Assembly (NCBI GenBank): GCA_963775425.1
Contig: CAVZJB010000005.1
Span: forward strand, 32,001 to 96,000
Direction: 5' to 3'
From: an uncultured delta proteobacterium
Lineage (GTDB): Bacteria; Myxococcota; UBA727; VGSZ01
Length of the DNA stretch: 64,000 nt
In this document: positions 1 through 64,000 of the stretch, piece after piece
How the letters are laid out: every line of letters starts with the position of its first letter
Position numbering within the stretch: position 1 is the first letter of the stretch
Position numbers and translations under genes: made by a program
Notes under the pieces: model-generated
What the model saw: the letters and a program-made list of their open reading frames with translations, nothing else
Told to the model about the DNA's origin: nothing
Database searches by the model: none

Positions 1-1
1 C

Positions 2-1948
2 GTCGCCGGCAAGTTCGAGGTGCTGCGCCGCATCGCTGCGGGCGGCATGGCGCAGGTGTTTCTCGCGGCCAGCCGGCCCGGCACCGCAGCGGCGGGGAGC
101 GCGTCGTCTCTCGACGATTACGTCGTCCTCAAGATGATCCTCCCCGCGCTGACCACCGACCGGCGCTTCGTCGCGCTGTTCCTCGACGAAGCGCGCGTGC
201 TGGCGATGCTCGACCACCCGAACATCGTGGCCGTCGTCGACGTCGGCTCCGCAGACGGCGTGCCGTTCATCGCGATGGAGTACCTCCACGGCCAGAACCT
301 GCGTCACCTCGCCGTGGCGGCGAGGCGCCGCCACAACCAGGTTCCGCTCGACGTCGCGCTCGGCGTCGTGACCTGTGCGGCGGAGGCTCTCCACTACGCG
401 CACACGCGCAGCGACCCGGAGGGCCGCCCGCTCCACATCGTTCACCGCGACGTCACCCCGCACAACATCGTCGTCACCTATGACGGGCGCATCAAGGTGA
501 TCGACTTCGGTATCGCAAAGGCCGCTTCGCAGACGCGCGAGCCCACGGCGATCGGCGAGCTGCGAGGCAAGCTGCGCTACTTCGCGCCCGAGCAGGTCCT
601 CACCGCCCCCGTCGACGCGCGCACCGACGTCTTCGCCCTCGGCTTGATCCTCTACGAGCTGACGACGCTGCGACGCGCGTTTCCGCAGAGCACGGAGGAG
701 GCGGTGTTGATGGCGGTGTCCACGGGCGACGTCCCGGCTCCGCGTTCGTTCGCCGCGGACTATCCGCGGGCGCTCGAGGACGTGGTCATGCGCGCGCTCG
801 CCACCCGGCCCGCCGACCGGTTTCAAACCGCCGCCGAGCTCGCCGCCGCCGTCACCACCGTCGCCGCCGACCTCGGCGCGCCCCGCCCGTCCCGCGAGCG
901 CCTCTCGGCGTACGTCCGCGATCTCTTCTCGCGCGAGCTCGAGCGATCCGCGTTGAACAACGCACGACCCGGCGCCCGCACGGCGATTCGCGCGAACCCC
1001 TGGGCGCGTCCCAGCGAAGACGGGCAGCCGTCCACGGAGCTCGTCACGCACCTCGAGTCCGACCCCATCCACGACGCCGACACCGCGTTCGAGATCGACG
1101 AGGACGACACGGCGCTCGGCTACGCCTGGATGGCCGAGGACCCGCGCGACGCCGTCAGCGAAGACCCGCCCTTCGTCGACACCGGGGACGTCGTCAGCGT
1201 GCCGGCCTCGGTGGACACCGTCGACGGGACCGTGCCGGTCACCGAGCGCACTGCCACGCTCGCCTCGAGCGGCACGGCGCCGCTGTCTCGCCCCGCCGCC
1301 GTGCTCGCGGCCAGCCTCATCGCCGTCGTCGCGATCGTCGTCGTCGCCATCGCCGTCTCGCTGGGCGGCGCCGGCGGCGAGCGGAGCCTCGCGGACGTGG
1401 CGAAGACCGCGGACGCCGCAGACGCCGAGGACGCCGTAGACACCGTCGACGCAGGAGGCGCCCATGCAGGGGACGCCGCAGACGCCGTAGACGCCGTAGA
1501 CACCGTCGACGCAGGAGGCGCCCATGCAGGGGACGCCGCCGCCGCCAGGGACGCCGTCGACGTGGACGCCGCCGCCGCCGCCGCCGGCGCCGGTCCTGCG
1601 GGCGCGGCCGCGAGCGATCGCGCGTCGGCCGGGGGCGCCGTGGCGACGGACGCGGCCGGCAGAGCGCGCGTCGCGGACGACGAAGACGCCGGCGCGAAGG
1701 ACGACGGGAGCAACGCCGAGAAGCACCGTCGTCGACCGGCCCTTCCCCCGCTCGCCGACAACCCCACGCCGGCGGCGTCGGTGGCGTGGCTCGCCGCGAA
1801 CTGCCGGACGCGCGTGGCGTGCGCCGACGAGATGGTGGCCCAAAAGCGGGCGCTGAAGACCGCGGCCCTCGACGTGGTGCGCGCGTTCCCCGGCGCCGTC
1901 GCGCAATGCGTGCGGCAGTGCCTACGGTCGCGGGCCGTTACTCGATGA
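2..1948 (+). CDS. Membrane Ser/Thr protein kinase (Hanks type), 5'-truncated by window edge
   Basis: Frame is open from base 2 (VAGKFEVLRRIAAGGMAQV). Motifs VVLK, HRDVTPHN, DFGIAK, YFAPEQ, DVFALG; TM helix, Ala/Asp-rich linker, C-terminal 4-Cys domain. Confidence 0.93.
   Translation, partial: VAGKFEVLRRIAAGGMAQVFLAASRPGTAAAGSASSLDDYVVLKMILPALTTDRRFVALFLDEARVLAMLDHPNIVAVVDVGSADGVPFIAMEYLHGQNLRHLAVAARRRHNQVPLDVALGVVTCAAEALHYAHTRSDPEGRPLHIVHRDVTPHNIVVTYDGRIKVIDFGIAKAASQTREPTAIGELRGKLRYFAPEQVLTAPVDARTDVFALGLILYELTTLRRAFPQSTEEAVLMAVSTGDVPAPRSFAADYPRALEDVVMRALATRPADRFQTAAELAAAVTTVAADLGAPRPSRERLSAYVRDLFSRELERSALNNARPGARTAIRANPWARPSEDGQPSTELVTHLESDPIHDADTAFEIDEDDTALGYAWMAEDPRDAVSEDPPFVDTGDVVSVPASVDTVDGTVPVTERTATLASSGTAPLSRPAAVLAASLIAVVAIVVVAIAVSLGGAGGERSLADVAKTADAADAEDAVDTVDAGGAHAGDAADAVDAVDTVDAGGAHAGDAAAARDAVDVDAAAAAAGAGPAGAAASDRASAGGAVATDAAGRARVADDEDAGAKDDGSNAEKHRRRPALPPLADNPTPAASVAWLAANCRTRVACADEMVAQKRALKTAALDVVRAFPGAVAQCVRQCLRSRAVTR
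1411..1560 (+). repeat. 60-bp tandem repeat (about 2.5 copies) in kinase linker
   Basis: ggacgccgcagacgcc...gacaccgtcgacgcaggaggcgcccatgcagg at 1411-1470 and 1471-1530, plus a degenerate third copy; encodes DAADA(E/V)DAVDTVDAGGAHAG. Confidence 0.85.
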
Positions 1949-2219
1949 CCTTCGGTACCTTCACCAAGCCGTCGTCGTAGCCTGGCCCGCCCGCGACCGC
2001 GGCGCGGCCGAGCACGGGCCGCGGCTCGTCGGCGCGGCGCGGCGACGCCTCCGCGAACGGCTGCGTCATCGGCTCCACGCCCTCGACGTCCACTGCCATG
2101 AGCTGCTCGACGTAGCCCACGACGCGCTCAAGGTCGTGCGCGAGGGCGTCGAGCTCTCCGGGCTCGAGCCGGAGGCGGGAGAGGCGCGCGGCCTTCTCGA
2201 CGTCGTCCCGGGTGATCAC
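1938..2219 (-). CDS. gatC: Asp-tRNA(Asn)/Glu-tRNA(Gln) amidotransferase subunit C
   Basis: 93 aa: MITRDDVEKAARLSRL...VEQLMAVDVEGVEPM...R.DEP...VKVPKVIE, typical GatC. Confidence 0.93.
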   Translation of the reverse strand: MITRDDVEKAARLSRLRLEPGELDALAHDLERVVGYVEQLMAVDVEGVEPMTQPFAEASPRRADEPRPVLGRAAVAGGPGYDDGLVKVPKVIE

Positions 2220-2226
2220 CGGCGGA

Positions 2227-4386
2227 TCATCCCGCGGCCTGGGAGGCGGGGAGGTACATGCGATCGAAGTACTCCTCGAGCATGCGGTGCGTGGAGAAGC
2301 GCCACATCGACGACGCCATGGCGTTGCGCATGATCTCCACCCACGCCTTGGGCACGCCGCGCTCGTCGCGCTCGTAGTACCGCGGCACGACCTCCTTCTC
2401 GAGGACGTCGTAGAGCGCGTCGGCGTCGAGCTTGTCCTGCGCGGCTTCGTCGGGGTTCTGGTCCCGGTTGCCGATGGCCCAGCCGTTCTTGCCGTCGTAG
2501 CCCTCGTCCCACCAGCCGTCGAGGACGGAGCAGCTCGGCACGCCGTTGGCCGCGGCCTTCATGCCCGAGGTGCCCGACGCCTCCAGCGGGCGGCGCGGGT
2601 TGTTGAGCCAGACGTCGACGCCGTCGACGAGGAACCGGCCCACGCGCATGTCGTAGTCCTCGATGACGAACACGCGCCCGCGGAAGCGCTCGCTGCGCGA
2701 CCTCCGGAACAGCTCGGCGATGACCTTCTGTCCGGGGCGGTCGGCGGGGTGCGCCTTGCCGGCGAAGATGATCTGCACCGGGCGCTCCTTGTTCCACACC
2801 AGCCGCGCGAGGCGCTCCTCGTCGTGGAACAGCAGGTGCGCGCGCTTGTACGTCGCGAAGCGCCGCGCGAAGCCGAGCGTGAGCGTGCCCTGGTCGAAGA
2901 AGGTCTCGAGCTCGCCGAGCACGTCGGGCCCCTCGCCCTGCCGGGACAACATCTTGCGCAGCCGCCCGCGCAAGAAGAAGAACAGCTCGAGCTTCTGGCG
3001 CAGGTGCCCCTCCCAGAGCTTCTGCTCCTCGATGCCGGCGATGTGCTCCTTGAGCTTGCCGCTCGACTCCTCCTGCGTGAGGTCCTCGAGGGAGATGTGC
3101 ATGTCCTCGCACAACCAGCGCAGGCTCTGCCCGAGCCAACTGCCCATGTGCACGCCGTTGGTGACGCCGAGGATCTCGCGGCCCCCGGTGACGGCCTTCC
3201 ACGTGGAGTTGGCGGTGCGCGCGTGGAGCTGGGACACGGCGTTGGAGGCCGTGGACATGCGAAGCGAAAACGCCGTCATGTCGAAGACGTTGGGGTCGGC
3301 GTGCTCGCCGCGCCCGAGCTCGAGGACGCGCTCGATGTCCACGGGGCTCTGGTCCAGGAGCGGCTTGGTCAGCCGCCGCACGAGGTTGGCGTCGAACTTC
3401 TCGTTGCCCGCGCTGACCGGCGTGTGGATGGTGAACACGGCGGAGCCGCGCACCTTCTCGAGGGCGGTCTCGTAGGGAACGCCCGCGCGCGTCATCTCGC
3501 GGAGGCGCTCGACGATCATGAACGCCGAGTGCCCCTCGTTGAGGTGCCACACCGACGGCTCGATGCCGAGCGCGCGCAGCGCGCGGACGCCGCCGATGCC
3601 GAGGACCAGCTCCTGATGCAGGCGCATGTCGCGCCCGCGCACGTACAGCTGCGCGGTGATGGAGCGGTCGGCCCAGGCGTTCTCGGCGGTGTCGGTGTCG
3701 AGGAGCAGGAGGGGCACGCGGCCGACGCGAGCCACCCAGACCGCCACGCGCACGTTGCGGCCCGGCAGCTCGACGGTGATCTCGAGCGGCCGACCGGAGC
3801 GCGGGTCCTCGACGCGCGACAGCGGCGCCTTGTCGGGCTCGAGCATCGGGTAGGCGTGCTCTTGCATGCCCTCGGCGTCGATGGTCTGCCGGAAGTAGCC
3901 CTGCCGGTACAAGAGGCCGACGGCGACGAAGGGCAGGCCCATGTCGCTCGCCGTCTTCAGGTGGTCGCCGGCGAGGACGCCGAGGCCGCCGGAGTAGATC
4001 TGCAGGTGCTCGTGCAGGCCGTACTCGGCGCAGAAGTACGCGATGGGGCCGTTCATCCCCTCGGCGTTCTTGCGGCCGAACCAGTGCAGGTCCGTGTCGC
4101 TCATGTACGCGTCGAACGCGGCCATGACCGTCTCGTACTCGGCCATGAACTCGGGGTTGTCGAGGATGTCGCTCCAGTCCGTGCGCGCCTGCAGGACCGG
4201 GACCGGGTTGCGCGCGTGCTGCCAGGCGTGGGCGTCGACGCGCTTGAACAGCGAGATCACGCGGGGGTGCCACGACCAGTAGAGGTTGTAGGCGAGGCGG
4301 CGCAGCCCCTCGAGCCGGGCCGGCAGCGGGGAGTGCACCACGGGGTGCGCGGAGATCTGCGAGGTCGGGAGGTGCGTCAGGGCCAT
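2227..4386 (-). CDS. glgP: Alpha-glucan (glycogen/maltodextrin) phosphorylase
   Basis: LAYNLYWSW, AYFCAEYGL, YSGGLGVLAGDHLK, HLNEGH, FARRFATYKRA, EASGTSGMKAAANG (PLP Lys), LDGWW; start set at ATG 4386. Confidence 0.95.
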   Translation of the reverse strand: MALTHLPTSQISAHPVVHSPLPARLEGLRRLAYNLYWSWHPRVISLFKRVDAHAWQHARNPVPVLQARTDWSDILDNPEFMAEYETVMAAFDAYMSDTDLHWFGRKNAEGMNGPIAYFCAEYGLHEHLQIYSGGLGVLAGDHLKTASDMGLPFVAVGLLYRQGYFRQTIDAEGMQEHAYPMLEPDKAPLSRVEDPRSGRPLEITVELPGRNVRVAVWVARVGRVPLLLLDTDTAENAWADRSITAQLYVRGRDMRLHQELVLGIGGVRALRALGIEPSVWHLNEGHSAFMIVERLREMTRAGVPYETALEKVRGSAVFTIHTPVSAGNEKFDANLVRRLTKPLLDQSPVDIERVLELGRGEHADPNVFDMTAFSLRMSTASNAVSQLHARTANSTWKAVTGGREILGVTNGVHMGSWLGQSLRWLCEDMHISLEDLTQEESSGKLKEHIAGIEEQKLWEGHLRQKLELFFFLRGRLRKMLSRQGEGPDVLGELETFFDQGTLTLGFARRFATYKRAHLLFHDEERLARLVWNKERPVQIIFAGKAHPADRPGQKVIAELFRRSRSERFRGRVFVIEDYDMRVGRFLVDGVDVWLNNPRRPLEASGTSGMKAAANGVPSCSVLDGWWDEGYDGKNGWAIGNRDQNPDEAAQDKLDADALYDVLEKEVVPRYYERDERGVPKAWVEIMRNAMASSMWRFSTHRMLEEYFDRMYLPASQAAG

Positions 4387-4410
4387 GCCGCCGCCTACGT
4401 CGACGTCGGC

Positions 4411-4441
4411 AAAAAGGGAACCCGGCGCAAAGGCCGGGTTC
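4411..4441 (-). terminator. Rho-independent terminator downstream of tRNA-Lys
   Basis: Minus strand reads GAACCCGGC-ctttgc-GCCGGGTTC-cc-TTTTT (perfect 9-bp stem plus U tract). Confidence 0.8.
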
Positions 4442-4456
4442 ACGTCGTCATCATCA

Positions 4457-4532
4457 TGGTGGGCCCGGAAGGAATCGAACCTTCAACCTCCGGATTAAGA
4501 GTCCATTGCTCTGCCAATTGAGCTACGAGCCC
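4457..4532 (-). tRNA. tRNA-Lys (anticodon CTT)
   Basis: Reverse complement GGGCTCGTAGCTCAATTGGCAGAGCAATGGACTCTTAATCCGGAGGTTGAAGGTTCGATTCCTTCCGGGCCCACCA: 76 nt cloverleaf, GTTCGA T-loop, encoded CCA. Confidence 0.97.
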
Positions 4533-4675
4533 GTCGGAGCGACGCGTACACGTAGCGCACGCCGTGCCGATGTCAAGGGGAGCGCTCGCACCTGCCCCGG
4601 GCGCGGCCCGGTTTCGCACGGACGGGGGCCGCGGTTGCCTCGCCCGCGCCCGGTCGTGGAAGCTTCACGGCGAGC

Positions 4676-7600
4676 ATGAGCGGCGACGGCCAGAACCCCC
4701 GGGTGTTCGGGAAGTACGAGGTGATCCGACGCCTCGCGGTGGGGGGCATGGGCGAGATCTTCCTCGCCCGGCAGACGGGCATGGCCGGCTTCGACCGGCT
4801 CGTCATCCTCAAGAGCCTCCTGCCCCAGCTCGCCGACGACGCCGACATGCTCACGCAGTTCCTCGACGAGGCCCGCATCGTCGGCAGCATCAACCACCCG
4901 AACGTGGTGGCCTGCTACGAGGTGGGTGAGTGGGAGGGCGTGTACTTCATCGCCATGGAGTACATCAACGGCGTCGACGTCGCGACGCTCCAGAAGGCCG
5001 CCGACGACGCCGGCGTCCGCTTCCCCATCAACGTCGCCATGACCATCGCGCGCGAGGCCGGGCTCGGCCTCGACAGCGCGCACCACGCGCTCGACGCCGT
5101 CGGCCGCGCCCTCAAGATCGTCCACCGCGACATCTCGCCTCACAACGTCATGGTGCGGCAGGACGGCCTGGCCAAGGTCGTCGACTTCGGCGTCGCCGTC
5201 GCCGCCAACCGCCAGAAGAGGACCGAGGGCGGGCTGTTGAAGGGCAAGCTCGGCTACATGGCCCCCGAGCAGATCAAGGGCCAGACCCTCGACGGGCGCA
5301 GCGATCAGTTCTCCCTCGGCGTCATGCTCTGGGAGCTGCTCACGGGGCGCCGCCTGTTCACCGCCGAGGACCCCCACGCGGTCTTCATGAAGATCATCCG
5401 TGAGACGGTGCCGCCGCCGTCGTCGCTGATGCCCGACGTGCCGCCGGAGCTCGACGCCATCGTCTTGAAGATGACGGCCCAGGAGCCCGCCGACCGCTAC
5501 GGGCGCCTGGCCGAGGTGGCCGCCGCCCTGCGCAAGGAGCTCGATCACCGGGGCGCCCTCGAGACCGAGCCGTCGGACGCCGTGCGCGGGCTCGTCGGCG
5601 CGCAGCTCGCGGCCCGCGTCCGCGACCTCACGCCGGCGCCCGTGAAGATCCTCGGCATCGCCTTCGACGCCGACAAGCATGCGGCGTCGGCGAACTTCTG
5701 CCGCTCCTGTGGCGCCCAGGCCGTGAAGGGTGATCGCTTCTGCCGCAGTTGCGGCACCCCGCTGACGGCCGGCCGCGGCACACCGGTGGCCTCGCCGCCG
5801 CCCGTGCAGTCCACCGTCCCCACCGCGGCTTCAGGCCTCGGCGGCCCGTTCATCGACGACGACTTCGCGGAAGAAGCCGACGACATGATCGACGTCGCCT
5901 TCGACGACAGCACCGGGCCCTCCGAGGCGGCGTCGTGCATCGGCGTCGTGGACCTCACCGACGGCGTCGGCTCCCGCGCCGCGCCCGAGAGCATGCTGCG
6001 CGCGGTGTTCGCGCACGCGGAGGAGCTCGCGTCGCGCTTCGGCGGCACGGTGACCACCGAGGGGTCGCGCATCGTCGCCTCCTTCTCCGGCAACGGCCGC
6101 GCCGCCCGCAGCAGCATCGCGTTCGCCCGGCGCGCCGGGGTGCTCGCCACGCGCGCCCATCGCGATCTGCGCATGCGCGCGGGCGTGGGCGCGGCGCCGG
6201 GCATCGCGCACGGCGACACCAGCGCGCGGGAGGACGCCGAGCGCGCCGTCAACCGCGCCCGCTCCGGCACGGTCCTGGTCAGCGCGCGCGCCCGGCGGCT
6301 CGCCAACGTCGCGCAGGCGTACGGACCGGCGATCACCATCCCGGCGGCCACCAACCAACGCGAGGAGCTCGTGGTCCACGAGCTCCCGCCGCCGCCGCGG
6401 ATGGCCGGGCGCGCCGGCGAGCGCATCGTCGTCGAGCAGGCGGTGGCGGCCGCCGACGTCGCGCGCGCACAGCAGCACCTGATCCTCGGCGAGGCGGGGC
6501 TCGGCAAGACCACGCTCCTCGACGTCATCGACGCCGAGGCCCGCGACCGCGGCTTCGTGATCGCGCGCGCCCGGTGCGGCCGCGCCCGCGGCGCCCTGCG
6601 CTACGACGTCATCCGCCAGATCGTGAAGAGCGCGTGCCTCGAGATGCACGCGGTCACCGGCAGCGAGGCGCCGTGGCATCAGGCGCTCGACGGCCTCTCG
6701 CTGCTGCCCGCCGACCGCGCGCGCATCGTCGCGCTCGTCGACGACGAGCCGCACGAGGACGAGGCGGTGCCCCTGTCGCGCCGTCGGCTCTTGCTGCGGG
6801 CGGCGCTCCTCGGGTTCTTCGCGGCGCTCGCAGCGCGCAAGGGCCTGTGCGTCCTCGTCGACGACGTGCACAAGGGCGACGCGTCGTCGCTCGAGCTGCT
6901 GGCGGAGATCGCTGCCCGGCTGCACGCGTCGCGCTTCGCGGTCTTCGGCACGAGCCGGCCGATGCAGGGGGAGCGCGTCCTGCCGCTCGCGCGCCGGGTG
7001 GTGCTCGAGCCGCTCGAGCCCAAGGAGGCTGCGCAGGTCGCTTCGTTCGCGGTGGGCGGCGCGCTCGACGACGGCGTCGCCGACCTCATCGCCGAGCACT
7101 CGGGCGGAAACGCCCTCGTGGCGTCGCTCCTCGCCCGCCACCTCGTGGCGATGAAGCTCCTGTCGGTGTCGCACGGCGGCGTGCGGGCGAGCCCGGACCT
7201 CGCGCACTACCCGCTGCCGCCGACGCTCGAGGTGTTGCTGTTCGCCGCGCACGCGCTGCTGCCGCCGACCGTCCTGGCGCGCGACGCCCTCGTCGCCGGC
7301 GCGCAGATCGGGTGCGTGTTCGACGCGGACGAGGTCGCGATCATGCTCGGCGCGGAGGCGCCCGCGGTGCGGGAAGCGCTCTCGGCGTGCGCGCAGCAGG
7401 GCGCGCTCGTCGACGAGGGCGCCGGGCGCTTCTCGTTCCCCTCGCTGTCCGAGCGGGAGATCGTCGCGGCGCGCGCCGACCCCGCCGTGGCGCGCACGTG
7501 GCACGAGCGCCTGGCAGGGGCCCTCGAAGAGCGCGCGCAACACAAGGGCCGCAAGGCCGTCGAGCTCGAGGAGCGGCTGGTGCTTCACTGGGTCGCCGCC

Positions 7601-8533
7601 GACGACAGGGCCCGCGCCGCGGTCGCCGCCGAGAACGCCGCGGACGGCTGGGCGCGCCTCGGCGCCGCCGACGCCACGGCCGAGTACTACCGGCGCGCGC
7701 TGCACACGCAGTGGAAGTCGTTGGCGGCGCACCCGGCGAGCGACGTCGTCGACGAGAGCTGGGCCAAGGCGGCGCTCGGGCTCGCCGCGCGCGCGACGCT
7801 CGTCGTCGGCGAGGTCGACGCCGCCGGCGCCGTGGACCTCGGCATGCCCATCGTCCGGGCGCTGCCCACGCAGGCGGCGGTGAGCGAGCGTGTCGAGGCG
7901 CTGCGCGCGCGGGCGACCCTGCTCCTGCGGCTGCGGCGCCCCGACGAAGCGGAGGCCGTCCTCGACGAGGCCATCGACGGCTTCGCCGCCGTGGGCGGCC
8001 CCGAGCTGACGTCGTCGCTCCTGGTGGACGTGGCGGCTGTGTTGGAGCAGGCGGGCAACGTCGACGCCGCCCGCGTGCAGTTGCAGGAGGCCCTGCGCAT
8101 CATGGGGCCCGCCCCGGGCGCTCGCTCGCTCGACGCGCTCCTGGCGCTCGGCCGGCTGCACTTGCGAATGCGCGACAGCGCCAACGCGCGCGAGGTCCTC
8201 GTGCGCGCCGTCAGTGACGCCGAGAAGCTCGGGCAGGCGCCCGGCCGCATCGACGCGCTCGCGGCGTTCGCTGCTCTCGAGCACGCGGACAACCACCCGC
8301 AGCGGGCGCTCACGGCGCTCGAAGAGGCCACCCGCATCGCCGCCGACGCCGGCGACAGCGTCGCCGAAGCGCGGCTGCGCCAGCAGATCGCCCGCATCCA
8401 CCAGCAGACCGGCCACTTTCCGGAGGCCTTGGCCGCGGCGCGGATGTCGTTGACCACCGCGCAGCGCCTGGCCTGGGACGAGGGCATGGCGGTGGCCGGC
8501 CAGCTCGTCGCCACGCTCGAACAACGGGCGTGA
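4676..8533 (+). CDS. Multidomain Ser/Thr kinase: kinase, double zinc ribbon, degenerate class III cyclase-like domain, AAA/STAND ATPase, TPR
   Basis: [15 protein letters not shown]; CRSC..CRSC; GEAGLGKT Walker A, VLVDDVH Walker B; helical repeats at C-terminus. Confidence 0.88.
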
Positions 8534-8582
8534 CGCACGTTTGGCCTTCGCGGCCGCGCGCGGCTCCGGCTACGCTCCGCGC

Positions 8583-9545
8583 ATGAGCCGCATCTTCGAC
8601 GACAACACCCTCTCCATCGGACGCACCCCGCTCATCCGCTTGAACCGCGTGGCGGGCAAGGCGCGCGTCCTCGTGAAGATCGAGGGGCGAAACCCGGCGT
8701 ACTCCGTGAAGGACCGCATCGGCGCCGCGATGATCTGGGACGCCGAGAAGCGCGGGGTGCTGGCGCCCGGGCGGCGCGACGTCACCATCGTCGAGCCCAC
8801 GAGCGGCAACACCGGCATCGCCCTCGCGTTCGTCGCCGCCGCGCGCGGCTACCCCATCATCCTGACGATGCCGGAGACCATGTCGCTGGAGCGCCGCCGC
8901 ATGCTCAAGGCGTTCGGCGCCGAGCTGCACCTCACCGACGGCGCCAAGGGCATGAAGGGCGCCATCCAGCGGGCCGAGGAGATCGTGCAGGAACGCGCGG
9001 GCAAGGCGTGGATGCCGCAACAGTTCGATAACCCTGCAAATGTCGAAATTCATCGGACCACGACGGGGCCGGAGATCTGGGACGCAACCGACGGCAAGGT
9101 CGACATCTTCGTCGCAGGCGTCGGCACCGGCGGCACCATCACGGGCGTGTCGCGCTTCTGGAAGACCGACAAGGCCGCGCCGCTCGTGTCGGTGGCGGTG
9201 GAGCCGTCGACGTCGCAGGTGCTCGGCAAGATGAAGCGCGGTGAGGCGCCGGCACCCGGCCCGCACAAGATCCAGGGCATCGGCGCGGGGTTCAAGCCCT
9301 CCATCGTCGACCTCGACCTCATCGACGACGTCGTCACCGTCAGCTCCGAGGAGGCCGTGGAGATGGCGCGCCGGCTTCACCTCGAGGAGGGCATCACCGC
9401 GGGCATCTCGAGCGGCGCCAACGTCGCCGCCGCGCTGAAGACGGCGGCCCTGCCGGGGAACGAGGGCAAGACCCTCGTCACCGTGCTCCCCGACGCCGGC
9501 GACCGCTACCAGTCGTCGGTGCTCTTCGAGGGCATCGCGGTCTGA
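8583..9545 (+). CDS. cysK: Cysteine synthase A (O-acetylserine sulfhydrylase)
   Basis: [20 protein letters not shown] (PLP Lys), [27 protein letters not shown]. Confidence 0.96.
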
Positions 9546-9561
9546 CCGCGCCCGGCGGCGC

Positions 9562-10659
9562 TCATCGCCGCAGGGCGGCGTCGAGGCCGTCCCAGGGGCA
9601 ACCCTCGACGCGGCGGGGCTCGGCGTCGCCGCGCAGCACGATGCAGGTGGGGAAGACCTTCACGCCGTAGCGGCCGGCCGCGTCGGGGTCGTCCTCGTCG
9701 AGGATGCGGCGCAGGCGCACGCCGGGGTGCGCGTCGAGGAACGCCTGCAGGCGCGCGTCGGCGACGTGGCACGGCCCGCACCACTCGGCCGACACCTCGA
9801 GGATGGTCGGCGCGCCGTCGGCGAGCGCCGACAGCGGCGGGTAGCCGAGCGCTCTTGGCACGATGCGCTCGACGCGCGAGGCGCCCAGGTGCCGGCCGAG
9901 CGACGGACCGCCGCGCGCCACGGGGAAGTCCACCGCGACGGTGAACAGCGCGATGGCCTGCGGCCGGTCGAGCACGTCGACGCCGGCGCCGACGCCGACG
10001 CGCAGGCCCTCGAGCGCCGGCGGGCGCACCGACAGATCGACGAAGGGGCGCAGTTGCGCCCGCGCGCCGCCGGCGATGCCGGGGAGCGCGAGCGCGGCCC
10101 CGGCGGCGGCGTGGAGCCCGAGCGGCAGCGCCCAGCCGGCCTCGAGCGCCAGCGCGTTTCCGTCGAACGCGCTCTCGAGCGACAGCGTCACCGCCGGCCC
10201 TGCGGGCGACGTCGCGCGCACCACCGCCAGGGCGTCCGGCGAAAACGACGCGCGCCGCAGCAGCGACAGCGTGTCCCCCTTCGCCGTGGGCGAGGCCACG
10301 CCGAGCTCCGCCCGGCCCGAGACGACGACGTCGCCGGGGAGCCGCGCCGGCAGCGTCCCGTGCAACACGAGCGCCGCGCGCCCGCCGCTCAGGCCGCCCG
10401 CGCGCCCCGCCGTCGAGAGCACCGGCAGCACGAGCCGCGCGGAGGCGAACGCGCCGGCCACGGGCAGCGCCGCCTCGCCGTCGAGCCGCAACAGCCCCGC
10501 GTCCGTCGACGCGATGACGTCCGCGCCGAGACGAACCCCGCCCGGCATCGGCGCCGGCGGCCCGGCGTCGACGCCGACGCCGCTCGACGTGTGGACGCAC
10601 ACGGGGCAGGGCACGTCGACGGCGACGGCGAGCGCGAGGGCGGCGACGAGGGAGACCAT
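9562..10659 (-). CDS. Exported protein with C-terminal thioredoxin-like domain
   Basis: Signal peptide; SAEWCGPC and YGVKVFPT (cis-Pro loop); N-terminal CPVCVH; amphipathic beta-strand-like middle region. Confidence 0.7.
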   Translation of the reverse strand: MVSLVAALALAVAVDVPCPVCVHTSSGVGVDAGPPAPMPGGVRLGADVIASTDAGLLRLDGEAALPVAGAFASARLVLPVLSTAGRAGGLSGGRAALVLHGTLPARLPGDVVVSGRAELGVASPTAKGDTLSLLRRASFSPDALAVVRATSPAGPAVTLSLESAFDGNALALEAGWALPLGLHAAAGAALALPGIAGGARAQLRPFVDLSVRPPALEGLRVGVGAGVDVLDRPQAIALFTVAVDFPVARGGPSLGRHLGASRVERIVPRALGYPPLSALADGAPTILEVSAEWCGPCHVADARLQAFLDAHPGVRLRRILDEDDPDAAGRYGVKVFPTCIVLRGDAEPRRVEGCPWDGLDAALRR

Positions 10660-10718
10660 CGGCGCGCCCAGCGTACGTCGACTGCCGGCTCCGCGCGCGC
10701 CCCGGCCGCGCTGATCAC

Positions 10719-10739
10719 CGACCGGAGGGAGCGGCCGCG
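10719..10739. repeat. REP-like dispersed motif CGACCGGAGGGAGCGGCCGCG
   Basis: Exact reverse complement of 21 nt within the tandem array at 40514-40623; lies just past the helicase stop codon. Confidence 0.65.
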
Positions 10740-10743
10740 GTGA

Positions 10744-13260
10744 TCACCGCGAGATGCGCTCGAGCTCCACGAGGGGCTCGTCGGCGCTCTTGCGCGCGGC
10801 GAGGTCCACGACGCCGAAGATGGCCCAGTCGTTGTCGCCGGGCTCGTCGATCAGCACCTGGCGCACGCGCCAGCGGCGCTCGGCCTCCTTGTCGACGACG
10901 GTGAGCGTCGGCTGCCGCGCGGCCACCGAGAACGTCACCTTGCCGTGCTCCGCGAGGAAGGGCGCGAGCTCGGCGGTGAAGCGCGCCTCGTCCCACGCCG
11001 GGTCGCCCTCGCGCACGAGCGACGCCGCCTCGGCGTAGTCGGCGCGCGCCAAGGCTTGCACGAGGCGGTGCATCTCCGCGCGCACGCGGGCCACGAAGAC
11101 GCGCGGGTTGGCGTCGAGGGCCACGGTGAGGTGACCGTGGGTCTCGACCGCCTCGTCGCCGAGCGGCTTGTCCGGCCGCGCGCCGAGCAACGACTCCCAC
11201 TCCTCGACGAGCGACGAGTCGACCCGGGCGATGAGGGCGCGGCACCAGGCCTCGACGTCGACGACGGCGTCGTCCTTGCGCGCCTCCGGCACCGTCTGCA
11301 CCAGCGTCTTGTAGAAGTCGGAGAGGTAGCGAAGCAGAAGACCCTCGCTGCGCTCGAGCCCGTACTCCTTGATGGTGTCGTTGAAGCTCGCGTAGCGCTC
11401 GAGCATGTCGCGCACCACGCTCTTCGGCCGCACGTTGTCGCCCACCCAGGGGTGGCGCTTGGCGAACTCGTTGAACGTCGTGTAGATGAAGTCCTCGAGC
11501 GGCTTGGGCCAGGTGACCTCGTCGAGCTTCTCCTTCAGCTCCTCGTACTCCGTCCCCTGTGCCTTCAGCTCCAGGTAGAGCGCCTGCCGCGCCTTGTCCT
11601 GCTGCTTGAACAGGATCTGCCGCGGGTTCTCGAGGATGCTCTCCACCACGGTGACGACGTCGAGCGCGTACGTCTCCGACGCCGGCTCCAGCAGGAACAG
11701 CGTCTCCACCAGGAACAGCGAGAGCGCCTGGTTGAGCGAGAAGTCCGTTTGGAGCCCCTCCGCGGCCTGCACCGTGCGCCCCTCGACGAGGATGAGGCCG
11801 GCGCCGCGCAGCGCCTGGAACAGCACGCGCGCCCGCTGCAGGTGCTTCTTGCGGGCGGTGTCGCTCTCGTGCGAGAGCTGCACGAGCTCCACGAGCCTGC
11901 GGTAGCCGCCGGCGCCGCTCGACACGAGCAGCGTCATCATCACGCCGTGCCCGATGGTGAAGCGGGACTGGAGCGCTTCGGGCGGACGCTCGACGAGGCG
12001 ATCGAAGGTGTTCTTGTCCCAGCTCACGAAGCCCGCCTCGGGCGCCTTCTTGGCCGGCTTCTTCTTCTTGGTCTCGCCGGCCTTGAAGCGCATCTCGGCG
12101 CGCTTGTTTTCGATGACGTGCTCGGGCGCCTGCACCACCACCGTGCCGCGGTCGTCGAAGCCCTTTCGTCCGGCGCGGCCCGAGATCTGCTTGAAGTCGC
12201 GGGCGGTGAGGATGCCGGTGTGCTCGCCGTCGAACTTGGACAGCTTGGTGAAGAGCACCGTGCGGATCGGGATGTTGACGCCGACGCCGAGGGTGTCGGT
12301 GCCGCAGATGACCTTCAGGTACCCCTGCTGCGCGAGCTGCTCGACGAGGAGCCGGTAGCGCGGCAGCAGCCCGGCGTGGTGCAGGCCGAGGCCGTGGCGC
12401 AGGTACTTCTGGACGTCCTTGCCGTAGGGCGAGTCGAACCTCACCCCGCGCAGCTCCGCGGCGATCTTCTCCTTCACGTCTTTGGAGGTGAAGTTGGCGC
12501 TCATCAACGCCTGCGCCTGCTCCGCCGCCTCGCGCTGCGTGAAGTGCACGACGTACACCGGCGCGCGGTTGGACGACACGAGCTCCTCGATGGTCTCGTG
12601 GATGGGCGTCTCCCGGTATTCGAAGTCGAGCGGCACCGGGCGCTCGCTCGACGTCACCTCGGCCACCGCGCGCCCGCTGCGCCGCTCGAGCGCGCCGGCG
12701 ATGGTGCTCATGTCGCCGAGCGTGGCGGACATCAGGAGGAACTGCGTGTGCGGCATGGCGAGCAACGGCACCTGCCACGCCATCCCGCGGTCCCTGTCGC
12801 CGTAGTAGTGGAACTCGTCCATCACCACGGCCTTGATGCGCTCGGCTTCGCCCTCGAGCGCGAGCTTGGCGAGGATCTCGGCGGTGCAGCACAGGATGGG
12901 CGCGTCCCGGTTGATGGTGGCGTCGCCCGTCATCATGCCGACGTAGGCGGCGCCGAAGTCCTCGCAGAGCGCGAAGAACTTCTCGGAGACGAGCGCCTTG
13001 ATGGGCGCGGTGTAGACGCTGACCGTGCCCTCGCTCATCGCCTTGAAGTGCAGGCCGAGCGCCACCAACGACTTGCCTGAGCCCGTGGGGGTGGAGAGCA
13101 CCACGTGCTTTCCTCCGAGGAGCTCGAGAAGCGCCTCTTCCTGCGCGGGGTACAGCTCGAGGCCCTTGTCGGCGACGCACTCGAGGAACGCGTTCAGGAT
13201 GACGTCGCTGTCGACGGTGCCGGCGGGAGGGAGCTTGTCGAGGACCTTGGGCGCGTTCAC
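10744..13260 (-). CDS. Ski2-like SF2 DEAD/DEAH helicase (HelY/DUF3516 type)
   Basis: TPTGSGKS, TAPIKAL, MDEFH, MSAT, HHAGLLP, TDTLGVGVN, QISGRAGR. Confidence 0.92.
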   Translation of the reverse strand: MNAPKVLDKLPPAGTVDSDVILNAFLECVADKGLELYPAQEEALLELLGGKHVVLSTPTGSGKSLVALGLHFKAMSEGTVSVYTAPIKALVSEKFFALCEDFGAAYVGMMTGDATINRDAPILCCTAEILAKLALEGEAERIKAVVMDEFHYYGDRDRGMAWQVPLLAMPHTQFLLMSATLGDMSTIAGALERRSGRAVAEVTSSERPVPLDFEYRETPIHETIEELVSSNRAPVYVVHFTQREAAEQAQALMSANFTSKDVKEKIAAELRGVRFDSPYGKDVQKYLRHGLGLHHAGLLPRYRLLVEQLAQQGYLKVICGTDTLGVGVNIPIRTVLFTKLSKFDGEHTGILTARDFKQISGRAGRKGFDDRGTVVVQAPEHVIENKRAEMRFKAGETKKKKPAKKAPEAGFVSWDKNTFDRLVERPPEALQSRFTIGHGVMMTLLVSSGAGGYRRLVELVQLSHESDTARKKHLQRARVLFQALRGAGLILVEGRTVQAAEGLQTDFSLNQALSLFLVETLFLLEPASETYALDVVTVVESILENPRQILFKQQDKARQALYLELKAQGTEYEELKEKLDEVTWPKPLEDFIYTTFNEFAKRHPWVGDNVRPKSVVRDMLERYASFNDTIKEYGLERSEGLLLRYLSDFYKTLVQTVPEARKDDAVVDVEAWCRALIARVDSSLVEEWESLLGARPDKPLGDEAVETHGHLTVALDANPRVFVARVRAEMHRLVQALARADYAEAASLVREGDPAWDEARFTAELAPFLAEHGKVTFSVAARQPTLTVVDKEAERRWRVRQVLIDEPGDNDWAIFGVVDLAARKSADEPLVELERISR

Positions 13261-14378
13261 GGCCCGGTGCCGTACTCTTTGCTCACCTTCTCCGCGAGCG
13301 CGTCGTTGTAGCGGGCGGCGGCTGCGCGCGCGTCCGGCTCCTTCAGCGTGTGGTCGGTGAGCTCGCCGTCGGTGAACTTGAGCGCGTCAACGAGGAGGAT
13401 GCCGCCGTAGATGGCGGCGCCGGCGCCGATGGCGATGGCGGAGATGGAGAGGGTGCCGCCGAGGCTGCCGTTGCCGTTGTCCTTGGACAGGGCGGGCACG
13501 GAGGTGGTGTCGACGTAGGTGTAATAGGCGACCGGCAGGCCGAGCACGACGAGGCCGGCGCCGCCGCCGACGAGAGCGCCGGGGATGAGCAGGCCGCTCG
13601 GGTTGCGGTTGGTCTCGTAGTTGTCGAGGTCGCGGCGGCCCGTGAGCTCGCGGTACTTCCGCACGAAGGCGTTCTCGCTGTAGCGCTCCTTCTTGTCGCA
13701 GAACCACCACTTGAGGCGGTCGCCCTCGTCGACGCAGATGTCCATGACCTGCTGGTCGTAGACCTCCTTGGCGCGCGCGCCGAGCGCGAGGTTGGGCGTG
13801 GCGCGCAAAGCCGGCAGGCCGCCGGAGGGGCCGATGCTTCCCGTGCCGCGCAGCTTCTGGAAGAGCGGCTGCACCATGGCGTCGATGGCGGGGCCGACCA
13901 GCGCCGGGAGCTGGCTGAGGTCCCGGGCCTCGATGGGCTGACGTCCGACGGCCTCGTTCTTCTGGGCGTCGAAGACGTCGAGGGTGAGGACGATGGTGGA
14001 GCCGAGCTTGCCGGCCTGACCGAAGAACACGAGCTGCGCGCCCATGGCGCCGGCGAGCTCGGCCAGGCACGCACCCTGATCGCAGCCGACGGACTGCTTC
14101 TGCGCTTCGAGATCGACGAGGCGCTTGATGTCCACGCTGCTCATGACGTCGAGCTGCGGGTAGCGCGCGAGGTGCGCGGTGACGAGGCTGGTGAGGGTCT
14201 CCACCTCGCTCGCGGTGAGGTCCTTGGACTTCACATCGAGCACCAGCACCTTCACGCGCTCGTCCGCGTGCGCCGCCGGCGCCGCACCCGCGAGGGCCGC
14301 GGCGAGGAAGAGCCCGAGGATGTGGGGCGCCGTCTTTCCCGGCGCGGCGGAGGGAGCCCTCGTGCGACCAACTGCCAT
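13257..14378 (-). CDS. Exported protein with TolB-N/DUF2380-like alpha/beta domain and C-terminal TM hairpin
   Basis: Signal peptide (AHA), VLVLDV...GCDQGACLAELAGAMGA...GQAGKLG; two Gly-rich hydrophobic helices; GTGA overlap with helicase start. Confidence 0.6.
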   Translation of the reverse strand: MAVGRTRAPSAAPGKTAPHILGLFLAAALAGAAPAAHADERVKVLVLDVKSKDLTASEVETLTSLVTAHLARYPQLDVMSSVDIKRLVDLEAQKQSVGCDQGACLAELAGAMGAQLVFFGQAGKLGSTIVLTLDVFDAQKNEAVGRQPIEARDLSQLPALVGPAIDAMVQPLFQKLRGTGSIGPSGGLPALRATPNLALGARAKEVYDQQVMDICVDEGDRLKWWFCDKKERYSENAFVRKYRELTGRRDLDNYETNRNPSGLLIPGALVGGGAGLVVLGLPVAYYTYVDTTSVPALSKDNGNGSLGGTLSISAIAIGAGAAIYGGILLVDALKFTDGELTDHTLKEPDARAAAARYNDALAEKVSKEYGTGP

Positions 14379-14411
14379 GGCGCCGCTTGTAGCCGTCGAG
14401 GGCGGCTCTGG

Positions 14412-15422
14412 CTAGGTGGCGACGACGTAGACGAGCTCGTGGTTGGTGAGGTGCGACACGCTGCCGACCTTCTCGCCGCTCGGGTTGTAGATGCCGATGC
14501 GGGCGCCGACGTAGCGGCGCGACTGCACCTTGATGACGTCGACGCGGCCGCGCTGCTCGAGGAGGCCCTCGAGCGTGCGGCGGTCGATGAAGCCCTCGTC
14601 GTTGAACGACACCACCAGGAGCCGGGCGCGGATGTTGGCGACGACGTCGGCGAGCGCGGCGAGCGCCCGCGGCTTCAGGTTGAAGTCGCTCCGGCGCTCC
14701 TTGCAGTCGACGCGCTTCTGCGCTCGCCCGTAGACCTCGGGCTTGTCCCAGAGAACCAGCGACTCCCAGACGTGGTAGTTGCGCAGGTAGTTGTGCTGGT
14801 TGTACGGCGGGTCGAGGTAGGCGACGTCGGCGTGGAGCTCGCGGGCGGCGTCGGCGGCGTCGAGGCGGTGCGCGGCGCCCGGCCCGTGCGGCGCGCGCGG
14901 CAGCAGCCGCGGCACGCGCAGCGAGAGGTCCTGCAGCGCGCGCGGCGCCCACGCCTTCAGGTAGGCCATCTGCACGCCCACGGTGGAGTCGACGCGGTCG
15001 GCGGCCTCCATCAGGCTCACGAGCACCGCGCTCTCGAGCGCGGGCGGCAGCGCCATCTGCGCGATGCGCTCGCGCATGGCGTCGACGCGCGCGCCGTTTT
15101 TCGGATGAAAGAAACGCGCGTCCTCGCAGAAGGTCTTGGTGAACCACCCGGCGCGGGGCTTCAGCCGCGACAGCTCGTCGAGCACGCGCGTGATGTCGCC
15201 GGCGGCGTCGGCGTCGGCCTCCACGTAGCAGCGCGCGAGGGTGTGGGCGTACGCGTTGTGGTCGTTGGCGTGCACGCGCAGCCCGGCCTCCTTCAGGGCG
15301 AAGGCGACGCGCGCGCTGCCGGAGAACAGGTCGACGGCGGTCTTCGCCCACGGCGCCCGGGTCTTGACGATGTCGAGGAGCAGCGGGACCAGCCGCCGCT
15401 TGCTGCCGATGTACTTGATCAC
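14412..15422 (-). CDS. DNA adenine methyltransferase (D12 class), orphan
   Basis: MIKYIGSKRRL, DLFSGSARV (SAM motif I), YLDPPYN (motif IV), VVSFNDEG. Confidence 0.9.
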   Translation of the reverse strand: MIKYIGSKRRLVPLLLDIVKTRAPWAKTAVDLFSGSARVAFALKEAGLRVHANDHNAYAHTLARCYVEADADAAGDITRVLDELSRLKPRAGWFTKTFCEDARFFHPKNGARVDAMRERIAQMALPPALESAVLVSLMEAADRVDSTVGVQMAYLKAWAPRALQDLSLRVPRLLPRAPHGPGAAHRLDAADAARELHADVAYLDPPYNQHNYLRNYHVWESLVLWDKPEVYGRAQKRVDCKERRSDFNLKPRALAALADVVANIRARLLVVSFNDEGFIDRRTLEGLLEQRGRVDVIKVQSRRYVGARIGIYNPSGEKVGSVSHLTNHELVYVVAT

Positions 15423-15500
15423 GCGCGGCCGCCTCTCCCCCGCGCGGGCGGTGGGGGCGCGGCGAGCAGGGGGGCGAGCGGATCTGATACACGTGGGAGC

Positions 15501-15983
15501 ATGAGCCGCGCGGTCCCGTTCGTCGTCGTCATCGCCGTCTTCACCGTGGCCGGCGGGGGGTGTGAGACGACGCGGTCAACCATCGAGATCCCGGCGTGCG
15601 CCGACCGCGTGGAGGTCGAGGGGCAGGCAACGGAGCTGTCTTCCCATCGCTTCGAGCTGGACCATACCTTCGACCTGCCCTTCTCGAGAACCCGCCTGCA
15701 GTTCACCGACGGCGCGAGCCCCGCGCGCACCTTCGACGTCACCGCCACGCAGCCCGATCCGCTGCGGCTGTTCTTCGGCGCCGCCGTCGGCGTCGTCGGC
15801 GGCCTGCTGGTCGGCAGCGCCGTCTACGACGTCGCCAACGGCCGCGGCATCTTCGAGGAGCGCCCGTTCTACGAGACGCTGTGGGGCTCCGGGCTCGTCG
15901 GCCTCGGCCTCGTCGGCATCTCCACGGGGTGGCACCCGCCCCGGCAGGAATTCTCGTTCCCCGACGACGTCTGCCCGGGTTGA
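15501..15983 (+). CDS. Hypothetical lipoprotein/membrane protein
   Basis: MSRAVPFVVVIAVFTVAGGGC lipobox-like start; two C-terminal Gly-rich hydrophobic segments. Confidence 0.6.
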   Translation: MSRAVPFVVVIAVFTVAGGGCETTRSTIEIPACADRVEVEGQATELSSHRFELDHTFDLPFSRTRLQFTDGASPARTFDVTATQPDPLRLFFGAAVGVVGGLLVGSAVYDVANGRGIFEERPFYETLWGSGLVGLGLVGISTGWHPPRQEFSFPDDVCPG

Positions 15984-16058
15984 TCCCGGCGGCGTGACGA
16001 GCCGGCCCGCCCGGAGCGCTCGGCGCACCGGGCACCAACGTTGCAGTCCACCGCCGCG

Positions 16059-17660
16059 ATGTGGTGGCGGCTGGTCCCGGTGCTCCTCCTGAGTGCGTGC
16101 GTGCACGAGCCTCTGCCGCCGGCTGTGCCAGAACTCCCAATGCCGGCCTCGTTGCGCGAGGCGTTCGAGCAGATCGACGGGGTGGGCGGCCCCTCCGGCG
16201 TGGTCGTGCTCAGCGACAACGCGCAGGCCTGGGCGGCGCGCTGGGAGATGCTCGGTGACGCGCGCCAGCGCATCGACGCCTCCTACTTCATCGTCGCAAA
16301 CGACCTCTTCGGACGCGCCTTCATCGCCCACCTCTACGAGCGCGCGCTCCACGGCGTGAAGGTGCGGCTCCTGGTGGACGGGCGCGGCACGGGACCGCTC
16401 CTGGCGCCGCTGGCCGGCCTCGACGAGATGCAGGAGCTCGTGGCGACGGGCAACGCCACCGTCCGCGTGTACAACCCGCCCCTCACCCGCATCGCCCAGA
16501 CCCTCCTGCAGTTGAGCGCCGTCCCCGTGGCGGCCAGCACGCACGAGAAGATCCTCGTCGTCGACGGCGAGATCGGGCTGTCGGGCGGCCGCAACATCGG
16601 CACGCCGTACTTCACCACGCCCGAGGAGGATCCCAGGGCGTTCATCGACGCCGACGTCCTCGTCAACGGCGAAGACACCGTGCTCGATCTCGAGCGCCAG
16701 GTGAACGACGTCGTCAACGCCGAGCGCCTCCGGCCCGACACCGTCAACGGCATCAGCAGACACGACGAGCTCCTGATGATCTACGGCGCCATGGACGCGT
16801 GGGTGCGGGGCACGGTCCCCGACAAGCCTGCGGCCGATGCCGCGCTTGCCCTCGAGGCCGCGGGGCTGGCACAGCTCCCGCGTTTGCCCGACCAGGCGGT
16901 GCGCGCGAACGTCCGTCCGCTGCTGCGCAAGCTCGCGCAGCTCACCTCCATCTACGGCACCGTGCCCATCGCGGACCTGCACGCCCACGACGCCGACGTC
17001 CGCATCGTGACGTCGCCGGGGCGCGCGGAGGGCAGCATCGAAAACCCCGCCACCGACGCCCTGGTCCGCTGCCTCGACGGCGCGCGCCACCGCGTGCTGT
17101 TCGAGACGCCGTACTTCCTCCTCACGCCGCGGATGCTCTCGGCGATGCGCTTCGCCGCGGACCGCGGCGTCGAGATCGACGTGTTCACCAACAGCCCCAA
17201 CTCGTCCGACAACGATATGTCGCAGGCGCTGTTCATCGACACGTGGCCCAAGCTCGAGGAGCTCGTCCCCACGCTGCGCATCTTCGCCGCCGCCCACAAG
17301 CAGACGCTGCACGGCAAGCGCGCCGCCTTCGACGACGAGCTGTCCACCGTCGGCAGCTACAACCTCGATCCCTTGAGCGCGCACCTCAACAGCGAGCTCA
17401 TCGTGTTTGCCTGGTCGCGCGAGCTGAACGCCGCCACGCGCAAGAGCATCGAGCGGCGAATGACGGACGGTGACGTCGTCGAATACCGCATCCGCAGGGA
17501 CGCCGAGGGACGCGCGGTGCACAACCCGGACGGCAGCGTAGCCGTCGCCTACGGCCCGCGCAGCCACGTCACGCGCAAGCGCATCGAAGACCTCGAGAGC
17601 CTCAAGCACTTCCTTCTCACGCTGCGCGGCATCTGGGACTTCCGGTGGGTGGTCTTTTGA
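16059..17660 (+). CDS. Phospholipase D family lipoprotein (ClsC-like)
   Basis: LLLSAC lipobox; two HxKxxxxD motifs (HEKILVVD, HGKRAAFD), GGRNIG, GSYNLDPLS..LNSE. Confidence 0.88.
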   Translation: MWWRLVPVLLLSACVHEPLPPAVPELPMPASLREAFEQIDGVGGPSGVVVLSDNAQAWAARWEMLGDARQRIDASYFIVANDLFGRAFIAHLYERALHGVKVRLLVDGRGTGPLLAPLAGLDEMQELVATGNATVRVYNPPLTRIAQTLLQLSAVPVAASTHEKILVVDGEIGLSGGRNIGTPYFTTPEEDPRAFIDADVLVNGEDTVLDLERQVNDVVNAERLRPDTVNGISRHDELLMIYGAMDAWVRGTVPDKPAADAALALEAAGLAQLPRLPDQAVRANVRPLLRKLAQLTSIYGTVPIADLHAHDADVRIVTSPGRAEGSIENPATDALVRCLDGARHRVLFETPYFLLTPRMLSAMRFAADRGVEIDVFTNSPNSSDNDMSQALFIDTWPKLEELVPTLRIFAAAHKQTLHGKRAAFDDELSTVGSYNLDPLSAHLNSELIVFAWSRELNAATRKSIERRMTDGDVVEYRIRRDAEGRAVHNPDGSVAVAYGPRSHVTRKRIEDLESLKHFLLTLRGIWDFRWVVF

Positions 17661-18868
17661 CCGCCCTCGTGGTGCCCCTGTTGCTCGCCGCCGCCGTGGT
17701 TCACGACCCGGAGGCGCACGAGTGGGACTTCGTCGTGCTGCCCATCGTGTCGGCCAACGTCGACGAGGGCGTGGGCGGCGGCCTGGTCGCCGGGCTCTAC
17801 CACTACAACGGCGGCGTGGAGCCGTTGCGCGACGACCTCTCCGTTCGCCTGTTCGCCACGAGCAAGCTCGTGCAGCGGCACGAGCTGCGCTGGGACGGCC
17901 GCCAGGTGCTCGGCCTGCCGCTGCGGGTGTGGCTGCGCTTCTCGCTCTTTTCGACGGTGACGCTGCCGTATTGCGGGGTCGGCAACGACGTCACCTGCGA
18001 CCTCGCCGACGCAGGGCGCGCCGCGCCGCCGTCACTTCTGCCGGGGAGCCAGAGCTACGACGACTTCGTGCGCCACTACTACGCCATGCGCTACATCCGT
18101 CCCGGCGGTGACACGCTCCTGCGCTGGCGCCTCCTCGAGCACTTCGAGCTGATGGGGGGCTGGCGGCTCAACTGGTACAAGCCCGGCGACTTCACGCACT
18201 ACGGCCCGTACCCGGGCTCCCTGTACGCGCAGCGTTTCCCCAAGGGCGAGCCCGGGGTCTCGAGCGTGTGGCAGGCCGGCTTCATCGTCGACGAGCGGGA
18301 TATCGAGACGGCGCCGACGCGTGGCTACCTCCTCGAGGGCTCGGTGCGGGCGGCGAGCCCGTGGTGGGGCAGCAAGTGGACCTACGAGGGCATCAACACC
18401 GCGCTGTCGACGTACCTCGCGCTCTCGCACGAGCCCGACGTGGTGTTCGCCAACCGCGCCCTCGTCGACATCCTGGACGGCGACGTGCCGACCGCCGAGA
18501 TCGCCGAGACCGGCGGCACCCGTGATCACGCGGCGTTCGGCGGCCAGTGGATCGGACGCGGCGTGCGTGATCACCGCTTCATCGGCAAGGTGAAGATCGT
18601 CGATCAGGCGGAGCTTCGCCGCGACTTCTTCGAGGTCACCATCGCCAACTTCGTCATCGACGTCGGCGGCAGCGTGTTCGTGGACGCGGGTTGGATTGGC
18701 GAGAGCCTCGAGCAGGTCGGCGGCGACCCCTTCCGCATCCTCTACGGCGGCGGCGCCGGCCTGCGCCTGATGTTCCAAAACGCGATCCTCATGCGCGTCG
18801 ACCTCGCCGCCAGCCCGTTCGAGACGCAACAGCCGAGCTTCTACACCCCGGTGGGGTTTCCGTTTTGA
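17657..18868 (+). CDS. Omp85 (BamA/TamA-like) outer-membrane beta-barrel protein
   Basis: Signal peptide; DERD..TAPTRG, GGQWIGRG (variant of the lid loop), FVDAG, GGGAGLR, C-terminal Phe; TTG start overlaps upstream TGA. Confidence 0.78.
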   Translation: MTALVVPLLLAAAVVHDPEAHEWDFVVLPIVSANVDEGVGGGLVAGLYHYNGGVEPLRDDLSVRLFATSKLVQRHELRWDGRQVLGLPLRVWLRFSLFSTVTLPYCGVGNDVTCDLADAGRAAPPSLLPGSQSYDDFVRHYYAMRYIRPGGDTLLRWRLLEHFELMGGWRLNWYKPGDFTHYGPYPGSLYAQRFPKGEPGVSSVWQAGFIVDERDIETAPTRGYLLEGSVRAASPWWGSKWTYEGINTALSTYLALSHEPDVVFANRALVDILDGDVPTAEIAETGGTRDHAAFGGQWIGRGVRDHRFIGKVKIVDQAELRRDFFEVTIANFVIDVGGSVFVDAGWIGESLEQVGGDPFRILYGGGAGLRLMFQNAILMRVDLAASPFETQQPSFYTPVGFPF

Positions 18869-19848
18869 CCGCCCTCGTCTCCATCCTGGCGCTCGCTGTG
18901 GGGTTGGCGTCGGCGGAGACCGACCCGTACTACGGCTGGATGCACCCGCCGCGAGACGGGAGCGCCGCCATGAACGCCGCCATCAACAAGGCGCTGCAGG
19001 ACGGCCTGCGCGACGTGAACCGCAACCCGCCGAAGACGTGCAGCGAGGCCGCGCTGGCGATGACGGCGCCGCTGTCGGCGACGGCGGCGTGGTTCTGGGC
19101 CGGCAGCGTGCGCTTCTGGCGCGTGGATCGTTCCCCGCGCACGCGTCACGAGTACCAGGACCGCTACTCGGCGGAGAGCGCCTACCGCTACGCCTCGCTG
19201 TTGCCCTTCGGCAGGTTCGTGCCCTTCGACCCGACGGTGCGCGTGGGGCCGGTGCTCTTCGGCACCGACAAGCTCGGACACTTCTTCACCAACGGCGCCC
19301 GCTACTACCAGCGCTTCCTCGCCGCCAAGAAGGCGGGGGCCACCGACGAAGAGGCCGAGCGGCGGGCGATCCTCCTCGGCGTGGACGAGGAGAACGGCAT
19401 GCTGGGCATGGCCGTGAGCGGGATCTTCTCGTACGCGGACCTCGAGACCAACTACCGCGGCCTGGAGTTCTACCGGGGCGCCTGCGACGCCGGCGGGCTG
19501 TCGCGCGGCGCGGACGGCAAGTGGACGCTCGCGGAGCCCTTCGACATCGCGCGCTTCGTGGACCCGTGCTGGGACGAGGGCTTCTACGCGAGCGGCTTTC
19601 GCGCGCCCGCGCCCATCAAGCGCGCGGTGAGCGAGATGTGCTCGGAGCTGCATACGCGCGCCACGGAGCGCCGGCGCGCCCGCTACAGCACCGATCGCTG
19701 CGCGGCGGAGAACCTCGCCTTCCTCGCGGGGCTCGCACGCGAAAAGAGGATCCCGCCGCAGCTCTCGCTCGACGACATGTGCCCGCGCCCCGGTGACGTC
19801 GCTGGCACCTCGGGCTCAGAGGAGCCCGAAGAGCCAGCGGCGCGCTGA
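18865..19848 (+). CDS. Secreted hypothetical protein, possible metal-dependent hydrolase
   Basis: Signal peptide then ETD; conserved-looking GTDKLGHFF and E..G..SYADL.N.G motifs; TTG start overlaps upstream TGA. Confidence 0.6.
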   Translation: MTALVSILALAVGLASAETDPYYGWMHPPRDGSAAMNAAINKALQDGLRDVNRNPPKTCSEAALAMTAPLSATAAWFWAGSVRFWRVDRSPRTRHEYQDRYSAESAYRYASLLPFGRFVPFDPTVRVGPVLFGTDKLGHFFTNGARYYQRFLAAKKAGATDEEAERRAILLGVDEENGMLGMAVSGIFSYADLETNYRGLEFYRGACDAGGLSRGADGKWTLAEPFDIARFVDPCWDEGFYASGFRAPAPIKRAVSEMCSELHTRATERRRARYSTDRCAAENLAFLAGLAREKRIPPQLSLDDMCPRPGDVAGTSGSEEPEEPAAR

Positions 19849-19855
19849 CCCCGCG

Positions 19856-20527
19856 TCAGATGCCGCCGCTGACCGTCAGGTGCCGGTCGCTGACGACGTC
19901 GACGCGCAGCGGTCCCAGGCCGGCGGCGTCGAGCTGCGTACGCACCTCGTCGACGGTGAACGCCGCGTGGAGCGAGGCGCGGAAGTCCGCGCGCAGCACC
20001 TCGGGCTCGCCCTGCGTGTAGGTCTCGACGAGCCGATCGACGTCGTCGGCAGACCCCGGGCGCATCAAATCCATGACGAACACCCGGCAGCCGCCCTGCG
20101 CGGCGGCGCGCGCGGCGCTCTTCACCGCGGCCCAGAGCACGGCGGGATCGTGCAGGTGGTGCAGCAGGCTGTTGGACATCACGACGGCGTACGCGTCGAG
20201 CGGGGGACGGTCGCGCGGCAGGAGCGCCTGCACGAGCGTGACCCGGTCCGTGAGGCCTTCGCGGGCGAGGCGCTCGTGGCCGTAGCGGAGCATGGCGGCG
20301 CTGCCGTCGACGCCGTGGAAGGAGACGCCCGGGAGGCGCTTGGCGACGCGCACCGTGATGTCGGCGGGGCCGCAGCCGAGGTCGAGCACCGGTCCCTCGA
20401 CCGGCGCGGGCACGGCTTTTACGAAGAGCTCCGCGAAGCGCTCGTGCGCGGACGCGAAGTCGGCCTCGGAGTACGCCCGCGCCTGCTCGTCCTCGTCCAT
20501 CAGCTCGGGCTCGACGACACGTTCCAT
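19856..20527 (-). CDS. Class I SAM-dependent methyltransferase
   Basis: MERVVEPELM, VLDLGCGPA, GVDGSAAML, SNSLLHH, DLMRP. Confidence 0.9.
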   Translation of the reverse strand: MERVVEPELMDEDEQARAYSEADFASAHERFAELFVKAVPAPVEGPVLDLGCGPADITVRVAKRLPGVSFHGVDGSAAMLRYGHERLAREGLTDRVTLVQALLPRDRPPLDAYAVVMSNSLLHHLHDPAVLWAAVKSAARAAAQGGCRVFVMDLMRPGSADDVDRLVETYTQGEPEVLRADFRASLHAAFTVDEVRTQLDAAGLGPLRVDVVSDRHLTVSGGI

Positions 20528-20581
20528 GGCTCACGCTCCCGCGGCGCTTCGCGCGCGATGGCGGTATACCACCGTCGACGC

Positions 20582-21322
20582 ATGACCATCCCGCGCCACC
20601 TCCTCGACGCCGCCCTTCGCCACCGCCGTGCCGGGCGGCGCACGGGCCTCATCGTCCGCCACGCCGAGCGCTACCGCGTGCTCGACCTCGCCACCCACGA
20701 GTCCGTGCTCCTGACGGAGCGCGGCCACGAGCAGGCGCGCGAGGCCGGGGCCCAGCTCGCGGGCGCGGCGCTCCCGCTTCAGGTGTGGCACAGCCCGGTG
20801 GAGCGCTGCGCGGAGACGGCGCGCGGGCTCGTCGCAGGCGCTGTCGGGAGCGGCACCCGCGCGGAGCTGCTGCGCGCGGTGCCGGAGCTCTACGCGCCGT
20901 TCATCAAGGACCGCCTGCGCGCGTGGCAGATCGTCACCCGCGTGGGGCCGGGCTTCATCCGCGACTGGTTCGACGGCAAGCTCCCGGCCGACGTCTTCGA
21001 GCCGCGCGCGAGCGCGTCGCAGGGGCAGCTCGACGTCGTCGCGGCGCACATGGAGCAGGCGCCCGAGGGCGCGCTGGTGGTCTTCGTGTCGCACGACTGG
21101 AACCTCGCGCTCGTGCGCGAGGAGGTCCTCGGCATCACCCCGGAGCGCGCCTGGCCTGACTTCCTCGACGGCGTGGTCGTCGCCCTCGACGGAGACGAGA
21201 TCGCCGTCGAGCACGACGGGCGCGTGGGGCTCCGGCCCCGCGGGGCTCCCGGCGTCTCGCGGGGGCTCGCTCCGCGCGCTGCGCAGCGAGCCGAAGCGAG
21301 CGAAGGAGAGGGCGATGCCTGA
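20582..21322 (+). CDS. Histidine phosphatase family protein
   Basis: IVRHAER, LTERG, HSPVERC.ETA, VSHD. Confidence 0.85.
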   Translation: MTIPRHLLDAALRHRRAGRRTGLIVRHAERYRVLDLATHESVLLTERGHEQAREAGAQLAGAALPLQVWHSPVERCAETARGLVAGAVGSGTRAELLRAVPELYAPFIKDRLRAWQIVTRVGPGFIRDWFDGKLPADVFEPRASASQGQLDVVAAHMEQAPEGALVVFVSHDWNLALVREEVLGITPERAWPDFLDGVVVALDGDEIAVEHDGRVGLRPRGAPGVSRGLAPRAAQRAEASEGEGDA

Positions 21323-22139
21323 GCTCCCCGAGGTCGAGATCATCCGGCGCCGGCTCCGCGACGGCACCAAGGCGGAGAAGAAGCTCGTCGGCCGGCGCGT
21401 CACCGGCGTCCACGTGCCGTCGCCGCGCGCGCTCAAAGAGCCATCCAAAGCGGCGTTCGCCAAGGCCATCCACGGCGCGCGCTTCATCGACGTCAAGCGG
21501 CGCGCCAAGTACCTGCTCGTCGAGACGGACAAGGGCACGCTGCTCGTGCACCTTCGGCTCACCGGCGATCTGCACGTGGTCCCCGCGTCCGCCGAAGAGC
21601 CGCGCTTCCTGCGGCTCGCCGTGGACCTCGACGACGGCAGCCGCCTCGCCTTCACCGACGGCCGCCACCTCGGCGAGGTCCGCTTCGTCGACGATGCCGC
21701 GGCGCACATGCCCGAGCTCGGCCCCGAGCCTCTCGAGGACGCCTTCACCGTCGACGTCCTCGCCGATGCGCTTCGCTCCTCGCGGACCGTGAAGGGCGTG
21801 CTCATGGATCAGGCCGTCGTCGCCGGCGTCGGCAACATCTACTCCGACGAGGCCTGCTGGTACGCGAAGATCCACCCCGCGCGGAAGGCGCAGAGCCTCG
21901 ACCACGCCGAAGCGCAGCGCTTGCACGACGCCGTCCGGCGCGCGTTGCAAAAGAGCATGGACGACCTCGTCGCCGCCGACCTCGCCATCGACTGGCGCTA
22001 CGCGGACAGGAGCGCCGTCAGCCCCTTCATGGTCTACGACCGCGCCGGCGAGCCCTGCCCGCGCTGCAAGACCGAGCTCGACAAGGCCACCGTCGCGGGC
22101 CGCACGTCGGTGTTCTGCCCGCACTGCCAGAAGAAGTAA
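21315..22139 (+). CDS. mutM: Formamidopyrimidine-DNA glycosylase (Fpg)
   Basis: MPELPEVE, RRAKYL, HLRLTG, LGPEPL, GVGNIYSDE, zinc finger CPRC...FCPHCQ; SD AAGGAG upstream. Confidence 0.95.
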   Translation: MPELPEVEIIRRRLRDGTKAEKKLVGRRVTGVHVPSPRALKEPSKAAFAKAIHGARFIDVKRRAKYLLVETDKGTLLVHLRLTGDLHVVPASAEEPRFLRLAVDLDDGSRLAFTDGRHLGEVRFVDDAAAHMPELGPEPLEDAFTVDVLADALRSSRTVKGVLMDQAVVAGVGNIYSDEACWYAKIHPARKAQSLDHAEAQRLHDAVRRALQKSMDDLVAADLAIDWRYADRSAVSPFMVYDRAGEPCPRCKTELDKATVAGRTSVFCPHCQKK

Positions 22140-22251
22140 GGGCCCTCGAATGAACAAGTCGCGCCGCTGGCTTCGTTGCTCGTCGGTCACGTGGCGACGG
22201 CCACGCTCCCGATCGGCCGCGAGGGCGATCGAGTTGTTCATTCGGGGGCCC
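22140..22251. mobile_element. 112-bp MITE-like element with 18-bp TIRs and TAA duplication
   Basis: TAA[GGGCCCTCGAATGAACAA...TTGTTCATTCGGGGGCCC]TAA; TIRs match 17/18; no coding capacity. Confidence 0.75.
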
Positions 22252-22257
22252 TAAGCG

Positions 22258-23604
22258 TCAGCGGCCGAGGACGTGTCGGAGCGCGGCCTCGACGGTGGCG
22301 TGGCGAAAGGGGTGGTGCAGCGCCGTCAGGCGCGCGGGGAGCACGCGCTGCGACGCGAGGAACGCCTCGTCGGCGGCGGCGCCGAACAGGGCGCGGGCGG
22401 CGACGCGCGGGACCACGAGGCGCGCGGGCCGGCGCAGCACGCGCCCGAGGAGCGCGGTGAAGTCACGGTTTCGCATGGGCTGCTCGCCGACGGCGTTGAC
22501 GACGCCGGAGACGTCGTCGTCGACGGCGGCGCGGAAGAAGACGGCGGCGGCCTCGTCGACGGACAACAGCGGCATCCACTGGCTCCCGTCACCGAGCCGC
22601 GCGCCCGCGCCCGCGCGAAAGACGGGCAGCATGCGCGCGAGCGCGCCGCCGGCGGGCGACAGCACCACGCCGCAGCGGAGCACGGCGGCGCGGATGCCCC
22701 GCTTCTGCGTGGCGAGCGCCGCGCGCTCCCACGCCTCGCAGATCTCGGCGAGCACACCCTCGCCGCTCGCGGACGTCTCCTCGAGCTCCTCGTCGCCACG
22801 GTCGCCGTAGTAGCCGACGGCGGCCGCGGCGATGAAGGCGCGCGGCGGCCGGGCGCGGGCCGTCAAGCCGTCGCGCAAGCGCGCCGTGGCCTGCACGCGG
22901 CTGTCGCGCACGCGCTCGGCGTGGTCCTCGTCGAGGCGTCCGGCGGAGATGGGCTCGCCGGCGAGGTGCACGACGACGTCGAACGGCGGCCCGTCCCACC
23001 TCACGATGCCGGTCGCCGGGTCCCAGCGCGCCTGGCCTGACGCGGCGCTCTTGCGCACCAGCGGGACGACGGTGTGCCCGGCGACCTGAAGGAGCGCCGA
23101 GAGCTCCCGGCCGATGAGCCCGCTCGCGCCGGTGATGCCGACGACGAGCGGCTCGTGGGGGAACGCCTGCAGGAGGGAGAGGTCGAGGGCGGTGGTGGCG
23201 TGGCGGTGCTCGAAGATGGGCGCGAGCCGGCGCTCCACGAACGACGCGCGCACGCCGCCGGGCAGCTCGTAGGTGACGCGGTCGACGAGGCGGGTGCGGC
23301 CGGCGCCGGCGTCCTCGAAGCGGTGCTCGTGGCGCCAGCTCGCAAACGGTCCGTCCTTCATGACGTCGACGAAGCCGCGCCCGGGCTCCACGTCATGGTG
23401 CACCGCGATCCACCGGGGCCACAGCGGGCCGACCGACATCTCGAACGACGCCTCCGCGCCGTCCTCGAGCGCCGTCGCCTCGACGACGTTGCGCACGCGA
23501 ACGAAGGGCGGCGTCAGCCGGCGCAGCGCGCCCCGGCGCGCGTGGTACGAAAAGAGCGCGTCGGCGGTGCAGGCGAGCTCGCTGGTTTTTTCGAAGACGG
23601 GCAT
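22258..23604 (-). CDS. TIGR01777 family NAD-dependent epimerase with N-terminal SRPBCC domain
   Basis: HARRGALRRLTPP, GPFASWRHEH, ITGASGLIG, VHLAGE, GYYGDRGDE, GDGSQWM. Confidence 0.88.
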   Translation of the reverse strand: MPVFEKTSELACTADALFSYHARRGALRRLTPPFVRVRNVVEATALEDGAEASFEMSVGPLWPRWIAVHHDVEPGRGFVDVMKDGPFASWRHEHRFEDAGAGRTRLVDRVTYELPGGVRASFVERRLAPIFEHRHATTALDLSLLQAFPHEPLVVGITGASGLIGRELSALLQVAGHTVVPLVRKSAASGQARWDPATGIVRWDGPPFDVVVHLAGEPISAGRLDEDHAERVRDSRVQATARLRDGLTARARPPRAFIAAAAVGYYGDRGDEELEETSASGEGVLAEICEAWERAALATQKRGIRAAVLRCGVVLSPAGGALARMLPVFRAGAGARLGDGSQWMPLLSVDEAAAVFFRAAVDDDVSGVVNAVGEQPMRNRDFTALLGRVLRRPARLVVPRVAARALFGAAADEAFLASQRVLPARLTALHHPFRHATVEAALRHVLGR

Positions 23605-23620
23605 GTGCCCCCCTGGTGGT

Positions 23621-23797
23621 TCAGCCGGCGCCCTCGACGCGGACCGAAGGTACGCCGTCCTCGTCGCGGGTCACGGTGAGCTGCCACGGGTGGCAGCACA
23701 CCTCGCAGTCCTGCACGAACGACCCCTCGGTGTCGGGATCGATGTCGATCTCGACGACCTCGAAGCAGTACGGGCACTGCACGCTGACGACGTCCAT
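23621..23797 (-). CDS. CPXCG-motif cysteine-rich small protein
   Basis: CPYCFE...QDCEVCCHPW; 58 aa. Confidence 0.85.
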   Translation of the reverse strand: MDVVSVQCPYCFEVVEIDIDPDTEGSFVQDCEVCCHPWQLTVTRDEDGVPSVRVEGAG

Positions 23798-23807
23798 GCC
23801 GACCATC

Positions 23808-25109
23808 CTAGCGTTCTGCGAGGGCCGCGACCCACTCGACGTGCGATGTCCGCGGGAACGCGTCGATGGGCACCAGGCTTTCGAGCGCGTAGCCGCGTCG
23901 GACCGCGGCGGCCAGGTCGCGGGCGCCGGTGGCGGGGTCGCAGGACACGAGCACGAGGCGCCCGGGCCGGGCGCGCTCGAGCAGCGCGTCGAAGCCGGGG
24001 ATGCCGGTCCGGGGCGGGTCCGCCACCAGGAGGTCGACGTCCCCGCACGGGAGCCCCGCGTCGATGCCGGCGCGGCGCACCCGGGCGCGGGCCGAAAACG
24101 CCGAGACGTTGTCCTCGAGGAAGCGGACGGCGCGCGGTGCGCCTTCGACCGCGTCGACGACGGCGCCGGCGGCCAACAGCGGCAGGGTGAGGTGGCCGGC
24201 GCCCGCGAACAGCTCGAGGACCCGCTTGTCCTCGACGGCCCCGCAGCCCGCGACGACGGCGTCGCGGATGGCGGCGCCTCCGAAGCGCGTGGCCTGCGTG
24301 AACACCGCGGCGTCGCTGTGGGCCAAAAACGCCCCGGCGGTGACCTCCCCGACCAGCCCGGGGTCTCCAAAGCGCGCGTCGACGGCGGCGGGCGGCGGCG
24401 CGCGCGGGTGGCCCGGAGCCTCGACCACGGCGCCGTCGACCAGGCCCGCGTCGACGAGGAAGCGGGCGGCGTCCGCGCCGTCGACGGCCGCGCTCACCCG
24501 GCCGCGCGCGTCGCACGCGAGGCGGACGGCGCCGTCGGGCACCCGGCCGTGGGCGCACATCCGGGCGAGCGCGCCTTCGAGCGCCGGGTGCAGGGCGGGG
24601 CAGCGCGCGACCGGGACGCGCGCGTGGCTCTCGCGGGCGGAGAACGTCGGCGCGCCATCGACGATGACGAAGCGGGCGCGGCGGCGGGCGCCGTCCTGGC
24701 TCCCGGGCGCCGGCGCGAGGAGCGGCGCGACGGCGGCGTCGACGACGGCGGCGTCGAGCTTCCCCACGCGCACGAGCGCGTCCCGCACGATGCCGGACTT
24801 GGCCGCGCGCTGCGCCGCCGGGGAGAAGTCGAGCAGGTCGCAACCGCCGCAAGCCGGGCGCTCCCCGGGCGCGCTCGAGGCGTGAAGGGGGCAGTCGGGC
24901 CTCACCCGCTCGGGCGACGCCTCGAGCACCTCGAGCACCCGCGCGTGGCGCACGCGCTTGTGCCGCCGCTCGACGCGGGCGCGCACCCGCTCGCCGGGCA
25001 GCGCGCCGCGCACGAAGACGACGCCGTCGCCGTCGCGCACGAGGCCCTCGCCGCCCGGAACGATGGCCTGCACCACGCCCACGATCTCCGCGCCTTCGAC
25101 GTCCGCCAC
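23808..25109 (-). CDS. RNA m5U methyltransferase, RlmD/TrmA family
   Basis: TRAM domain (ALPGERV), C..CGGC Fe-S motif, FTQ, LELFAGAG, DPPRTG, VSCDPAT.ARDL, DAFPRTSHVE. Confidence 0.88.
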   Translation of the reverse strand: MADVEGAEIVGVVQAIVPGGEGLVRDGDGVVFVRGALPGERVRARVERRHKRVRHARVLEVLEASPERVRPDCPLHASSAPGERPACGGCDLLDFSPAAQRAAKSGIVRDALVRVGKLDAAVVDAAVAPLLAPAPGSQDGARRRARFVIVDGAPTFSARESHARVPVARCPALHPALEGALARMCAHGRVPDGAVRLACDARGRVSAAVDGADAARFLVDAGLVDGAVVEAPGHPRAPPPAAVDARFGDPGLVGEVTAGAFLAHSDAAVFTQATRFGGAAIRDAVVAGCGAVEDKRVLELFAGAGHLTLPLLAAGAVVDAVEGAPRAVRFLEDNVSAFSARARVRRAGIDAGLPCGDVDLLVADPPRTGIPGFDALLERARPGRLVLVSCDPATGARDLAAAVRRGYALESLVPIDAFPRTSHVEWVAALAER

Positions 25110-25179
25110 GCCCGGACCCTACCAACGCGCCGTCGCGTCGTCGGCCTCATCGACGCGCGAGGTCATCGCTTGGGCGCGC

Positions 25180-26223
25180 TCAGGACAGGGCCCGCTCGAC
25201 GCCGAGCACGAGCACCTCGAGCTCGAAGCGCGCGTCCTCGGGCAGGGCGCCGTCGGCGCCGCAGCGCGCGCGCAAGCTTCGGGCGAGGGCGAGGCCCGCG
25301 CCGGCGTCGCCGTCGCCGTCGCCGTCGGGGGAGACGCCGGCGACCTCTTCGAGCAAGGCGATGAGCGAGTCGAGCGTGGACACGTCGCTGCGGGCGTCGC
25401 GGAACACGAACGCGCCCTCGTCGCGCGCGCAGGTGTCGCGGACGAACGCCTCGAGCCAACGCGCGGTGGCGGCCATCTTTTCGTAGTCGAGGTGGTCGGG
25501 CGTGTCGTCGACGGTGTGGTAGCGGCGGGAGCGCCCGTTGGTGAGGAACAGGAACGGGCGCCGCCGATCCCAGAACGCGGCGTAGTCGCTGAGCGGCGGC
25601 ACGATGGTGGCGTCGGCGGGCCGCACGACGACGCCGTCGACGGCGTCGAGCGCGTCCAGGCGCGCGGCGGTGCCGGCGCTCCGCTCCGCGCCGAGCGCGA
25701 ACAGGGTCTGCGCGACGCCGGCGGGGACGGCGGCGCCTTCGCCGAGCGCGTGGCCGACGAGGTCCATGCACACCATGAGGTCGATGCGCTCGAGGGGCGC
25801 GACCGGGGCCTGCGCGAAGCGCATCGAGCCCATGGCGCCGGTCATGAAGTAGGGCGGCTCCTCGGCGTCGAACGCGGCGATGATGACGCCGCGCCCCTCG
25901 GCGCGCCGCGCTGCGAGCCCGCGCGCGACGTCGACGAGGACGGCGACGGCGGCGGCGTTGTCGTCGGCGCCGCGATAGACGCCGGAGCGGTCCTTGCCGA
26001 GGTGATCGTAGTGCGCGGCGACGAGCACCCAGCGGTCGACGTCGCCGGGGAGCGTGGCGAGCACATTGCTGCCGTTGCACGCGGGCACCGCCTGCTCGAA
26101 CGGGTCGAGGCCGGCGTCGCGCAGGGCGGACACGACGATCCGCCTGGCGGCGCGGCCGCCCTCGGTGCCGGTGGCGCGGCCGGCGCAGGCGTCGGAGCAG
26201 AGATCGTCGACGAGGCGGCGCAT
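25180..26223 (-). CDS. M28 family metallopeptidase
   Basis: AAHYDH, GADDNAAAV, FDAEE, MDLVG, SDYAAF, YHTVDDT. Confidence 0.88.
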   Translation of the reverse strand: MRRLVDDLCSDACAGRATGTEGGRAARRIVVSALRDAGLDPFEQAVPACNGSNVLATLPGDVDRWVLVAAHYDHLGKDRSGVYRGADDNAAAVAVLVDVARGLAARRAEGRGVIIAAFDAEEPPYFMTGAMGSMRFAQAPVAPLERIDLMVCMDLVGHALGEGAAVPAGVAQTLFALGAERSAGTAARLDALDAVDGVVVRPADATIVPPLSDYAAFWDRRRPFLFLTNGRSRRYHTVDDTPDHLDYEKMAATARWLEAFVRDTCARDEGAFVFRDARSDVSTLDSLIALLEEVAGVSPDGDGDGDAGAGLALARSLRARCGADGALPEDARFELEVLVLGVERALS

Positions 26224-26307
26224 CGTGTCCGGGTGTACCACCGGCCGCGGCCTCGTGGCCCGGCGCAGGCGCAGGCGTCGAGGTCTACGGCGAGGCGGTC
26301 CGGGCGC

Positions 26308-26673
26308 TCACGGCGCCACGTGCAGCTCGTTCATGACCTTCGCGACGCCCGGCGTTCCCCGGGCGACGCTCTCGGAGATGCGCACCTCGTCGTCGTCGGC
26401 GACCTCGCCGTGCAACGTGATGTCGCGCGCCTCCCGCTCGACCCGGATGCGCCCGGCGTCGATGCCCTCCGCGGCGAGCCGCGTGAGCACGGCCTCGACG
26501 AGCTCGTCTTCGGGCAGCGGCGTTGCGCCCAGGGCGATGTCGTCGGGGTCGGGGTGGTGGTTGACGATGTCGACGCCGCGCCCGGGGCCGTCGCCGAAGC
26601 TCGGCCTGCCGAAGCTGCCGGTGTCGCCGCTTCCGACGGCGTCGCCGGTGTCTTCGATTCTTCCGTATGTCAT
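26308..26673 (-). CDS. BON domain-containing protein
   Basis: EDELVEAV...IRVE..ITLHGEV...ARGTPGVAKVMNELHV. Confidence 0.78.
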   Translation of the reverse strand: MTYGRIEDTGDAVGSGDTGSFGRPSFGDGPGRGVDIVNHHPDPDDIALGATPLPEDELVEAVLTRLAAEGIDAGRIRVEREARDITLHGEVADDDEVRISESVARGTPGVAKVMNELHVAP

Positions 26674-26690
26674 GGGGGCCTCCTGCCCGA

Positions 26691-27233
26691 TCAGGTCGTC
26701 GGGTCGATGTTCCTGCGGGCGCCGTAGATTCCGCCGACCACGGCTGCGATCGTGGCGAAGAGGGCGGCGACGGCGATGCCGGCGACGACGCCGGCGCCGC
26801 TGCCGAGCGCGGCGGCGTCGCCCAGCTCGAGGGAGCGAAGCGGGGTCAGCCAGTCCCAAACGAGCGCGAGCATGAGGTCCAGCGCCAGCGAGGCGACGGC
26901 GAACGCGGCGAAGGCGTGGCCGATGCCGACCGGGATGCGCGCAGACTTCGAGCTCACGGCGGCGACGAACCCGCCGAGCAGCGAGCTCAACATCCACGCG
27001 ACGCCCGCGAGGACGGCGACGTCGAACGCCGAAGCGGCAACGGGCTCCTGGCGGCGCGCGGGCGCGGTCAAAGCGAGCACGAGGGGCATCAACACCAGGA
27101 ACGTCGACGCCGCGAGCGCAGCGCCGCCGAGCACGGCGCCGACGCGCACGGGGGAGGTGGGTCGATGGCGCGCGCCCCGGGCGAGCGACGGCGCGCGCAC
27201 AAAAATTCGAGGGGCGATGGTGGGGTGGCTCAT
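26691..27233 (-). CDS. Hypothetical integral membrane protein (about 4 TM)
   Basis: Four hydrophobic segments; start ATG lies right after a sigma54-like motif. Confidence 0.6.
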   Translation of the reverse strand: MSHPTIAPRIFVRAPSLARGARHRPTSPVRVGAVLGGAALAASTFLVLMPLVLALTAPARRQEPVAASAFDVAVLAGVAWMLSSLLGGFVAAVSSKSARIPVGIGHAFAAFAVASLALDLMLALVWDWLTPLRSLELGDAAALGSGAGVVAGIAVAALFATIAAVVGGIYGARRNIDPTT

Positions 27234-27245
27234 GCCCGATCGAAC

Positions 27246-27261
27246 AGCGAGACCCGTGCCA
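27246..27261 (-). promoter_or_regulatory. Putative sigma54 (-24/-12) promoter
   Basis: TGGCAC-GGGTC-TCGCT versus consensus TGGCAC-N5-TTGCW, 12 nt upstream of ATG 27233. Confidence 0.6.
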
Positions 27262-27437
27262 CCCGCGGGCGGCGGGGCCCGGCGGCGCCCCAGGCCCGCC
27301 GCGCGCCGTCGGGCCGCGCGCCGTCGCCGCTGTGGGGGCAGGTAGGGCGACGGGGGCTGGGTGACGTCGTCAACGGGATCGTGCGGGAGCGCGCGGTGCG
27401 GGTGGTCAATGCGCACGGCCGCCGGCCGGCTCGCGGT

Positions 27438-27453
27438 TGGTACGCATCTTGTT
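27438..27453 (+). promoter_or_regulatory. Possible sigma54 promoter (divergent)
   Basis: TGGTAC-GCATC-TTGTT, 13 nt upstream of in-frame GTG 27467; -12 GC is replaced by GT. Confidence 0.35.
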
Positions 27454-27466
27454 GGAAGATCGATCC

Positions 27467-28822
27467 GTGCTGCCCGCCGCCGTCCCCGGAACGATCACGC
27501 CGAACGCAAAGGCGTGCGGCGCGCCCCGGTGGCGCGCGCGTTCGTCGTGGGGCGCGCCGCTGCGGCGCGCGCTCCCCGTCGTGGTCGCGGCGCCGTTCAT
27601 CGCGCTCGCGAGCGCCTGCCCGGATCCGCCGCCGCCCTGCGACGCGAGCGTCGCCCTCGCCGGCGCGCCCGACGTGCTCCCGCTCCCCGAGGGCGGCCGC
27701 GCCTTCCTCGCGCCGACGCAGGTCGCCGGCATCGACGTCGCGCTCGCCGGCCTCGCCCCCGGCTTCAGCGTGCGCGTCGACGACGACGGCACCTTCGTGA
27801 TCGGCGCGCCCTACGGCGTCGTCGGCAACGTCCCCGTGCGGCTCGAGGCCGCGTGTCGCGACGCCGGCCACGACGCTGCGTCGCAGCCCTTGACGCTCGA
27901 GGTGCGTGCGCCGCGCGTCTACACCGCCGGCGACGAGAGCGGGCCCGCCGCTCGCTCGCTCGCCGCCGCCGCCGTCGTCGGCGACACGCTCCTGGTGTCG
28001 GGCGGCACCGCCGGCGGCGCGCCCGTCGACGACGTGTGGACGCTCGATCTCGAGGGCGGCCGCTGGCAGCGCCTCGACGTCGCCGCGCCGCCGAGCCCCG
28101 CGCGCGCCGCCCCCATCGACGACCGCCACGCGCTGTTCCTCTCCGGCGACGGCCGCACCTTCGTGCTCGACACGTCGGCGCCGTCGCTCGTGGCGCTCAG
28201 CGACGACGACGTCCGCCCCGCGAGCGTCGGGCACGGCGCCTTCGCCTTCGCCGGCGGCGCGTTCGTCAGCGTCTGCGGCGACGACGCGGCCGCCTCCTGC
28301 GGCGTCGTCTCGGTGAGCGTCGACGTCGCCGGCGCGCGCGCGACGTGGACCACGGAGCTGCCCACGGGCTTCGCGCCGGCCCGCCGCTCCGGCGCCGCCT
28401 GGGGGGTCGACGACGAGGGCGCGCGCATGGTGCTCTTCGGTGGCGACCGTGACGACGGCGCGGGCCACGACAGTTGGTCCCTCGACGACACCGGCGTCGG
28501 CAGCGGCAGCGTCACCTTCGCCCACCTCGCCACCAAGGGCGAAGCCCCTCCCGGGCGCGTCGACGCGTGCGGCGTCGTCGACCCCGTCGGCCGCCGCTTC
28601 TTCGTCTTTGGCGGGACCGGCGACGACGGCGAGGTGGTGGCGCAGCCCTGGGTCCTCGACCTCAACCGCGACGACGCCAAGTGGCGCCCGGTGACCCTCG
28701 CCGGCCTCCCGGCGCGCGCCGGCTGCACCGCCGTCTACGACGCCGCCCGCGCCCGCATCCTCGTCGGCTTCGGCGACGACGGCTCCCGCGAGCACGGCGA
28801 CGTCACCGCCATCGATCTGTAG
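27467..28822 (+). CDS. Kelch/beta-propeller lipoprotein
   Basis: LASAC lipobox; repeated LVSGG, VLFGG, FVFGG followed by DVW/W.LDL; start uncertain. Confidence 0.72.
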   Translation: MLPAAVPGTITPNAKACGAPRWRARSSWGAPLRRALPVVVAAPFIALASACPDPPPPCDASVALAGAPDVLPLPEGGRAFLAPTQVAGIDVALAGLAPGFSVRVDDDGTFVIGAPYGVVGNVPVRLEAACRDAGHDAASQPLTLEVRAPRVYTAGDESGPAARSLAAAAVVGDTLLVSGGTAGGAPVDDVWTLDLEGGRWQRLDVAAPPSPARAAPIDDRHALFLSGDGRTFVLDTSAPSLVALSDDDVRPASVGHGAFAFAGGAFVSVCGDDAAASCGVVSVSVDVAGARATWTTELPTGFAPARRSGAAWGVDDEGARMVLFGGDRDDGAGHDSWSLDDTGVGSGSVTFAHLATKGEAPPGRVDACGVVDPVGRRFFVFGGTGDDGEVVAQPWVLDLNRDDAKWRPVTLAGLPARAGCTAVYDAARARILVGFGDDGSREHGDVTAIDL

Positions 28823-28835
28823 CTGTGCGGCTTCG

Positions 28836-29306
28836 TCACGCGCGGACGGGGTCGCCGATCTTCACGACGCCGCCGGACACCACGCGCGCCCGCAGCCCTC
28901 CCCGGTGCACGAGGGCCTCACACAGGCGCTCGGATCCGGTGAGCTTGGCGAGGTGGCCGCACGGCTCGCACAGCCTGAGGCCCTCGAGCTCGACGTCACC
29001 GATGAAGAAGCGCTTGCCGACGAGGTGGTTCAGCGCCACGCCCACGGTGACGATGTTCCTGCGGGCGGCGCCGCGGGCGACGCGGACGCCGTAGTCGCGG
29101 CGGGCGGCGACGAGCGCCTCGTCCTCGATGAGCGTCACCTCGCGGTCGGGGCCGTTCTTCTTCGAGAACGTGCCCTTCGCCTTGGCGTAGCGGTCGCCGA
29201 GGACGCCCTTGCCGGCCTCGAGGCCGACCCTCTTGCGCGACGCCATGGGCGCTGCGGCGACGGCGGCGACGTGCAACGACACGACCTGCGGTAGTTTCGC
29301 CTTCAT
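28836..29306 (-). CDS. MOSC domain-containing protein
   Basis: AGKGVLGDRY, REVTLIE, RRNIVT.G, LCEPC.HL, HRGGLRARV..GG. Confidence 0.88.
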   Translation of the reverse strand: MKAKLPQVVSLHVAAVAAAPMASRKRVGLEAGKGVLGDRYAKAKGTFSKKNGPDREVTLIEDEALVAARRDYGVRVARGAARRNIVTVGVALNHLVGKRFFIGDVELEGLRLCEPCGHLAKLTGSERLCEALVHRGGLRARVVSGGVVKIGDPVRA

Positions 29307-30168
29307 GGCTTTCGGTTTCCGTCCCGACGGCGACCGCGTCAAGGGCCTCAGCCCCACGCACGCGATCATGCCGTTCCTCTTTCGCACGCGCACCGAGTCA
29401 CAGGTCTTCTTCGAGCTCCTCGTCGACGGCGCGCCGGCAAAGGCGTTCCTCGCGCGCTTCCGCGAAGACAGCGGCGTCCACGCCACGCTGATGCACCTGG
29501 TGCTCGGCGCCGCCACGCGCGTCCTTCACGCGCGTCCGCGGCTCAACCGCTTCACCATGAGCGGCCGGATCTACCAGCGCCGCGGCATCTGGATGTCGTT
29601 TTCGGCGAAGACCGAGAAGAGCGACGAGGGCGCCGTGGTCGCGCTCAAGCGGCGCTTCGAGCCGGGCTGGGGCTTGCAGAAGATCGTCGACGTCACAAGC
29701 GGTGTGGTCGGCGACGCGCGTTCAGGGAAGAAGGATCAGGCCGACAAGGAGCTGGCGCTCGCGTTGGCCTTGCCTGCGTTCCTCACGGCGTTCTTCGTGT
29801 GGCTTTTGCGCACCGCCGACAAATACGGCCTGATGCCGCGCTCGATGATCGACGGCGATCCGCTCTACGCGTCGCTGTTCGTGGCCAACCTCGGCAGCAT
29901 CGGCATGGACGCGCCGTTTCACCACCTCTACGAGTGGGGCAACATCCCGCTGTTTTGCGCCATCGGCCGGGAGCGCGACGACGGCAAGGTGCCGCTGCGC
30001 TTCACCTTCGACGAGCGCGTCGAGGACGGGCTGTACTGCCTGAAGGCGCTCGACATGCTGAAGGAGATCCTCGAGGACCCGGCGGCCCACTTCGCCGCGG
30101 CGTCGTCGCCGGAGCCCGCCTCGGCCGAGAACACCGATCCGTTGCCGGGAGCGTTGGAACGCCGCTGA
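29305..30168 (+). CDS. 2-oxoacid dehydrogenase E2 catalytic-like (CAT-fold) acyltransferase
   Basis: RPDG, PRLNRF..GRIYQR, DPLYASLFVANLGSIG, HHLYEWG, FTFDERVEDG. Confidence 0.8.
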   Translation: MAFGFRPDGDRVKGLSPTHAIMPFLFRTRTESQVFFELLVDGAPAKAFLARFREDSGVHATLMHLVLGAATRVLHARPRLNRFTMSGRIYQRRGIWMSFSAKTEKSDEGAVVALKRRFEPGWGLQKIVDVTSGVVGDARSGKKDQADKELALALALPAFLTAFFVWLLRTADKYGLMPRSMIDGDPLYASLFVANLGSIGMDAPFHHLYEWGNIPLFCAIGRERDDGKVPLRFTFDERVEDGLYCLKALDMLKEILEDPAAHFAAASSPEPASAENTDPLPGALERR

Positions 30169-30180
30169 GCGTGACGGGCG

Positions 30181-30209
30181 AGCGGGGAGCTCGCCGCTCC
30201 CGCTGTTTC
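30181..30209. terminator. Hairpin between convergent genes
   Basis: AGCGGGGAGC-tcgcc-GCTCCCGCT followed by gtttc. Confidence 0.5.
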
Positions 30210-30224
30210 AACCTGTTCGGCGTT

Positions 30225-30983
30225 CTAGAGGTCGATGCGCTCGACCGGGGCCGGATCGCGGTGGGCCTTGACGCCCGTGAGCTTCTCGATGGCGCGCTCC
30301 ATCCCCGACCAGGCGCCGACCTTGGACATGAAGCCGTTCACCCAGCCCGTGGTGATGCAGTAGTGCGACTCATACGGGAAGGTGTGGTGGATCTGGTGGT
30401 GATCGCGCGGGAGGATCACGTGCTTGTCCTGCAGCCACGTGACCCACGCCGGCAGCTCCGCGGTGTGCGCCCACTTGTGGAACTGGTTGGTGGCGAAGGT
30501 GAAGATGGACGCGAACGTGATGAGCGAGACGAAGAAGAGGACGCCGGCGTTTTCGAAGTCGAGGGGCAGGAAGCAGAAGCACGCCAGGGGGATGACCGTG
30601 GCGAGGCAGTTGTTGCCGTTGGTCTCGACGAAGTCGTGGCGCGTGATGTCCTTGGGATCCACGTGGTGCATGCGGAAGGGCTTGACGAAGTTGGGCCCGA
30701 GCAGCGGCGTCTTGTCGGTGCCGTAGCGGTCGAAGCCCCAGTGGACCATGCCGCTGCCGAAGTCCGCGAGGACGTAGCCGGCGAGGAGCGCGATGGTGAC
30801 GGTGGCCGCGAGCCAGTGGCCGCGTGAGGTCTCGCCGACGGTGTAGGCGTCGCTGACGACGAGGATGAACCGGTAGACCAGCCAGCTCACCATGCTGTAC
30901 GCGGACGCAATGCCGAACATCTCCAGCATCCGGTGCCAGATGCTGTAGCCCTGCTGCTCCTCGACCTCGACACGCTCCGACAT
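30225..30983 (-). CDS. carF: CarF/TMEM189 (PEDS1)-family plasmanylethanolamine desaturase
   Basis: ADFGSGMVHWGFD, FRMHHVDP, HDFVETNG, TNQFHKWAH, HHQIHH, YCITTGW His boxes. Confidence 0.88.
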   Translation of the reverse strand: MSERVEVEEQQGYSIWHRMLEMFGIASAYSMVSWLVYRFILVVSDAYTVGETSRGHWLAATVTIALLAGYVLADFGSGMVHWGFDRYGTDKTPLLGPNFVKPFRMHHVDPKDITRHDFVETNGNNCLATVIPLACFCFLPLDFENAGVLFFVSLITFASIFTFATNQFHKWAHTAELPAWVTWLQDKHVILPRDHHQIHHTFPYESHYCITTGWVNGFMSKVGAWSGMERAIEKLTGVKAHRDPAPVERIDL

Positions 30984-31116
30984 GCTGCGCTCCCGCCCCG
31001 CTCCAACCCCCGCGGTACCGAAAGTACGCGCGGGGGCAGCCGACGGATCAGACGACATTGCCCATCCGAAGGCAATCCATCGTCGTCGATGTCTGTCACG
31101 CACGTGTCACAGCGAC

Positions 31117-32814
31117 CTACGGATCACACTGCTCCAAGCAGGTGTCGACGGCGGCGGGCATCAGTTGCACCCCGCGCTCGCGAAGCCCCTGCAGCGTCTT
31201 CGCGCAGGGCGCGTCGCACCCCGGCAGAGCCCCGAGCTTCTTGGCGAAGGACCACGTCGACCAGGCCGGTTTCGCCGCCGGCCGCGCGCGGTGCTTCGGC
31301 CTGCGTTCGACATTCGACCTGGCGCGCGGCTTCTTGTCCGCCGCCTTGTTCCCGGCGCCCGTCGGCGTCGACGCCGTCGTGGGCGCCGCCGTCGTGGGCG
31401 GCGTCGTCGTGGGCGGCGTCGCGGCCGTCGCGGGCGCCGTCGTCGACGCGGGGGCCGTCGACGCGTTGGGGGCGCCGTCGCGGCCGTCGCGGCGGCCGTC
31501 GTCGTCGGCGGGCGCCGTCGTCGTCGTGGGCGCCGTCGTCGACGCGGGGGCCGTCGCGGTTGGGGGCGCCGTCGCCGTCGCGGCCGTCGCGGGCGCCGTC
31601 GTTGTGGGCGTCGTTGCGCTCGTCGCCGTCGCTGACGTCGCGCCGGCGTCCGGAGGCGCTCCGCCGGGGTGTCCCATCACCGACAGCGCGAGAAGCACGC
31701 CGGCGATCCCGATGGTGAGGCCGCCTGCGGCGGCGATGGCCGCCGGCTGCCAGCCGAGGGACACCGGCTTTTCCTCGGGGAGCTCGGCGCTGGTCTGGGT
31801 GACCGGCTCGCCGTCCTCGGGGAGCGCGCTGAGCGCGAGCTGGCCGAAGATGCGCAGCGACTCCTCGGTCTGCGCGCGATCGTCGACGAGCGCCTCGCGC
31901 ACGAAGCCCCGGAGCGACGAGCGCTCGGCGAAAGGGAAGCGCAGCTTGAGCACGCTGCGCAGCGCCTGCGCGAAGTCCCCGCACGACGAGAAGCGGTCTT
32001 TGGCCTCGTACGCGAGCGCGCGCCCGAGGATGGTGGCGAGGTCGGCCTCGATGTTGCTCAGCCGCGGCGGCACGTAGCGTGACCCGGCCATCGACCAGAT
32101 CTCCCGCTGCGTGCGCGCTCCGTAATAGCGCTCGCCCGCGAGGAGCTCGTACAGGACGACGGCCCCGGAGAACTGATCGGAGCGCGCGTCGACGGGCTCG
32201 CCGCGCGCCTGCTCCGGGGACATGTACGCGATCTTGCCGAGCACCACCTGCGAGCCGGTGTGCTCCATCTTCAGCTCCGACGACGCGAGGCCGAAGTCGA
32301 TGAGCTTCACCTCGCCGTCGTACGAGATCATCACGTTGTGCGGCGACATGTCGCGGTGGACGACGTGCAGCGGGTCGCCTGTCAGGGTGTGCTTGTGCTG
32401 GTGCGCGGCGTCGAGGCCCTCGAGGGCCTCCGCCATGATGAGCACCGACAGCGCCGTGGGGATGGCGCCGCCCGTCGCGTCGACGAGCCGGCGCAGGTTG
32501 GTGCCGGCGATGTGCTCCATGGCGAAGAAGTGGACGCCGTCGTGGTAGCCGACGTCGAACACCTGGCAGATGTTGGCGTGCTGGAGCTGGATGACGATGC
32601 GCGCTTCGTCCAGGAAGCGCGTGACGTAGCCGGGCTCGTTCACCAGGTCCTGGCGCAACGTCTTGATGACGACGAGCCGGACGGCGCCCGAGACGCCCCG
32701 CGTGCTGGCGAGGAACACGTCGCCCATGCCGCCTTGCGCGATCGGTCCAAGCAGGATGTAAGGACCGAACGAGCGTGGGTAGCCGGGCGCAAGCTGGGTG
32801 AGAGGTCGGCTCAC
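31117..32814 (-). CDS. Membrane Ser/Thr protein kinase
   Basis: GGMGDV, VVIK, HRDMSPHN, DFGLA, YMSPEQ, DQFS; TM helix; Thr/Pro linker; C-terminal 4-Cys domain. Confidence 0.93.
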   Translation of the reverse strand: MSRPLTQLAPGYPRSFGPYILLGPIAQGGMGDVFLASTRGVSGAVRLVVIKTLRQDLVNEPGYVTRFLDEARIVIQLQHANICQVFDVGYHDGVHFFAMEHIAGTNLRRLVDATGGAIPTALSVLIMAEALEGLDAAHQHKHTLTGDPLHVVHRDMSPHNVMISYDGEVKLIDFGLASSELKMEHTGSQVVLGKIAYMSPEQARGEPVDARSDQFSGAVVLYELLAGERYYGARTQREIWSMAGSRYVPPRLSNIEADLATILGRALAYEAKDRFSSCGDFAQALRSVLKLRFPFAERSSLRGFVREALVDDRAQTEESLRIFGQLALSALPEDGEPVTQTSAELPEEKPVSLGWQPAAIAAAGGLTIGIAGVLLALSVMGHPGGAPPDAGATSATATSATTPTTTAPATAATATAPPTATAPASTTAPTTTTAPADDDGRRDGRDGAPNASTAPASTTAPATAATPPTTTPPTTAAPTTASTPTGAGNKAADKKPRARSNVERRPKHRARPAAKPAWSTWSFAKKLGALPGCDAPCAKTLQGLRERGVQLMPAAVDTCLEQCDP

Positions 32815-32819
32815 GAAAG

Positions 32820-32826
32820 TAGATTA
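32820..32826. promoter_or_regulatory. Overlapping bidirectional -10 elements
   Basis: TAGATT (+, 32820-25) and TAATCT (-, 32821-26) within a 20-bp gap between divergent starts at 32814 and 32835. Confidence 0.6.
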
Positions 32827-32834
32827 CGTGGAAG

Positions 32835-33951
32835 ATGGACCTGCGGCACGTCTCCTTGACTTTCCTCGCCCTCGTCGCCACGAGCGCCCGTGCGGAGCCC
32901 GCCGCCTCGCCTTCGATCGCGCTGCTGCCGCTCGTGGGTCAGGGCCTCGCCACCGATGAGGTCGCGCGCGTGGAGACGGCGCTGCAAGCCGAAGTGGAGG
33001 CGCGCTTCGGATTCTGCGAGCATCCCCGCCGCGCAGGTGCGCGCGCGGCTCGACGCCGGCAGCGCCCAGGGGCTCGCCTGCGACCGCACGCAGGTCGCGT
33101 GCCTCGTGCAGCTCGGCATCGTCGTCCGCGCCGACCGCGCGATCCTCGCGACGCTCGCGAAAAAGGAGGGCCAGCAGGAGGCGACGCTCGTGCTTCGCCT
33201 CGTCGACGTCCTCGGCGCGGAGCAGCTCGCGCGCGCCGCCGGCAGCGTCGCCGCCGAGCCCACCGTGCTGCAGATGCGCGCGCTCCTCGCACGACTCGAC
33301 GATCCTGCCGCCCACGCCACCCGCGTGAGCGTGCGGGGGCCCGCCGGCGCCATCGTGCTCCTCGACGGCAAGGCCCTCGGCAAGCTCCCGCTCCCGGCGC
33401 TCAACGCCGTCTCCCCGGGCAAGCACGTCGTCACCGTGCTCGGCCCGCTGCGCCACGACGAGAACATCGACGTGCGCCGCGGCGAGCCCGTCGTCGTCGA
33501 GGTCCCCGTCCCCGCGTCCGCCCCCGCCTCCGCCCCCGGCGCCCCCGTCGCCTCCGCGACGCCCCCGTCGGGGACGTCAGGGCCGGACCCGGCAACGCCG
33601 GTGGCGCGCGCCGACGACCCCGGCGTGCCCGCGAACGCGCTGCCGTGGCTCGGCGTCGCGGGCGGCGGCTCGGCCGTGATCCTCGGCGCGGCGGGGCTGC
33701 TCTTCGGCCTGTCGCCGCGCTTCGCCTACGACGACGCCGCCGCCGAGCTGCGCAAGATCGAAGCCGAGGTGGGCACCAATCACGCCGCGCTCGTCGCCCG
33801 GCGCGCGGACGTGGAGGCGGCCCGCGGGCGCCTCGACGACAGCGCCGCCCAGTGGACCACCTGGGGCGCCCCGCTCGCCATCGCCGGCGGGGTCGCCCTC
33901 GGCGCCGGCCTCGTCGTCGCCGGCGCCGGCGCCTTCGGCCTCGCGGAGTAG
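32835..33951 (+). pseudogene. PEGA-domain membrane protein with a +1 frameshift near 33010 (or a sequencing indel)
   Basis: Signal peptide and IALLPL in the frame starting 32835; LACDRTQVACL, PEGA (GAIVLLDGK..PGKHVV) and TM hairpin continue in the +1 frame. Confidence 0.7.
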
Positions 33952-34068
33952 CCGGGGCCGTCTACCCGATGCCCCGAGGCCGCATCGCCCGGTCGCAACT
34001 GACATTCGCTGCCGAGGGTGACCGGGGTCGTGTTGGACGCGGCGGGGCCCACGGTTACACTTGTCGCC

Positions 34069-35667
34069 ATGCGCTCGACAGCCGCCCTCGCGTCCCTGCT
34101 CGTGCCCCTCGCCGCCGGACCGGCGTGCAATTGCGGGCTCGAGGTGCTCGCGACGCCGCTGCCGCACATGATCGTCCAGCCCAAGGCGGTGGAGATCAAC
34201 ACCGCGCCGGTGGCGCAGGACACGACCGTCGTCATCCAGGTCAGCGACCCGACCATCGTGAACCTCGAGCAGGTGCACGCCGAGCTGCAGGAGCCTGTCG
34301 ACCCCTCGTTCCGGCTCGTCCCGCCCGTCATCGACGAGGTGCTCGCGGGGCAGACCGGCGAGATCACCGTCGTCGTCCGGCCGTCCACCGCCTCGGAGCT
34401 CCACGCCGTGTTGGTGTTGACGGCCGAGGACGACGCCAAGCCCAACCGCGTCGAGGTACCGTTCATCATCCACGCCGTGGACGTCGGCCTCCCCGACATC
34501 TGCGACTACCCCGAGCAGATCGCGTTCGGCGGCATCGGGCAGAGCGACATCGGCCGTGACGAGGTCACCATGGACAACTGTGGCGTCCGCGACCTCATCA
34601 TCGACTCCGTCCGCCAGTGCAAGGACCCCGTCGGCGACGACCCGGTCGACGAAGACGGCTGCGGCCCCGACGACCCCGCCTTCCACGTGCAACAGGTGCC
34701 GCAGCCGCCGCAGCCCGAGACGGCCATCGGCCCCGGCGAGCGCGGCGGCATCTCCCTGCCCATCACGTTCAGCCCCGGCGACCTCGTCGAGCACGACACC
34801 AACGTGATGATCAAGTCGAACGACCCCGACGAAAACCCGCTGATCATCCCCGTGAGCGGCACCGGCGCGGCGTGTCCCACGGCGTGCATCGAAGCCGTCG
34901 ACGGCATCGACGGCATCCAGCCCTTCGACACCGTCCGCCTCGACGGCGGCTGCTCGACGGTCCCCGAAGGCGCCAACACGTCCATCGAGGCCTACCAGTG
35001 GACGCTGTCGCAGCAGCCCCTCGGCTCGACGACGACGCTGTCGTCGCTCACCGACTCGCGCGTGGAGCTCCCGGTCGACCTCGCGGGCAACTACTGCGTG
35101 AACCTCACCGTCACCGACACCGCCGGCGCGCACAGTTGCGCTCCGGCTTCGCAGTGCTTCCAGGCCGTGCCCACCGAGGACCTCCACATCCAGCTCGTCT
35201 GGGACAGCCCCACCGCGGACCTCGACCTCCACCTCGTCGGCGACGGCGGCGACCCCTTCAAGCATGAGAGCGACTGCTACTTCTCGAACCGCCACCCCAC
35301 GCCCGACGATTGCCCGGCGAACGCTTCGCGCTGCTCGTGGGTGGACAACGCCGACCAGAACCCCAACCTCGACCACGACGACAACGACGGCTACGGCCCG
35401 GAGAACACCAACATCGTGCACCCGGCCCCGGGCTCGCACTGGCGCATCTTCGTGCATTACTGGAACGCGCAGACCGACGGCGATCCGCGGGTGACGGCCA
35501 CCGTGCGCGTCTTCGTCTACGGCCAACAGGTGCTCGAGCTGCAGCAGGTGTTCGAGAACGACCAGACCCTGTGGCAGGCGGTAGACATCGTCTGGCCCGA
35601 GGTGGAAGGTGATCCGGCGAGAGTCTCGCAGATTGGAAATGTCACCCCCTTCCCCCGGCCGTTCTGA
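34069..35667 (+). CDS. Lipoprotein with Ig-like (choice-of-anchor D/PKD-like) domains and YfaP-like C-terminus
   Basis: GPACNC lipobox; SNDPDE; LDG..S..YQW; LVWD..ADLDLHL..DDNDGYGPEN. Confidence 0.72.
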   Translation: MRSTAALASLLVPLAAGPACNCGLEVLATPLPHMIVQPKAVEINTAPVAQDTTVVIQVSDPTIVNLEQVHAELQEPVDPSFRLVPPVIDEVLAGQTGEITVVVRPSTASELHAVLVLTAEDDAKPNRVEVPFIIHAVDVGLPDICDYPEQIAFGGIGQSDIGRDEVTMDNCGVRDLIIDSVRQCKDPVGDDPVDEDGCGPDDPAFHVQQVPQPPQPETAIGPGERGGISLPITFSPGDLVEHDTNVMIKSNDPDENPLIIPVSGTGAACPTACIEAVDGIDGIQPFDTVRLDGGCSTVPEGANTSIEAYQWTLSQQPLGSTTTLSSLTDSRVELPVDLAGNYCVNLTVTDTAGAHSCAPASQCFQAVPTEDLHIQLVWDSPTADLDLHLVGDGGDPFKHESDCYFSNRHPTPDDCPANASRCSWVDNADQNPNLDHDDNDGYGPENTNIVHPAPGSHWRIFVHYWNAQTDGDPRVTATVRVFVYGQQVLELQQVFENDQTLWQAVDIVWPEVEGDPARVSQIGNVTPFPRPF

Positions 35668-35680
35668 AGTCCCACGAAGC

Positions 35681-37993
35681 ATGTCCCGTCAGGCCGCCCT
35701 CGTCCTCGCGCTCGCCGCCGTCTCCGTCGGCTCCTGCCGGTGCGGCCCCCTGCTCCCCGACCCGCCCAAGCAGTGCACGCCCGACGGCGCCGGCTGCCTG
35801 TCCGACGAGATCTGCGTCGACTTCCAATGCGTGCCGCGGCCCAAGTGCGCCACCGACGCGGACTGCGACAGCCCCGCGTTTCAGTGCGTGTTGCCCGCGC
35901 AGGTCTGTCAGCTCCGCGAGGGCTTCGGCCTCGAGTGCAGCGCGGCGGCCCCGTGCGTGCCCGGCAAGTTCTGCGCGCTCGGCATCTGCCGCGACTTCAA
36001 CGAGGACAACGTCTGCAGCTTCGACACCGACTGTCGCCCCGGCCAGCGTTGCGACCGCATCGACGTGCAGTGCATCCCGGACGGCGATTGCCGCCTCACC
36101 GACGCGTTCCCCGAGCTCGCGTGCTTCGAGCAGGGCGGCGAGCAGTGCGACGCGCTGACGGGCCGCTGCGCGCAACCGTGCGGCGATCCGCCCGTGTGCA
36201 CCAGCGACGGCGATTGCCCGAGCGCCGGTGAGCACTGCAACGGGAGCTGCCTGTGCGTGCAGTGCATCTCCAACGACGACTGCGGACCGGGCCTGCACTG
36301 CGACACGCGTTCGGGTGACTGCCACAGCGACAACGAGTGCTTCAGCGACAGCGACTGCGAGCCGCCGCTCGTGTGCGGCGCGTCGGCGCAATGCGAAGTG
36401 GCGCCGCCGCCGTGCTTCAGCGACTTCGACTGCAACTTCGGCCAGACCTGCGACGTGGGCACCAACCAGTGTCAGTTCATCGGCGGCGGCGCGTGCGCGG
36501 ACGATTGTTTCGATCCCGCGTTCGGCGCAGGCAACAACACGCCGGCGACCGCGAAGGCGCTCACGGTCAACTTCGGCGAGAACCCGGTCGTCGACGACCT
36601 CGTGCTCTGCCTCAACAACGACGACGTCTACTCCGTCGCGCTCACCGCCGGCGACCTCCTCATCGCGCACGTCGACGGCACGGACCCGCTGGCCGGCGCC
36701 ACCATGACGCTCCTTGACGCCACCGGCGAAAACACCCTCGACTTCGCCGAGACGCCGCCGCGCGGGGACGGCACCATCGCGTTCGTCGCGCAGTCCGACG
36801 AGACCGTCTACCTGCGCCTCTCGGCGCTCCAGAGCACAAGACAGGACGGCGGCGGCACGCCGTACACGCTCCAGCTCACGCGCGAAAACGGCGCGGTCTG
36901 TCAGCCCGACGCGTTCGAGAGCCCGCCCAACGACACGCTCGTGAGCGCCACGCCGCCCGAGCAGGTGCCCGACGGCGTCGTCCTCCTCGGCACGGTGTGC
37001 CCCGGCGACGTCGACCTCTATCGCGTCGACGTGGCGTCGGGCGAGGGGCTGTCGGCGAACCTGGCGTTCGACGGCGCGGCCACGGACCTCGACCTCGCGT
37101 TCCTCGACGAGCAAGGCACGCTCGTCGTGCAGGACGGCGGCGTGTCGCAGCCGGAGACGCTGCGCCACCGCTTCCCGTTCGCGGGCAGCGTCTACGTGCG
37201 GGTGCGCGGCTTCGGCAGCGACATCGGCAGCTACAACCTCACGGTGAACCACGAGCCCCCGTTCGTCTGCGTCCCCGACGCCGCCGAGCCCGCCGACAAC
37301 GACCCGTCGACGGCGCCCACGCTCCCGCTCAACCAGGCGCTCGGCCCCGAGGACCACACCATGTGCAGCGGCGACGTGGACACCGTGGTCACGCCGCTCG
37401 AGGACTTCGAGCGCATGATCGTGAGCGCGCTGTACGACGACGCCGACGTGGAGCTCGCCATCGACATCGTCGACGCGGCGGACGGCACCACGGTGCTCGC
37501 CACCTCGCCGCCGGCCACGGGCGGCGCCGCCGTGAGCTACGACGCGCGCGCCAACGAGACCGTCTTCGTCCGCGTCGGCGGCGTCGGCGGCGCCGTCGGG
37601 CCGTACCAGCTCCACATCGAAAAAGAGAACCAGCTCGACTGCGCGCCCGACGCGCTCGAGCCCAACAACACCGTCGCGCAGGCCAAGCCGCTGCCGGCCC
37701 CGGGCGAGCTGTTGAGCATGTGCGGCACGGACGCCGACTTCTTCTCCATCGACGGCAACGCGGGCAAGAAGCTCGTCGTCGACGCGTCGTTCCGCCAGGC
37801 CGAGGGCGACATCGACCTCCAGCTCATCGGGCTCGACGGCTCCCAGATCCTCGCCACCGCCGACGGCACCAGCGACGGCGAGCACCTCGAGGTCACGCTG
37901 CCCCTCGACGGCACCTACACCCTGCGCGTGTTCTCCCTCTCCGGCGACACCAGGTCGCGGTACACGCTGACCGTCTCCGAGGTCTCCCCGTAG
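35681..37993 (+). CDS. Cys-rich lipoprotein with multiple PPC (pre-peptidase C-terminal-like) domains
   Basis: GSCRC lipobox; repeated C..D.DC..G..C; D..EPNN and DLDL motifs in four repeats. Confidence 0.75.
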   Translation: MSRQAALVLALAAVSVGSCRCGPLLPDPPKQCTPDGAGCLSDEICVDFQCVPRPKCATDADCDSPAFQCVLPAQVCQLREGFGLECSAAAPCVPGKFCALGICRDFNEDNVCSFDTDCRPGQRCDRIDVQCIPDGDCRLTDAFPELACFEQGGEQCDALTGRCAQPCGDPPVCTSDGDCPSAGEHCNGSCLCVQCISNDDCGPGLHCDTRSGDCHSDNECFSDSDCEPPLVCGASAQCEVAPPPCFSDFDCNFGQTCDVGTNQCQFIGGGACADDCFDPAFGAGNNTPATAKALTVNFGENPVVDDLVLCLNNDDVYSVALTAGDLLIAHVDGTDPLAGATMTLLDATGENTLDFAETPPRGDGTIAFVAQSDETVYLRLSALQSTRQDGGGTPYTLQLTRENGAVCQPDAFESPPNDTLVSATPPEQVPDGVVLLGTVCPGDVDLYRVDVASGEGLSANLAFDGAATDLDLAFLDEQGTLVVQDGGVSQPETLRHRFPFAGSVYVRVRGFGSDIGSYNLTVNHEPPFVCVPDAAEPADNDPSTAPTLPLNQALGPEDHTMCSGDVDTVVTPLEDFERMIVSALYDDADVELAIDIVDAADGTTVLATSPPATGGAAVSYDARANETVFVRVGGVGGAVGPYQLHIEKENQLDCAPDALEPNNTVAQAKPLPAPGELLSMCGTDADFFSIDGNAGKKLVVDASFRQAEGDIDLQLIGLDGSQILATADGTSDGEHLEVTLPLDGTYTLRVFSLSGDTRSRYTLTVSEVSP

Positions 37994-38081
37994 GGCGGGG
38001 CCTTGTCCCCGGCCTCCGCCCCGCGCCGTCGAGATCCGCGCCAAAAGGCCGTCCCGCGCCGTAGACTGACGGGGGTCTCCT

Positions 38082-39395
38082 ATGAAGATCAAGACCGACG
38101 TCGACGCCGCCCTGCGCAAGGCCAGGCTTCCGCAGGAGACCGTCAAGCTCGAGAGCCCGGCCCCTTTGCAGGTGCCCGGCAAGACCGGGCCCGGCGTCTC
38201 CGCGCTCGAGCCCAAGGAGGTCGGCGCCGATCCCGCCTGGGTCGCCGCCCACGCCGCCGGCGAGGCGGTCGACGGCGCGCCCAGGAAGACCGCGCTCAGC
38301 GTCCGCTTCCCCGAGATGTCGGCCGAGCTCACGTTCAACGACAACCTCGCCGTCGCCATCGCCGGCGCCGACGGCCACCTCGGCAGCGACGCGCCCAAGC
38401 TCACGCCGGCCATCGCCCAGGCGCTCTTCGAGGTCACCAAGGAGGGCGGCATCTCGTCGCGCGAGCTCAAGGACGCGGCGCGCATCGCCGACGCGCTGAC
38501 GGCCCGCGGCGACGCCAACGCGCCCCTGCTCCGGGAGCTGACGGCAAAGATCCGCGACGCGTACGCCGACCAGACCTTCCTCACCAAGCTGATCGCGCGC
38601 GCCGGCGACATCGGCAAGAGAGACAAGGTCCCGAGCCTCACCTCCGCGGCCGTCGAGGCCACGCAGCCCGGCAAGGTCGGCGAGTGGGTCGGCGTTCACC
38701 TCTCGCGCGCGCAGGACGCCGCGCCGGTGGACGGCCCCGCGCCCAACGCGGCCACGGGGAAGTACGTGATGTGCCCCGTGCTCGGCTCGCTCATCCAGGA
38801 AGGCTCGCTCAAGCAGGACGACAAGGGGAACATCAGCCTCGCCGAGTTCAACGACGTCATGATCAAGCGGCTCGGCATCACGCCCGAGCGCGCGGCGCTC
38901 ACGGTGAGCACCACGTTCATCGGTCAGCACGCGTCGGACGCGCCGCACGTGGCGGCCGGCAAGCTGAACATCAACCACCTGAAGGGCAGCATCCTCGACC
39001 ACCAGCACCACGGGGACACCGGCATCCTCGCGGACGGCGAGTTCCACGAGGACAAGTTCCAGGCGTTGCTCGCGCACAGCTCCGACGGAAAGTCGCTGTG
39101 CATCGCCGACTTCGCGCACGCCATCAACGATCAGCTCGCGCGCGACGACGGCTTCGTCACGAGGGCGAAGGGAACGAGCGAAGACGTCTTCGAGATGGCG
39201 GCGCTCATCAACACCTTCGGCTACGTCGACGACAAGGGCGAGCGCCGCATCGACTTCGGCACGCTGCGAGACCTCTACCAGAACCGCCGGCTGCCGCCGC
39301 AGTCCGAGCTGATGGCGAGGAAGTCCACGGGCCTCATCGAGCACACCGAGTCCATGGCCAAGATGGGCGTCGAGATGATCAAGGACGAGCGATGA
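38082..39395 (+). CDS. Putative heme-thiolate peroxidase/peroxygenase-like protein with N-terminal extension
   Basis: MCPVLGSL..EG...GNIS; LNINHL..ILDHQHHGDTG; F..LLAHSSDGKSL..DFA; FEMAALINTFG...LRDLYQNRRLP follows the Peroxidase_2 motif order. Confidence 0.55.
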   Translation: MKIKTDVDAALRKARLPQETVKLESPAPLQVPGKTGPGVSALEPKEVGADPAWVAAHAAGEAVDGAPRKTALSVRFPEMSAELTFNDNLAVAIAGADGHLGSDAPKLTPAIAQALFEVTKEGGISSRELKDAARIADALTARGDANAPLLRELTAKIRDAYADQTFLTKLIARAGDIGKRDKVPSLTSAAVEATQPGKVGEWVGVHLSRAQDAAPVDGPAPNAATGKYVMCPVLGSLIQEGSLKQDDKGNISLAEFNDVMIKRLGITPERAALTVSTTFIGQHASDAPHVAAGKLNINHLKGSILDHQHHGDTGILADGEFHEDKFQALLAHSSDGKSLCIADFAHAINDQLARDDGFVTRAKGTSEDVFEMAALINTFGYVDDKGERRIDFGTLRDLYQNRRLPPQSELMARKSTGLIEHTESMAKMGVEMIKDER

Positions 39396-39697
39396 GCGAA
39401 CAGGAGATCGACACCGCCAAGGTGAGCGCGCTCGTCAACGAGGCGCTCCTGTCGTGCACGGCCGACGACGGGCGCTTGAAGATGCTCGAGCCCGGCTTCC
39501 TCGCCATCGGCAAGCGGGTGCACGAGTCCGACGACAAGAGGCTCTGGGCCGCGGCGCTCATCGCGCTGTCCACGCGCCTCAAGGACGTCGAGGGCGCCAA
39601 GGACGCGGCGGAGCGCACGGCGGTCCTCGCGGCCATCGCCCTGGGCGACGTCGAGCTGAACGGGATGCTCTGCAAACGCCTCTACGGTCGCCGCTGA
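39392..39697 (+). CDS. Small helical hypothetical protein coupled to the upstream gene
   Basis: ATGA overlap; 101 aa MSEQEIDTAKVSALVNEALL...; typical codon usage. Confidence 0.7.
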   Translation: MSEQEIDTAKVSALVNEALLSCTADDGRLKMLEPGFLAIGKRVHESDDKRLWAAALIALSTRLKDVEGAKDAAERTAVLAAIALGDVELNGMLCKRLYGRR

Positions 39698-39701
39698 GCG
39701 G

Positions 39702-40412
39702 CTACATCCAATACTCGTTGCCGTCGGTGCAGCGGACAATCCAGCGGCCGTAGCAGTCGCCGTCCTCGTAGTAGCCGTCGTCGACGTACTCGTAGCCGCA
39801 GTCGTCGGGGCCGTAGCAGACGTAGTCGTAGTAGGAGGTGTCGACCCAGCAATCGGGATCGCAGTAGGTGTCGCGCCAGATCCACCAGCAGACGTCGTCC
39901 TCGGCCTCCGTCGGCGTCTGCGGCACCGCGGAGGGCATCGGCGTCGCCGTGCCGAGGAAGCACGCGCACTCGAAGGCGGACCAGGTGCCGCCGTCGGCCT
40001 CGCACTGCGACGGGCCCGCGCCGCCGGGGTCGCATTGGCAGGTGTCGTCGACGCAGGCGAAGCCGGGCCGCTCGGTGTCGGTGGCCGCGCCGCAGTCGCT
40101 CGCCACGGCGCACGCCGCTTGCGCGTCGGCGGGGATGCCCGGGTCGCCGTCGCTGACGACGCCGTCGCCGTCGGGGTCGTCGGCGGCGGGGGGGCCGGCG
40201 TCGTCGGGCGCGGGTTGCTGCGGATGAGCGCCGTCCGGGTCGGTGCCGTCGGTCGGGTTGGCGGCGGCGCTGCCGTCGTCGGTGCCGTGGTCGGCGGGGG
40301 GAGCGCTCGCTTGCGTCTGCGGGCCCTGGGGAGGCGGCGGCGGTTGACCGGGGTCGACCGCGTTCACGCAGGCCGTGAGCGACAGGAACAGGGCGGCGAC
40401 GACGACCCTCAC
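39702..40412 (-). CDS. Lipoprotein with Cys-rich and Tyr/Asp/Trp-rich C-terminus
   Basis: LSLTAC lipobox, Pro/Asp linker, CWWIWRDTYC...YYDYVCYG...YYEDGDCYG. Confidence 0.65.
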   Translation of the reverse strand: MRVVVAALFLSLTACVNAVDPGQPPPPPQGPQTQASAPPADHGTDDGSAAANPTDGTDPDGAHPQQPAPDDAGPPAADDPDGDGVVSDGDPGIPADAQAACAVASDCGAATDTERPGFACVDDTCQCDPGGAGPSQCEADGGTWSAFECACFLGTATPMPSAVPQTPTEAEDDVCWWIWRDTYCDPDCWVDTSYYDYVCYGPDDCGYEYVDDGYYEDGDCYGRWIVRCTDGNEYWM

Positions 40413-40513
40413 GCCCTGTGTATCGGCCCCCGGTAGCGAAAGGTGCGATACGTACAACGCACTGATCTATCGACACTTTTCTGGATCTGCGCCGTCGACC
40501 GCGCTCCGAGGCG

Positions 40514-40623
40514 CTCCGGTCGCTGCGTCACGCGCGGCCGCTCCCTCCGGTCGCTGCGTCACGCGCGGCCGCTCCCTCCGGTCGCTGGGTCACGCGCGGC
40601 CGCTCCCTCCGGTCGCTGGGTCA
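40514..40623. repeat. 31-bp tandem repeat (3.5 copies), REP-like
   Basis: CTCCGGTCGCTG(C/G)GTCACGCGCGGCCGCTCC at 40514, 40545, 40576 and partial at 40607; no spacers. Confidence 0.9.
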
Positions 40624-42624
40624 AGCGCTGTGTCGGCGGCGCACGAAGACGAGGAGCACGACGAGGGGGAACGCGCCCGCGCCGGTGGCCGCGCAGCCGC
40701 CGGCGGCCTGGTAGCCCTGTTGCGCCTGCTGCACCGCGTTCGGGTCCTGGGCGCCGCCACCGCTCGAGGGGTCCCCGCCGGCTCCGGTGCCGGCTCCGGT
40801 GCCGTCGCCGGCGCCCGTCCCGCCCCCCGTCCCGGCTCCGGTGCCGTCGCCGGCGCCCGTCCCGCCCCCCGTCCCGGCTCCGGTGCCGTCGCCCGGACCC
40901 GTCCCGCCGCCGGTGCCGCCGCCGGTGCCGCCACCCGTGCCGCCGCCGGTGCCGTCGCCGGGGCCGGTGCCGCCGGTGCCGCCGGTGCCGGTGCCGCCGC
41001 CGCTGAAGTCCGTGCCGCCGCCATCGCCGGTCCCCCCGCCGTTCGAGCCCTCGACGCAGCTCGCGCCGGACGCGGCGACGACGAAGCCGGTGTCGCAGGT
41101 GCAGGCGCTGCCGTCGGCGAGGAGGTGCGCGTTCACGGGGCAGAAGCCGCCCACGATCGGGAGGGTCCCCCCGCCGCTCGTGCCCGGATCGCTCGGATCG
41201 GTGGTGCCGTCCGGCGGCGGATTGGTCGGGTTGGTGGGATCGGTCGTCGTCGACGGCGGGTGCGGGGGCTCCGTGAGGGCGCCCGTCGTCGTCAGCGCCT
41301 TCGACACGGCGTCGGCGGCGTCGAGCGACGCGCGGTCCCCGCAGCCGGTGCAGCCGTAGGGCGAGCTCGTGAGGATGGTCTTCACCTGCGCGGGCGAGAG
41401 CAGCGGGTTGAGCGCCTGCATGAGCGACACGACGCCGGCGACGTGCGGCGCCGCCATCGACGTGCCCTCGAGGAACTTGTAGCCGTCGGTGGTCGCGCCG
41501 TCGATGGAGAGGATCTCACCGTACTCGTCGTAGCCCGCGGTGCTGTCGCCGCCCGGCGCCACGATGTTCACGCGTGCGTCGAAGCTTGAATACGGCGCGA
41601 GCGCGTAGGTCGGGCCATGCGCCGCCACCGCGAGGACGTTCGGGCAGTTGGCGGGAGCGCCGGTGGCGCCGCCGGGATCGTTGCCGCCGGCGGCGACGAC
41701 GACGACGCCGGAGCGCACGATCTCGTTGTAGATGTCCGTCTCGAACGACGTGCACGCGCCCGCCGCGCCGAGGCTCAGGTTGATGACGCTGACGTGGTCG
41801 GCGCCGATGTCCGGCACGCCGTCGACGTGAAAGCCCGCGAGCCACGCGGCGCCCTCGGCGATGTCGACGATGGAGCCGTCGCCGCCGGAGAGCGCGCGCA
41901 CCGTCACCAGCCGCGCGTCCCAGTTCACGCCGACGACGCCGATGCTGTTGTCCGCCTGCGCCACCATGGTGCCGGCGACGTGCGCGCCGTGGAATTCGCC
42001 GTCGGGGCCGTCGTCGCGGTAGTCGAAGTCGCGCCCGTCGCCGTCGTTGGCGAGGGCCGGGTCGCTGATGAAGTCGAAGCCCTCGAGGTCAGCGGGCGTG
42101 AGGTCCTGGTGCAGGACGAGGCCGGAGTCGACCATGCCGACGCGCTGGTCGGGCAGGCCCACGGTGCTGTCCCACGCCTGCTCGGCGCTGATGTCGGCCA
42201 TGCCCCAGAGGTACTGCCAGCCCTCGTCGTTGGGCACGCGCTGCTCGAACTCGTGGCCGATGGCGTCGGCGGCGACCACGTTCGCGCCCTTGCGCAGGCG
42301 CGCGACCGCGCGCTCGGTGCCGGCGACGGTGCTCGTGCTCACGTCGACGATGAGCCAGCCGAAGAGGCTCCTGCGCTCGAGGCGGACGCCGAGCGCGGCC
42401 AGCGCCGCCTTCTCGTCGGTGCCGGGCTTGAGCTTGAGGAGCGCGTGGCCGGGCTCGGCGCCGGGAGGCGGCAGCGGCCGGGCGCCCTTGCGCGCCGACA
42501 CGGGCGCGGCGTGCGCGGGGACGGCCGCGAGGGCGAGCGCACACCCGGCCACGGCGCAAAACGCGCTCGCCACGGTGGGGCGGAGGCGGGCGAGGGGGGC
42601 GGCGCGGTTGTTCATCCCGTTCAT
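40621..42624 (-). CDS. S8 subtilisin-like serine peptidase with Gly/Thr linker and MYXO-CTERM-like sorting signal
   Basis: MVDSG, HGAHVAG, AAGGND, GTSMAAPHVAG; C-terminal GGCAATG, TM helix, RRR. Confidence 0.9.
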   Translation of the reverse strand: MNGMNNRAAPLARLRPTVASAFCAVAGCALALAAVPAHAAPVSARKGARPLPPPGAEPGHALLKLKPGTDEKAALAALGVRLERRSLFGWLIVDVSTSTVAGTERAVARLRKGANVVAADAIGHEFEQRVPNDEGWQYLWGMADISAEQAWDSTVGLPDQRVGMVDSGLVLHQDLTPADLEGFDFISDPALANDGDGRDFDYRDDGPDGEFHGAHVAGTMVAQADNSIGVVGVNWDARLVTVRALSGGDGSIVDIAEGAAWLAGFHVDGVPDIGADHVSVINLSLGAAGACTSFETDIYNEIVRSGVVVVAAGGNDPGGATGAPANCPNVLAVAAHGPTYALAPYSSFDARVNIVAPGGDSTAGYDEYGEILSIDGATTDGYKFLEGTSMAAPHVAGVVSLMQALNPLLSPAQVKTILTSSPYGCTGCGDRASLDAADAVSKALTTTGALTEPPHPPSTTTDPTNPTNPPPDGTTDPSDPGTSGGGTLPIVGGFCPVNAHLLADGSACTCDTGFVVAASGASCVEGSNGGGTGDGGGTDFSGGGTGTGGTGGTGPGDGTGGGTGGGTGGGTGGGTGPGDGTGAGTGGGTGAGDGTGAGTGGGTGAGDGTGAGTGAGGDPSSGGGAQDPNAVQQAQQGYQAAGGCAATGAGAFPLVVLLVFVRRRHSA

Positions 42625-42780
42625 TGTCGGCAGCGACGGCGCCTTGGCCCTCGCTGCGGCGTCGGTGCTGCGGCGGATGCTCCATGTAGGCGCACCTCGA
42701 TCGCGCTTGATCATGGTCACGGGGACGTCCGTCGACGTCGGCAAAGGTCGTACCTCGCGGTACGTGGTAGCCTGCGCGCG

Positions 42781-43658
<878 letters not shown>

Positions 43659-43662
<4 letters not shown>

Positions 43663-44768
43663 TGCGCACCGCCGCCCGGGAGAGCGCGCGCCCGTCAGGG
43701 ATGTCGGCGCTGGTGACGCTCGGGGCGCTCGTCGCCTGCACCGCGGGCTGCACGCTGCGCTCCGACGACCTCTACTTCGCACCGTGCGCGGGTGACGCCG
43801 ACTGCGGCGACGGCCTCGTCTGCGACGCCGCCCGCCACGTCTGCCTCGATCCGGGCGAGGGCGAGGGCGAAGGCGAAGGCGAAGGAGAAGGCGAGGGCGA
43901 GGGCGAGCACCGCTGCAACCTCGACGGCTTCTGCGCCGCCGACGAGTCCTTGCCGTGCCTGGACTGCATCGCGTGCAACCACGACGGTGCCTGCGGCCTC
44001 ATCGAGTCCGCGGAGACGTGCTCGGACTGCGCGGGCCAGGAGGGCGAAGGAGAAGGCGAGGGCGAAGGCGAAGGCGAAGGCGAGGGCGAAGGCGAAGGCG
44101 GCGCGGGTGACCCCTGCGACGACGCCTTCGCCTGCACCGTCGACGACCGGTCGCAGCCCGGCGGGGATTGCATCGGCCAATACGCCGGTGACGCCGCGTC
44201 CTGCGGCGGCTGCACCGATGACTGTTCGCAAGCCTGCTTCCCGTGTTGCACCTCCGCCGTCGAGCAGGCCTGCAGCAGCGGATGCGGCACGTGCCTGATC
44301 GCGTGCGGAGCCGGCTGTGACCTCGGGTGCAACGAGTCCGTGTGCTCGACGCTTCAACAGGCCGCGCCCGGCGACACCGCCACGCTCGCTTGCCATGTGG
44401 CGACGTGCCGCACCGACATGATTGGCGCCGCCGAATTCGACTGCACCGAAGGCTCCTCGTGCGTCGGGACGCTCCACGATGGGCCCGCCTACCAGGGCAA
44501 CTGCGTCGCCTCCCAATGCGTGTGGGGCCTCGCGGGCGGTGCGACGGCGGCGAGCAGCTTCGTCTGCAGCAACGCCGCGCAGTGCGCCCTCGGAGCCACG
44601 GGCATCCCCGTCGAGGTCTCCCTCGATTGCCAGGGAAGCTCCTCGTGCGCCATGGACTGCTCGACGTCCGTGTGCTCGCTCATCTGCGCCGCCGGCGCCA
44701 CCTGCGCCTTGACCTGCGACGGCGCGCCGCGCACGTGCGCGTCCGGCACCACCTGCACCTGCCCGTGA
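43659..44768 (+). CDS. Cys-rich lipoprotein with (GE)n repeats
   Basis: TAGC lipobox, two GEGEGE tracts, very high Cys content; ATGA overlap with upstream gene. Confidence 0.7.
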
Positions 44769-44769
44769 G

Positions 44770-47700
44770 TCAGTGCGGGAACGCCAGGATGACGACGGCG
44801 TCGCCGAACGCGTTCACCACGTACGGCCCCGCGGCGGAGACGTCCTCGCTCGAGGGGTTGCAGCCGAGACCCACGTCGACGAAGAACGGCGGCGTGTCGT
44901 CCCAGGGGGCGAACCAGGCGCCGCTCACGTTGTCGAGCGCCGGCGGGTCCTGCACGCAGCCGTTGGGCGCGATGGCGTAGCGCGGGTCCGGGCTCGAGAC
45001 GAGCCCCGTCCCGAACGTCGCGAAGGAGTGCGGGTAGCCGGGGAAGAGCGAGCGCGTCGTCGTCACCGACCACGCGTCGAGATCGACGAAGGTGCGGTCG
45101 TCCGACGACGAGCCCGGCCACACGATGACGTCGGGCTCCTCGGGCGGCGCGGCGCCGTCGGCCTTGAGCACGAGGCGCCCCGGCGAGATGTTGCTGCCGA
45201 GATCGAGCTCGGTGGCGTCGAGCGCGGGCGTCCCCGTGTCGAACGTGATGCGCGCGAGCTTGGCAGCGCCGGTGGAGTCGTAGGCGAACACGTACTCGCC
45301 GCGCGCCGCGTCGACGACGCTGCCCCAGATGTCGTCGCCGTTGAAGCCCCCGCCCATGGGCAGGTCGACCACCGTGGGCGTGGCCTGATCGAAGGTGGAC
45401 AGGTCGACGACGACGAAGCCGTCCTGCTCCGGGAACACCACCCAGCTCTTGCCGTCGGCGAGCGACGACACGAGCGCGAACTGGTCGCCGTTGCTGCAGC
45501 CGGAGCAGGGCGGGCGCGCGCCCGTGACGTCCTTGGCGGTCCGCGTGCCGTCGGGGGCGATGCGCACGAGGCGCGCCGGCGGCGACGAGGGCGCGCGGCC
45601 GATGCACGGCAGGTAGAAGGTGCCGTCGACGTCGACGACGGGCTTGCCCATGGAGTCGTTGAACGGCTCGTTGCACACGCTCGCGTCACCGGGAGCGATG
45701 ACGGTGTAGCTCGACGACGTCAGCGGCGCCGCCAGGTCGACGAGCAACGCGCGCAGATCGCCGGCGTCCGTGCGCACGAGCGAGAGCATGCGGCCGTTCA
45801 CCGGGTCGGCGGCGGCGCGGTCGATGGAGTCGCTCTCGAAGTGCTTGCCGTCGGCGGCGGGCACCACGGCGGCGATCGTGGCGGCGTCGAGGTCGACGAG
45901 CACGAGGTGGGACGTGAAGCTGTCGTCGTCGACCGCCATGAGCCCCGTGCCCGACGCGGGCTCGATGAGAGGCATCACCGAGGGCGTGAGCCCTGTGAGG
46001 CCGCCGCCGTCGGCGGGGAGCGTGGAGGCCGTGATGAGGTCGGCGGTGCGCAAGGCGAACGGCGGGACACAGGTGGCGGGCTCGCTGGCGCTGCCGGTGC
46101 AGTCGTCGGGGCCGACGGCGATGGGGGCGCCGTTTTCGTCGGGCGCGACGTCGGTGACGACGACGCCGGCGTCGAAACCCGGGCGCTCGCCGCAAGCCGC
46201 GTAGCCGGTGGCGCTCGGCCGAAGCGTGAGCGCGAAGGTCCAGCGCGGGCCGTCCTGCGACAGCGCCTCGCAGCGGATCTGGTCGAAGGCGGACGCGGGA
46301 TCGCAGGGCGTGGAGGCGGTGGGCACCAGGGTGGCGGAGCACGCGGGCGCGCTCGGCACCTGATCGGGGTCGACGACGAGGAACGACAGCGTGTACTCGG
46401 CAAAGCCCGGCGGCGGGAGCGTGCGCGCGGAGACGTCGGGCGTCACCACCGACGGCGCGTCGTTCACGAGCGGCGACACGTGGAGGTTCAGCGTGGCGTC
46501 GTCGATGGGCGCGCCGCCGGCGTCGGTGAACGAGAACGTGCACGGGATGCCCGCGGCGGTCTGGGACACGGCGACGTCGTTATCGGGCGCCCAGGTGAAC
46601 AGGAAGCCCGCGCCGTCCGCGTCGAGCGAGAAGCGCCCGGGACAAGAGGAGACGGCGAGGTGATCGGTGGAGGTGTCGTCCCCGAGGTCCTCGTCGAAGA
46701 TCAACAGGCGCGCGGTGTCGGCGCGGCCGAGCGCGTCGGCGTCCTGGATCTCGCCGCTGAGCGCCGGGTCGGGCGTGACCTCGGTGAAGTCGAGCGCGGT
46801 GTTGTCGTCGACGAGGAGGACGGTGGGATCGGGGACGTCCGCCACCGTGGCGCTCGCGGTGGGCCCGTCGCCGACGGAGGCGCCGCCGGCGCGCGCCTCG
46901 AGCGCGATGTCGACGACGCCGACGAAGGGCTCGTCGGGGACGAAGCGCACGCGCCACGCGCCGGCGCCGGGGCGGTCGTCGCTGTCGGCGCCCACGGCTT
47001 CGAGCGTCCAGCCCTCGTGCCCGCGCGCGTCGGCGGCGGGGGCGACCACGGGCGCGCCGCCGTCGGTGGGGAGCGTGAGCGTGGCGACGGGCGTGCCGGC
47101 GCCGGCGTTGTGGTGGCGCACGCTGATGACGAGCTGGTGCGGCGTGTCGTCGGCGTCGACGCTCTCGACGTCCCAGAAGGTCTCGCTCTCGTCGGCGAGC
47201 GCGTCGAGCGGCGACTCGGGGGTGAACGTCATCGCGGGCGGCTCGTTGGGCGAGCACGGATCGGTGGCGGTGATGACCTCGGTGTAGTTGTCGCGGCCGT
47301 CGCCGTCGGCGTCGAAGTCGAGGCCGGGGACGTCGTCGCCGACGGTGGACTTGAAGTCGGCGTCCTTGAAGCCCGCGAAGGTTTCGGGGAAGGGGAACGT
47401 GACGCGCGGGCTGAAAAACGCGCCGATGATGACCTTGGAGCCCGCGGCGCCGCACGCGCTCTGCTCGCGCAAGACGGTGTCGAAGCGGACGAGGACGGAG
47501 TAGTCGCCCCGGCCGAGCTCGTTGCCCTTGGGCACGGTGTAGCTGCACGGATCGTCCGGCGTGGAGGTCATCTCCACGTCGAGGGTGGCGCCGCCGCCGA
47601 CGTCGAGCTTGTCCATCACGAGGCGCGCCGCCGTGTTCTGGCACAGCTCGATGGCGTCGAGCCCCCGGGCCGCGCGCCCGGGCAGGTGGACGACGAGCGC

Positions 47701-47790
47701 GCCGCCCGCGGGCGCGCACCCCGCGAGCGCGAGCATGACGACTGCGGCGAGCGCGCGCGCATCCGCCGCGAAGGAGGCGCGCGCGGTCAT
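44770..47790 (-). CDS. Large lipoprotein: Ig/cadherin-like repeats and C-terminal beta-propeller-like region
   Basis: LALAGC lipobox; DADGDGRDNYTE Ca-binding-like motif, NEPP/VNDAP, D.D motifs; ATGA coupling to PEGA gene. Confidence 0.65.
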   Translation of the reverse strand: MTARASFAADARALAAVVMLALAGCAPAGGALVVHLPGRAARGLDAIELCQNTAARLVMDKLDVGGGATLDVEMTSTPDDPCSYTVPKGNELGRGDYSVLVRFDTVLREQSACGAAGSKVIIGAFFSPRVTFPFPETFAGFKDADFKSTVGDDVPGLDFDADGDGRDNYTEVITATDPCSPNEPPAMTFTPESPLDALADESETFWDVESVDADDTPHQLVISVRHHNAGAGTPVATLTLPTDGGAPVVAPAADARGHEGWTLEAVGADSDDRPGAGAWRVRFVPDEPFVGVVDIALEARAGGASVGDGPTASATVADVPDPTVLLVDDNTALDFTEVTPDPALSGEIQDADALGRADTARLLIFDEDLGDDTSTDHLAVSSCPGRFSLDADGAGFLFTWAPDNDVAVSQTAAGIPCTFSFTDAGGAPIDDATLNLHVSPLVNDAPSVVTPDVSARTLPPPGFAEYTLSFLVVDPDQVPSAPACSATLVPTASTPCDPASAFDQIRCEALSQDGPRWTFALTLRPSATGYAACGERPGFDAGVVVTDVAPDENGAPIAVGPDDCTGSASEPATCVPPFALRTADLITASTLPADGGGLTGLTPSVMPLIEPASGTGLMAVDDDSFTSHLVLVDLDAATIAAVVPAADGKHFESDSIDRAAADPVNGRMLSLVRTDAGDLRALLVDLAAPLTSSSYTVIAPGDASVCNEPFNDSMGKPVVDVDGTFYLPCIGRAPSSPPARLVRIAPDGTRTAKDVTGARPPCSGCSNGDQFALVSSLADGKSWVVFPEQDGFVVVDLSTFDQATPTVVDLPMGGGFNGDDIWGSVVDAARGEYVFAYDSTGAAKLARITFDTGTPALDATELDLGSNISPGRLVLKADGAAPPEEPDVIVWPGSSSDDRTFVDLDAWSVTTTRSLFPGYPHSFATFGTGLVSSPDPRYAIAPNGCVQDPPALDNVSGAWFAPWDDTPPFFVDVGLGCNPSSEDVSAAGPYVVNAFGDAVVILAFPH

Positions 47791-49076
47791 TCGGCACCTC
47801 GGTTCGGCAACTTGGCCGTGACGTTCACCGGGAACGTGCGGTTGGCGTCGTAGATGAGGTAGCCGACGCCCGCGCCGGCGGCGCTGACGGCGACGACGCC
47901 GACGCCGGCGGTGGCCGTCCAGAACCACCACGTCTCGTACCAGGCGTCGGGCGTGCGCTCGAGCTCGACGTAGACCGGCGTGGTCTCGCCGGGGTTCACG
48001 TACACGTCGTTCACCCAGTCGATGCAGTGCTCGGCGGTGACGCGCACCGAGTGCCGGCCGGGCGAAAAGCCGTTGTGCGGCGGCATGGGCACCGCTCCGA
48101 GGGCGACGCCGTCGACGTAGACCTGCGCGCCCGCGACGTTGGCGCTCGGCTGGACGGCGCCCTGCTCCTTGGCGTCGATGCCGAGCAGCCGGCGGCCCGC
48201 GTGCCGGATGGCGCGGAGCAGCTCACCCTCGCTGCCGCGGTAGGCCTCGGTGATGCGGTTTTCGACCGCGACGCGTCTGGTGGAGATGAGGCGCAGGGAG
48301 ATGACGTAGCTGTCCGAGAGCTTGCCCACCGTGCCGACGACGAGCCGCTCGACCCCGAGCGCGCCGCCGAGCTCGGCGAGGCACTGCGCGTCGTCGCTGC
48401 AGCCCATCGCGCTCTTGTCCTTGTCGAGCTGAAGCATCGCGACGACGTCGTCGCGCCCGAGGACGGTGGCGCCGTCGACGCGCTTGATCTCCGTGGACAA
48501 CAACTGCGTGAGGTTGGTGGCGACGCTCGGGCTCACGCCGGCCGCCTGCAGGTCGAGCACGGCGAAGGAGCGCGCCTCGCCGCTCGGCAGGACGAACCTG
48601 GGCTTCAGCGCGTCGCCGCCGCCGAACAACGCCTCGGCGAGCGCGCGGGCGCGGGCGGGGACGTCGGCGGCCTGCTCCACCGACGCGCTCTGGCGCGCGC
48701 GGACGAAGGCGCGCGCGGGCTCGATGAGCGAGATGGTGAGCGTGATCTCGCTGCCGACGCGGCCGACGCTCGCGCGCACGACGACGTCGGCGTCGGCGGA
48801 GCGCGAGATCTCGGCCATGCACGCCTCGTCGGTCTCGCAGCCGAGGATGGCCTTGGTCTTTTCGTGGCTCACCACGGCCTTCAGCTCGTCGAGCGTCATG
48901 ACCTTGAGGCCCTTCTTGCCCGTGAGGCCCTCCGCGATCTGCAGCGTGGCTTGCTTGCGAACGGCCTCGTCGGCCCCGTTGCCGGCGACGTCGAGGACGA
49001 GGACCCGCTCGGGCCCCTTGGCAGGCGCCGGGGCGGCGGGCGTCGAGAGGGCGAGCGCGGCGATGAGAGACAGCAT
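47787..49076 (-). CDS. PEGA domain protein with two TolB-N/DUF2380-like domains
   Basis: Signal peptide; GC..D..C.AE twice; GAQVYVDG..PGRHSV; WYETWWFW followed by TM helix. Confidence 0.8.
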   Translation of the reverse strand: MLSLIAALALSTPAAPAPAKGPERVLVLDVAGNGADEAVRKQATLQIAEGLTGKKGLKVMTLDELKAVVSHEKTKAILGCETDEACMAEISRSADADVVVRASVGRVGSEITLTISLIEPARAFVRARQSASVEQAADVPARARALAEALFGGGDALKPRFVLPSGEARSFAVLDLQAAGVSPSVATNLTQLLSTEIKRVDGATVLGRDDVVAMLQLDKDKSAMGCSDDAQCLAELGGALGVERLVVGTVGKLSDSYVISLRLISTRRVAVENRITEAYRGSEGELLRAIRHAGRRLLGIDAKEQGAVQPSANVAGAQVYVDGVALGAVPMPPHNGFSPGRHSVRVTAEHCIDWVNDVYVNPGETTPVYVELERTPDAWYETWWFWTATAGVGVVAVSAAGAGVGYLIYDANRTFPVNVTAKLPNRGAE

Positions 49077-49191
49077 CGCCACGATCGTCGACGATGCGCG
49101 CGGTCGCGGGCAAGCCCGCCGGCGTGACGGAACGCGCCGAAGCGCCGCGCGACGTGGGGCCGCGCCCGCGCCGAGAGCCTCGGGGCGCGCG

Positions 49192-50529
49192 TCAGACCGC
49201 GAAGAAGTCGATGAGCCGCTGGCGCATGGCGTCAGCGTCACGCATGCCCATGGCGACGAGATCGCTGGCGTATTCGCCGTCGAACAGCAGGTAGCTCAAC
49301 AGATCACCCTCGCGCTCGCCGCCGGCGCCGGCGACGCGGCGGATGATGGGGCCCATGACGCCGCCCGCGCGGCTCACGACGCTCCCCATGCGCACGTGCT
49401 TGGACGCGACGGCGGCGATGTCCTCGTTGGGCCGGATCATCAGCGCGTCCACCTTGCGGTAGCCGGAGCCGCGCCGCTGGAGCATGGAGCTCGCCAGCGC
49501 GTCGGTGAACTCCTCACCGAACGCCTGCTCGCCGGCCTCGATCAGCGCGTTGAAGCGCTCGAGGCGTTGAAGGTCGTACTCGGTCTTGTCTGACAACAGC
49601 GCGTTCAAGATCTTGCCGAGGAGGAACGGCGCCGACGGCGACTGGTCCACGCCGGCGGGCGGCACCATGCCGGCGTCGTCCGGCTCGTCCTTGGCCTTCA
49701 GGCCGACGACGAGGATACGGTCGGCGCCGAGGCGTACCGCCGGCGAGATGGGCGTGTTGAGCTTCAAGCCACCGTCGCAATACACGTCGCCGCCGATGTC
49801 GACGCACGGGAAGATCCACGGGATGGCCGCCGACGCCAGCGCGTGCTCCGGCCCGATGTCCACGGCCACCGCCTTCACCTGCGGGTCCGTCGACCACGGG
49901 GGCAGGCGCTTGCCCTTCACCTGCACGAAGCTGTGGGTCTTGCCCGACGCGAGGTGCGTGGCGTTCACGCAGACGCCGTAGAGGTCACCCGCCTCGAGGT
50001 TCTTGGTGATGTTGGACCAGCGCGTGCCCCGGCGGACCAGCTGCTCGAGCGGCGCCGTGTTCAACAGCCCGCCCAGGCGGCCGGGCCCCACCACCTCGTC
50101 GAGCTCGCCGCGGCCGCGGGAGCCGAGCAGAAAGCGAGGCAGGTGAGACAGCTCGCGCCAGCCGACCTTGTACACGCCCTCGATCCGCAGCCTCTCCCAG
50201 ACCTCGGCGAGCGCTCGGCCTTGCAGCTCCGGCGCGTGCGCGTTGGCCGCGAGGAAGCAGGCGTTGATGGCCCCGACGGACGTCCCCGTGACGATCTCGA
50301 AGCGGGCGTGCGCGCGAACGCGCGGCGGCAGCTCGTCGCGGATGTACTTGATGACGCCGGCCTCGTAGGCGCCGCGGGCGCCGCCGCCGGACAAGACGAT
50401 GCCGGTGAGGGGCGCCCGCCGCTTCTTCCAGTGCACCGGCTCCGCGTCCCCCTCGAGGGCCGGCGCCGCCGGGCGCTCCATGGGTGTGGGCGTCTGCGTC
50501 GGTGTCTGCGGAGGATCCTCGAGCGCCAC
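49192..50529 (-). CDS. Patatin-like phospholipase
   Basis: LSGGGARGAY, GTSVGA (GxSxG), ASAAIP, DGG. Confidence 0.92.
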   Translation of the reverse strand: MALEDPPQTPTQTPTPMERPAAPALEGDAEPVHWKKRRAPLTGIVLSGGGARGAYEAGVIKYIRDELPPRVRAHARFEIVTGTSVGAINACFLAANAHAPELQGRALAEVWERLRIEGVYKVGWRELSHLPRFLLGSRGRGELDEVVGPGRLGGLLNTAPLEQLVRRGTRWSNITKNLEAGDLYGVCVNATHLASGKTHSFVQVKGKRLPPWSTDPQVKAVAVDIGPEHALASAAIPWIFPCVDIGGDVYCDGGLKLNTPISPAVRLGADRILVVGLKAKDEPDDAGMVPPAGVDQSPSAPFLLGKILNALLSDKTEYDLQRLERFNALIEAGEQAFGEEFTDALASSMLQRRGSGYRKVDALMIRPNEDIAAVASKHVRMGSVVSRAGGVMGPIIRRVAGAGGEREGDLLSYLLFDGEYASDLVAMGMRDADAMRQRLIDFFAV

Positions 50530-50675
50530 GGCGTCATCCTACCTTCGCCGCGATGCGTCGCCTAGCGTGGCAGCGCGCCGGGGCCGCCCTGCCGTGCCCC
50601 GGCGCAGGAGTCTCAAGCCGGGGGTCGTCGGCACACAAATCGAAATGTGGCCGGGCCTCCCCTAGAGTTGCGCGC

Positions 50676-52124
50676 ATGAGCAACGAACGAATCGGCGACC
50701 TCCTGGTGGCCGCCGGCGTCTTGACCCGGGAGAAGCTGGAGGAGACGTGGGCGATGTATCCGCCGTCTTCCCGGCGCCTGCTGAGCCGCATCTACGAGCT
50801 CGGCCTCGCGCACGAGCGGGTCCTCGCCGAGCTGCTCGCCAAGCGCACCGGCGTCCCGGTGGTCGTCCTGTCGGAGTCCACCTTCGACCTGCGCACGCTG
50901 GCGCAGCTCCCCGCGGACGTCATGCGGAAATTCGACGCGCTGCCCGTGGCAGCCGACGAGCGCAGCCTGACGGTGACGTTGCCGGATCCGGACGCTCCCG
51001 ACGTCGTCAGCTCGCTGTCGCTGTTGTCCGGCAAGCGCGTCATCGCGCTCGTCGGCCTGCACGCCGTCGTCGGCGAGGTGATCCGGCGCGCGCTCGACGC
51101 CGTCGCCGAGGGCGCCACCGTCCTGAAGGGCAAGTCGTCCACCCACGAGGAGCCGTACGTCGCCCTGGCACAACCCCCTTCAATCGGCTCCGTCGATCGG
51201 GCCACCGCCCTCGCCGACCTGCTCGCGGAGGCCGGCCTCGAGGAGCGGTTGAAGACGCGCGCGCGGGCGCTGGCGAAGATCCCGGCGCCGCAGGCGTGGC
51301 CGGCCATGGTGGAGGGCATGTCGAGTCGCATCGACATCCCGGTGGTGCCCGCGCCGATGCCGGGCGAGCGCGTGGCCCTCGTGGTCGACGACGACGCCGC
51401 CATCCGCGACCTCGTGTCCATCACGTTGTCGCACGACCACTACAAGGTCGTGACGGCGGAAAACGGCGAGGACGCCATCGCCACGCTCCGCACCGTGCGC
51501 CCCGACATCATCATCCTCGACGCCATGATGCCCGGCCTGCACGGCTTCGAGATCCTCGTCGCGCTCAAGCAGAGCAGCGCGCACAAGAACATCCCGGTCG
51601 TGATGTGCTCCGCCGTCTACACCGACTGGCTGCAGGCCCGCGCCATCGAGGAGACGCACGGCGCGGACGCGTTTTTGAAGAAGCCCTTCGGCCTCGCGCA
51701 GCTCCGTGGCGTCGTCGCGCAGCTCACCAAGCGGGAAGCGCCGCGGTGGCAGGTGCCCGAAAACGCGGAGCAGCGCCTGATGACCGTGGAGATCGAGCTC
51801 GACCTCGCCATCGGCAAGGGCGATGACGCCCAGGCGGAGGTCCTCGCCGGTGAGTGCCTGGCCATCGACCCGTTCAGCCCGCGCGGTTGGTTCGCGCGCG
51901 GCGACGTGCTGCTCGCGCGTGGCGACATCGCCGGCGCGTGGTCCGCGTTCGAAAACGCGATCGTCTACGGGCCCGAGAACACGACCGCGCTCGTCACGCT
52001 CGCCCTGGTCGCCGAGCGGCTCGGCTTCCGGCGGCGCGCGCAAGCAATCTGGCGGCGCGCCCACGACCACGCCAGCCCCGAGCAACGCGCGATCATCGAC
52101 GGCTACGCGGCGTCCGCCGACTAG
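50676..52124 (+). CDS. Response regulator: MshEN/T2SSE-N, REC and TPR domains
   Basis: RIGDLLVAAGVL (MshEN-like), VVDDD, ILDAMMPGLHG, FLKKPF, TPR-like C-terminus. Confidence 0.82.
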   Translation: MSNERIGDLLVAAGVLTREKLEETWAMYPPSSRRLLSRIYELGLAHERVLAELLAKRTGVPVVVLSESTFDLRTLAQLPADVMRKFDALPVAADERSLTVTLPDPDAPDVVSSLSLLSGKRVIALVGLHAVVGEVIRRALDAVAEGATVLKGKSSTHEEPYVALAQPPSIGSVDRATALADLLAEAGLEERLKTRARALAKIPAPQAWPAMVEGMSSRIDIPVVPAPMPGERVALVVDDDAAIRDLVSITLSHDHYKVVTAENGEDAIATLRTVRPDIIILDAMMPGLHGFEILVALKQSSAHKNIPVVMCSAVYTDWLQARAIEETHGADAFLKKPFGLAQLRGVVAQLTKREAPRWQVPENAEQRLMTVEIELDLAIGKGDDAQAEVLAGECLAIDPFSPRGWFARGDVLLARGDIAGAWSAFENAIVYGPENTTALVTLALVAERLGFRRRAQAIWRRAHDHASPEQRAIIDGYAASAD

Positions 52125-52224
52125 CACCGCCTGTTCGCGCCCGCGCCGTGGCCGCCTGCCCCCTGTGATGGCGCGCGCCCCCACGCGGTGCAGCCGCGGT
52201 GGGGGCAGGGTAGAGTCGCGGCCC

Positions 52225-53817
52225 ATGGATGTCGCAAGCCGTCCCGCGCGCCGAACCCTCCTCGCGGCGCTTCTTCCCGCGGTGTGCGCCGGAGCGCTCA
52301 CCGGGTGTCCGGCGGAGCCCACGAAGAAGCCCGTGAAGGCCCCCGCCCCCGTGGTGGGCTCGCAGCCGCTGCGACGGCTCACGCAGGAGCAGCTCAACCT
52401 CACGCTGCGCGATCTGTTCGCGGGCATCGACCTGCCCTTCGTGGCGCTCAACGACGGCGACACGGGCGCCCGCGGCGGCGTCTTCGAGGGCGACGTCTCG
52501 CGCCAGACACCCACCGACCTCGCCGTCGAGCAACTGCGCTCGGGGAGCATCGCGGTGTCCAAGGCCGTCGTCGAGCAAAAGGACGTGCTCCTCGCCGGCG
52601 ACGACGCTCACGCGATGATCGAGAAGCTCCTGCCGCGCGCCTTCCGGCGGCCGGCGACGCAGCGCGAGGTCGAGGTCTTCACGGGCTTCTACGACGACGA
52701 GCTCGCCCAAAACGACGCCAACGACGACGTCGCGCTCGAGCTCGTGCTGCAGGCGATCATCCAGTCGCCTTCCTTCGTCTACCGCGTCGAAGCCGGCGAC
52801 GATCCCTACGCCATCGCCAGCCGGCTGTCGTACCTGCTGTGGAGCACCATGCCCGACGACGTCCTCTTCGCCGCCGCCGCCGCCGACGAGCTGAAGACGC
52901 CCGACCAGCTCGAGGCGCAGGCGCGGCGCATGTTCGATGACTCCCGCGCGCACGACGCCGTGCTCTCGTTCCACCGCCAGTGGCTCGACCTCGACAAGGT
53001 GCTCGCCACAAACAAGGACGCCGCCACCTTCCCCGAGTGGAACGACGACCTGCGCCAGTCCATGCGCACCGAGGCGGACAAGATGATCGAGGAGGTGGTG
53101 TTCGGCACGGGCGACAAGAAGCTGCGCACGCTCCTCACCACCACCAAGACGCGCGTCGACGCGTCGCTCGCCGCCGTCTACGGCATCCCGGCACCGCAAA
53201 ACGACTGGGACCTCGTCGACCTGCCCGCGGACCAGCGCGCCGGCATCGTGACCGACGCGGCGTTCCTCGCGTCGGCGGCGCACCAGGTGTACGGCTCGCC
53301 CGTGTTGCGCGGCGTGTTCGTCCTCGACCGCTTCCTCTGCGAGGCGCCGCCGCCCCCACCACCCAACGTCAACACCAACCCGCCCGACCCGAGCGACGAC
53401 GGCGCGCCCGCCACCAACCGCGAGCGCTTCTCCGAGCACGTCATCAACCCCTCGTGCGCGTCCTGCCACGCCAGCATCGACGGCGTCGGCTTCGGGCTCG
53501 AGGGCTACGACGCCGTCGGCCGCTTCCGCACCGAGGACAACGGCTTCCCCGTCGACGACAGCGGCACCGTCGACGGCGTCGACTTCCACGGCGGCCCCGG
53601 CCTCGCCGCGCTGCTCGCCGACAGCTCCGGCGTGCGCGACTGCGTCGCGCGCCACTGGCTCACCTTCGCGCGCGGGCGCGCGGAAGAGGCGGACGACGGG
53701 CAGACCATCGACCAGGTCCAAAAGGCCTTCGACAAGGCCGACGGCGACATCGAGGAGCTCCTCGTGTCCATCGTGCGCACGCCCGCGTTCCGCACGCTCC
53801 CGGAGGTGACGCAATGA
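52225..53817 (+). CDS. DUF1592/DUF1588-family (PSD/PSCyt) c-type cytochrome lipoprotein, copy 1
   Basis: LTGC lipobox, LRRLT, RAFRRP, SPSFVYR, ASRLSYLLW..PD, SPVLRG, CASCH, GLEGYDAVGRFR. Confidence 0.85.
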   Translation: MDVASRPARRTLLAALLPAVCAGALTGCPAEPTKKPVKAPAPVVGSQPLRRLTQEQLNLTLRDLFAGIDLPFVALNDGDTGARGGVFEGDVSRQTPTDLAVEQLRSGSIAVSKAVVEQKDVLLAGDDAHAMIEKLLPRAFRRPATQREVEVFTGFYDDELAQNDANDDVALELVLQAIIQSPSFVYRVEAGDDPYAIASRLSYLLWSTMPDDVLFAAAAADELKTPDQLEAQARRMFDDSRAHDAVLSFHRQWLDLDKVLATNKDAATFPEWNDDLRQSMRTEADKMIEEVVFGTGDKKLRTLLTTTKTRVDASLAAVYGIPAPQNDWDLVDLPADQRAGIVTDAAFLASAAHQVYGSPVLRGVFVLDRFLCEAPPPPPPNVNTNPPDPSDDGAPATNRERFSEHVINPSCASCHASIDGVGFGLEGYDAVGRFRTEDNGFPVDDSGTVDGVDFHGGPGLAALLADSSGVRDCVARHWLTFARGRAEEADDGQTIDQVQKAFDKADGDIEELLVSIVRTPAFRTLPEVTQ

Positions 53818-55214
53818 CCCGCCGGTTCACGCTCAATCGCCGTCAGCTCCTGGCCGCGAGCGGCATGCTCGCGGGCTCTTTGATGTTGCCGTCGCGGCGC
53901 GCGCGCGCGCAGACGGCGCCGCCCAAGCGGCTCGTGATCTTCTTCACGCAGCACGGCACGGTCTACGACAATTGGAAGATGCGGCCGAACGGCGCGCCCG
54001 ACGACGGCACGGCGTTCACCGCCGATCTCGGCGGCCTCGCCGAGAGCGACTTCTCCACCATCCTGCAGCCGCTGTATCCGTTCCGCGAGAAGCTCGCGGT
54101 CGTCGACGGGTTGAGCATGGCGAGCGCCGAGGCCGACGACCTCGGCAACGGCCACGACATCGGCACGCGCCACTCGCTCACGGGCGCGTTCCTCGTCGAC
54201 GGCGCCGCCGGCGGCCCCTCCATCGATCAAGTGGTGGCGCAGCAGATCCGCTCCCCCGGGCGCATCGACTCCCTGGAGCTCGCCGTCATCGGCGCGCTCA
54301 ACGGCGGCGCCATCTGGCGCGGCGCCGGGCAGTCGGTGCCGCCCGACTCGAGCGCGCAGAGCGTCTTCAATCGCGTCTTCCCCGCGCAGGACGGCGGCAC
54401 CACCATCACGCCGGACGACCTGGTGCGCGCGGCGCAGCCGAGCGTGCTCGACCTCGTGCAGAACGAGTACGACCTCACGTCGAAGCGGCTGACGGGCCTC
54501 GACGGCCAGAAGCTCGCGCAGCACCGCGATCTGGTGCGCGCGGTGCAGCAGCGCCTCCTCGACCTCGCCAACATCCAGTGCACGCGCCCGAGCGCGCCCG
54601 TCATCGACAATTCCGACGAGGCGGCGGCGTACGAGTCGCGGGCGTCGGCGATGTTCTCGCTGACGACGGCGGCGCTCGCTTGCGACCTCACGCGCGTGGT
54701 GACCATCCAGATGGGCCAGCTCGGCGCGTCGCAGATCGGCGCGCCGCCCGGCGACGTGCACGCGGAGTACGCGCATCAGGTCGAGGTGGACGAGACCGCC
54801 AAGGCGTTCATGACCACCTACCACAACGTGCACGCGCGCCAGCTCGCGGAGCTGTTGTCGCTGCTCGACGCCGTGCCCGAGGCGGGCGGTACGTTGCTCG
54901 ACTCGTGCGCGGTGGTGTGGTGCGGCGAGCTCGCCGACGGCGTCCACAACTACCGCCCGTGGCCGGCGGTGGTTGCCGGCGGTGCGCTCGGCGCGAGCGG
55001 GAAGTACGTGCGCCTGCCCATCGCGACGCCGAACCCGTCCATCGCCACCAACTTCCCGAACTACGTCCCCACCATCGGCCCGCCGCACAACCGCTTCTGG
55101 GTGAGCGTGGGGCAGGCCCTGGGGGCGAACGTCGACACCCTCGGCGAGACGACGCTGACGTGCCCCGACGGGCAGACCATCGATTGCACCGGGCCTCTCG
55201 AGGAGCTCGGGTGA
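53814..55214 (+). CDS. DUF1552 family Tat-exported protein, copy 1
   Basis: LNRRQLL Tat signal, PKRLVIFF, GPSIDQ, ALACDLTRV, VHAEYAH, GTLLDS; ATGA overlap. Confidence 0.85.
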   Translation: MTRRFTLNRRQLLAASGMLAGSLMLPSRRARAQTAPPKRLVIFFTQHGTVYDNWKMRPNGAPDDGTAFTADLGGLAESDFSTILQPLYPFREKLAVVDGLSMASAEADDLGNGHDIGTRHSLTGAFLVDGAAGGPSIDQVVAQQIRSPGRIDSLELAVIGALNGGAIWRGAGQSVPPDSSAQSVFNRVFPAQDGGTTITPDDLVRAAQPSVLDLVQNEYDLTSKRLTGLDGQKLAQHRDLVRAVQQRLLDLANIQCTRPSAPVIDNSDEAAAYESRASAMFSLTTAALACDLTRVVTIQMGQLGASQIGAPPGDVHAEYAHQVEVDETAKAFMTTYHNVHARQLAELLSLLDAVPEAGGTLLDSCAVVWCGELADGVHNYRPWPAVVAGGALGASGKYVRLPIATPNPSIATNFPNYVPTIGPPHNRFWVSVGQALGANVDTLGETTLTCPDGQTIDCTGPLEELG

Positions 55215-56257
55215 CGCTCGCCCGGCTGGTCTCGTGCGCGTGGTTGTGCGCGGGCGCGTGCGCCGGCATCGCGGCCGCCGCCGGCTGTCCCGCCGCCGGC
55301 GAAGAGGGCGAGGGCGAGGGCGACGCCGGCGAGGGCGAGGGCGAGGGCGACGCCGGCGAAGGGGAAGGCGAGGGCGAAGGCGAAGGCGAAGGCGAAGGCG
55401 AGGGCGAGCCCGGCGGCGGCTTCTTCCTCGCGGTGGGCTACGGCGGCCGGCGCATGTCTTCCGTCGACGGCACGGCGTGGCAGAACGACACGAGCGACGC
55501 GCAAAACGGCGGCGACGACGACAACCTGCTCCGCGGCGCCTGCGCGGGCGTCGCCCCCGACGGCACGCACCTGGGCGTGGCGGTGGGAGGCTCCGCGCAG
55601 GGGCGCATCCTGATCACGAGCGACGGCGTGCATTTCACGCCGCACATCGACGACCTCGGCTGGCTCGGCGGGTGCGCGTTCTCCGACGACGGCGTCATCG
55701 TGGCCGTGGGCTCGGCGCGCTCCATCCGCAGCCTGGACGGCGGCGCCACGTGGACCGATCCGACGTCGGAATTCTTCGGTGGCAACGGCTGGCAGGCGCG
55801 CGACATCGCGTTCGTCGCCGGGACCTTCGTCGCCGCGGGGGACCAGGGCGGGTCGGCGAGCCAGGACGGCGTCACGTGGACCACGCCCGCGGGGCCGGCC
55901 TTCACGCACGTCGACGCCGGCAACGGCGTGTTCGTGGCCGTCGGCGACGGCGCGCGGGCGCACTCGACGGACGGCGTGCAGTGGACCGTGGACGACAAGC
56001 CCGGCGTGAAGGACGTGGTGTTCGACGGCGCGCGCTTCGTGGTGGTCGGCGACTTCCTCGTGCAGCTCTCCGACGACGGCGTCACATGGGACGAGCACAC
56101 GGGCGAGCCCCCGCTCGACCTCGTCGCGTTCGGCGCGGGCGCCTACGTCTCGTCGACGTTCTCGAACACCCGCCGCGTGTCCAGCGACGCTCTCGACTGG
56201 AACATCATCGCCGACGACGACGACAACATCCTCTCCGCCGTCGTCTACGTCCCCTGA
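55211..56257 (+). CDS. Beta-propeller lipoprotein with (GE)n linker
   Basis: AAGC lipobox, GE tract, repeated FVAVG and S.DG..W (Asp-box-like); GTGA overlap. Confidence 0.72.
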   Translation: MTLARLVSCAWLCAGACAGIAAAAGCPAAGEEGEGEGDAGEGEGEGDAGEGEGEGEGEGEGEGEGEPGGGFFLAVGYGGRRMSSVDGTAWQNDTSDAQNGGDDDNLLRGACAGVAPDGTHLGVAVGGSAQGRILITSDGVHFTPHIDDLGWLGGCAFSDDGVIVAVGSARSIRSLDGGATWTDPTSEFFGGNGWQARDIAFVAGTFVAAGDQGGSASQDGVTWTTPAGPAFTHVDAGNGVFVAVGDGARAHSTDGVQWTVDDKPGVKDVVFDGARFVVVGDFLVQLSDDGVTWDEHTGEPPLDLVAFGAGAYVSSTFSNTRRVSSDALDWNIIADDDDNILSAVVYVP

Positions 56258-56545
56258 GCCGCGCGCCGCGCGATCGCGCAGGCAGCCACACGCGCGCTTC
56301 GCACATGGTCATTTCGCACTGCGCGACAGCGTAAAAAGCCCATGACATCGATGCGACGACGGCGCGCGATATCGCCCGCCGCGAGCCCACCGTCCGTGAT
56401 CGAGGAGAGTGGACCGCGGCGTACGAACGCGTTCTCCGTCGACGATCGGCGTCGCGCGCGGCGCGGTCGCGAGGCGCACATGTGCAAGCTGCCACGGTGT
56501 CTCACGCATGAAGCGTGTGATCGCCACCCCTTAAGGTCCCCTTCG

Positions 56546-58324
56546 ATGAAACGAAATTCGTCACGAACGTCTCTGCTCGTCGTCGCCGCGCTGCTCGCCG
56601 CGACGCTGTCCTGCACCACCCAGCTCGGTTCGCCGGGGCGGGCCCCCGACGGCAAGAGCTCCGTCTCCGGTGGCCGCAACCCGATAAACGGCTCGGGCGA
56701 TCCGTCGGACCCTTCGGATCCGTCGAGCCCGTCGAACCCCTCCGATCCCTCGGACCCGTCGAACCCGTCGAGCCCCGACCTCGGGACGCCCACCGCGCCG
56801 ATGCGCAGGCTCACCGAGGAAGAGCTCAACCACACCGTGCGCGATCTCTTCGCGGGCATCACCGTTCCCTCGATCGTGCTGAACGACGGAGAGGGCAAGG
56901 GCTTCGACGGCGACGTCGCGCGCCAGACGCCGTCCGACCTCGTCGTCGACGAGCTGCGCACCGGCAGCATCGCCATCGCCGCCGCCGCCGTCACCCGCAG
57001 GGACCTGCTCCTGCCGCGACAGCCGGGCAGCGACATCGCAGACCAGCACGCCGCCGGGCACGAATTCGTCGCCGCCTTCGCGCCGCGCGCGCTGCGCCGC
57101 CCGCTCACGCAGGGCGAGCTCGACGCGTACGACGGCCTCTTCGACGCCTCGCTCGACGAGCAGACCGCCATCGGCCCCGGCGCGTTCGACATCGCCGTCC
57201 AGCTCGTGATCCAGGCGCTCTTGCAGTCGCCGTCGTTCCTGTACCGCGTGGAGATCGGCGACGCGGCCGCCGCCGCCGCCGCCGAGACGGTGCCCGTCGC
57301 GCCCTACGAGATGGCGAGCCGCCTGTCGTACCTGTTGTGGGGGAGCATGCCGGATCAGGAGCTCTTCGACGCCGCCGCCGCCGACGCGCTGCGCACGCCC
57401 GAGCAGCTCGAGGCCCAGGCGCGGCGCATGCTCGGCGAACCCGGCGCGCACGACGCCGTGCTCTCGTTCCATCGCCAGTGGCTCGACCTCGACAAGGTGC
57501 TCGACAGCCCCAAGGACGCCGCCACGTTTCCGGCGTGGTCGACGTCGTTGGCGGAGTCGGTGCGCACGGAAGCCGACGCCATGATCGACGAGGCCATCTT
57601 CGGCTCCGGCGACGGCACGCTGCGCTCGCTGCTCACCACGACCACCACGCGCGTCGACGCGCAGGTGGCGGCGCTCTACGGCATCCCCGCTCCCGCCCAC
57701 GACTGGGACCTCGTGCAGCTCCCCGGCGCGCAGCGCGCGGGCCTGATCACGGACCCCGCGTTCCTCGCCAGCCGCGCGCACGCGGTGTTCGGCTCGCCCG
57801 TCCTGCGCGGCGTGTTCGTCCTCGATCGCTTCCTCTGTGAGGCGCCGCCGCCGCCCGCGGCCGTCAACACCACGCCGCCGTCGACGGTGGATCCGGCGGC
57901 GCCGACGACGAACCGCCAACGCTATGAGCAGCACGTGTCGGACACCGCCTGCCAGGGCTGCCACAACATGATCGACGGCATCGGCATGGGCCTCGAGGGT
58001 TACGACGCCATCGGGCGCTACCGCACCACCGACAACGGCTTCCCCGTCGACGACAGCGGCACCCTCGCGCCCTCCGGCGCCGGCGGCACGTTCGCCGGCG
58101 GCCCCGAGCTCGCCGAGATCCTCGCGGACTCGCCCGTCGTCGAGGACTGCGTGGCGCGCCACTGGCTCACCTGGATGCGCGGCCGCGCCGAGGAGGCCGC
58201 GGACCAGGCGCAGATCGACGACGTCACCGGCGCCTTCGACGGCGCGGGCGGCGACGTCAAAGAGCTCCTCGTCGCCATCGTCAAGACCCCCGCGTTCCGC
58301 ACTCTCCCCAAGGTGACCCCATGA
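56546..58324 (+). CDS. DUF1592/DUF1588-family c-type cytochrome lipoprotein, copy 2
   Basis: TLSC lipobox, (PSD/PSN)n linker, same motifs as copy 1, CQGCH. Confidence 0.85.
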   Translation: MKRNSSRTSLLVVAALLAATLSCTTQLGSPGRAPDGKSSVSGGRNPINGSGDPSDPSDPSSPSNPSDPSDPSNPSSPDLGTPTAPMRRLTEEELNHTVRDLFAGITVPSIVLNDGEGKGFDGDVARQTPSDLVVDELRTGSIAIAAAAVTRRDLLLPRQPGSDIADQHAAGHEFVAAFAPRALRRPLTQGELDAYDGLFDASLDEQTAIGPGAFDIAVQLVIQALLQSPSFLYRVEIGDAAAAAAAETVPVAPYEMASRLSYLLWGSMPDQELFDAAAADALRTPEQLEAQARRMLGEPGAHDAVLSFHRQWLDLDKVLDSPKDAATFPAWSTSLAESVRTEADAMIDEAIFGSGDGTLRSLLTTTTTRVDAQVAALYGIPAPAHDWDLVQLPGAQRAGLITDPAFLASRAHAVFGSPVLRGVFVLDRFLCEAPPPPAAVNTTPPSTVDPAAPTTNRQRYEQHVSDTACQGCHNMIDGIGMGLEGYDAIGRYRTTDNGFPVDDSGTLAPSGAGGTFAGGPELAEILADSPVVEDCVARHWLTWMRGRAEEAADQAQIDDVTGAFDGAGGDVKELLVAIVKTPAFRTLPKVTP

Positions 58325-59715
58325 ACATCAACATCAACCGCCGCCGGCTCCTCGCCGCCAGCGGCCTGCTGGCAGGCTCGCTGTTCCTCCCCTCGCGCCG
58401 CGCGCGCGCGCAGTCGGCGGCGCCGCCCAAGCGCCTCGTGGTGTTCTTCACGCAGCACGGCACCGTGTATCCGAACTGGCGGATGCGCCCCGCGGGCGTG
58501 TCCGAGAGCGCCGACTTCGAATTCGATCTGGCGTCGGCGGCGGAGAGCGAGCTGTCGCCCATCCTGCAGCCGATGTGGGGCATGCGGCAAAAGCTCTGCG
58601 TCGTCGACGGTGTGTCGATGGCGTCGGCGGAGGCCAACCCCATCGGCAACAACCACGACATCGGCACGCGCCACGCGCTCACCGGCCAGCTCCTCCAGGG
58701 CGGCGGGGCGGGCGGCGCCTCCATCGATCAGATCGTGGCGGGGCAGATCCGCGTCGCCGGCCGAATCGACTCGCTCGAGCTCGCCGTCGTCGGCACCGCC
58801 AACGGCGGCGCCGTGTGGCGCGGCGCGGGACAATCCCTGCCCGCGGACGCCGACCCGTCCAGCGTCTACAACCGCGTGTTCCCGTCGAGCTTCGAGTCGC
58901 CGACGCCGACGGCGGACCAGCGCATCCACAACGCGCAGCAGAGCGTGCTCGACGTCGTCAAGGAGCAGTACGCGGCGTTGGCGCCGCGGCTGTCGACGGC
59001 GGACAGGCAGAAGCTCGAGCTGCACCACGACCTCGTGCGCGACGCGGAGGCGCGGCTGCAGACGCTCCAGTCGATGCAGTGCGCGCGGCCCTCGAGCCCG
59101 TCGCTGTCGGGGTCGTACGGCGGCGCGGCGTATTACGACACGCGCTGCGACGCGATGTGGCGGATGATCACGGCGGCGCTCGCGTGCGATCTCACGCGCG
59201 TCGTCACCGTGCAGATGGGTCAGCTCTGGCCCGAACAGATCGGCGCGCCGCCGGGCGACGTGCACGCCGACTACGCGCATCACCAAAACGACAACGCCAC
59301 CGCGCGCCAGATGATGACCAACTACGGGCGCGTCCACGCCACCGAGTTCGCCGAGCTGCTCGCGCTGCTCGACTCCGTCCCCGAGGGCAACGGCACGCTG
59401 CTCGACTCCTGCGCCGTGGTCTGGGTGAGCGAGCTGGCCAACGGCGTCCACGACCTGCGCCCGTGGCCGGTGGTGATCGGCGGCGGCGCCATCGCCGGCG
59501 GCCGCTACCTCTACTACGCGCCCAACATCGCGAACCCGTCGACGGGCACGTCGTTCCCCGGCTACAACGCGGTGATCGGCCCGCCGCACAACAAGCTCTG
59601 GGTGAGCGTGGCCAACGCCGTCGGCGCCCCGATCACCTCGTTGGGCGCCACGAGCCTGACGACGCCGACGGGCGCGCACGTGGACTGCACCGGTCCGCTC
59701 CCGCGCCTGAGCTGA
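58321..59715 (+). CDS. DUF1552 family Tat-exported protein, copy 2
   Basis: INRRRLL, PKRLVVFF, ASIDQ, ALACDLTRV, VHADYAHH; ATGA overlap. Confidence 0.85.
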   Translation: MNININRRRLLAASGLLAGSLFLPSRRARAQSAAPPKRLVVFFTQHGTVYPNWRMRPAGVSESADFEFDLASAAESELSPILQPMWGMRQKLCVVDGVSMASAEANPIGNNHDIGTRHALTGQLLQGGGAGGASIDQIVAGQIRVAGRIDSLELAVVGTANGGAVWRGAGQSLPADADPSSVYNRVFPSSFESPTPTADQRIHNAQQSVLDVVKEQYAALAPRLSTADRQKLELHHDLVRDAEARLQTLQSMQCARPSSPSLSGSYGGAAYYDTRCDAMWRMITAALACDLTRVVTVQMGQLWPEQIGAPPGDVHADYAHHQNDNATARQMMTNYGRVHATEFAELLALLDSVPEGNGTLLDSCAVVWVSELANGVHDLRPWPVVIGGGAIAGGRYLYYAPNIANPSTGTSFPGYNAVIGPPHNKLWVSVANAVGAPITSLGATSLTTPTGAHVDCTGPLPRLS

Positions 59716-60169
59716 TCGCGCTGAGCGGCGCTCCGAGCTCGGCGGCGTGACGAGCTCTGCGGCGTTACGACATTCACGCCGGGACGGCGTTCGTCGCTGA
59801 CGACGACGTCGTGCCCCGCCGCGAATGTCTACGCCGCACGCCGCCGCACGCGTCGACGCGGCACGTGCGCGCCGCATCGACGGCGCGGCTCCTCCCGGCG
59901 CCGGCCGCCGCCCCTCCGTCCGGGCCGACGCGCCGCATCGACGATGGCCCGCGCCGCACGTAGGGCGCCCCCTCGTGGGGCGCGTCGGAGGGGACCGGCA
60001 ACGCCCACGGCGACGGGTCCTTCCCCACGCGCGCGCTTCCCCGGCGCCCGCCTCCTGCGCGACGACGCCCGCGCCGCCGGCGTCACCGCCGCCATCTTTG
60101 CCGGCGCCGGGCGCGGCGCGCGCCGTCGGGCGGGCCGTCGCCGAAAACGCGGTCGCGCTCCTCATCCCA

Positions 60170-60201
60170 TGTCACCGTGTCACCGTGTCACCGTGTCATC
60201 C
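60170..60201. repeat. Octamer tandem repeat (TGTCACCG)x3 plus TGTCATCC
   Basis: Seen directly in the intergenic region upstream of 60290. Confidence 0.8.
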
Positions 60202-60289
60202 GCGAGGACGGGGCCGCGGTGCTCGCGTACGAGGCGGCGTGACGTCCCGGGAAATCGCACGCCGATGGAGGTCCCGCTAAGCTCGGCCC

Positions 60290-61111
60290 ATGGTCGACAA
60301 CAAGACGGACGCGAGCGGGATCGGTGTCCTGAGCCTCTACGTCATCGAGGGCTCCGTCGTCGCCTTCATCCTCACGCGCGCGCTGGCCCTGCAGGGGAAC
60401 GCCTTCGCCCTCGCCGCCACGGCCACCGCCACCGTGGTGCTCGCGCTCTGGGCCGGCGGCTGGCCCACCTACGCGCGCATGAAGGAGCTCGACGCCGACG
60501 CCGCGCAGCGCGCGCTGCATCCGGGCTCCACGTTCCGCGGACGGATGCCGCCGAGCGGCGCCGCCGGCGCCCTGTGGAGCGCGGCGCGCTACACCGTCGG
60601 CGCCCTCTTCGCCGCGGAGCGCGCGCTCTACGAAAAGACGCGCGTCGTCTTTCGCCCGCCGCTCGCGGCCGCGTGGTTCGTCGCCGGCGCGTGCGCCGTC
60701 GTCTTCCTTCCGAGGTGCGCGCCGCCGCCCCAGGCCGAGGCGCCCGTCGCCGACGTCGACCCGGCGCCGCCGCCGCTCCCCGTCGAGACCGACCCCTACG
60801 CCTGCCCCAAGGGCACCGAGAAGCGCGGCGCGGCGCCGCCCGACGGACACGAGCTGTGGTGCGAGCGCGACGGGCACAAGGACGGCCCCTACCGCAAGTG
60901 GTTCGACGATCCCGGCGAGCGCCTCGCCATCCAGGGCGCCTACGTCGACGGCAAGCGTGACGGCATGTGGCGCGCCTGGTACTCGAGCGGCGCCAGGAAG
61001 AACGAGGGCGCTTTCAAAGACGGCGCACCCGACGGGCATCACCTCGGCTGGAACGAGGACGGCAAGAAGATCCTCGACGTCACCTACGACAACGGCAAGG
61101 AGATGCGCTAG
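60290..61111 (+). CDS. Membrane protein with C-terminal MORN-variant (YwqK-like) repeats
   Basis: N-terminal TM helices; DGPYRKW, GAYVDGKRDGMW..WYSSG, GAFKDG, YDNGK. Confidence 0.75.
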   Translation: MVDNKTDASGIGVLSLYVIEGSVVAFILTRALALQGNAFALAATATATVVLALWAGGWPTYARMKELDADAAQRALHPGSTFRGRMPPSGAAGALWSAARYTVGALFAAERALYEKTRVVFRPPLAAAWFVAGACAVVFLPRCAPPPQAEAPVADVDPAPPPLPVETDPYACPKGTEKRGAAPPDGHELWCERDGHKDGPYRKWFDDPGERLAIQGAYVDGKRDGMWRAWYSSGARKNEGAFKDGAPDGHHLGWNEDGKKILDVTYDNGKEMR

Positions 61112-61139
61112 CGAGCCGTTCGCCGCGGCGCCGCCCGGT

Positions 61140-62399
61140 TCAGCGGAGGTACTTCCTGGCGAGCTGCTCCTGCCGCGTTTCGAGCGACGTCTTGTCGCCG
61201 TCGATGAGCACCATGTCCGCCCAGGTCGTGGTCTCGAAGGGATCCCCCGACCACAACACGAGGTTCGCGCGCTGGCCCGGCGCGATGACGCCGACGTCGC
61301 CGACGCCGAAGATGCGCGCGGGGTTCTGCGTGATCGCGCGCAGGGCGCCGGCGTGGGTCATGCCGTAGCTGACGGCGACGCCGGCCTCCTGCCGCACGCG
61401 GGTGGTGCCGAGGTCGGTGGCGCCCGACGAGAGGGCGAGGGTGACGCCGGCCTTCTCGAGGAGCGCGGGCGCGTCGTCGCGGGCGCGCAGCGCGTCGAAG
61501 CTGTAGGGCTCCGCCGACATCGGCTGCAGGATCACGGGCACCTTGGCCTGCGCCAGCTCCTTGGCGACCAGCCACGCCTCGGCGCCGCCGTTCACCACCA
61601 CGCGGATGCGCTGCTCCTTGGCGAACGCGAGCAGCGCGCGGATGTCCGCGGCGCGGTCGACGTCGAACACCAGCGGCAGCTTGCCGTTGACGACGTCGAT
61701 GAGCGCCTCGAGGTGCACGCGCGGCAGCGTGAGCGGCCGGGCGGCGGCGCGGTCGTAGGCCGCCTTGTTCTTCGCGTAGAAGCGCACGTCGTCGAAGATC
61801 TCGCGCAGGCGCAACAAGACGCCGCCGCGCGCGCCCCCCGCGCTGTCGGCGGCGGCGCTGCCGAAGCCGCCGAACATCGCCGCCCGCCTGGCGCGCGCGG
61901 GCGAGTCGGGCGCGCCGCTGAGGTCGACGGCGTAGCCCTGGCCGTACAAGAGCGCGCCGCGCGGCGTGAGGATCTCGGTGGTGATTCCCTCGGCGCGATC
62001 GATCACCACGCGCGGCGACGCAGGGTTGAAGCCGTCGATGGCGCGAAAGGCGGGCACCGCCTGCCCGTCGACGTGCGCGTCCGCGGTCTCCTTCTCGGCG
62101 TTGACCTCGACGAGGCCCACCTGCGCGTCCGTGGCCACGAGCCCGGGCGTGAGCACGCGCCCCTTGCCGTCGACGACCTCCGCGCCCGCGGGCACCCTCG
62201 CGCCGGCGCCGGCGGCGACGATCCTGCCGCGGGCGACGACGACGGTGCCGTCGCCGACGACGTGGCCGTCGCCGTCCTCGATGCGGACGTGGGTGAACGC
62301 GATGGCTTTGGCGGCGGCCGTCGCGGCCGGTGCAGCGAGCGCGGGCGCGGCCGCCGTGCAGGCGACGATCGCGAGCATGACGGACAGGGCGGTCTTCAT
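61140..62399 (-). CDS. Secreted amidohydrolase-family protein, probably non-catalytic
   Basis: Signal peptide; DGKGRVLTPGLV followed by ATDAQ instead of DxHxH; AITQNPARIFG, ANLVLWSGDPF. Confidence 0.8.
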   Translation of the reverse strand: MKTALSVMLAIVACTAAAPALAAPAATAAAKAIAFTHVRIEDGDGHVVGDGTVVVARGRIVAAGAGARVPAGAEVVDGKGRVLTPGLVATDAQVGLVEVNAEKETADAHVDGQAVPAFRAIDGFNPASPRVVIDRAEGITTEILTPRGALLYGQGYAVDLSGAPDSPARARRAAMFGGFGSAAADSAGGARGGVLLRLREIFDDVRFYAKNKAAYDRAAARPLTLPRVHLEALIDVVNGKLPLVFDVDRAADIRALLAFAKEQRIRVVVNGGAEAWLVAKELAQAKVPVILQPMSAEPYSFDALRARDDAPALLEKAGVTLALSSGATDLGTTRVRQEAGVAVSYGMTHAGALRAITQNPARIFGVGDVGVIAPGQRANLVLWSGDPFETTTWADMVLIDGDKTSLETRQEQLARKYLR

Positions 62400-63916
62400 G
62401 GCGTCACCCCCGTCCCCACCTCGAAGTCGGTGCGCTGCGAGACGCCCGCCTTGCGATCGAACACCAGCGCGCCGTCGATGTAGACCTGCGCCGTCTTCGC
62501 GTAGACCGAGAACGGGTCGTGGTCCCAGACCACGACGTCGGCCATCTTCCCCTCGGTGAGCGTGCCGGTCTTGTCGTCGACACCGAGCGCCCAGGCCGGG
62601 TTGGCGGTGATCCAGCGCAGCGCCTCGTTCTCGTCGATCTGGATGCCCATGCGCCGGCCCGCGGTCATCGCCTTTCCCGCCTCCTGGTTGAGGTGGCGGA
62701 TCTCCGACTCGCTGTCGCTGTGGATGATGGCGCGCACCCCGGCCTCGCTCAGCATGGCCGCGTTCTGCGGGACGCCGTCGTAGGACTCCATCTTGAAGCC
62801 CCACCAGTCGTCCCACGTCGACACCGCCACGCCCTCGGCCGCGAGCCTGTCGCGGATCTTGTAGGCCTCGACGGCGTGATGGAACGAGCGGATCTTGAAG
62901 CGGAACTCCTTGGCGAGGTCGAGCATGATGCTCATCTCGTCGGCGCGGTAGCAGTGGTTGTGCACGAGGATCTTTCCGTCGAGCACCGCGGCCAGGGTCT
63001 CGAGCTCGAGGTTGCGCGCCGGCGGCTCCGGCGGATCCACCGGCGCGGGATCGCTCTCGGGCTTGAGCGCGTCCTTCGCCGCGGTGCGCGCGAGCTTCTG
63101 CTTCCACAGGTCGAGGTCGCGCGCGTACTTCGCCCAGCGACGGCGGTATTCGGTGGCGTCCTGAAACGCTTTGCGGAAGCCCGCGATGTCTCCCATGCGC
63201 GTCTGCGGGCCGCCCTTGTTCCCGTAGACGCGCTTGGGGTTTTCCCCGCACGCCATCTTCAAGCCCTGCGGCGCGCCGGGGAACCGCATCTCGCGCGCGG
63301 AGCGGCCGAGCTTGAGCTTGGCGATGAAGCTCCTGCCGCCGATGAGGTTGGCGCTGCCGGGCAAGACCTGGATGGTGGTGATGCCGCCGCGCACCGCGCG
63401 CGTGAGCGCGGGGTCCTGCGGCCAGAAGGAGTGCTCGGCCCAGACGTAGCCCGTCGTCGGCCGCACCGCCTCGTTGCCGTCGTCGTTGCCGCGCGTCTCG
63501 GGCAGCGGGTAGACACCCATGTGCGAGTGCGTGTCGATGATGCCCGGCGTGATGAACATGCCGGTGGCGTCGACGACGCGCACGCCGGCAGACGCCGTGC
63601 CCGGTCCGTCGCCGACGGCGGCGATCTTCCCGTCCCGCAGCAGCACGTGTCCCTTGGTGTAGACCTTGCCCGTCGCCGTCATGACCGTGCCGTTTTGCAG
63701 CAGCACCGCCGGCGGCGGCGGCCCCTTCGGGGTGACGTCGGGCGGCGTCGCCGGGGCGACGTACGCGGGGAACGGCGCGGGTCGCGGCAGCTTCGGCAGC
63801 TTCGCGAGCGCGTCCGCCGGCGTCGACGGCGCGGCGGGTGTCGTCGCGCACGCGGCGGCGGCGACGACGACGACGAGGGTGAACGGGTGAATCGCGCGAG
63901 TGGACGTGCGAGGCAT
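62396..63916 (-). CDS. Amidohydrolase-family lipoprotein
   Basis: AAAAC lipobox; TPGIIDTHSH, KMACGENPK, HNHCY, FHHAVE, IHSDS, TANPA. Confidence 0.88.
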   Translation of the reverse strand: MPRTSTRAIHPFTLVVVVAAAACATTPAAPSTPADALAKLPKLPRPAPFPAYVAPATPPDVTPKGPPPPAVLLQNGTVMTATGKVYTKGHVLLRDGKIAAVGDGPGTASAGVRVVDATGMFITPGIIDTHSHMGVYPLPETRGNDDGNEAVRPTTGYVWAEHSFWPQDPALTRAVRGGITTIQVLPGSANLIGGRSFIAKLKLGRSAREMRFPGAPQGLKMACGENPKRVYGNKGGPQTRMGDIAGFRKAFQDATEYRRRWAKYARDLDLWKQKLARTAAKDALKPESDPAPVDPPEPPARNLELETLAAVLDGKILVHNHCYRADEMSIMLDLAKEFRFKIRSFHHAVEAYKIRDRLAAEGVAVSTWDDWWGFKMESYDGVPQNAAMLSEAGVRAIIHSDSESEIRHLNQEAGKAMTAGRRMGIQIDENEALRWITANPAWALGVDDKTGTLTEGKMADVVVWDHDPFSVYAKTAQVYIDGALVFDRKAGVSQRTDFEVGTGVTP

Positions 63917-63986
63917 GCGGCGGAGCCTAGCTCGAACCCACGCCGCGCTGGCGACAGCCCGCGAAAGAAACCCTATGATCGCGGAC

Positions 63987-64000
63987 ATGGAGCGCGACGA
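63987..64000 (+). CDS. Probable start of a gene running off the window
   Basis: TATGAT (63974-79), 7 nt, then ATGGAGCGCGAC; matches the leaderless pattern in this window. Confidence 0.4.

Follow-up and report, generated by a model that had tools for sequence, protein, structure and literature searches.

The locus at positions 38082..39697 of the window (the whole 64,000-nucleotide stretch of DNA analysed here) raises two connected questions: whether its larger gene encodes a bacterial relative of the heme-thiolate peroxidases, i.e., chloroperoxidase (CPO) and the unspecific peroxygenases (UPOs), as proposed in an earlier note made from the letters of the sequence, and what the long N-terminal part of this protein and the small gene coupled to it may be for. 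The features of the locus are the following.

38082..39395, + strand: gene of a 437-aa protein in three parts, namely a leader, an X domain and a UPO-like domain; stop codon included
38082..38312, + strand: disordered N-terminal leader, aa 1–77 (pLDDT < 60 for aa 1–70)
38313..38696, + strand: helical domain X, aa ~78–205, of no known family (from pLDDT, alignment and recurrence in other proteins)
38697..38753, + strand: low-confidence linker, aa 206–224 (pLDDT < 50, poorly conserved among close relatives)
38754..39392, + strand: predicted heme-thiolate domain of the short-UPO/chloroperoxidase fold, aa 225–437 (from Foldseek, VIA-align and the family profile)
38772..38777, + strand: Cys231-Pro232, predicted proximal heme ligand motif (codons TGC CCC)
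38997..39017, + strand: D306-H307-Q-H-H-G-D312, putative counterpart of the fungal E-H-D region (from conservation and alignment to UPO chains)
39192..39194, + strand: Glu371, predicted distal acid-base catalyst (from conservation and alignment)
39392..39697, + strand: 101-aa partner gene, Ala/Leu-rich, of no known family (ATGA overlap, conserved relatives)

The locus and its UPO-like domain

The 437-aa and 101-aa reading frames are real, conserved genes. On translation, the former (38082..39395, + strand) is free of stops and includes all stretches quoted earlier, with the codon of the proposed ligand Cys, TGC, at 38772–38774, where the earlier note had placed it. The start ATG of the smaller frame overlaps the TGA stop of the larger one (gcgATGAgcg), which bears out the ATGA coupling of the two genes. 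Both frames are of coding-type composition (GC3 = 0.97 for the 437-aa frame), and conserved homologs were found for both; the 437-aa protein has 12 relatives at E ≤ 8e-55, and those with full N-termini share its start. A scan of positions 37700–40000 for promoter and terminator consensus sequences returned 0 sites of either kind. The sequencing runs listed with the locus comprise no RNA run, the sole entry being one soil-metagenome DNA run (share 0.12).

The resemblance of the C-terminal part to heme-thiolate peroxidases is real and beyond chance, though weak for the single sequence. Of the two Pfam families considered earlier, Peroxidase_2 (PF01328) matches the 437-aa protein with E 0.059 and 14.3 bits, i.e., below the curated gathering cut-off of 26.9 bits but along nearly the whole profile (positions 14–180 of 186), and Caleosin (PF05042) gives no match at E ≤ 10. 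A phmmer search of the PDB sequences returned two “unspecific peroxygenase” chains, one at E 2.3e-4 and the other at 1e-3; the CP motifs coincide in these alignments. The profile built from 85 relatives reached UPO chains with E from 3.5e-9 to 6.4e-5 and brought the CP, H, E and LP motifs into register; the chains at 3.5e-9, 4e-9 and 2.7e-8 are aligned over almost the full length. Among 78 distant relatives scanned, 31 match Peroxidase_2 at E ≤ 0.01 and 7 lie above the Pfam cut-off; hence, the link to this family is transitive, running through these 7 of the 78 relatives and through the family profile with its E of 3.5e-9 to solved UPOs.

Structure prediction and comparison also recovered the UPO/CPO fold, on a predicted model. 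The AlphaFold2 model of the 437-aa protein, with pLDDT > 90 across most of aa 225–437, displays a chloroperoxidase-like all-helical fold in this part. Superposition of its residues 220–437 on residues 5–221 of the short UPO 8iag_B with VIA-align gave Z 20.6 and an rmsd of 2.7 Å (203 of 223 residues aligned); all 26 entries at Z ≥ 15 were UPO/CPO, the next entry following at Z 5.2. Likewise, in the Foldseek search, all 19 matches at E ≤ 0.001 were UPO/CPO, with a probability of 1.00 and target-normalised TM-scores of 0.63–0.74 to short UPOs.

The residues expected at the active site are conserved. Cys231 is kept in 83/85 relatives and Pro232 in 81/85; the stretch M-Cys231-Pro232 coincides with the CP of UPO chains in the alignments made with phmmer and with the family profile, and a helix begins in the model at residue 232, right after Cys231. 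On the distal side, Glu371 (80/85 relatives) falls on the Glu in the “GES” stretch of UPO chains, and the “ldH” of the 437-aa protein on their “LEH”. Glu371 and His307 match the UPO Glu and the E-H-D His in the alignment and form a putative acid-base pair, the charge-stabilising role beside the catalytic Glu being predicted for His307. H307 is kept in 81/85 relatives and D312 in 72/85. At the place of the Mg2+ site of fungal UPOs (E-H-D...S) stands D306-H307-Q308, with D306 in only 45/85 relatives. The Cys and Glu proposed earlier are thus conserved among homologs and, together with the family profile and the fold, support the assignment of aa ~220–437 as a predicted bacterial member of the heme-thiolate peroxidase/UPO superfamily.

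The earlier view of this family as mainly eukaryotic has been outdated by the bacterial UPOs (“BUPOs”), described and characterised in 2025–26 (Lopez-Tavera et al., Biochemistry 2026, PMC13394420; preprint 10.1101/2025.11.27.690923). According to the former paper, the purified BUPOs bind heme, with a CO-Soret band at 441–443 nm, and show H2O2-dependent peroxygenase activity; one of them, AgeBUPO, comes from the myxobacterium Archangium gephyra and has a long low-confidence N-terminal region. Its authors describe the physiological roles of BUPOs as unknown and their H2O2 rates as low (PMC13394420). Judged on the predicted model and the alignment, the domain considered here combines the features by which BUPOs are defined, i.e., structural homology to family I UPOs (TM > 0.5), the conserved CP-Cys and the Glu/His(Lys/Arg) pair. 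Therefore, the core idea of a bacterial UPO was right but is no longer new in the light of the published BUPOs (PMC13394420), and a bacterial UPO-like gene is by itself now ordinary.

It is highly improbable that the domain has lost catalysis and acts in sensing or in structure as a protein of EF-hand-like descent that binds heme or Ca. Traces of such ancestry include weak matches of EF-hand_6 to 4/85 relatives, plastin and centrin EF-hands at E 0.03–0.5, and the position of EF-hand proteins below UPOs in the fold lists (Z 3.5–4.3). A narrow profile of 13 sequences run against the PDB found no UPO, its sole match being a plastin EF-hand at E 0.89. However, the full Cys/His/Glu catalytic set is conserved, and every EF-hand score is insignificant. 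Read against the consensus, the two EF-like loops of the 437-aa protein lack the canonical Ca ligands.

Strict adjacency of the X domain and partner genes

The N-terminal ~225 aa had been taken for an extension without a Sec signal, perhaps a secretion or effector leader. The first part of this description stands, since no Sec-type hydrophobic segment occurs in the first 75 aa (the maximum Kyte–Doolittle 15-residue mean being 0.61); the second does not, because aa ~78–200 form a folded helical domain, designated X, that is also present in GMC oxidoreductases. In the full-length AlphaFold2 model X is folded with pLDDT 76–96; modelled alone, it reached moderate confidence (pLDDT 68.8). Its sequence is 32–50% identical to segments from 8 other loci, and T84, N88, G123, S125, N146, D163 and Q164 are invariant in the resulting 9-row alignment. 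X has no match in Pfam and no usable match in the ESM Atlas, its profile found nothing better than E 0.05 among PDB sequences, and the isolated model compared with 48,161 chains retrieved only generic helical bundles (best Z 6.9). The leader is of a type common to the proteins combining X with a UPO-like domain (X-UPO) and to those combining it with a GMC oxidoreductase (GMC-X): they begin with “M-x-I/L-x-K” and continue, for 60–130 aa, as a T/P/A/Q-rich disordered stretch; comparison of the leaders of both groups revealed no consistent amphipathic helix.

Apart from X-UPO proteins, X is found as the C-terminal part of GMC oxidoreductases and, in fusion proteins, as the piece joining a GMC to a catalase-related domain: a profile census yielded 13 proteins, i.e., 6 with GMC and catalase domains, 4 with GMC only, 2 X-UPO and 1 odd case. 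In a sample of 401 genomes of the phylum, which are related and hence do not count as independent observations, each of the 8 X matches at E ≤ 1e-10 is followed immediately, within its own contig, by a partner match, and each of the 9 partner matches at E ≤ 1e-10 lies beside an X gene. The window's own genome harbors a GMC-X gene (encoding P0146) with identical ATGA coupling to its partner and with a partner paralog on each side, two in all. Search for the locus itself gave 135 pattern matches in genome contigs, with 0 confirmed, and 401 pattern matches in metagenome contigs, with 3 loci confirmed. The co-occurrence of the 101-aa gene with homologs of the 437-aa protein, on which the earlier note relied for a check, is observed in the metagenome X-UPO loci L009 and L010; it fails in the metagenome locus L011, where a close UPO homolog without X has no partner gene within 5 kb. 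Along with the invariable adjacency to X (8/8), the latter case implies that the partner gene tracks X and not the peroxygenase domain.

The partner has 8 relatives at E ≤ 5e-19; it has no match in Pfam, NCBIfam, PADLOC or the ESM Atlas, and its profile against the PDB gave nothing better than E 0.05. The PADLOC defence scan of the 437-aa protein, the partner, P0146 and P0117 likewise returned no match. X and the partner are unrelated to each other (hhalign probability 0.1%). Judging from these sequence comparisons, X and its partner appear to constitute a portable two-gene accessory module, apparently a new one.

Possible roles of the module

Taken as a whole, the locus probably represents a BUPO-type heme-thiolate enzyme combined with a portable X/partner association module. 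In such an enzyme, aa 225–437 would most likely bind heme b via Cys231, and Glu371, aided by His307, would most likely split the peroxide (H2O2 or an organic hydroperoxide) to give compound I, which would then oxygenate or oxidise a substrate. The module is not peroxygenase-specific, being present also on GMC flavoproteins, some of them fused via X to a catalase-related heme domain. X may bind the 101-aa protein, the most likely role of the module being protein–protein association, which could organise, localise or pair peroxide-producing with peroxide-consuming enzymes. Still, gene adjacency and co-inheritance of X and the partner are no proof of physical binding, and the complex prediction for X with the partner (score 0.25 vs. 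a mark of 0.32), run without controls, gives no evidence either way. Of the five genomes besides the window's that encode GMC-X, 4 lack an X-linked heme enzyme, and the fifth (G314) has a GMC-X-catalase fusion; hence, a general pairing of oxidase and peroxygenase via X is not the whole story.

As to the co-substrate, the heme domain could be dependent on lipid hydroperoxides, i.e., a caleosin-like peroxygenase or a hydroperoxide isomerase/lyase of oxylipin or lipid metabolism; this is a genuine, if lesser, possibility, which concerns the co-substrate only and is compatible with every interpretation of the module. In one relative (P0067, E 3e-9 to the 437-aa protein), a UPO-like domain is fused to a lipoxygenase (E 3.7e-63 to PDB 5ek8), and the GMC-X-catalase fusions have a C-terminal domain similar to PDB 3e4w (E 3.1e-11), a small catalase-related protein reacting with organic hydroperoxides. 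The Caleosin profile cross-matches 3/85 relatives at E ≤ 1, one of them above the cut-off (P0049, 28.5 bits vs. 27); two of the Caleosin-matching relatives, P0049 and P0051, still have the CP/H/E set. These matches speak for a lipid-hydroperoxide-dependent enzyme, while the lack of any Caleosin signal in the 437-aa protein itself speaks against it; the bridge between UPOs and caleosins suggested earlier is thus a thin one. Moreover, the vicinity of the gene contains no lipoxygenase, the nearest lipid gene, encoding a desaturase-domain protein (30225–31103), being 7 kb off behind unrelated genes. In the published matches listed for caleosin and UPO/chloroperoxidase, caleosin is not mentioned, and among those listed for caleosin and heme-thiolate no title or opening of an abstract deals with homology. 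The BUPO authors propose organic peroxides as the preferred co-substrates because of the low H2O2 rates (PMC13394420), but the characterised BUPOs do use H2O2.

A more tentative, and rather doubtful, proposal gives the module a definite task: X and its ~100-aa partner would be an undescribed Myxococcota docking module for self-sufficient peroxide-shuttling systems, in which the GMC enzyme makes H2O2 and the heme enzyme spends it, either covalently (GMC-X-catalase-related fusions) or non-covalently (GMC-X and X-UPO of the window's genome bridged by X and the partners), possibly in or on a microcompartment. If true, it would provide the first physiological context for bacterial UPOs, namely an in-built, channelled peroxide supply. 

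The leader, X and partner may also be seen as a targeting or export device, with the small protein as a chaperone or adaptor delivering oxidative enzymes by a non-Sec route to the outside, to vesicles or to a bacterial microcompartment (BMC), although we regard this as unlikely. A helical domain whose neighbouring gene encodes a ~100-aa protein resembles secretion-chaperone pairs by analogy, and the leader type is shared by X-UPO and GMC-X proteins; at the same time, the leader has no consistent amphipathic helix and no secretion-system gene adjoins either the X-UPO or the GMC-X locus. In the window's genome, 5 bp separate the end of the GMC-X operon from a tandem-BMC shell gene, and 4/5 BMC-domain matches of this genome lie within 7 kb of the operon. 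BMC shell genes occur in 5/5 other GMC-X genomes as well, but there they are on different contigs from GMC-X. The 6/6 co-occurrence is weak, since BMC genes are common (159/401 genomes of the phylum sample), and 10/10 family-level relatives have BMC genes but 0/10 have X or the partner. The BMC shell locus as an explanation of the module was downgraded because the adjacency was found in 1/6 genomes. The absence of a Sec-like signal in the 437-aa protein also speaks for a special route, given that fungal UPOs, like many of the BUPO clades, are exported proteins (PMC13394420).

The idea of the earlier note that the small protein could be an inhibitor or immunity factor may be recast as a regulator that docks either on X or on the catalytic domain, keeping reactive peroxide-handling enzymes inactive until needed. 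The tight translational coupling, implying roughly stoichiometric co-production, and the two partner paralogs flanking the GMC-X gene of the window's genome would suit such a regulator. It is, however, quite unlikely: the partner goes with catalytic domains of three different chemistries (flavin oxidase, catalase-related and UPO), tracks X rather than any active site and has no match among the known families of antitoxins, immunity proteins or defence proteins.

The reading as a BUPO-type enzyme with an association module links, through a common domain and partner gene, this enzyme type to peroxide-forming GMC oxidases and catalase-related domains. The X/partner link is therefore a testable lead on how BUPO-type enzymes may get and handle peroxide in the cell. 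The supply of H2O2 limits the use of UPOs in biocatalysis, and the X/partner module, if it is a pairing device, would be usable for oxidase-peroxygenase cascades; if it is a targeting device, it would suggest that myxobacteria possess a new route for export or to a compartment.

Comparison with known systems

The predicted domain has the same whole-domain fold as fungal family I (“short”) UPOs, e.g., HspUPO (7o1r) and DcaUPO (8iag), with Z 19.9–20.6, and as chloroperoxidase (1cpo, Z 17.2). The order of motifs is alike, i.e., CP, (E/D)H, the catalytic E and LP near the C-terminus, but the identity to fungal UPOs is 13–20%, their P-C-P is replaced with M-C-P and E-H-D with D-H-Q. Unlike fungal UPOs, the bacterial protein has no signal peptide and possesses, in addition, the leader and the X domain.

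Caleosin, the plant and fungal peroxygenase PXG, is likewise a helical heme protein, whose oxygenation reactions depend on hydroperoxides. Its heme is His-ligated, and it has a canonical EF-hand that binds Ca as well as an anchor for lipid droplets. By contrast, the protein described here has a predicted Cys ligand, no hydrophobic anchor and EF-hand-like loops with insignificant matches only.

The closest published counterparts are BUPOs, especially clade III with AgeBUPO, which share with the present domain the (here predicted) short-UPO fold, CP-Cys, the Glu/His pair and low identity to fungal UPOs (PMC13394420). The published BUPOs also lack the fungal Mg site, at the place of which the present domain has D-H-Q, and contain no Mg. 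Like the 437-aa protein, AgeBUPO is of myxobacterial origin and has a long, poorly predicted N-terminal region. One relative, P0042, whose identity to the UPO domain is 35%, clusters with Archangium and Archangiaceae MAG proteins; the nearest genomic relatives of the 437-aa protein are ≤ 36% identical to it. The BUPO paper works with a set of 188 sequences and distinguishes clades I–VI. Clades I–V are, however, described as single-domain (PMC13394420), whereas here a defined X domain and a coupled partner are present; that paper mentions no folded N-terminal domain, GMC link or partner gene, and the word “operon” occurs in it 0 times.

Literature on GMC oxidoreductase-catalase fusions in Myxococcota was not found, and the GMC-X fusions are unnamed in print. 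These GMC-X and GMC-X-catalase-related fusions of Myxococcota, e.g., P0146 of the window's genome and P0140 (“GMC oxidoreductase [Myxococcaceae bacterium]”), have X in common with the 437-aa protein at 32–41% identity; like it, they are followed by a partner gene and start with a leader of this type. They differ from it in their catalytic domains (flavin oxidase/dehydrogenase and catalase-related) and in the placement of X, which is C-terminal or internal and not N-terminal. Still, in the triple fusions X directly precedes, on the N-terminal side, a heme domain using peroxide, as it does in X-UPO.

The gene pair and its peroxygenase-type domain

P0001, a 437-aa protein, is encoded together with its 101-aa partner P0002 in the following surroundings, where the neighbouring genes give no hint to the function of P0001:

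30225-31103, minus strand, lipid-desaturase-domain gene
34018-35667, neighbour gene, PKD/Ig-domain protein
35609-37993, plus strand, flanking gene, Cys-rich 794-aa protein with a PPC domain at its end
38082..39395, plus strand, P0001 gene (ORF, 437 aa)
39392..39697, plus strand, P0002 gene (ORF, 101 aa)
39702-40457, convergent, neighbour gene, Cys-rich 251-aa protein
40621-43017, minus strand, flanking gene, S8 protease (subtilase) with a long C-terminal Gly/Thr-rich repeat region

As the earlier note had claimed, the two ORFs overlap in ATGA, and the codon of the proximal Cys was placed correctly (Cys231, 38772-38774). The window has a G+C content of ~70%, with a GC3 of 0.97 in the P0001 ORF; the start codon of the latter is supported, since the homologs open with the same “M-x-I/L-x-K” pattern.

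Taken alone, P0001 resembles known peroxygenases weakly. The profile search proposed in the note returned a Peroxidase_2 match below the Pfam cut-off (E 0.059, 14.3 bits, cut-off 26.9) and none for Caleosin; the NCBIfam scan gave no match, and in the PDB two chains of “unspecific peroxygenase” (UPO) were found at E 2.3e-4 and 1e-3. This weak single-sequence match is bridged by the relatives of P0001. A word-indexed search yielded 12 of them, all unnamed or “hypothetical” metagenome proteins, and an exhaustive search of representatives yielded 94 clusters at E <=1e-3. Among the 78 clusters scanned with Pfam (11 fragments were omitted, as were 5 sequences present in the narrow alignment, A1), 31 matched Peroxidase_2 at E <=0.01 and 7 exceeded the curated cut-off. 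The broad alignment A2 comprises 85 sequences: P0001, the 12 close ones from the word-indexed search, and the 72 that were left of the 78 after one fragment and five long fusions had been excluded. Its conserved positions include C231 (83/85), P232 (81/85), H307 (81/85), E371 (80/85) and P405 (79/85), and its profile matched UPOs of known structure at E 3.5e-9, 4e-9 and 2.7e-8 (the third being HspUPO, 7o1r). The alignments span nearly full UPO chains, and four motifs line up in them: CP, (E/D)H, the catalytic E and LP. Where fungal UPOs have E-H-D as the Mg site, P0001 has D-H-Q.

The AlphaFold2 model of P0001 (mean pLDDT 80.8, above 90 for most of 225-437) was compared with known folds, and the superposition called for in the note turned out in favour of the UPO/chloroperoxidase (CPO) fold. 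All 19 Foldseek matches at E <=0.001 were UPO/CPO, with a probability of 1.00 and a target-normalised TM-score of 0.63-0.74 against short UPOs. The same was true of all 26 VIA-align entries at Z 15.2-20.6, followed by an entry at Z 5.2; in the best of them, residues 220-437 superposed on 5-221 of 8iag_B (Z 20.6, rmsd 2.7 A, 203 residues aligned). By profile alignments, conservation and structure comparisons, P0001 thus has the UPO/CPO fold together with a proximal Cys and a distal pair of Glu and His. Its C-terminal domain is very probably a heme-thiolate homolog of the UPO fold, and the protein is likely, as a prediction, to be an active peroxide-using enzyme.

Related domains also occur in other contexts. 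P0067 (849 aa, a representative protein) joins a UPO-like domain (aa 13-193) to a lipoxygenase (E 3.7e-63 to PDB 5ek8), suggesting use of fatty-acid hydroperoxides by some members of the family. P0024 (552 aa) and P0062 (714 aa) represent two more fusions, one with DUF5995 (E 2e-54) and the other with a DJ-1/PfpI match that is weak and, at 23.7 bits, does not reach the cut-off. A C-terminal extension in three close homologs, P0010, P0013 and P0014 (A1 columns ~545-556), harbors a second “CP(F/H)(L/M)xK” motif, resembling the heme-ligand CP motif and absent in P0001.

Domain X and the small partner gene

The earlier note regarded the ~225 N-terminal residues of P0001 as an extension without a Sec signal, perhaps a leader. 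The lack of a Sec signal holds, as aa 1-75 have no hydrophobic core (maximum 15-residue hydropathy 0.61). The leader reading fits residues 1-64, disordered in the model like 206-224, but not ~70-205, which form a folded helical domain (pLDDT 76-96), hereafter X (aa ~78-205). Searches of Pfam, the PDB and the ESM Atlas matched X to no known family. In the representative search, the X stretch alone matched three long proteins at ~690-850 (P0070, P0087, P0096), all GMC oxidoreductases by Pfam; in two, a match to the catalase family follows at the C-terminus. The genome of the window itself has a second copy of X, located at the C-terminal end of another GMC oxidoreductase (P0112, or P0146 at 1029 aa). 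Nine aligned rows from independent loci are 32-50% identical to P0001, with conserved polar positions. A profile census of longer proteins, scoring the 7,999 candidates sharing most words and hence not exhaustive, gave 13 matches: six GMC plus catalase, four GMC only, two X-UPO and one “release factor 2”. The latter (P0149, 395 aa, “peptide chain release factor 2”) starts with X (hhalign probability 99.6% over residues 1-111) and is probably a chimera created by gene calling or assembly; its contig is 2.7 kb long. In one GMC-X-catalase triple fusion, the GMC part is closest to alcohol and choline oxidases, and the last 290 aa match PDB 3e4w (E 3.1e-11).

The partner matched no known family in Pfam, NCBIfam, PADLOC, the PDB and the ESM Atlas, and a search for homology between X and the partner found none. 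Eight relatives of P0002 were found (60-107 aa); two of these and two X-UPO homologs come from the same sources with longest contigs of the same length (6657 and 9402), which is consistent with, but no proof of, common contigs. The co-occurrence check suggested in the note came out positive: by tblastn, the partner lies directly 3' of X-UPO in two metagenome loci (L009, L010), and L011, which encodes a 58% identical UPO domain lacking X, has none within 5 kb. In the genome of the window, the gene downstream of GMC-X encodes a partner of 44% identity and likewise overlaps in ATGA; a third paralog is located just upstream of GMC-X. Across a sample of 401 genomes, which are mutually related so that the counts are not independent, X was found at 8 places at E <=1e-10 (plus 2 weak) and the partner at 9 (plus 4 weak). 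Each of the eight strong X places has a strong partner downstream on the same contig, 12 to ~70 nt from the end of the X ORF or, in the genome of the window, overlapping it; the remaining strong partner place is that of the paralog upstream of GMC-X. Judged from these placements, the small gene belongs to X.

In L009 (6005-7093), the partner frame is stop-free to 362 aa, and Pfam gave no match for the additional 260 aa. A frameshift, an assembly error or a genuine fused form may underlie this.

Possible roles of X and its partner

X and its partner occur jointly, linked to redox domains of three kinds, each of them peroxide-making or peroxide-using, and X stands directly N-terminal to the heme domain in the GMC-X-catalase triple fusions and likewise in X-UPO. 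Hence, the two may constitute a protein–protein association module organising or pairing such enzymes; binding of X to the partner is a somewhat favoured assumption. Pairing is suggested by a Rosetta-stone argument, since GMC, X and the heme domain form one chain in some genomes vs. separate GMC-X and X-UPO proteins here. Coupling of an oxidase to the peroxygenase by the module seems rather unlikely. Simple pairing is opposed by the other GMC-X genomes: four of the five possess no X-linked heme enzyme, and only three of the five have any UPO-like gene.

The main rival explanation is that X and the partner, with the leader, serve targeting. In X-UPO and GMC-X proteins alike, the sequence opens in a similar way and continues as a long, disordered leader rich in T/P/A/Q; a Sec signal is absent from both. 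In the genome of the window, the GMC-X operon adjoins a microcompartment shell locus, which comprises a tandem-BMC and a BMC-P gene, an aldehyde dehydrogenase and two BMC-H-type matches. However, the shell genes of the other five GMC-X genomes sit on other contigs, and 159 of the 401 sampled genomes (a count including one flagged unpublished, G195) carry such genes.

The operon (G000:C16:876000-890000; L012, L046) runs in the order partner paralog, GMC-X, partner and a 276-aa ORF, ending 5 bp from the convergent tandem-BMC gene. The other shell-locus genes, a pyrophosphatase and an AA12-like gene lie within 7 kb, and four of the five BMC-domain matches of the genome fall in this region.

Relation to caleosins and to published bacterial peroxygenases

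The caleosin likeness proposed in the earlier note did not hold for P0001 itself. Caleosin was matched by two of the 78 relatives in the Pfam scan (one above cut-off) and by three of the 85 in the profile comparison, P0049 being above cut-off; P0049 and P0051 retain the CP, H and E residues of the UPO type. Since weak EF-hand signals also recur across profile and fold searches of the family, a remote link is possible, though not established. In the fold lists, EF-hand proteins come after UPOs (Z 3.5-4.3). Two helix-loop-helix stretches of P0001 (aa 238-258 and 378-400) look like EF-hand loops, with weak matches to plastin, centrin and EF-hand entries (E 0.03-0.9). Such features may reflect a common origin of the UPO fold and the EF-hand and caleosin proteins; our literature search on caleosin with UPO/heme-thiolate found no paper linking both families.

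The UPO domain was matched at E <=1e-5 in 38 of the 401 genomes of the phylum sample, none more than 36% identical, and in 5 of 41 nearer genomes. The names among P0001 relatives include “Myxococcota bacterium” and “Archangium sp.”, which points to Myxococcota as the probable origin of the window; the close X-UPO subfamily (41-72% identity) comes so far only from metagenome data.

The proposal of a bacterial UPO/CPO-like protein stands by fold, Cys and Glu, but bacterial UPOs (BUPOs) as such are already in print (“Discovery of Bacterial Unspecific Peroxygenases”, PMC13394420; preprint 10.1101/2025.11.07.687166), with a second preprint on the subject (10.1101/2025.11.27.690923). PMC13394420 describes a set of 188 proteins from bacteria, divided into six clades. 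They adopt the short-UPO fold, conserve a PCP-Cys and a Glu/His pair, and lack a Mg site. Three enzymes were purified, displaying a CO-Soret band at 441-443 nm and H2O2-dependent peroxygenase activity; the physiological roles are stated there as unknown. One of the three, AgeBUPO (clade III) from the myxobacterium Archangium gephyra, has a long N-terminal region of low confidence. The P0001 gene is a new member of this recently described family. BUPO clades I-V are termed single-domain in that account, whereas P0001 combines leader, X and UPO domain with a coupled partner, a variant architecture not described there.
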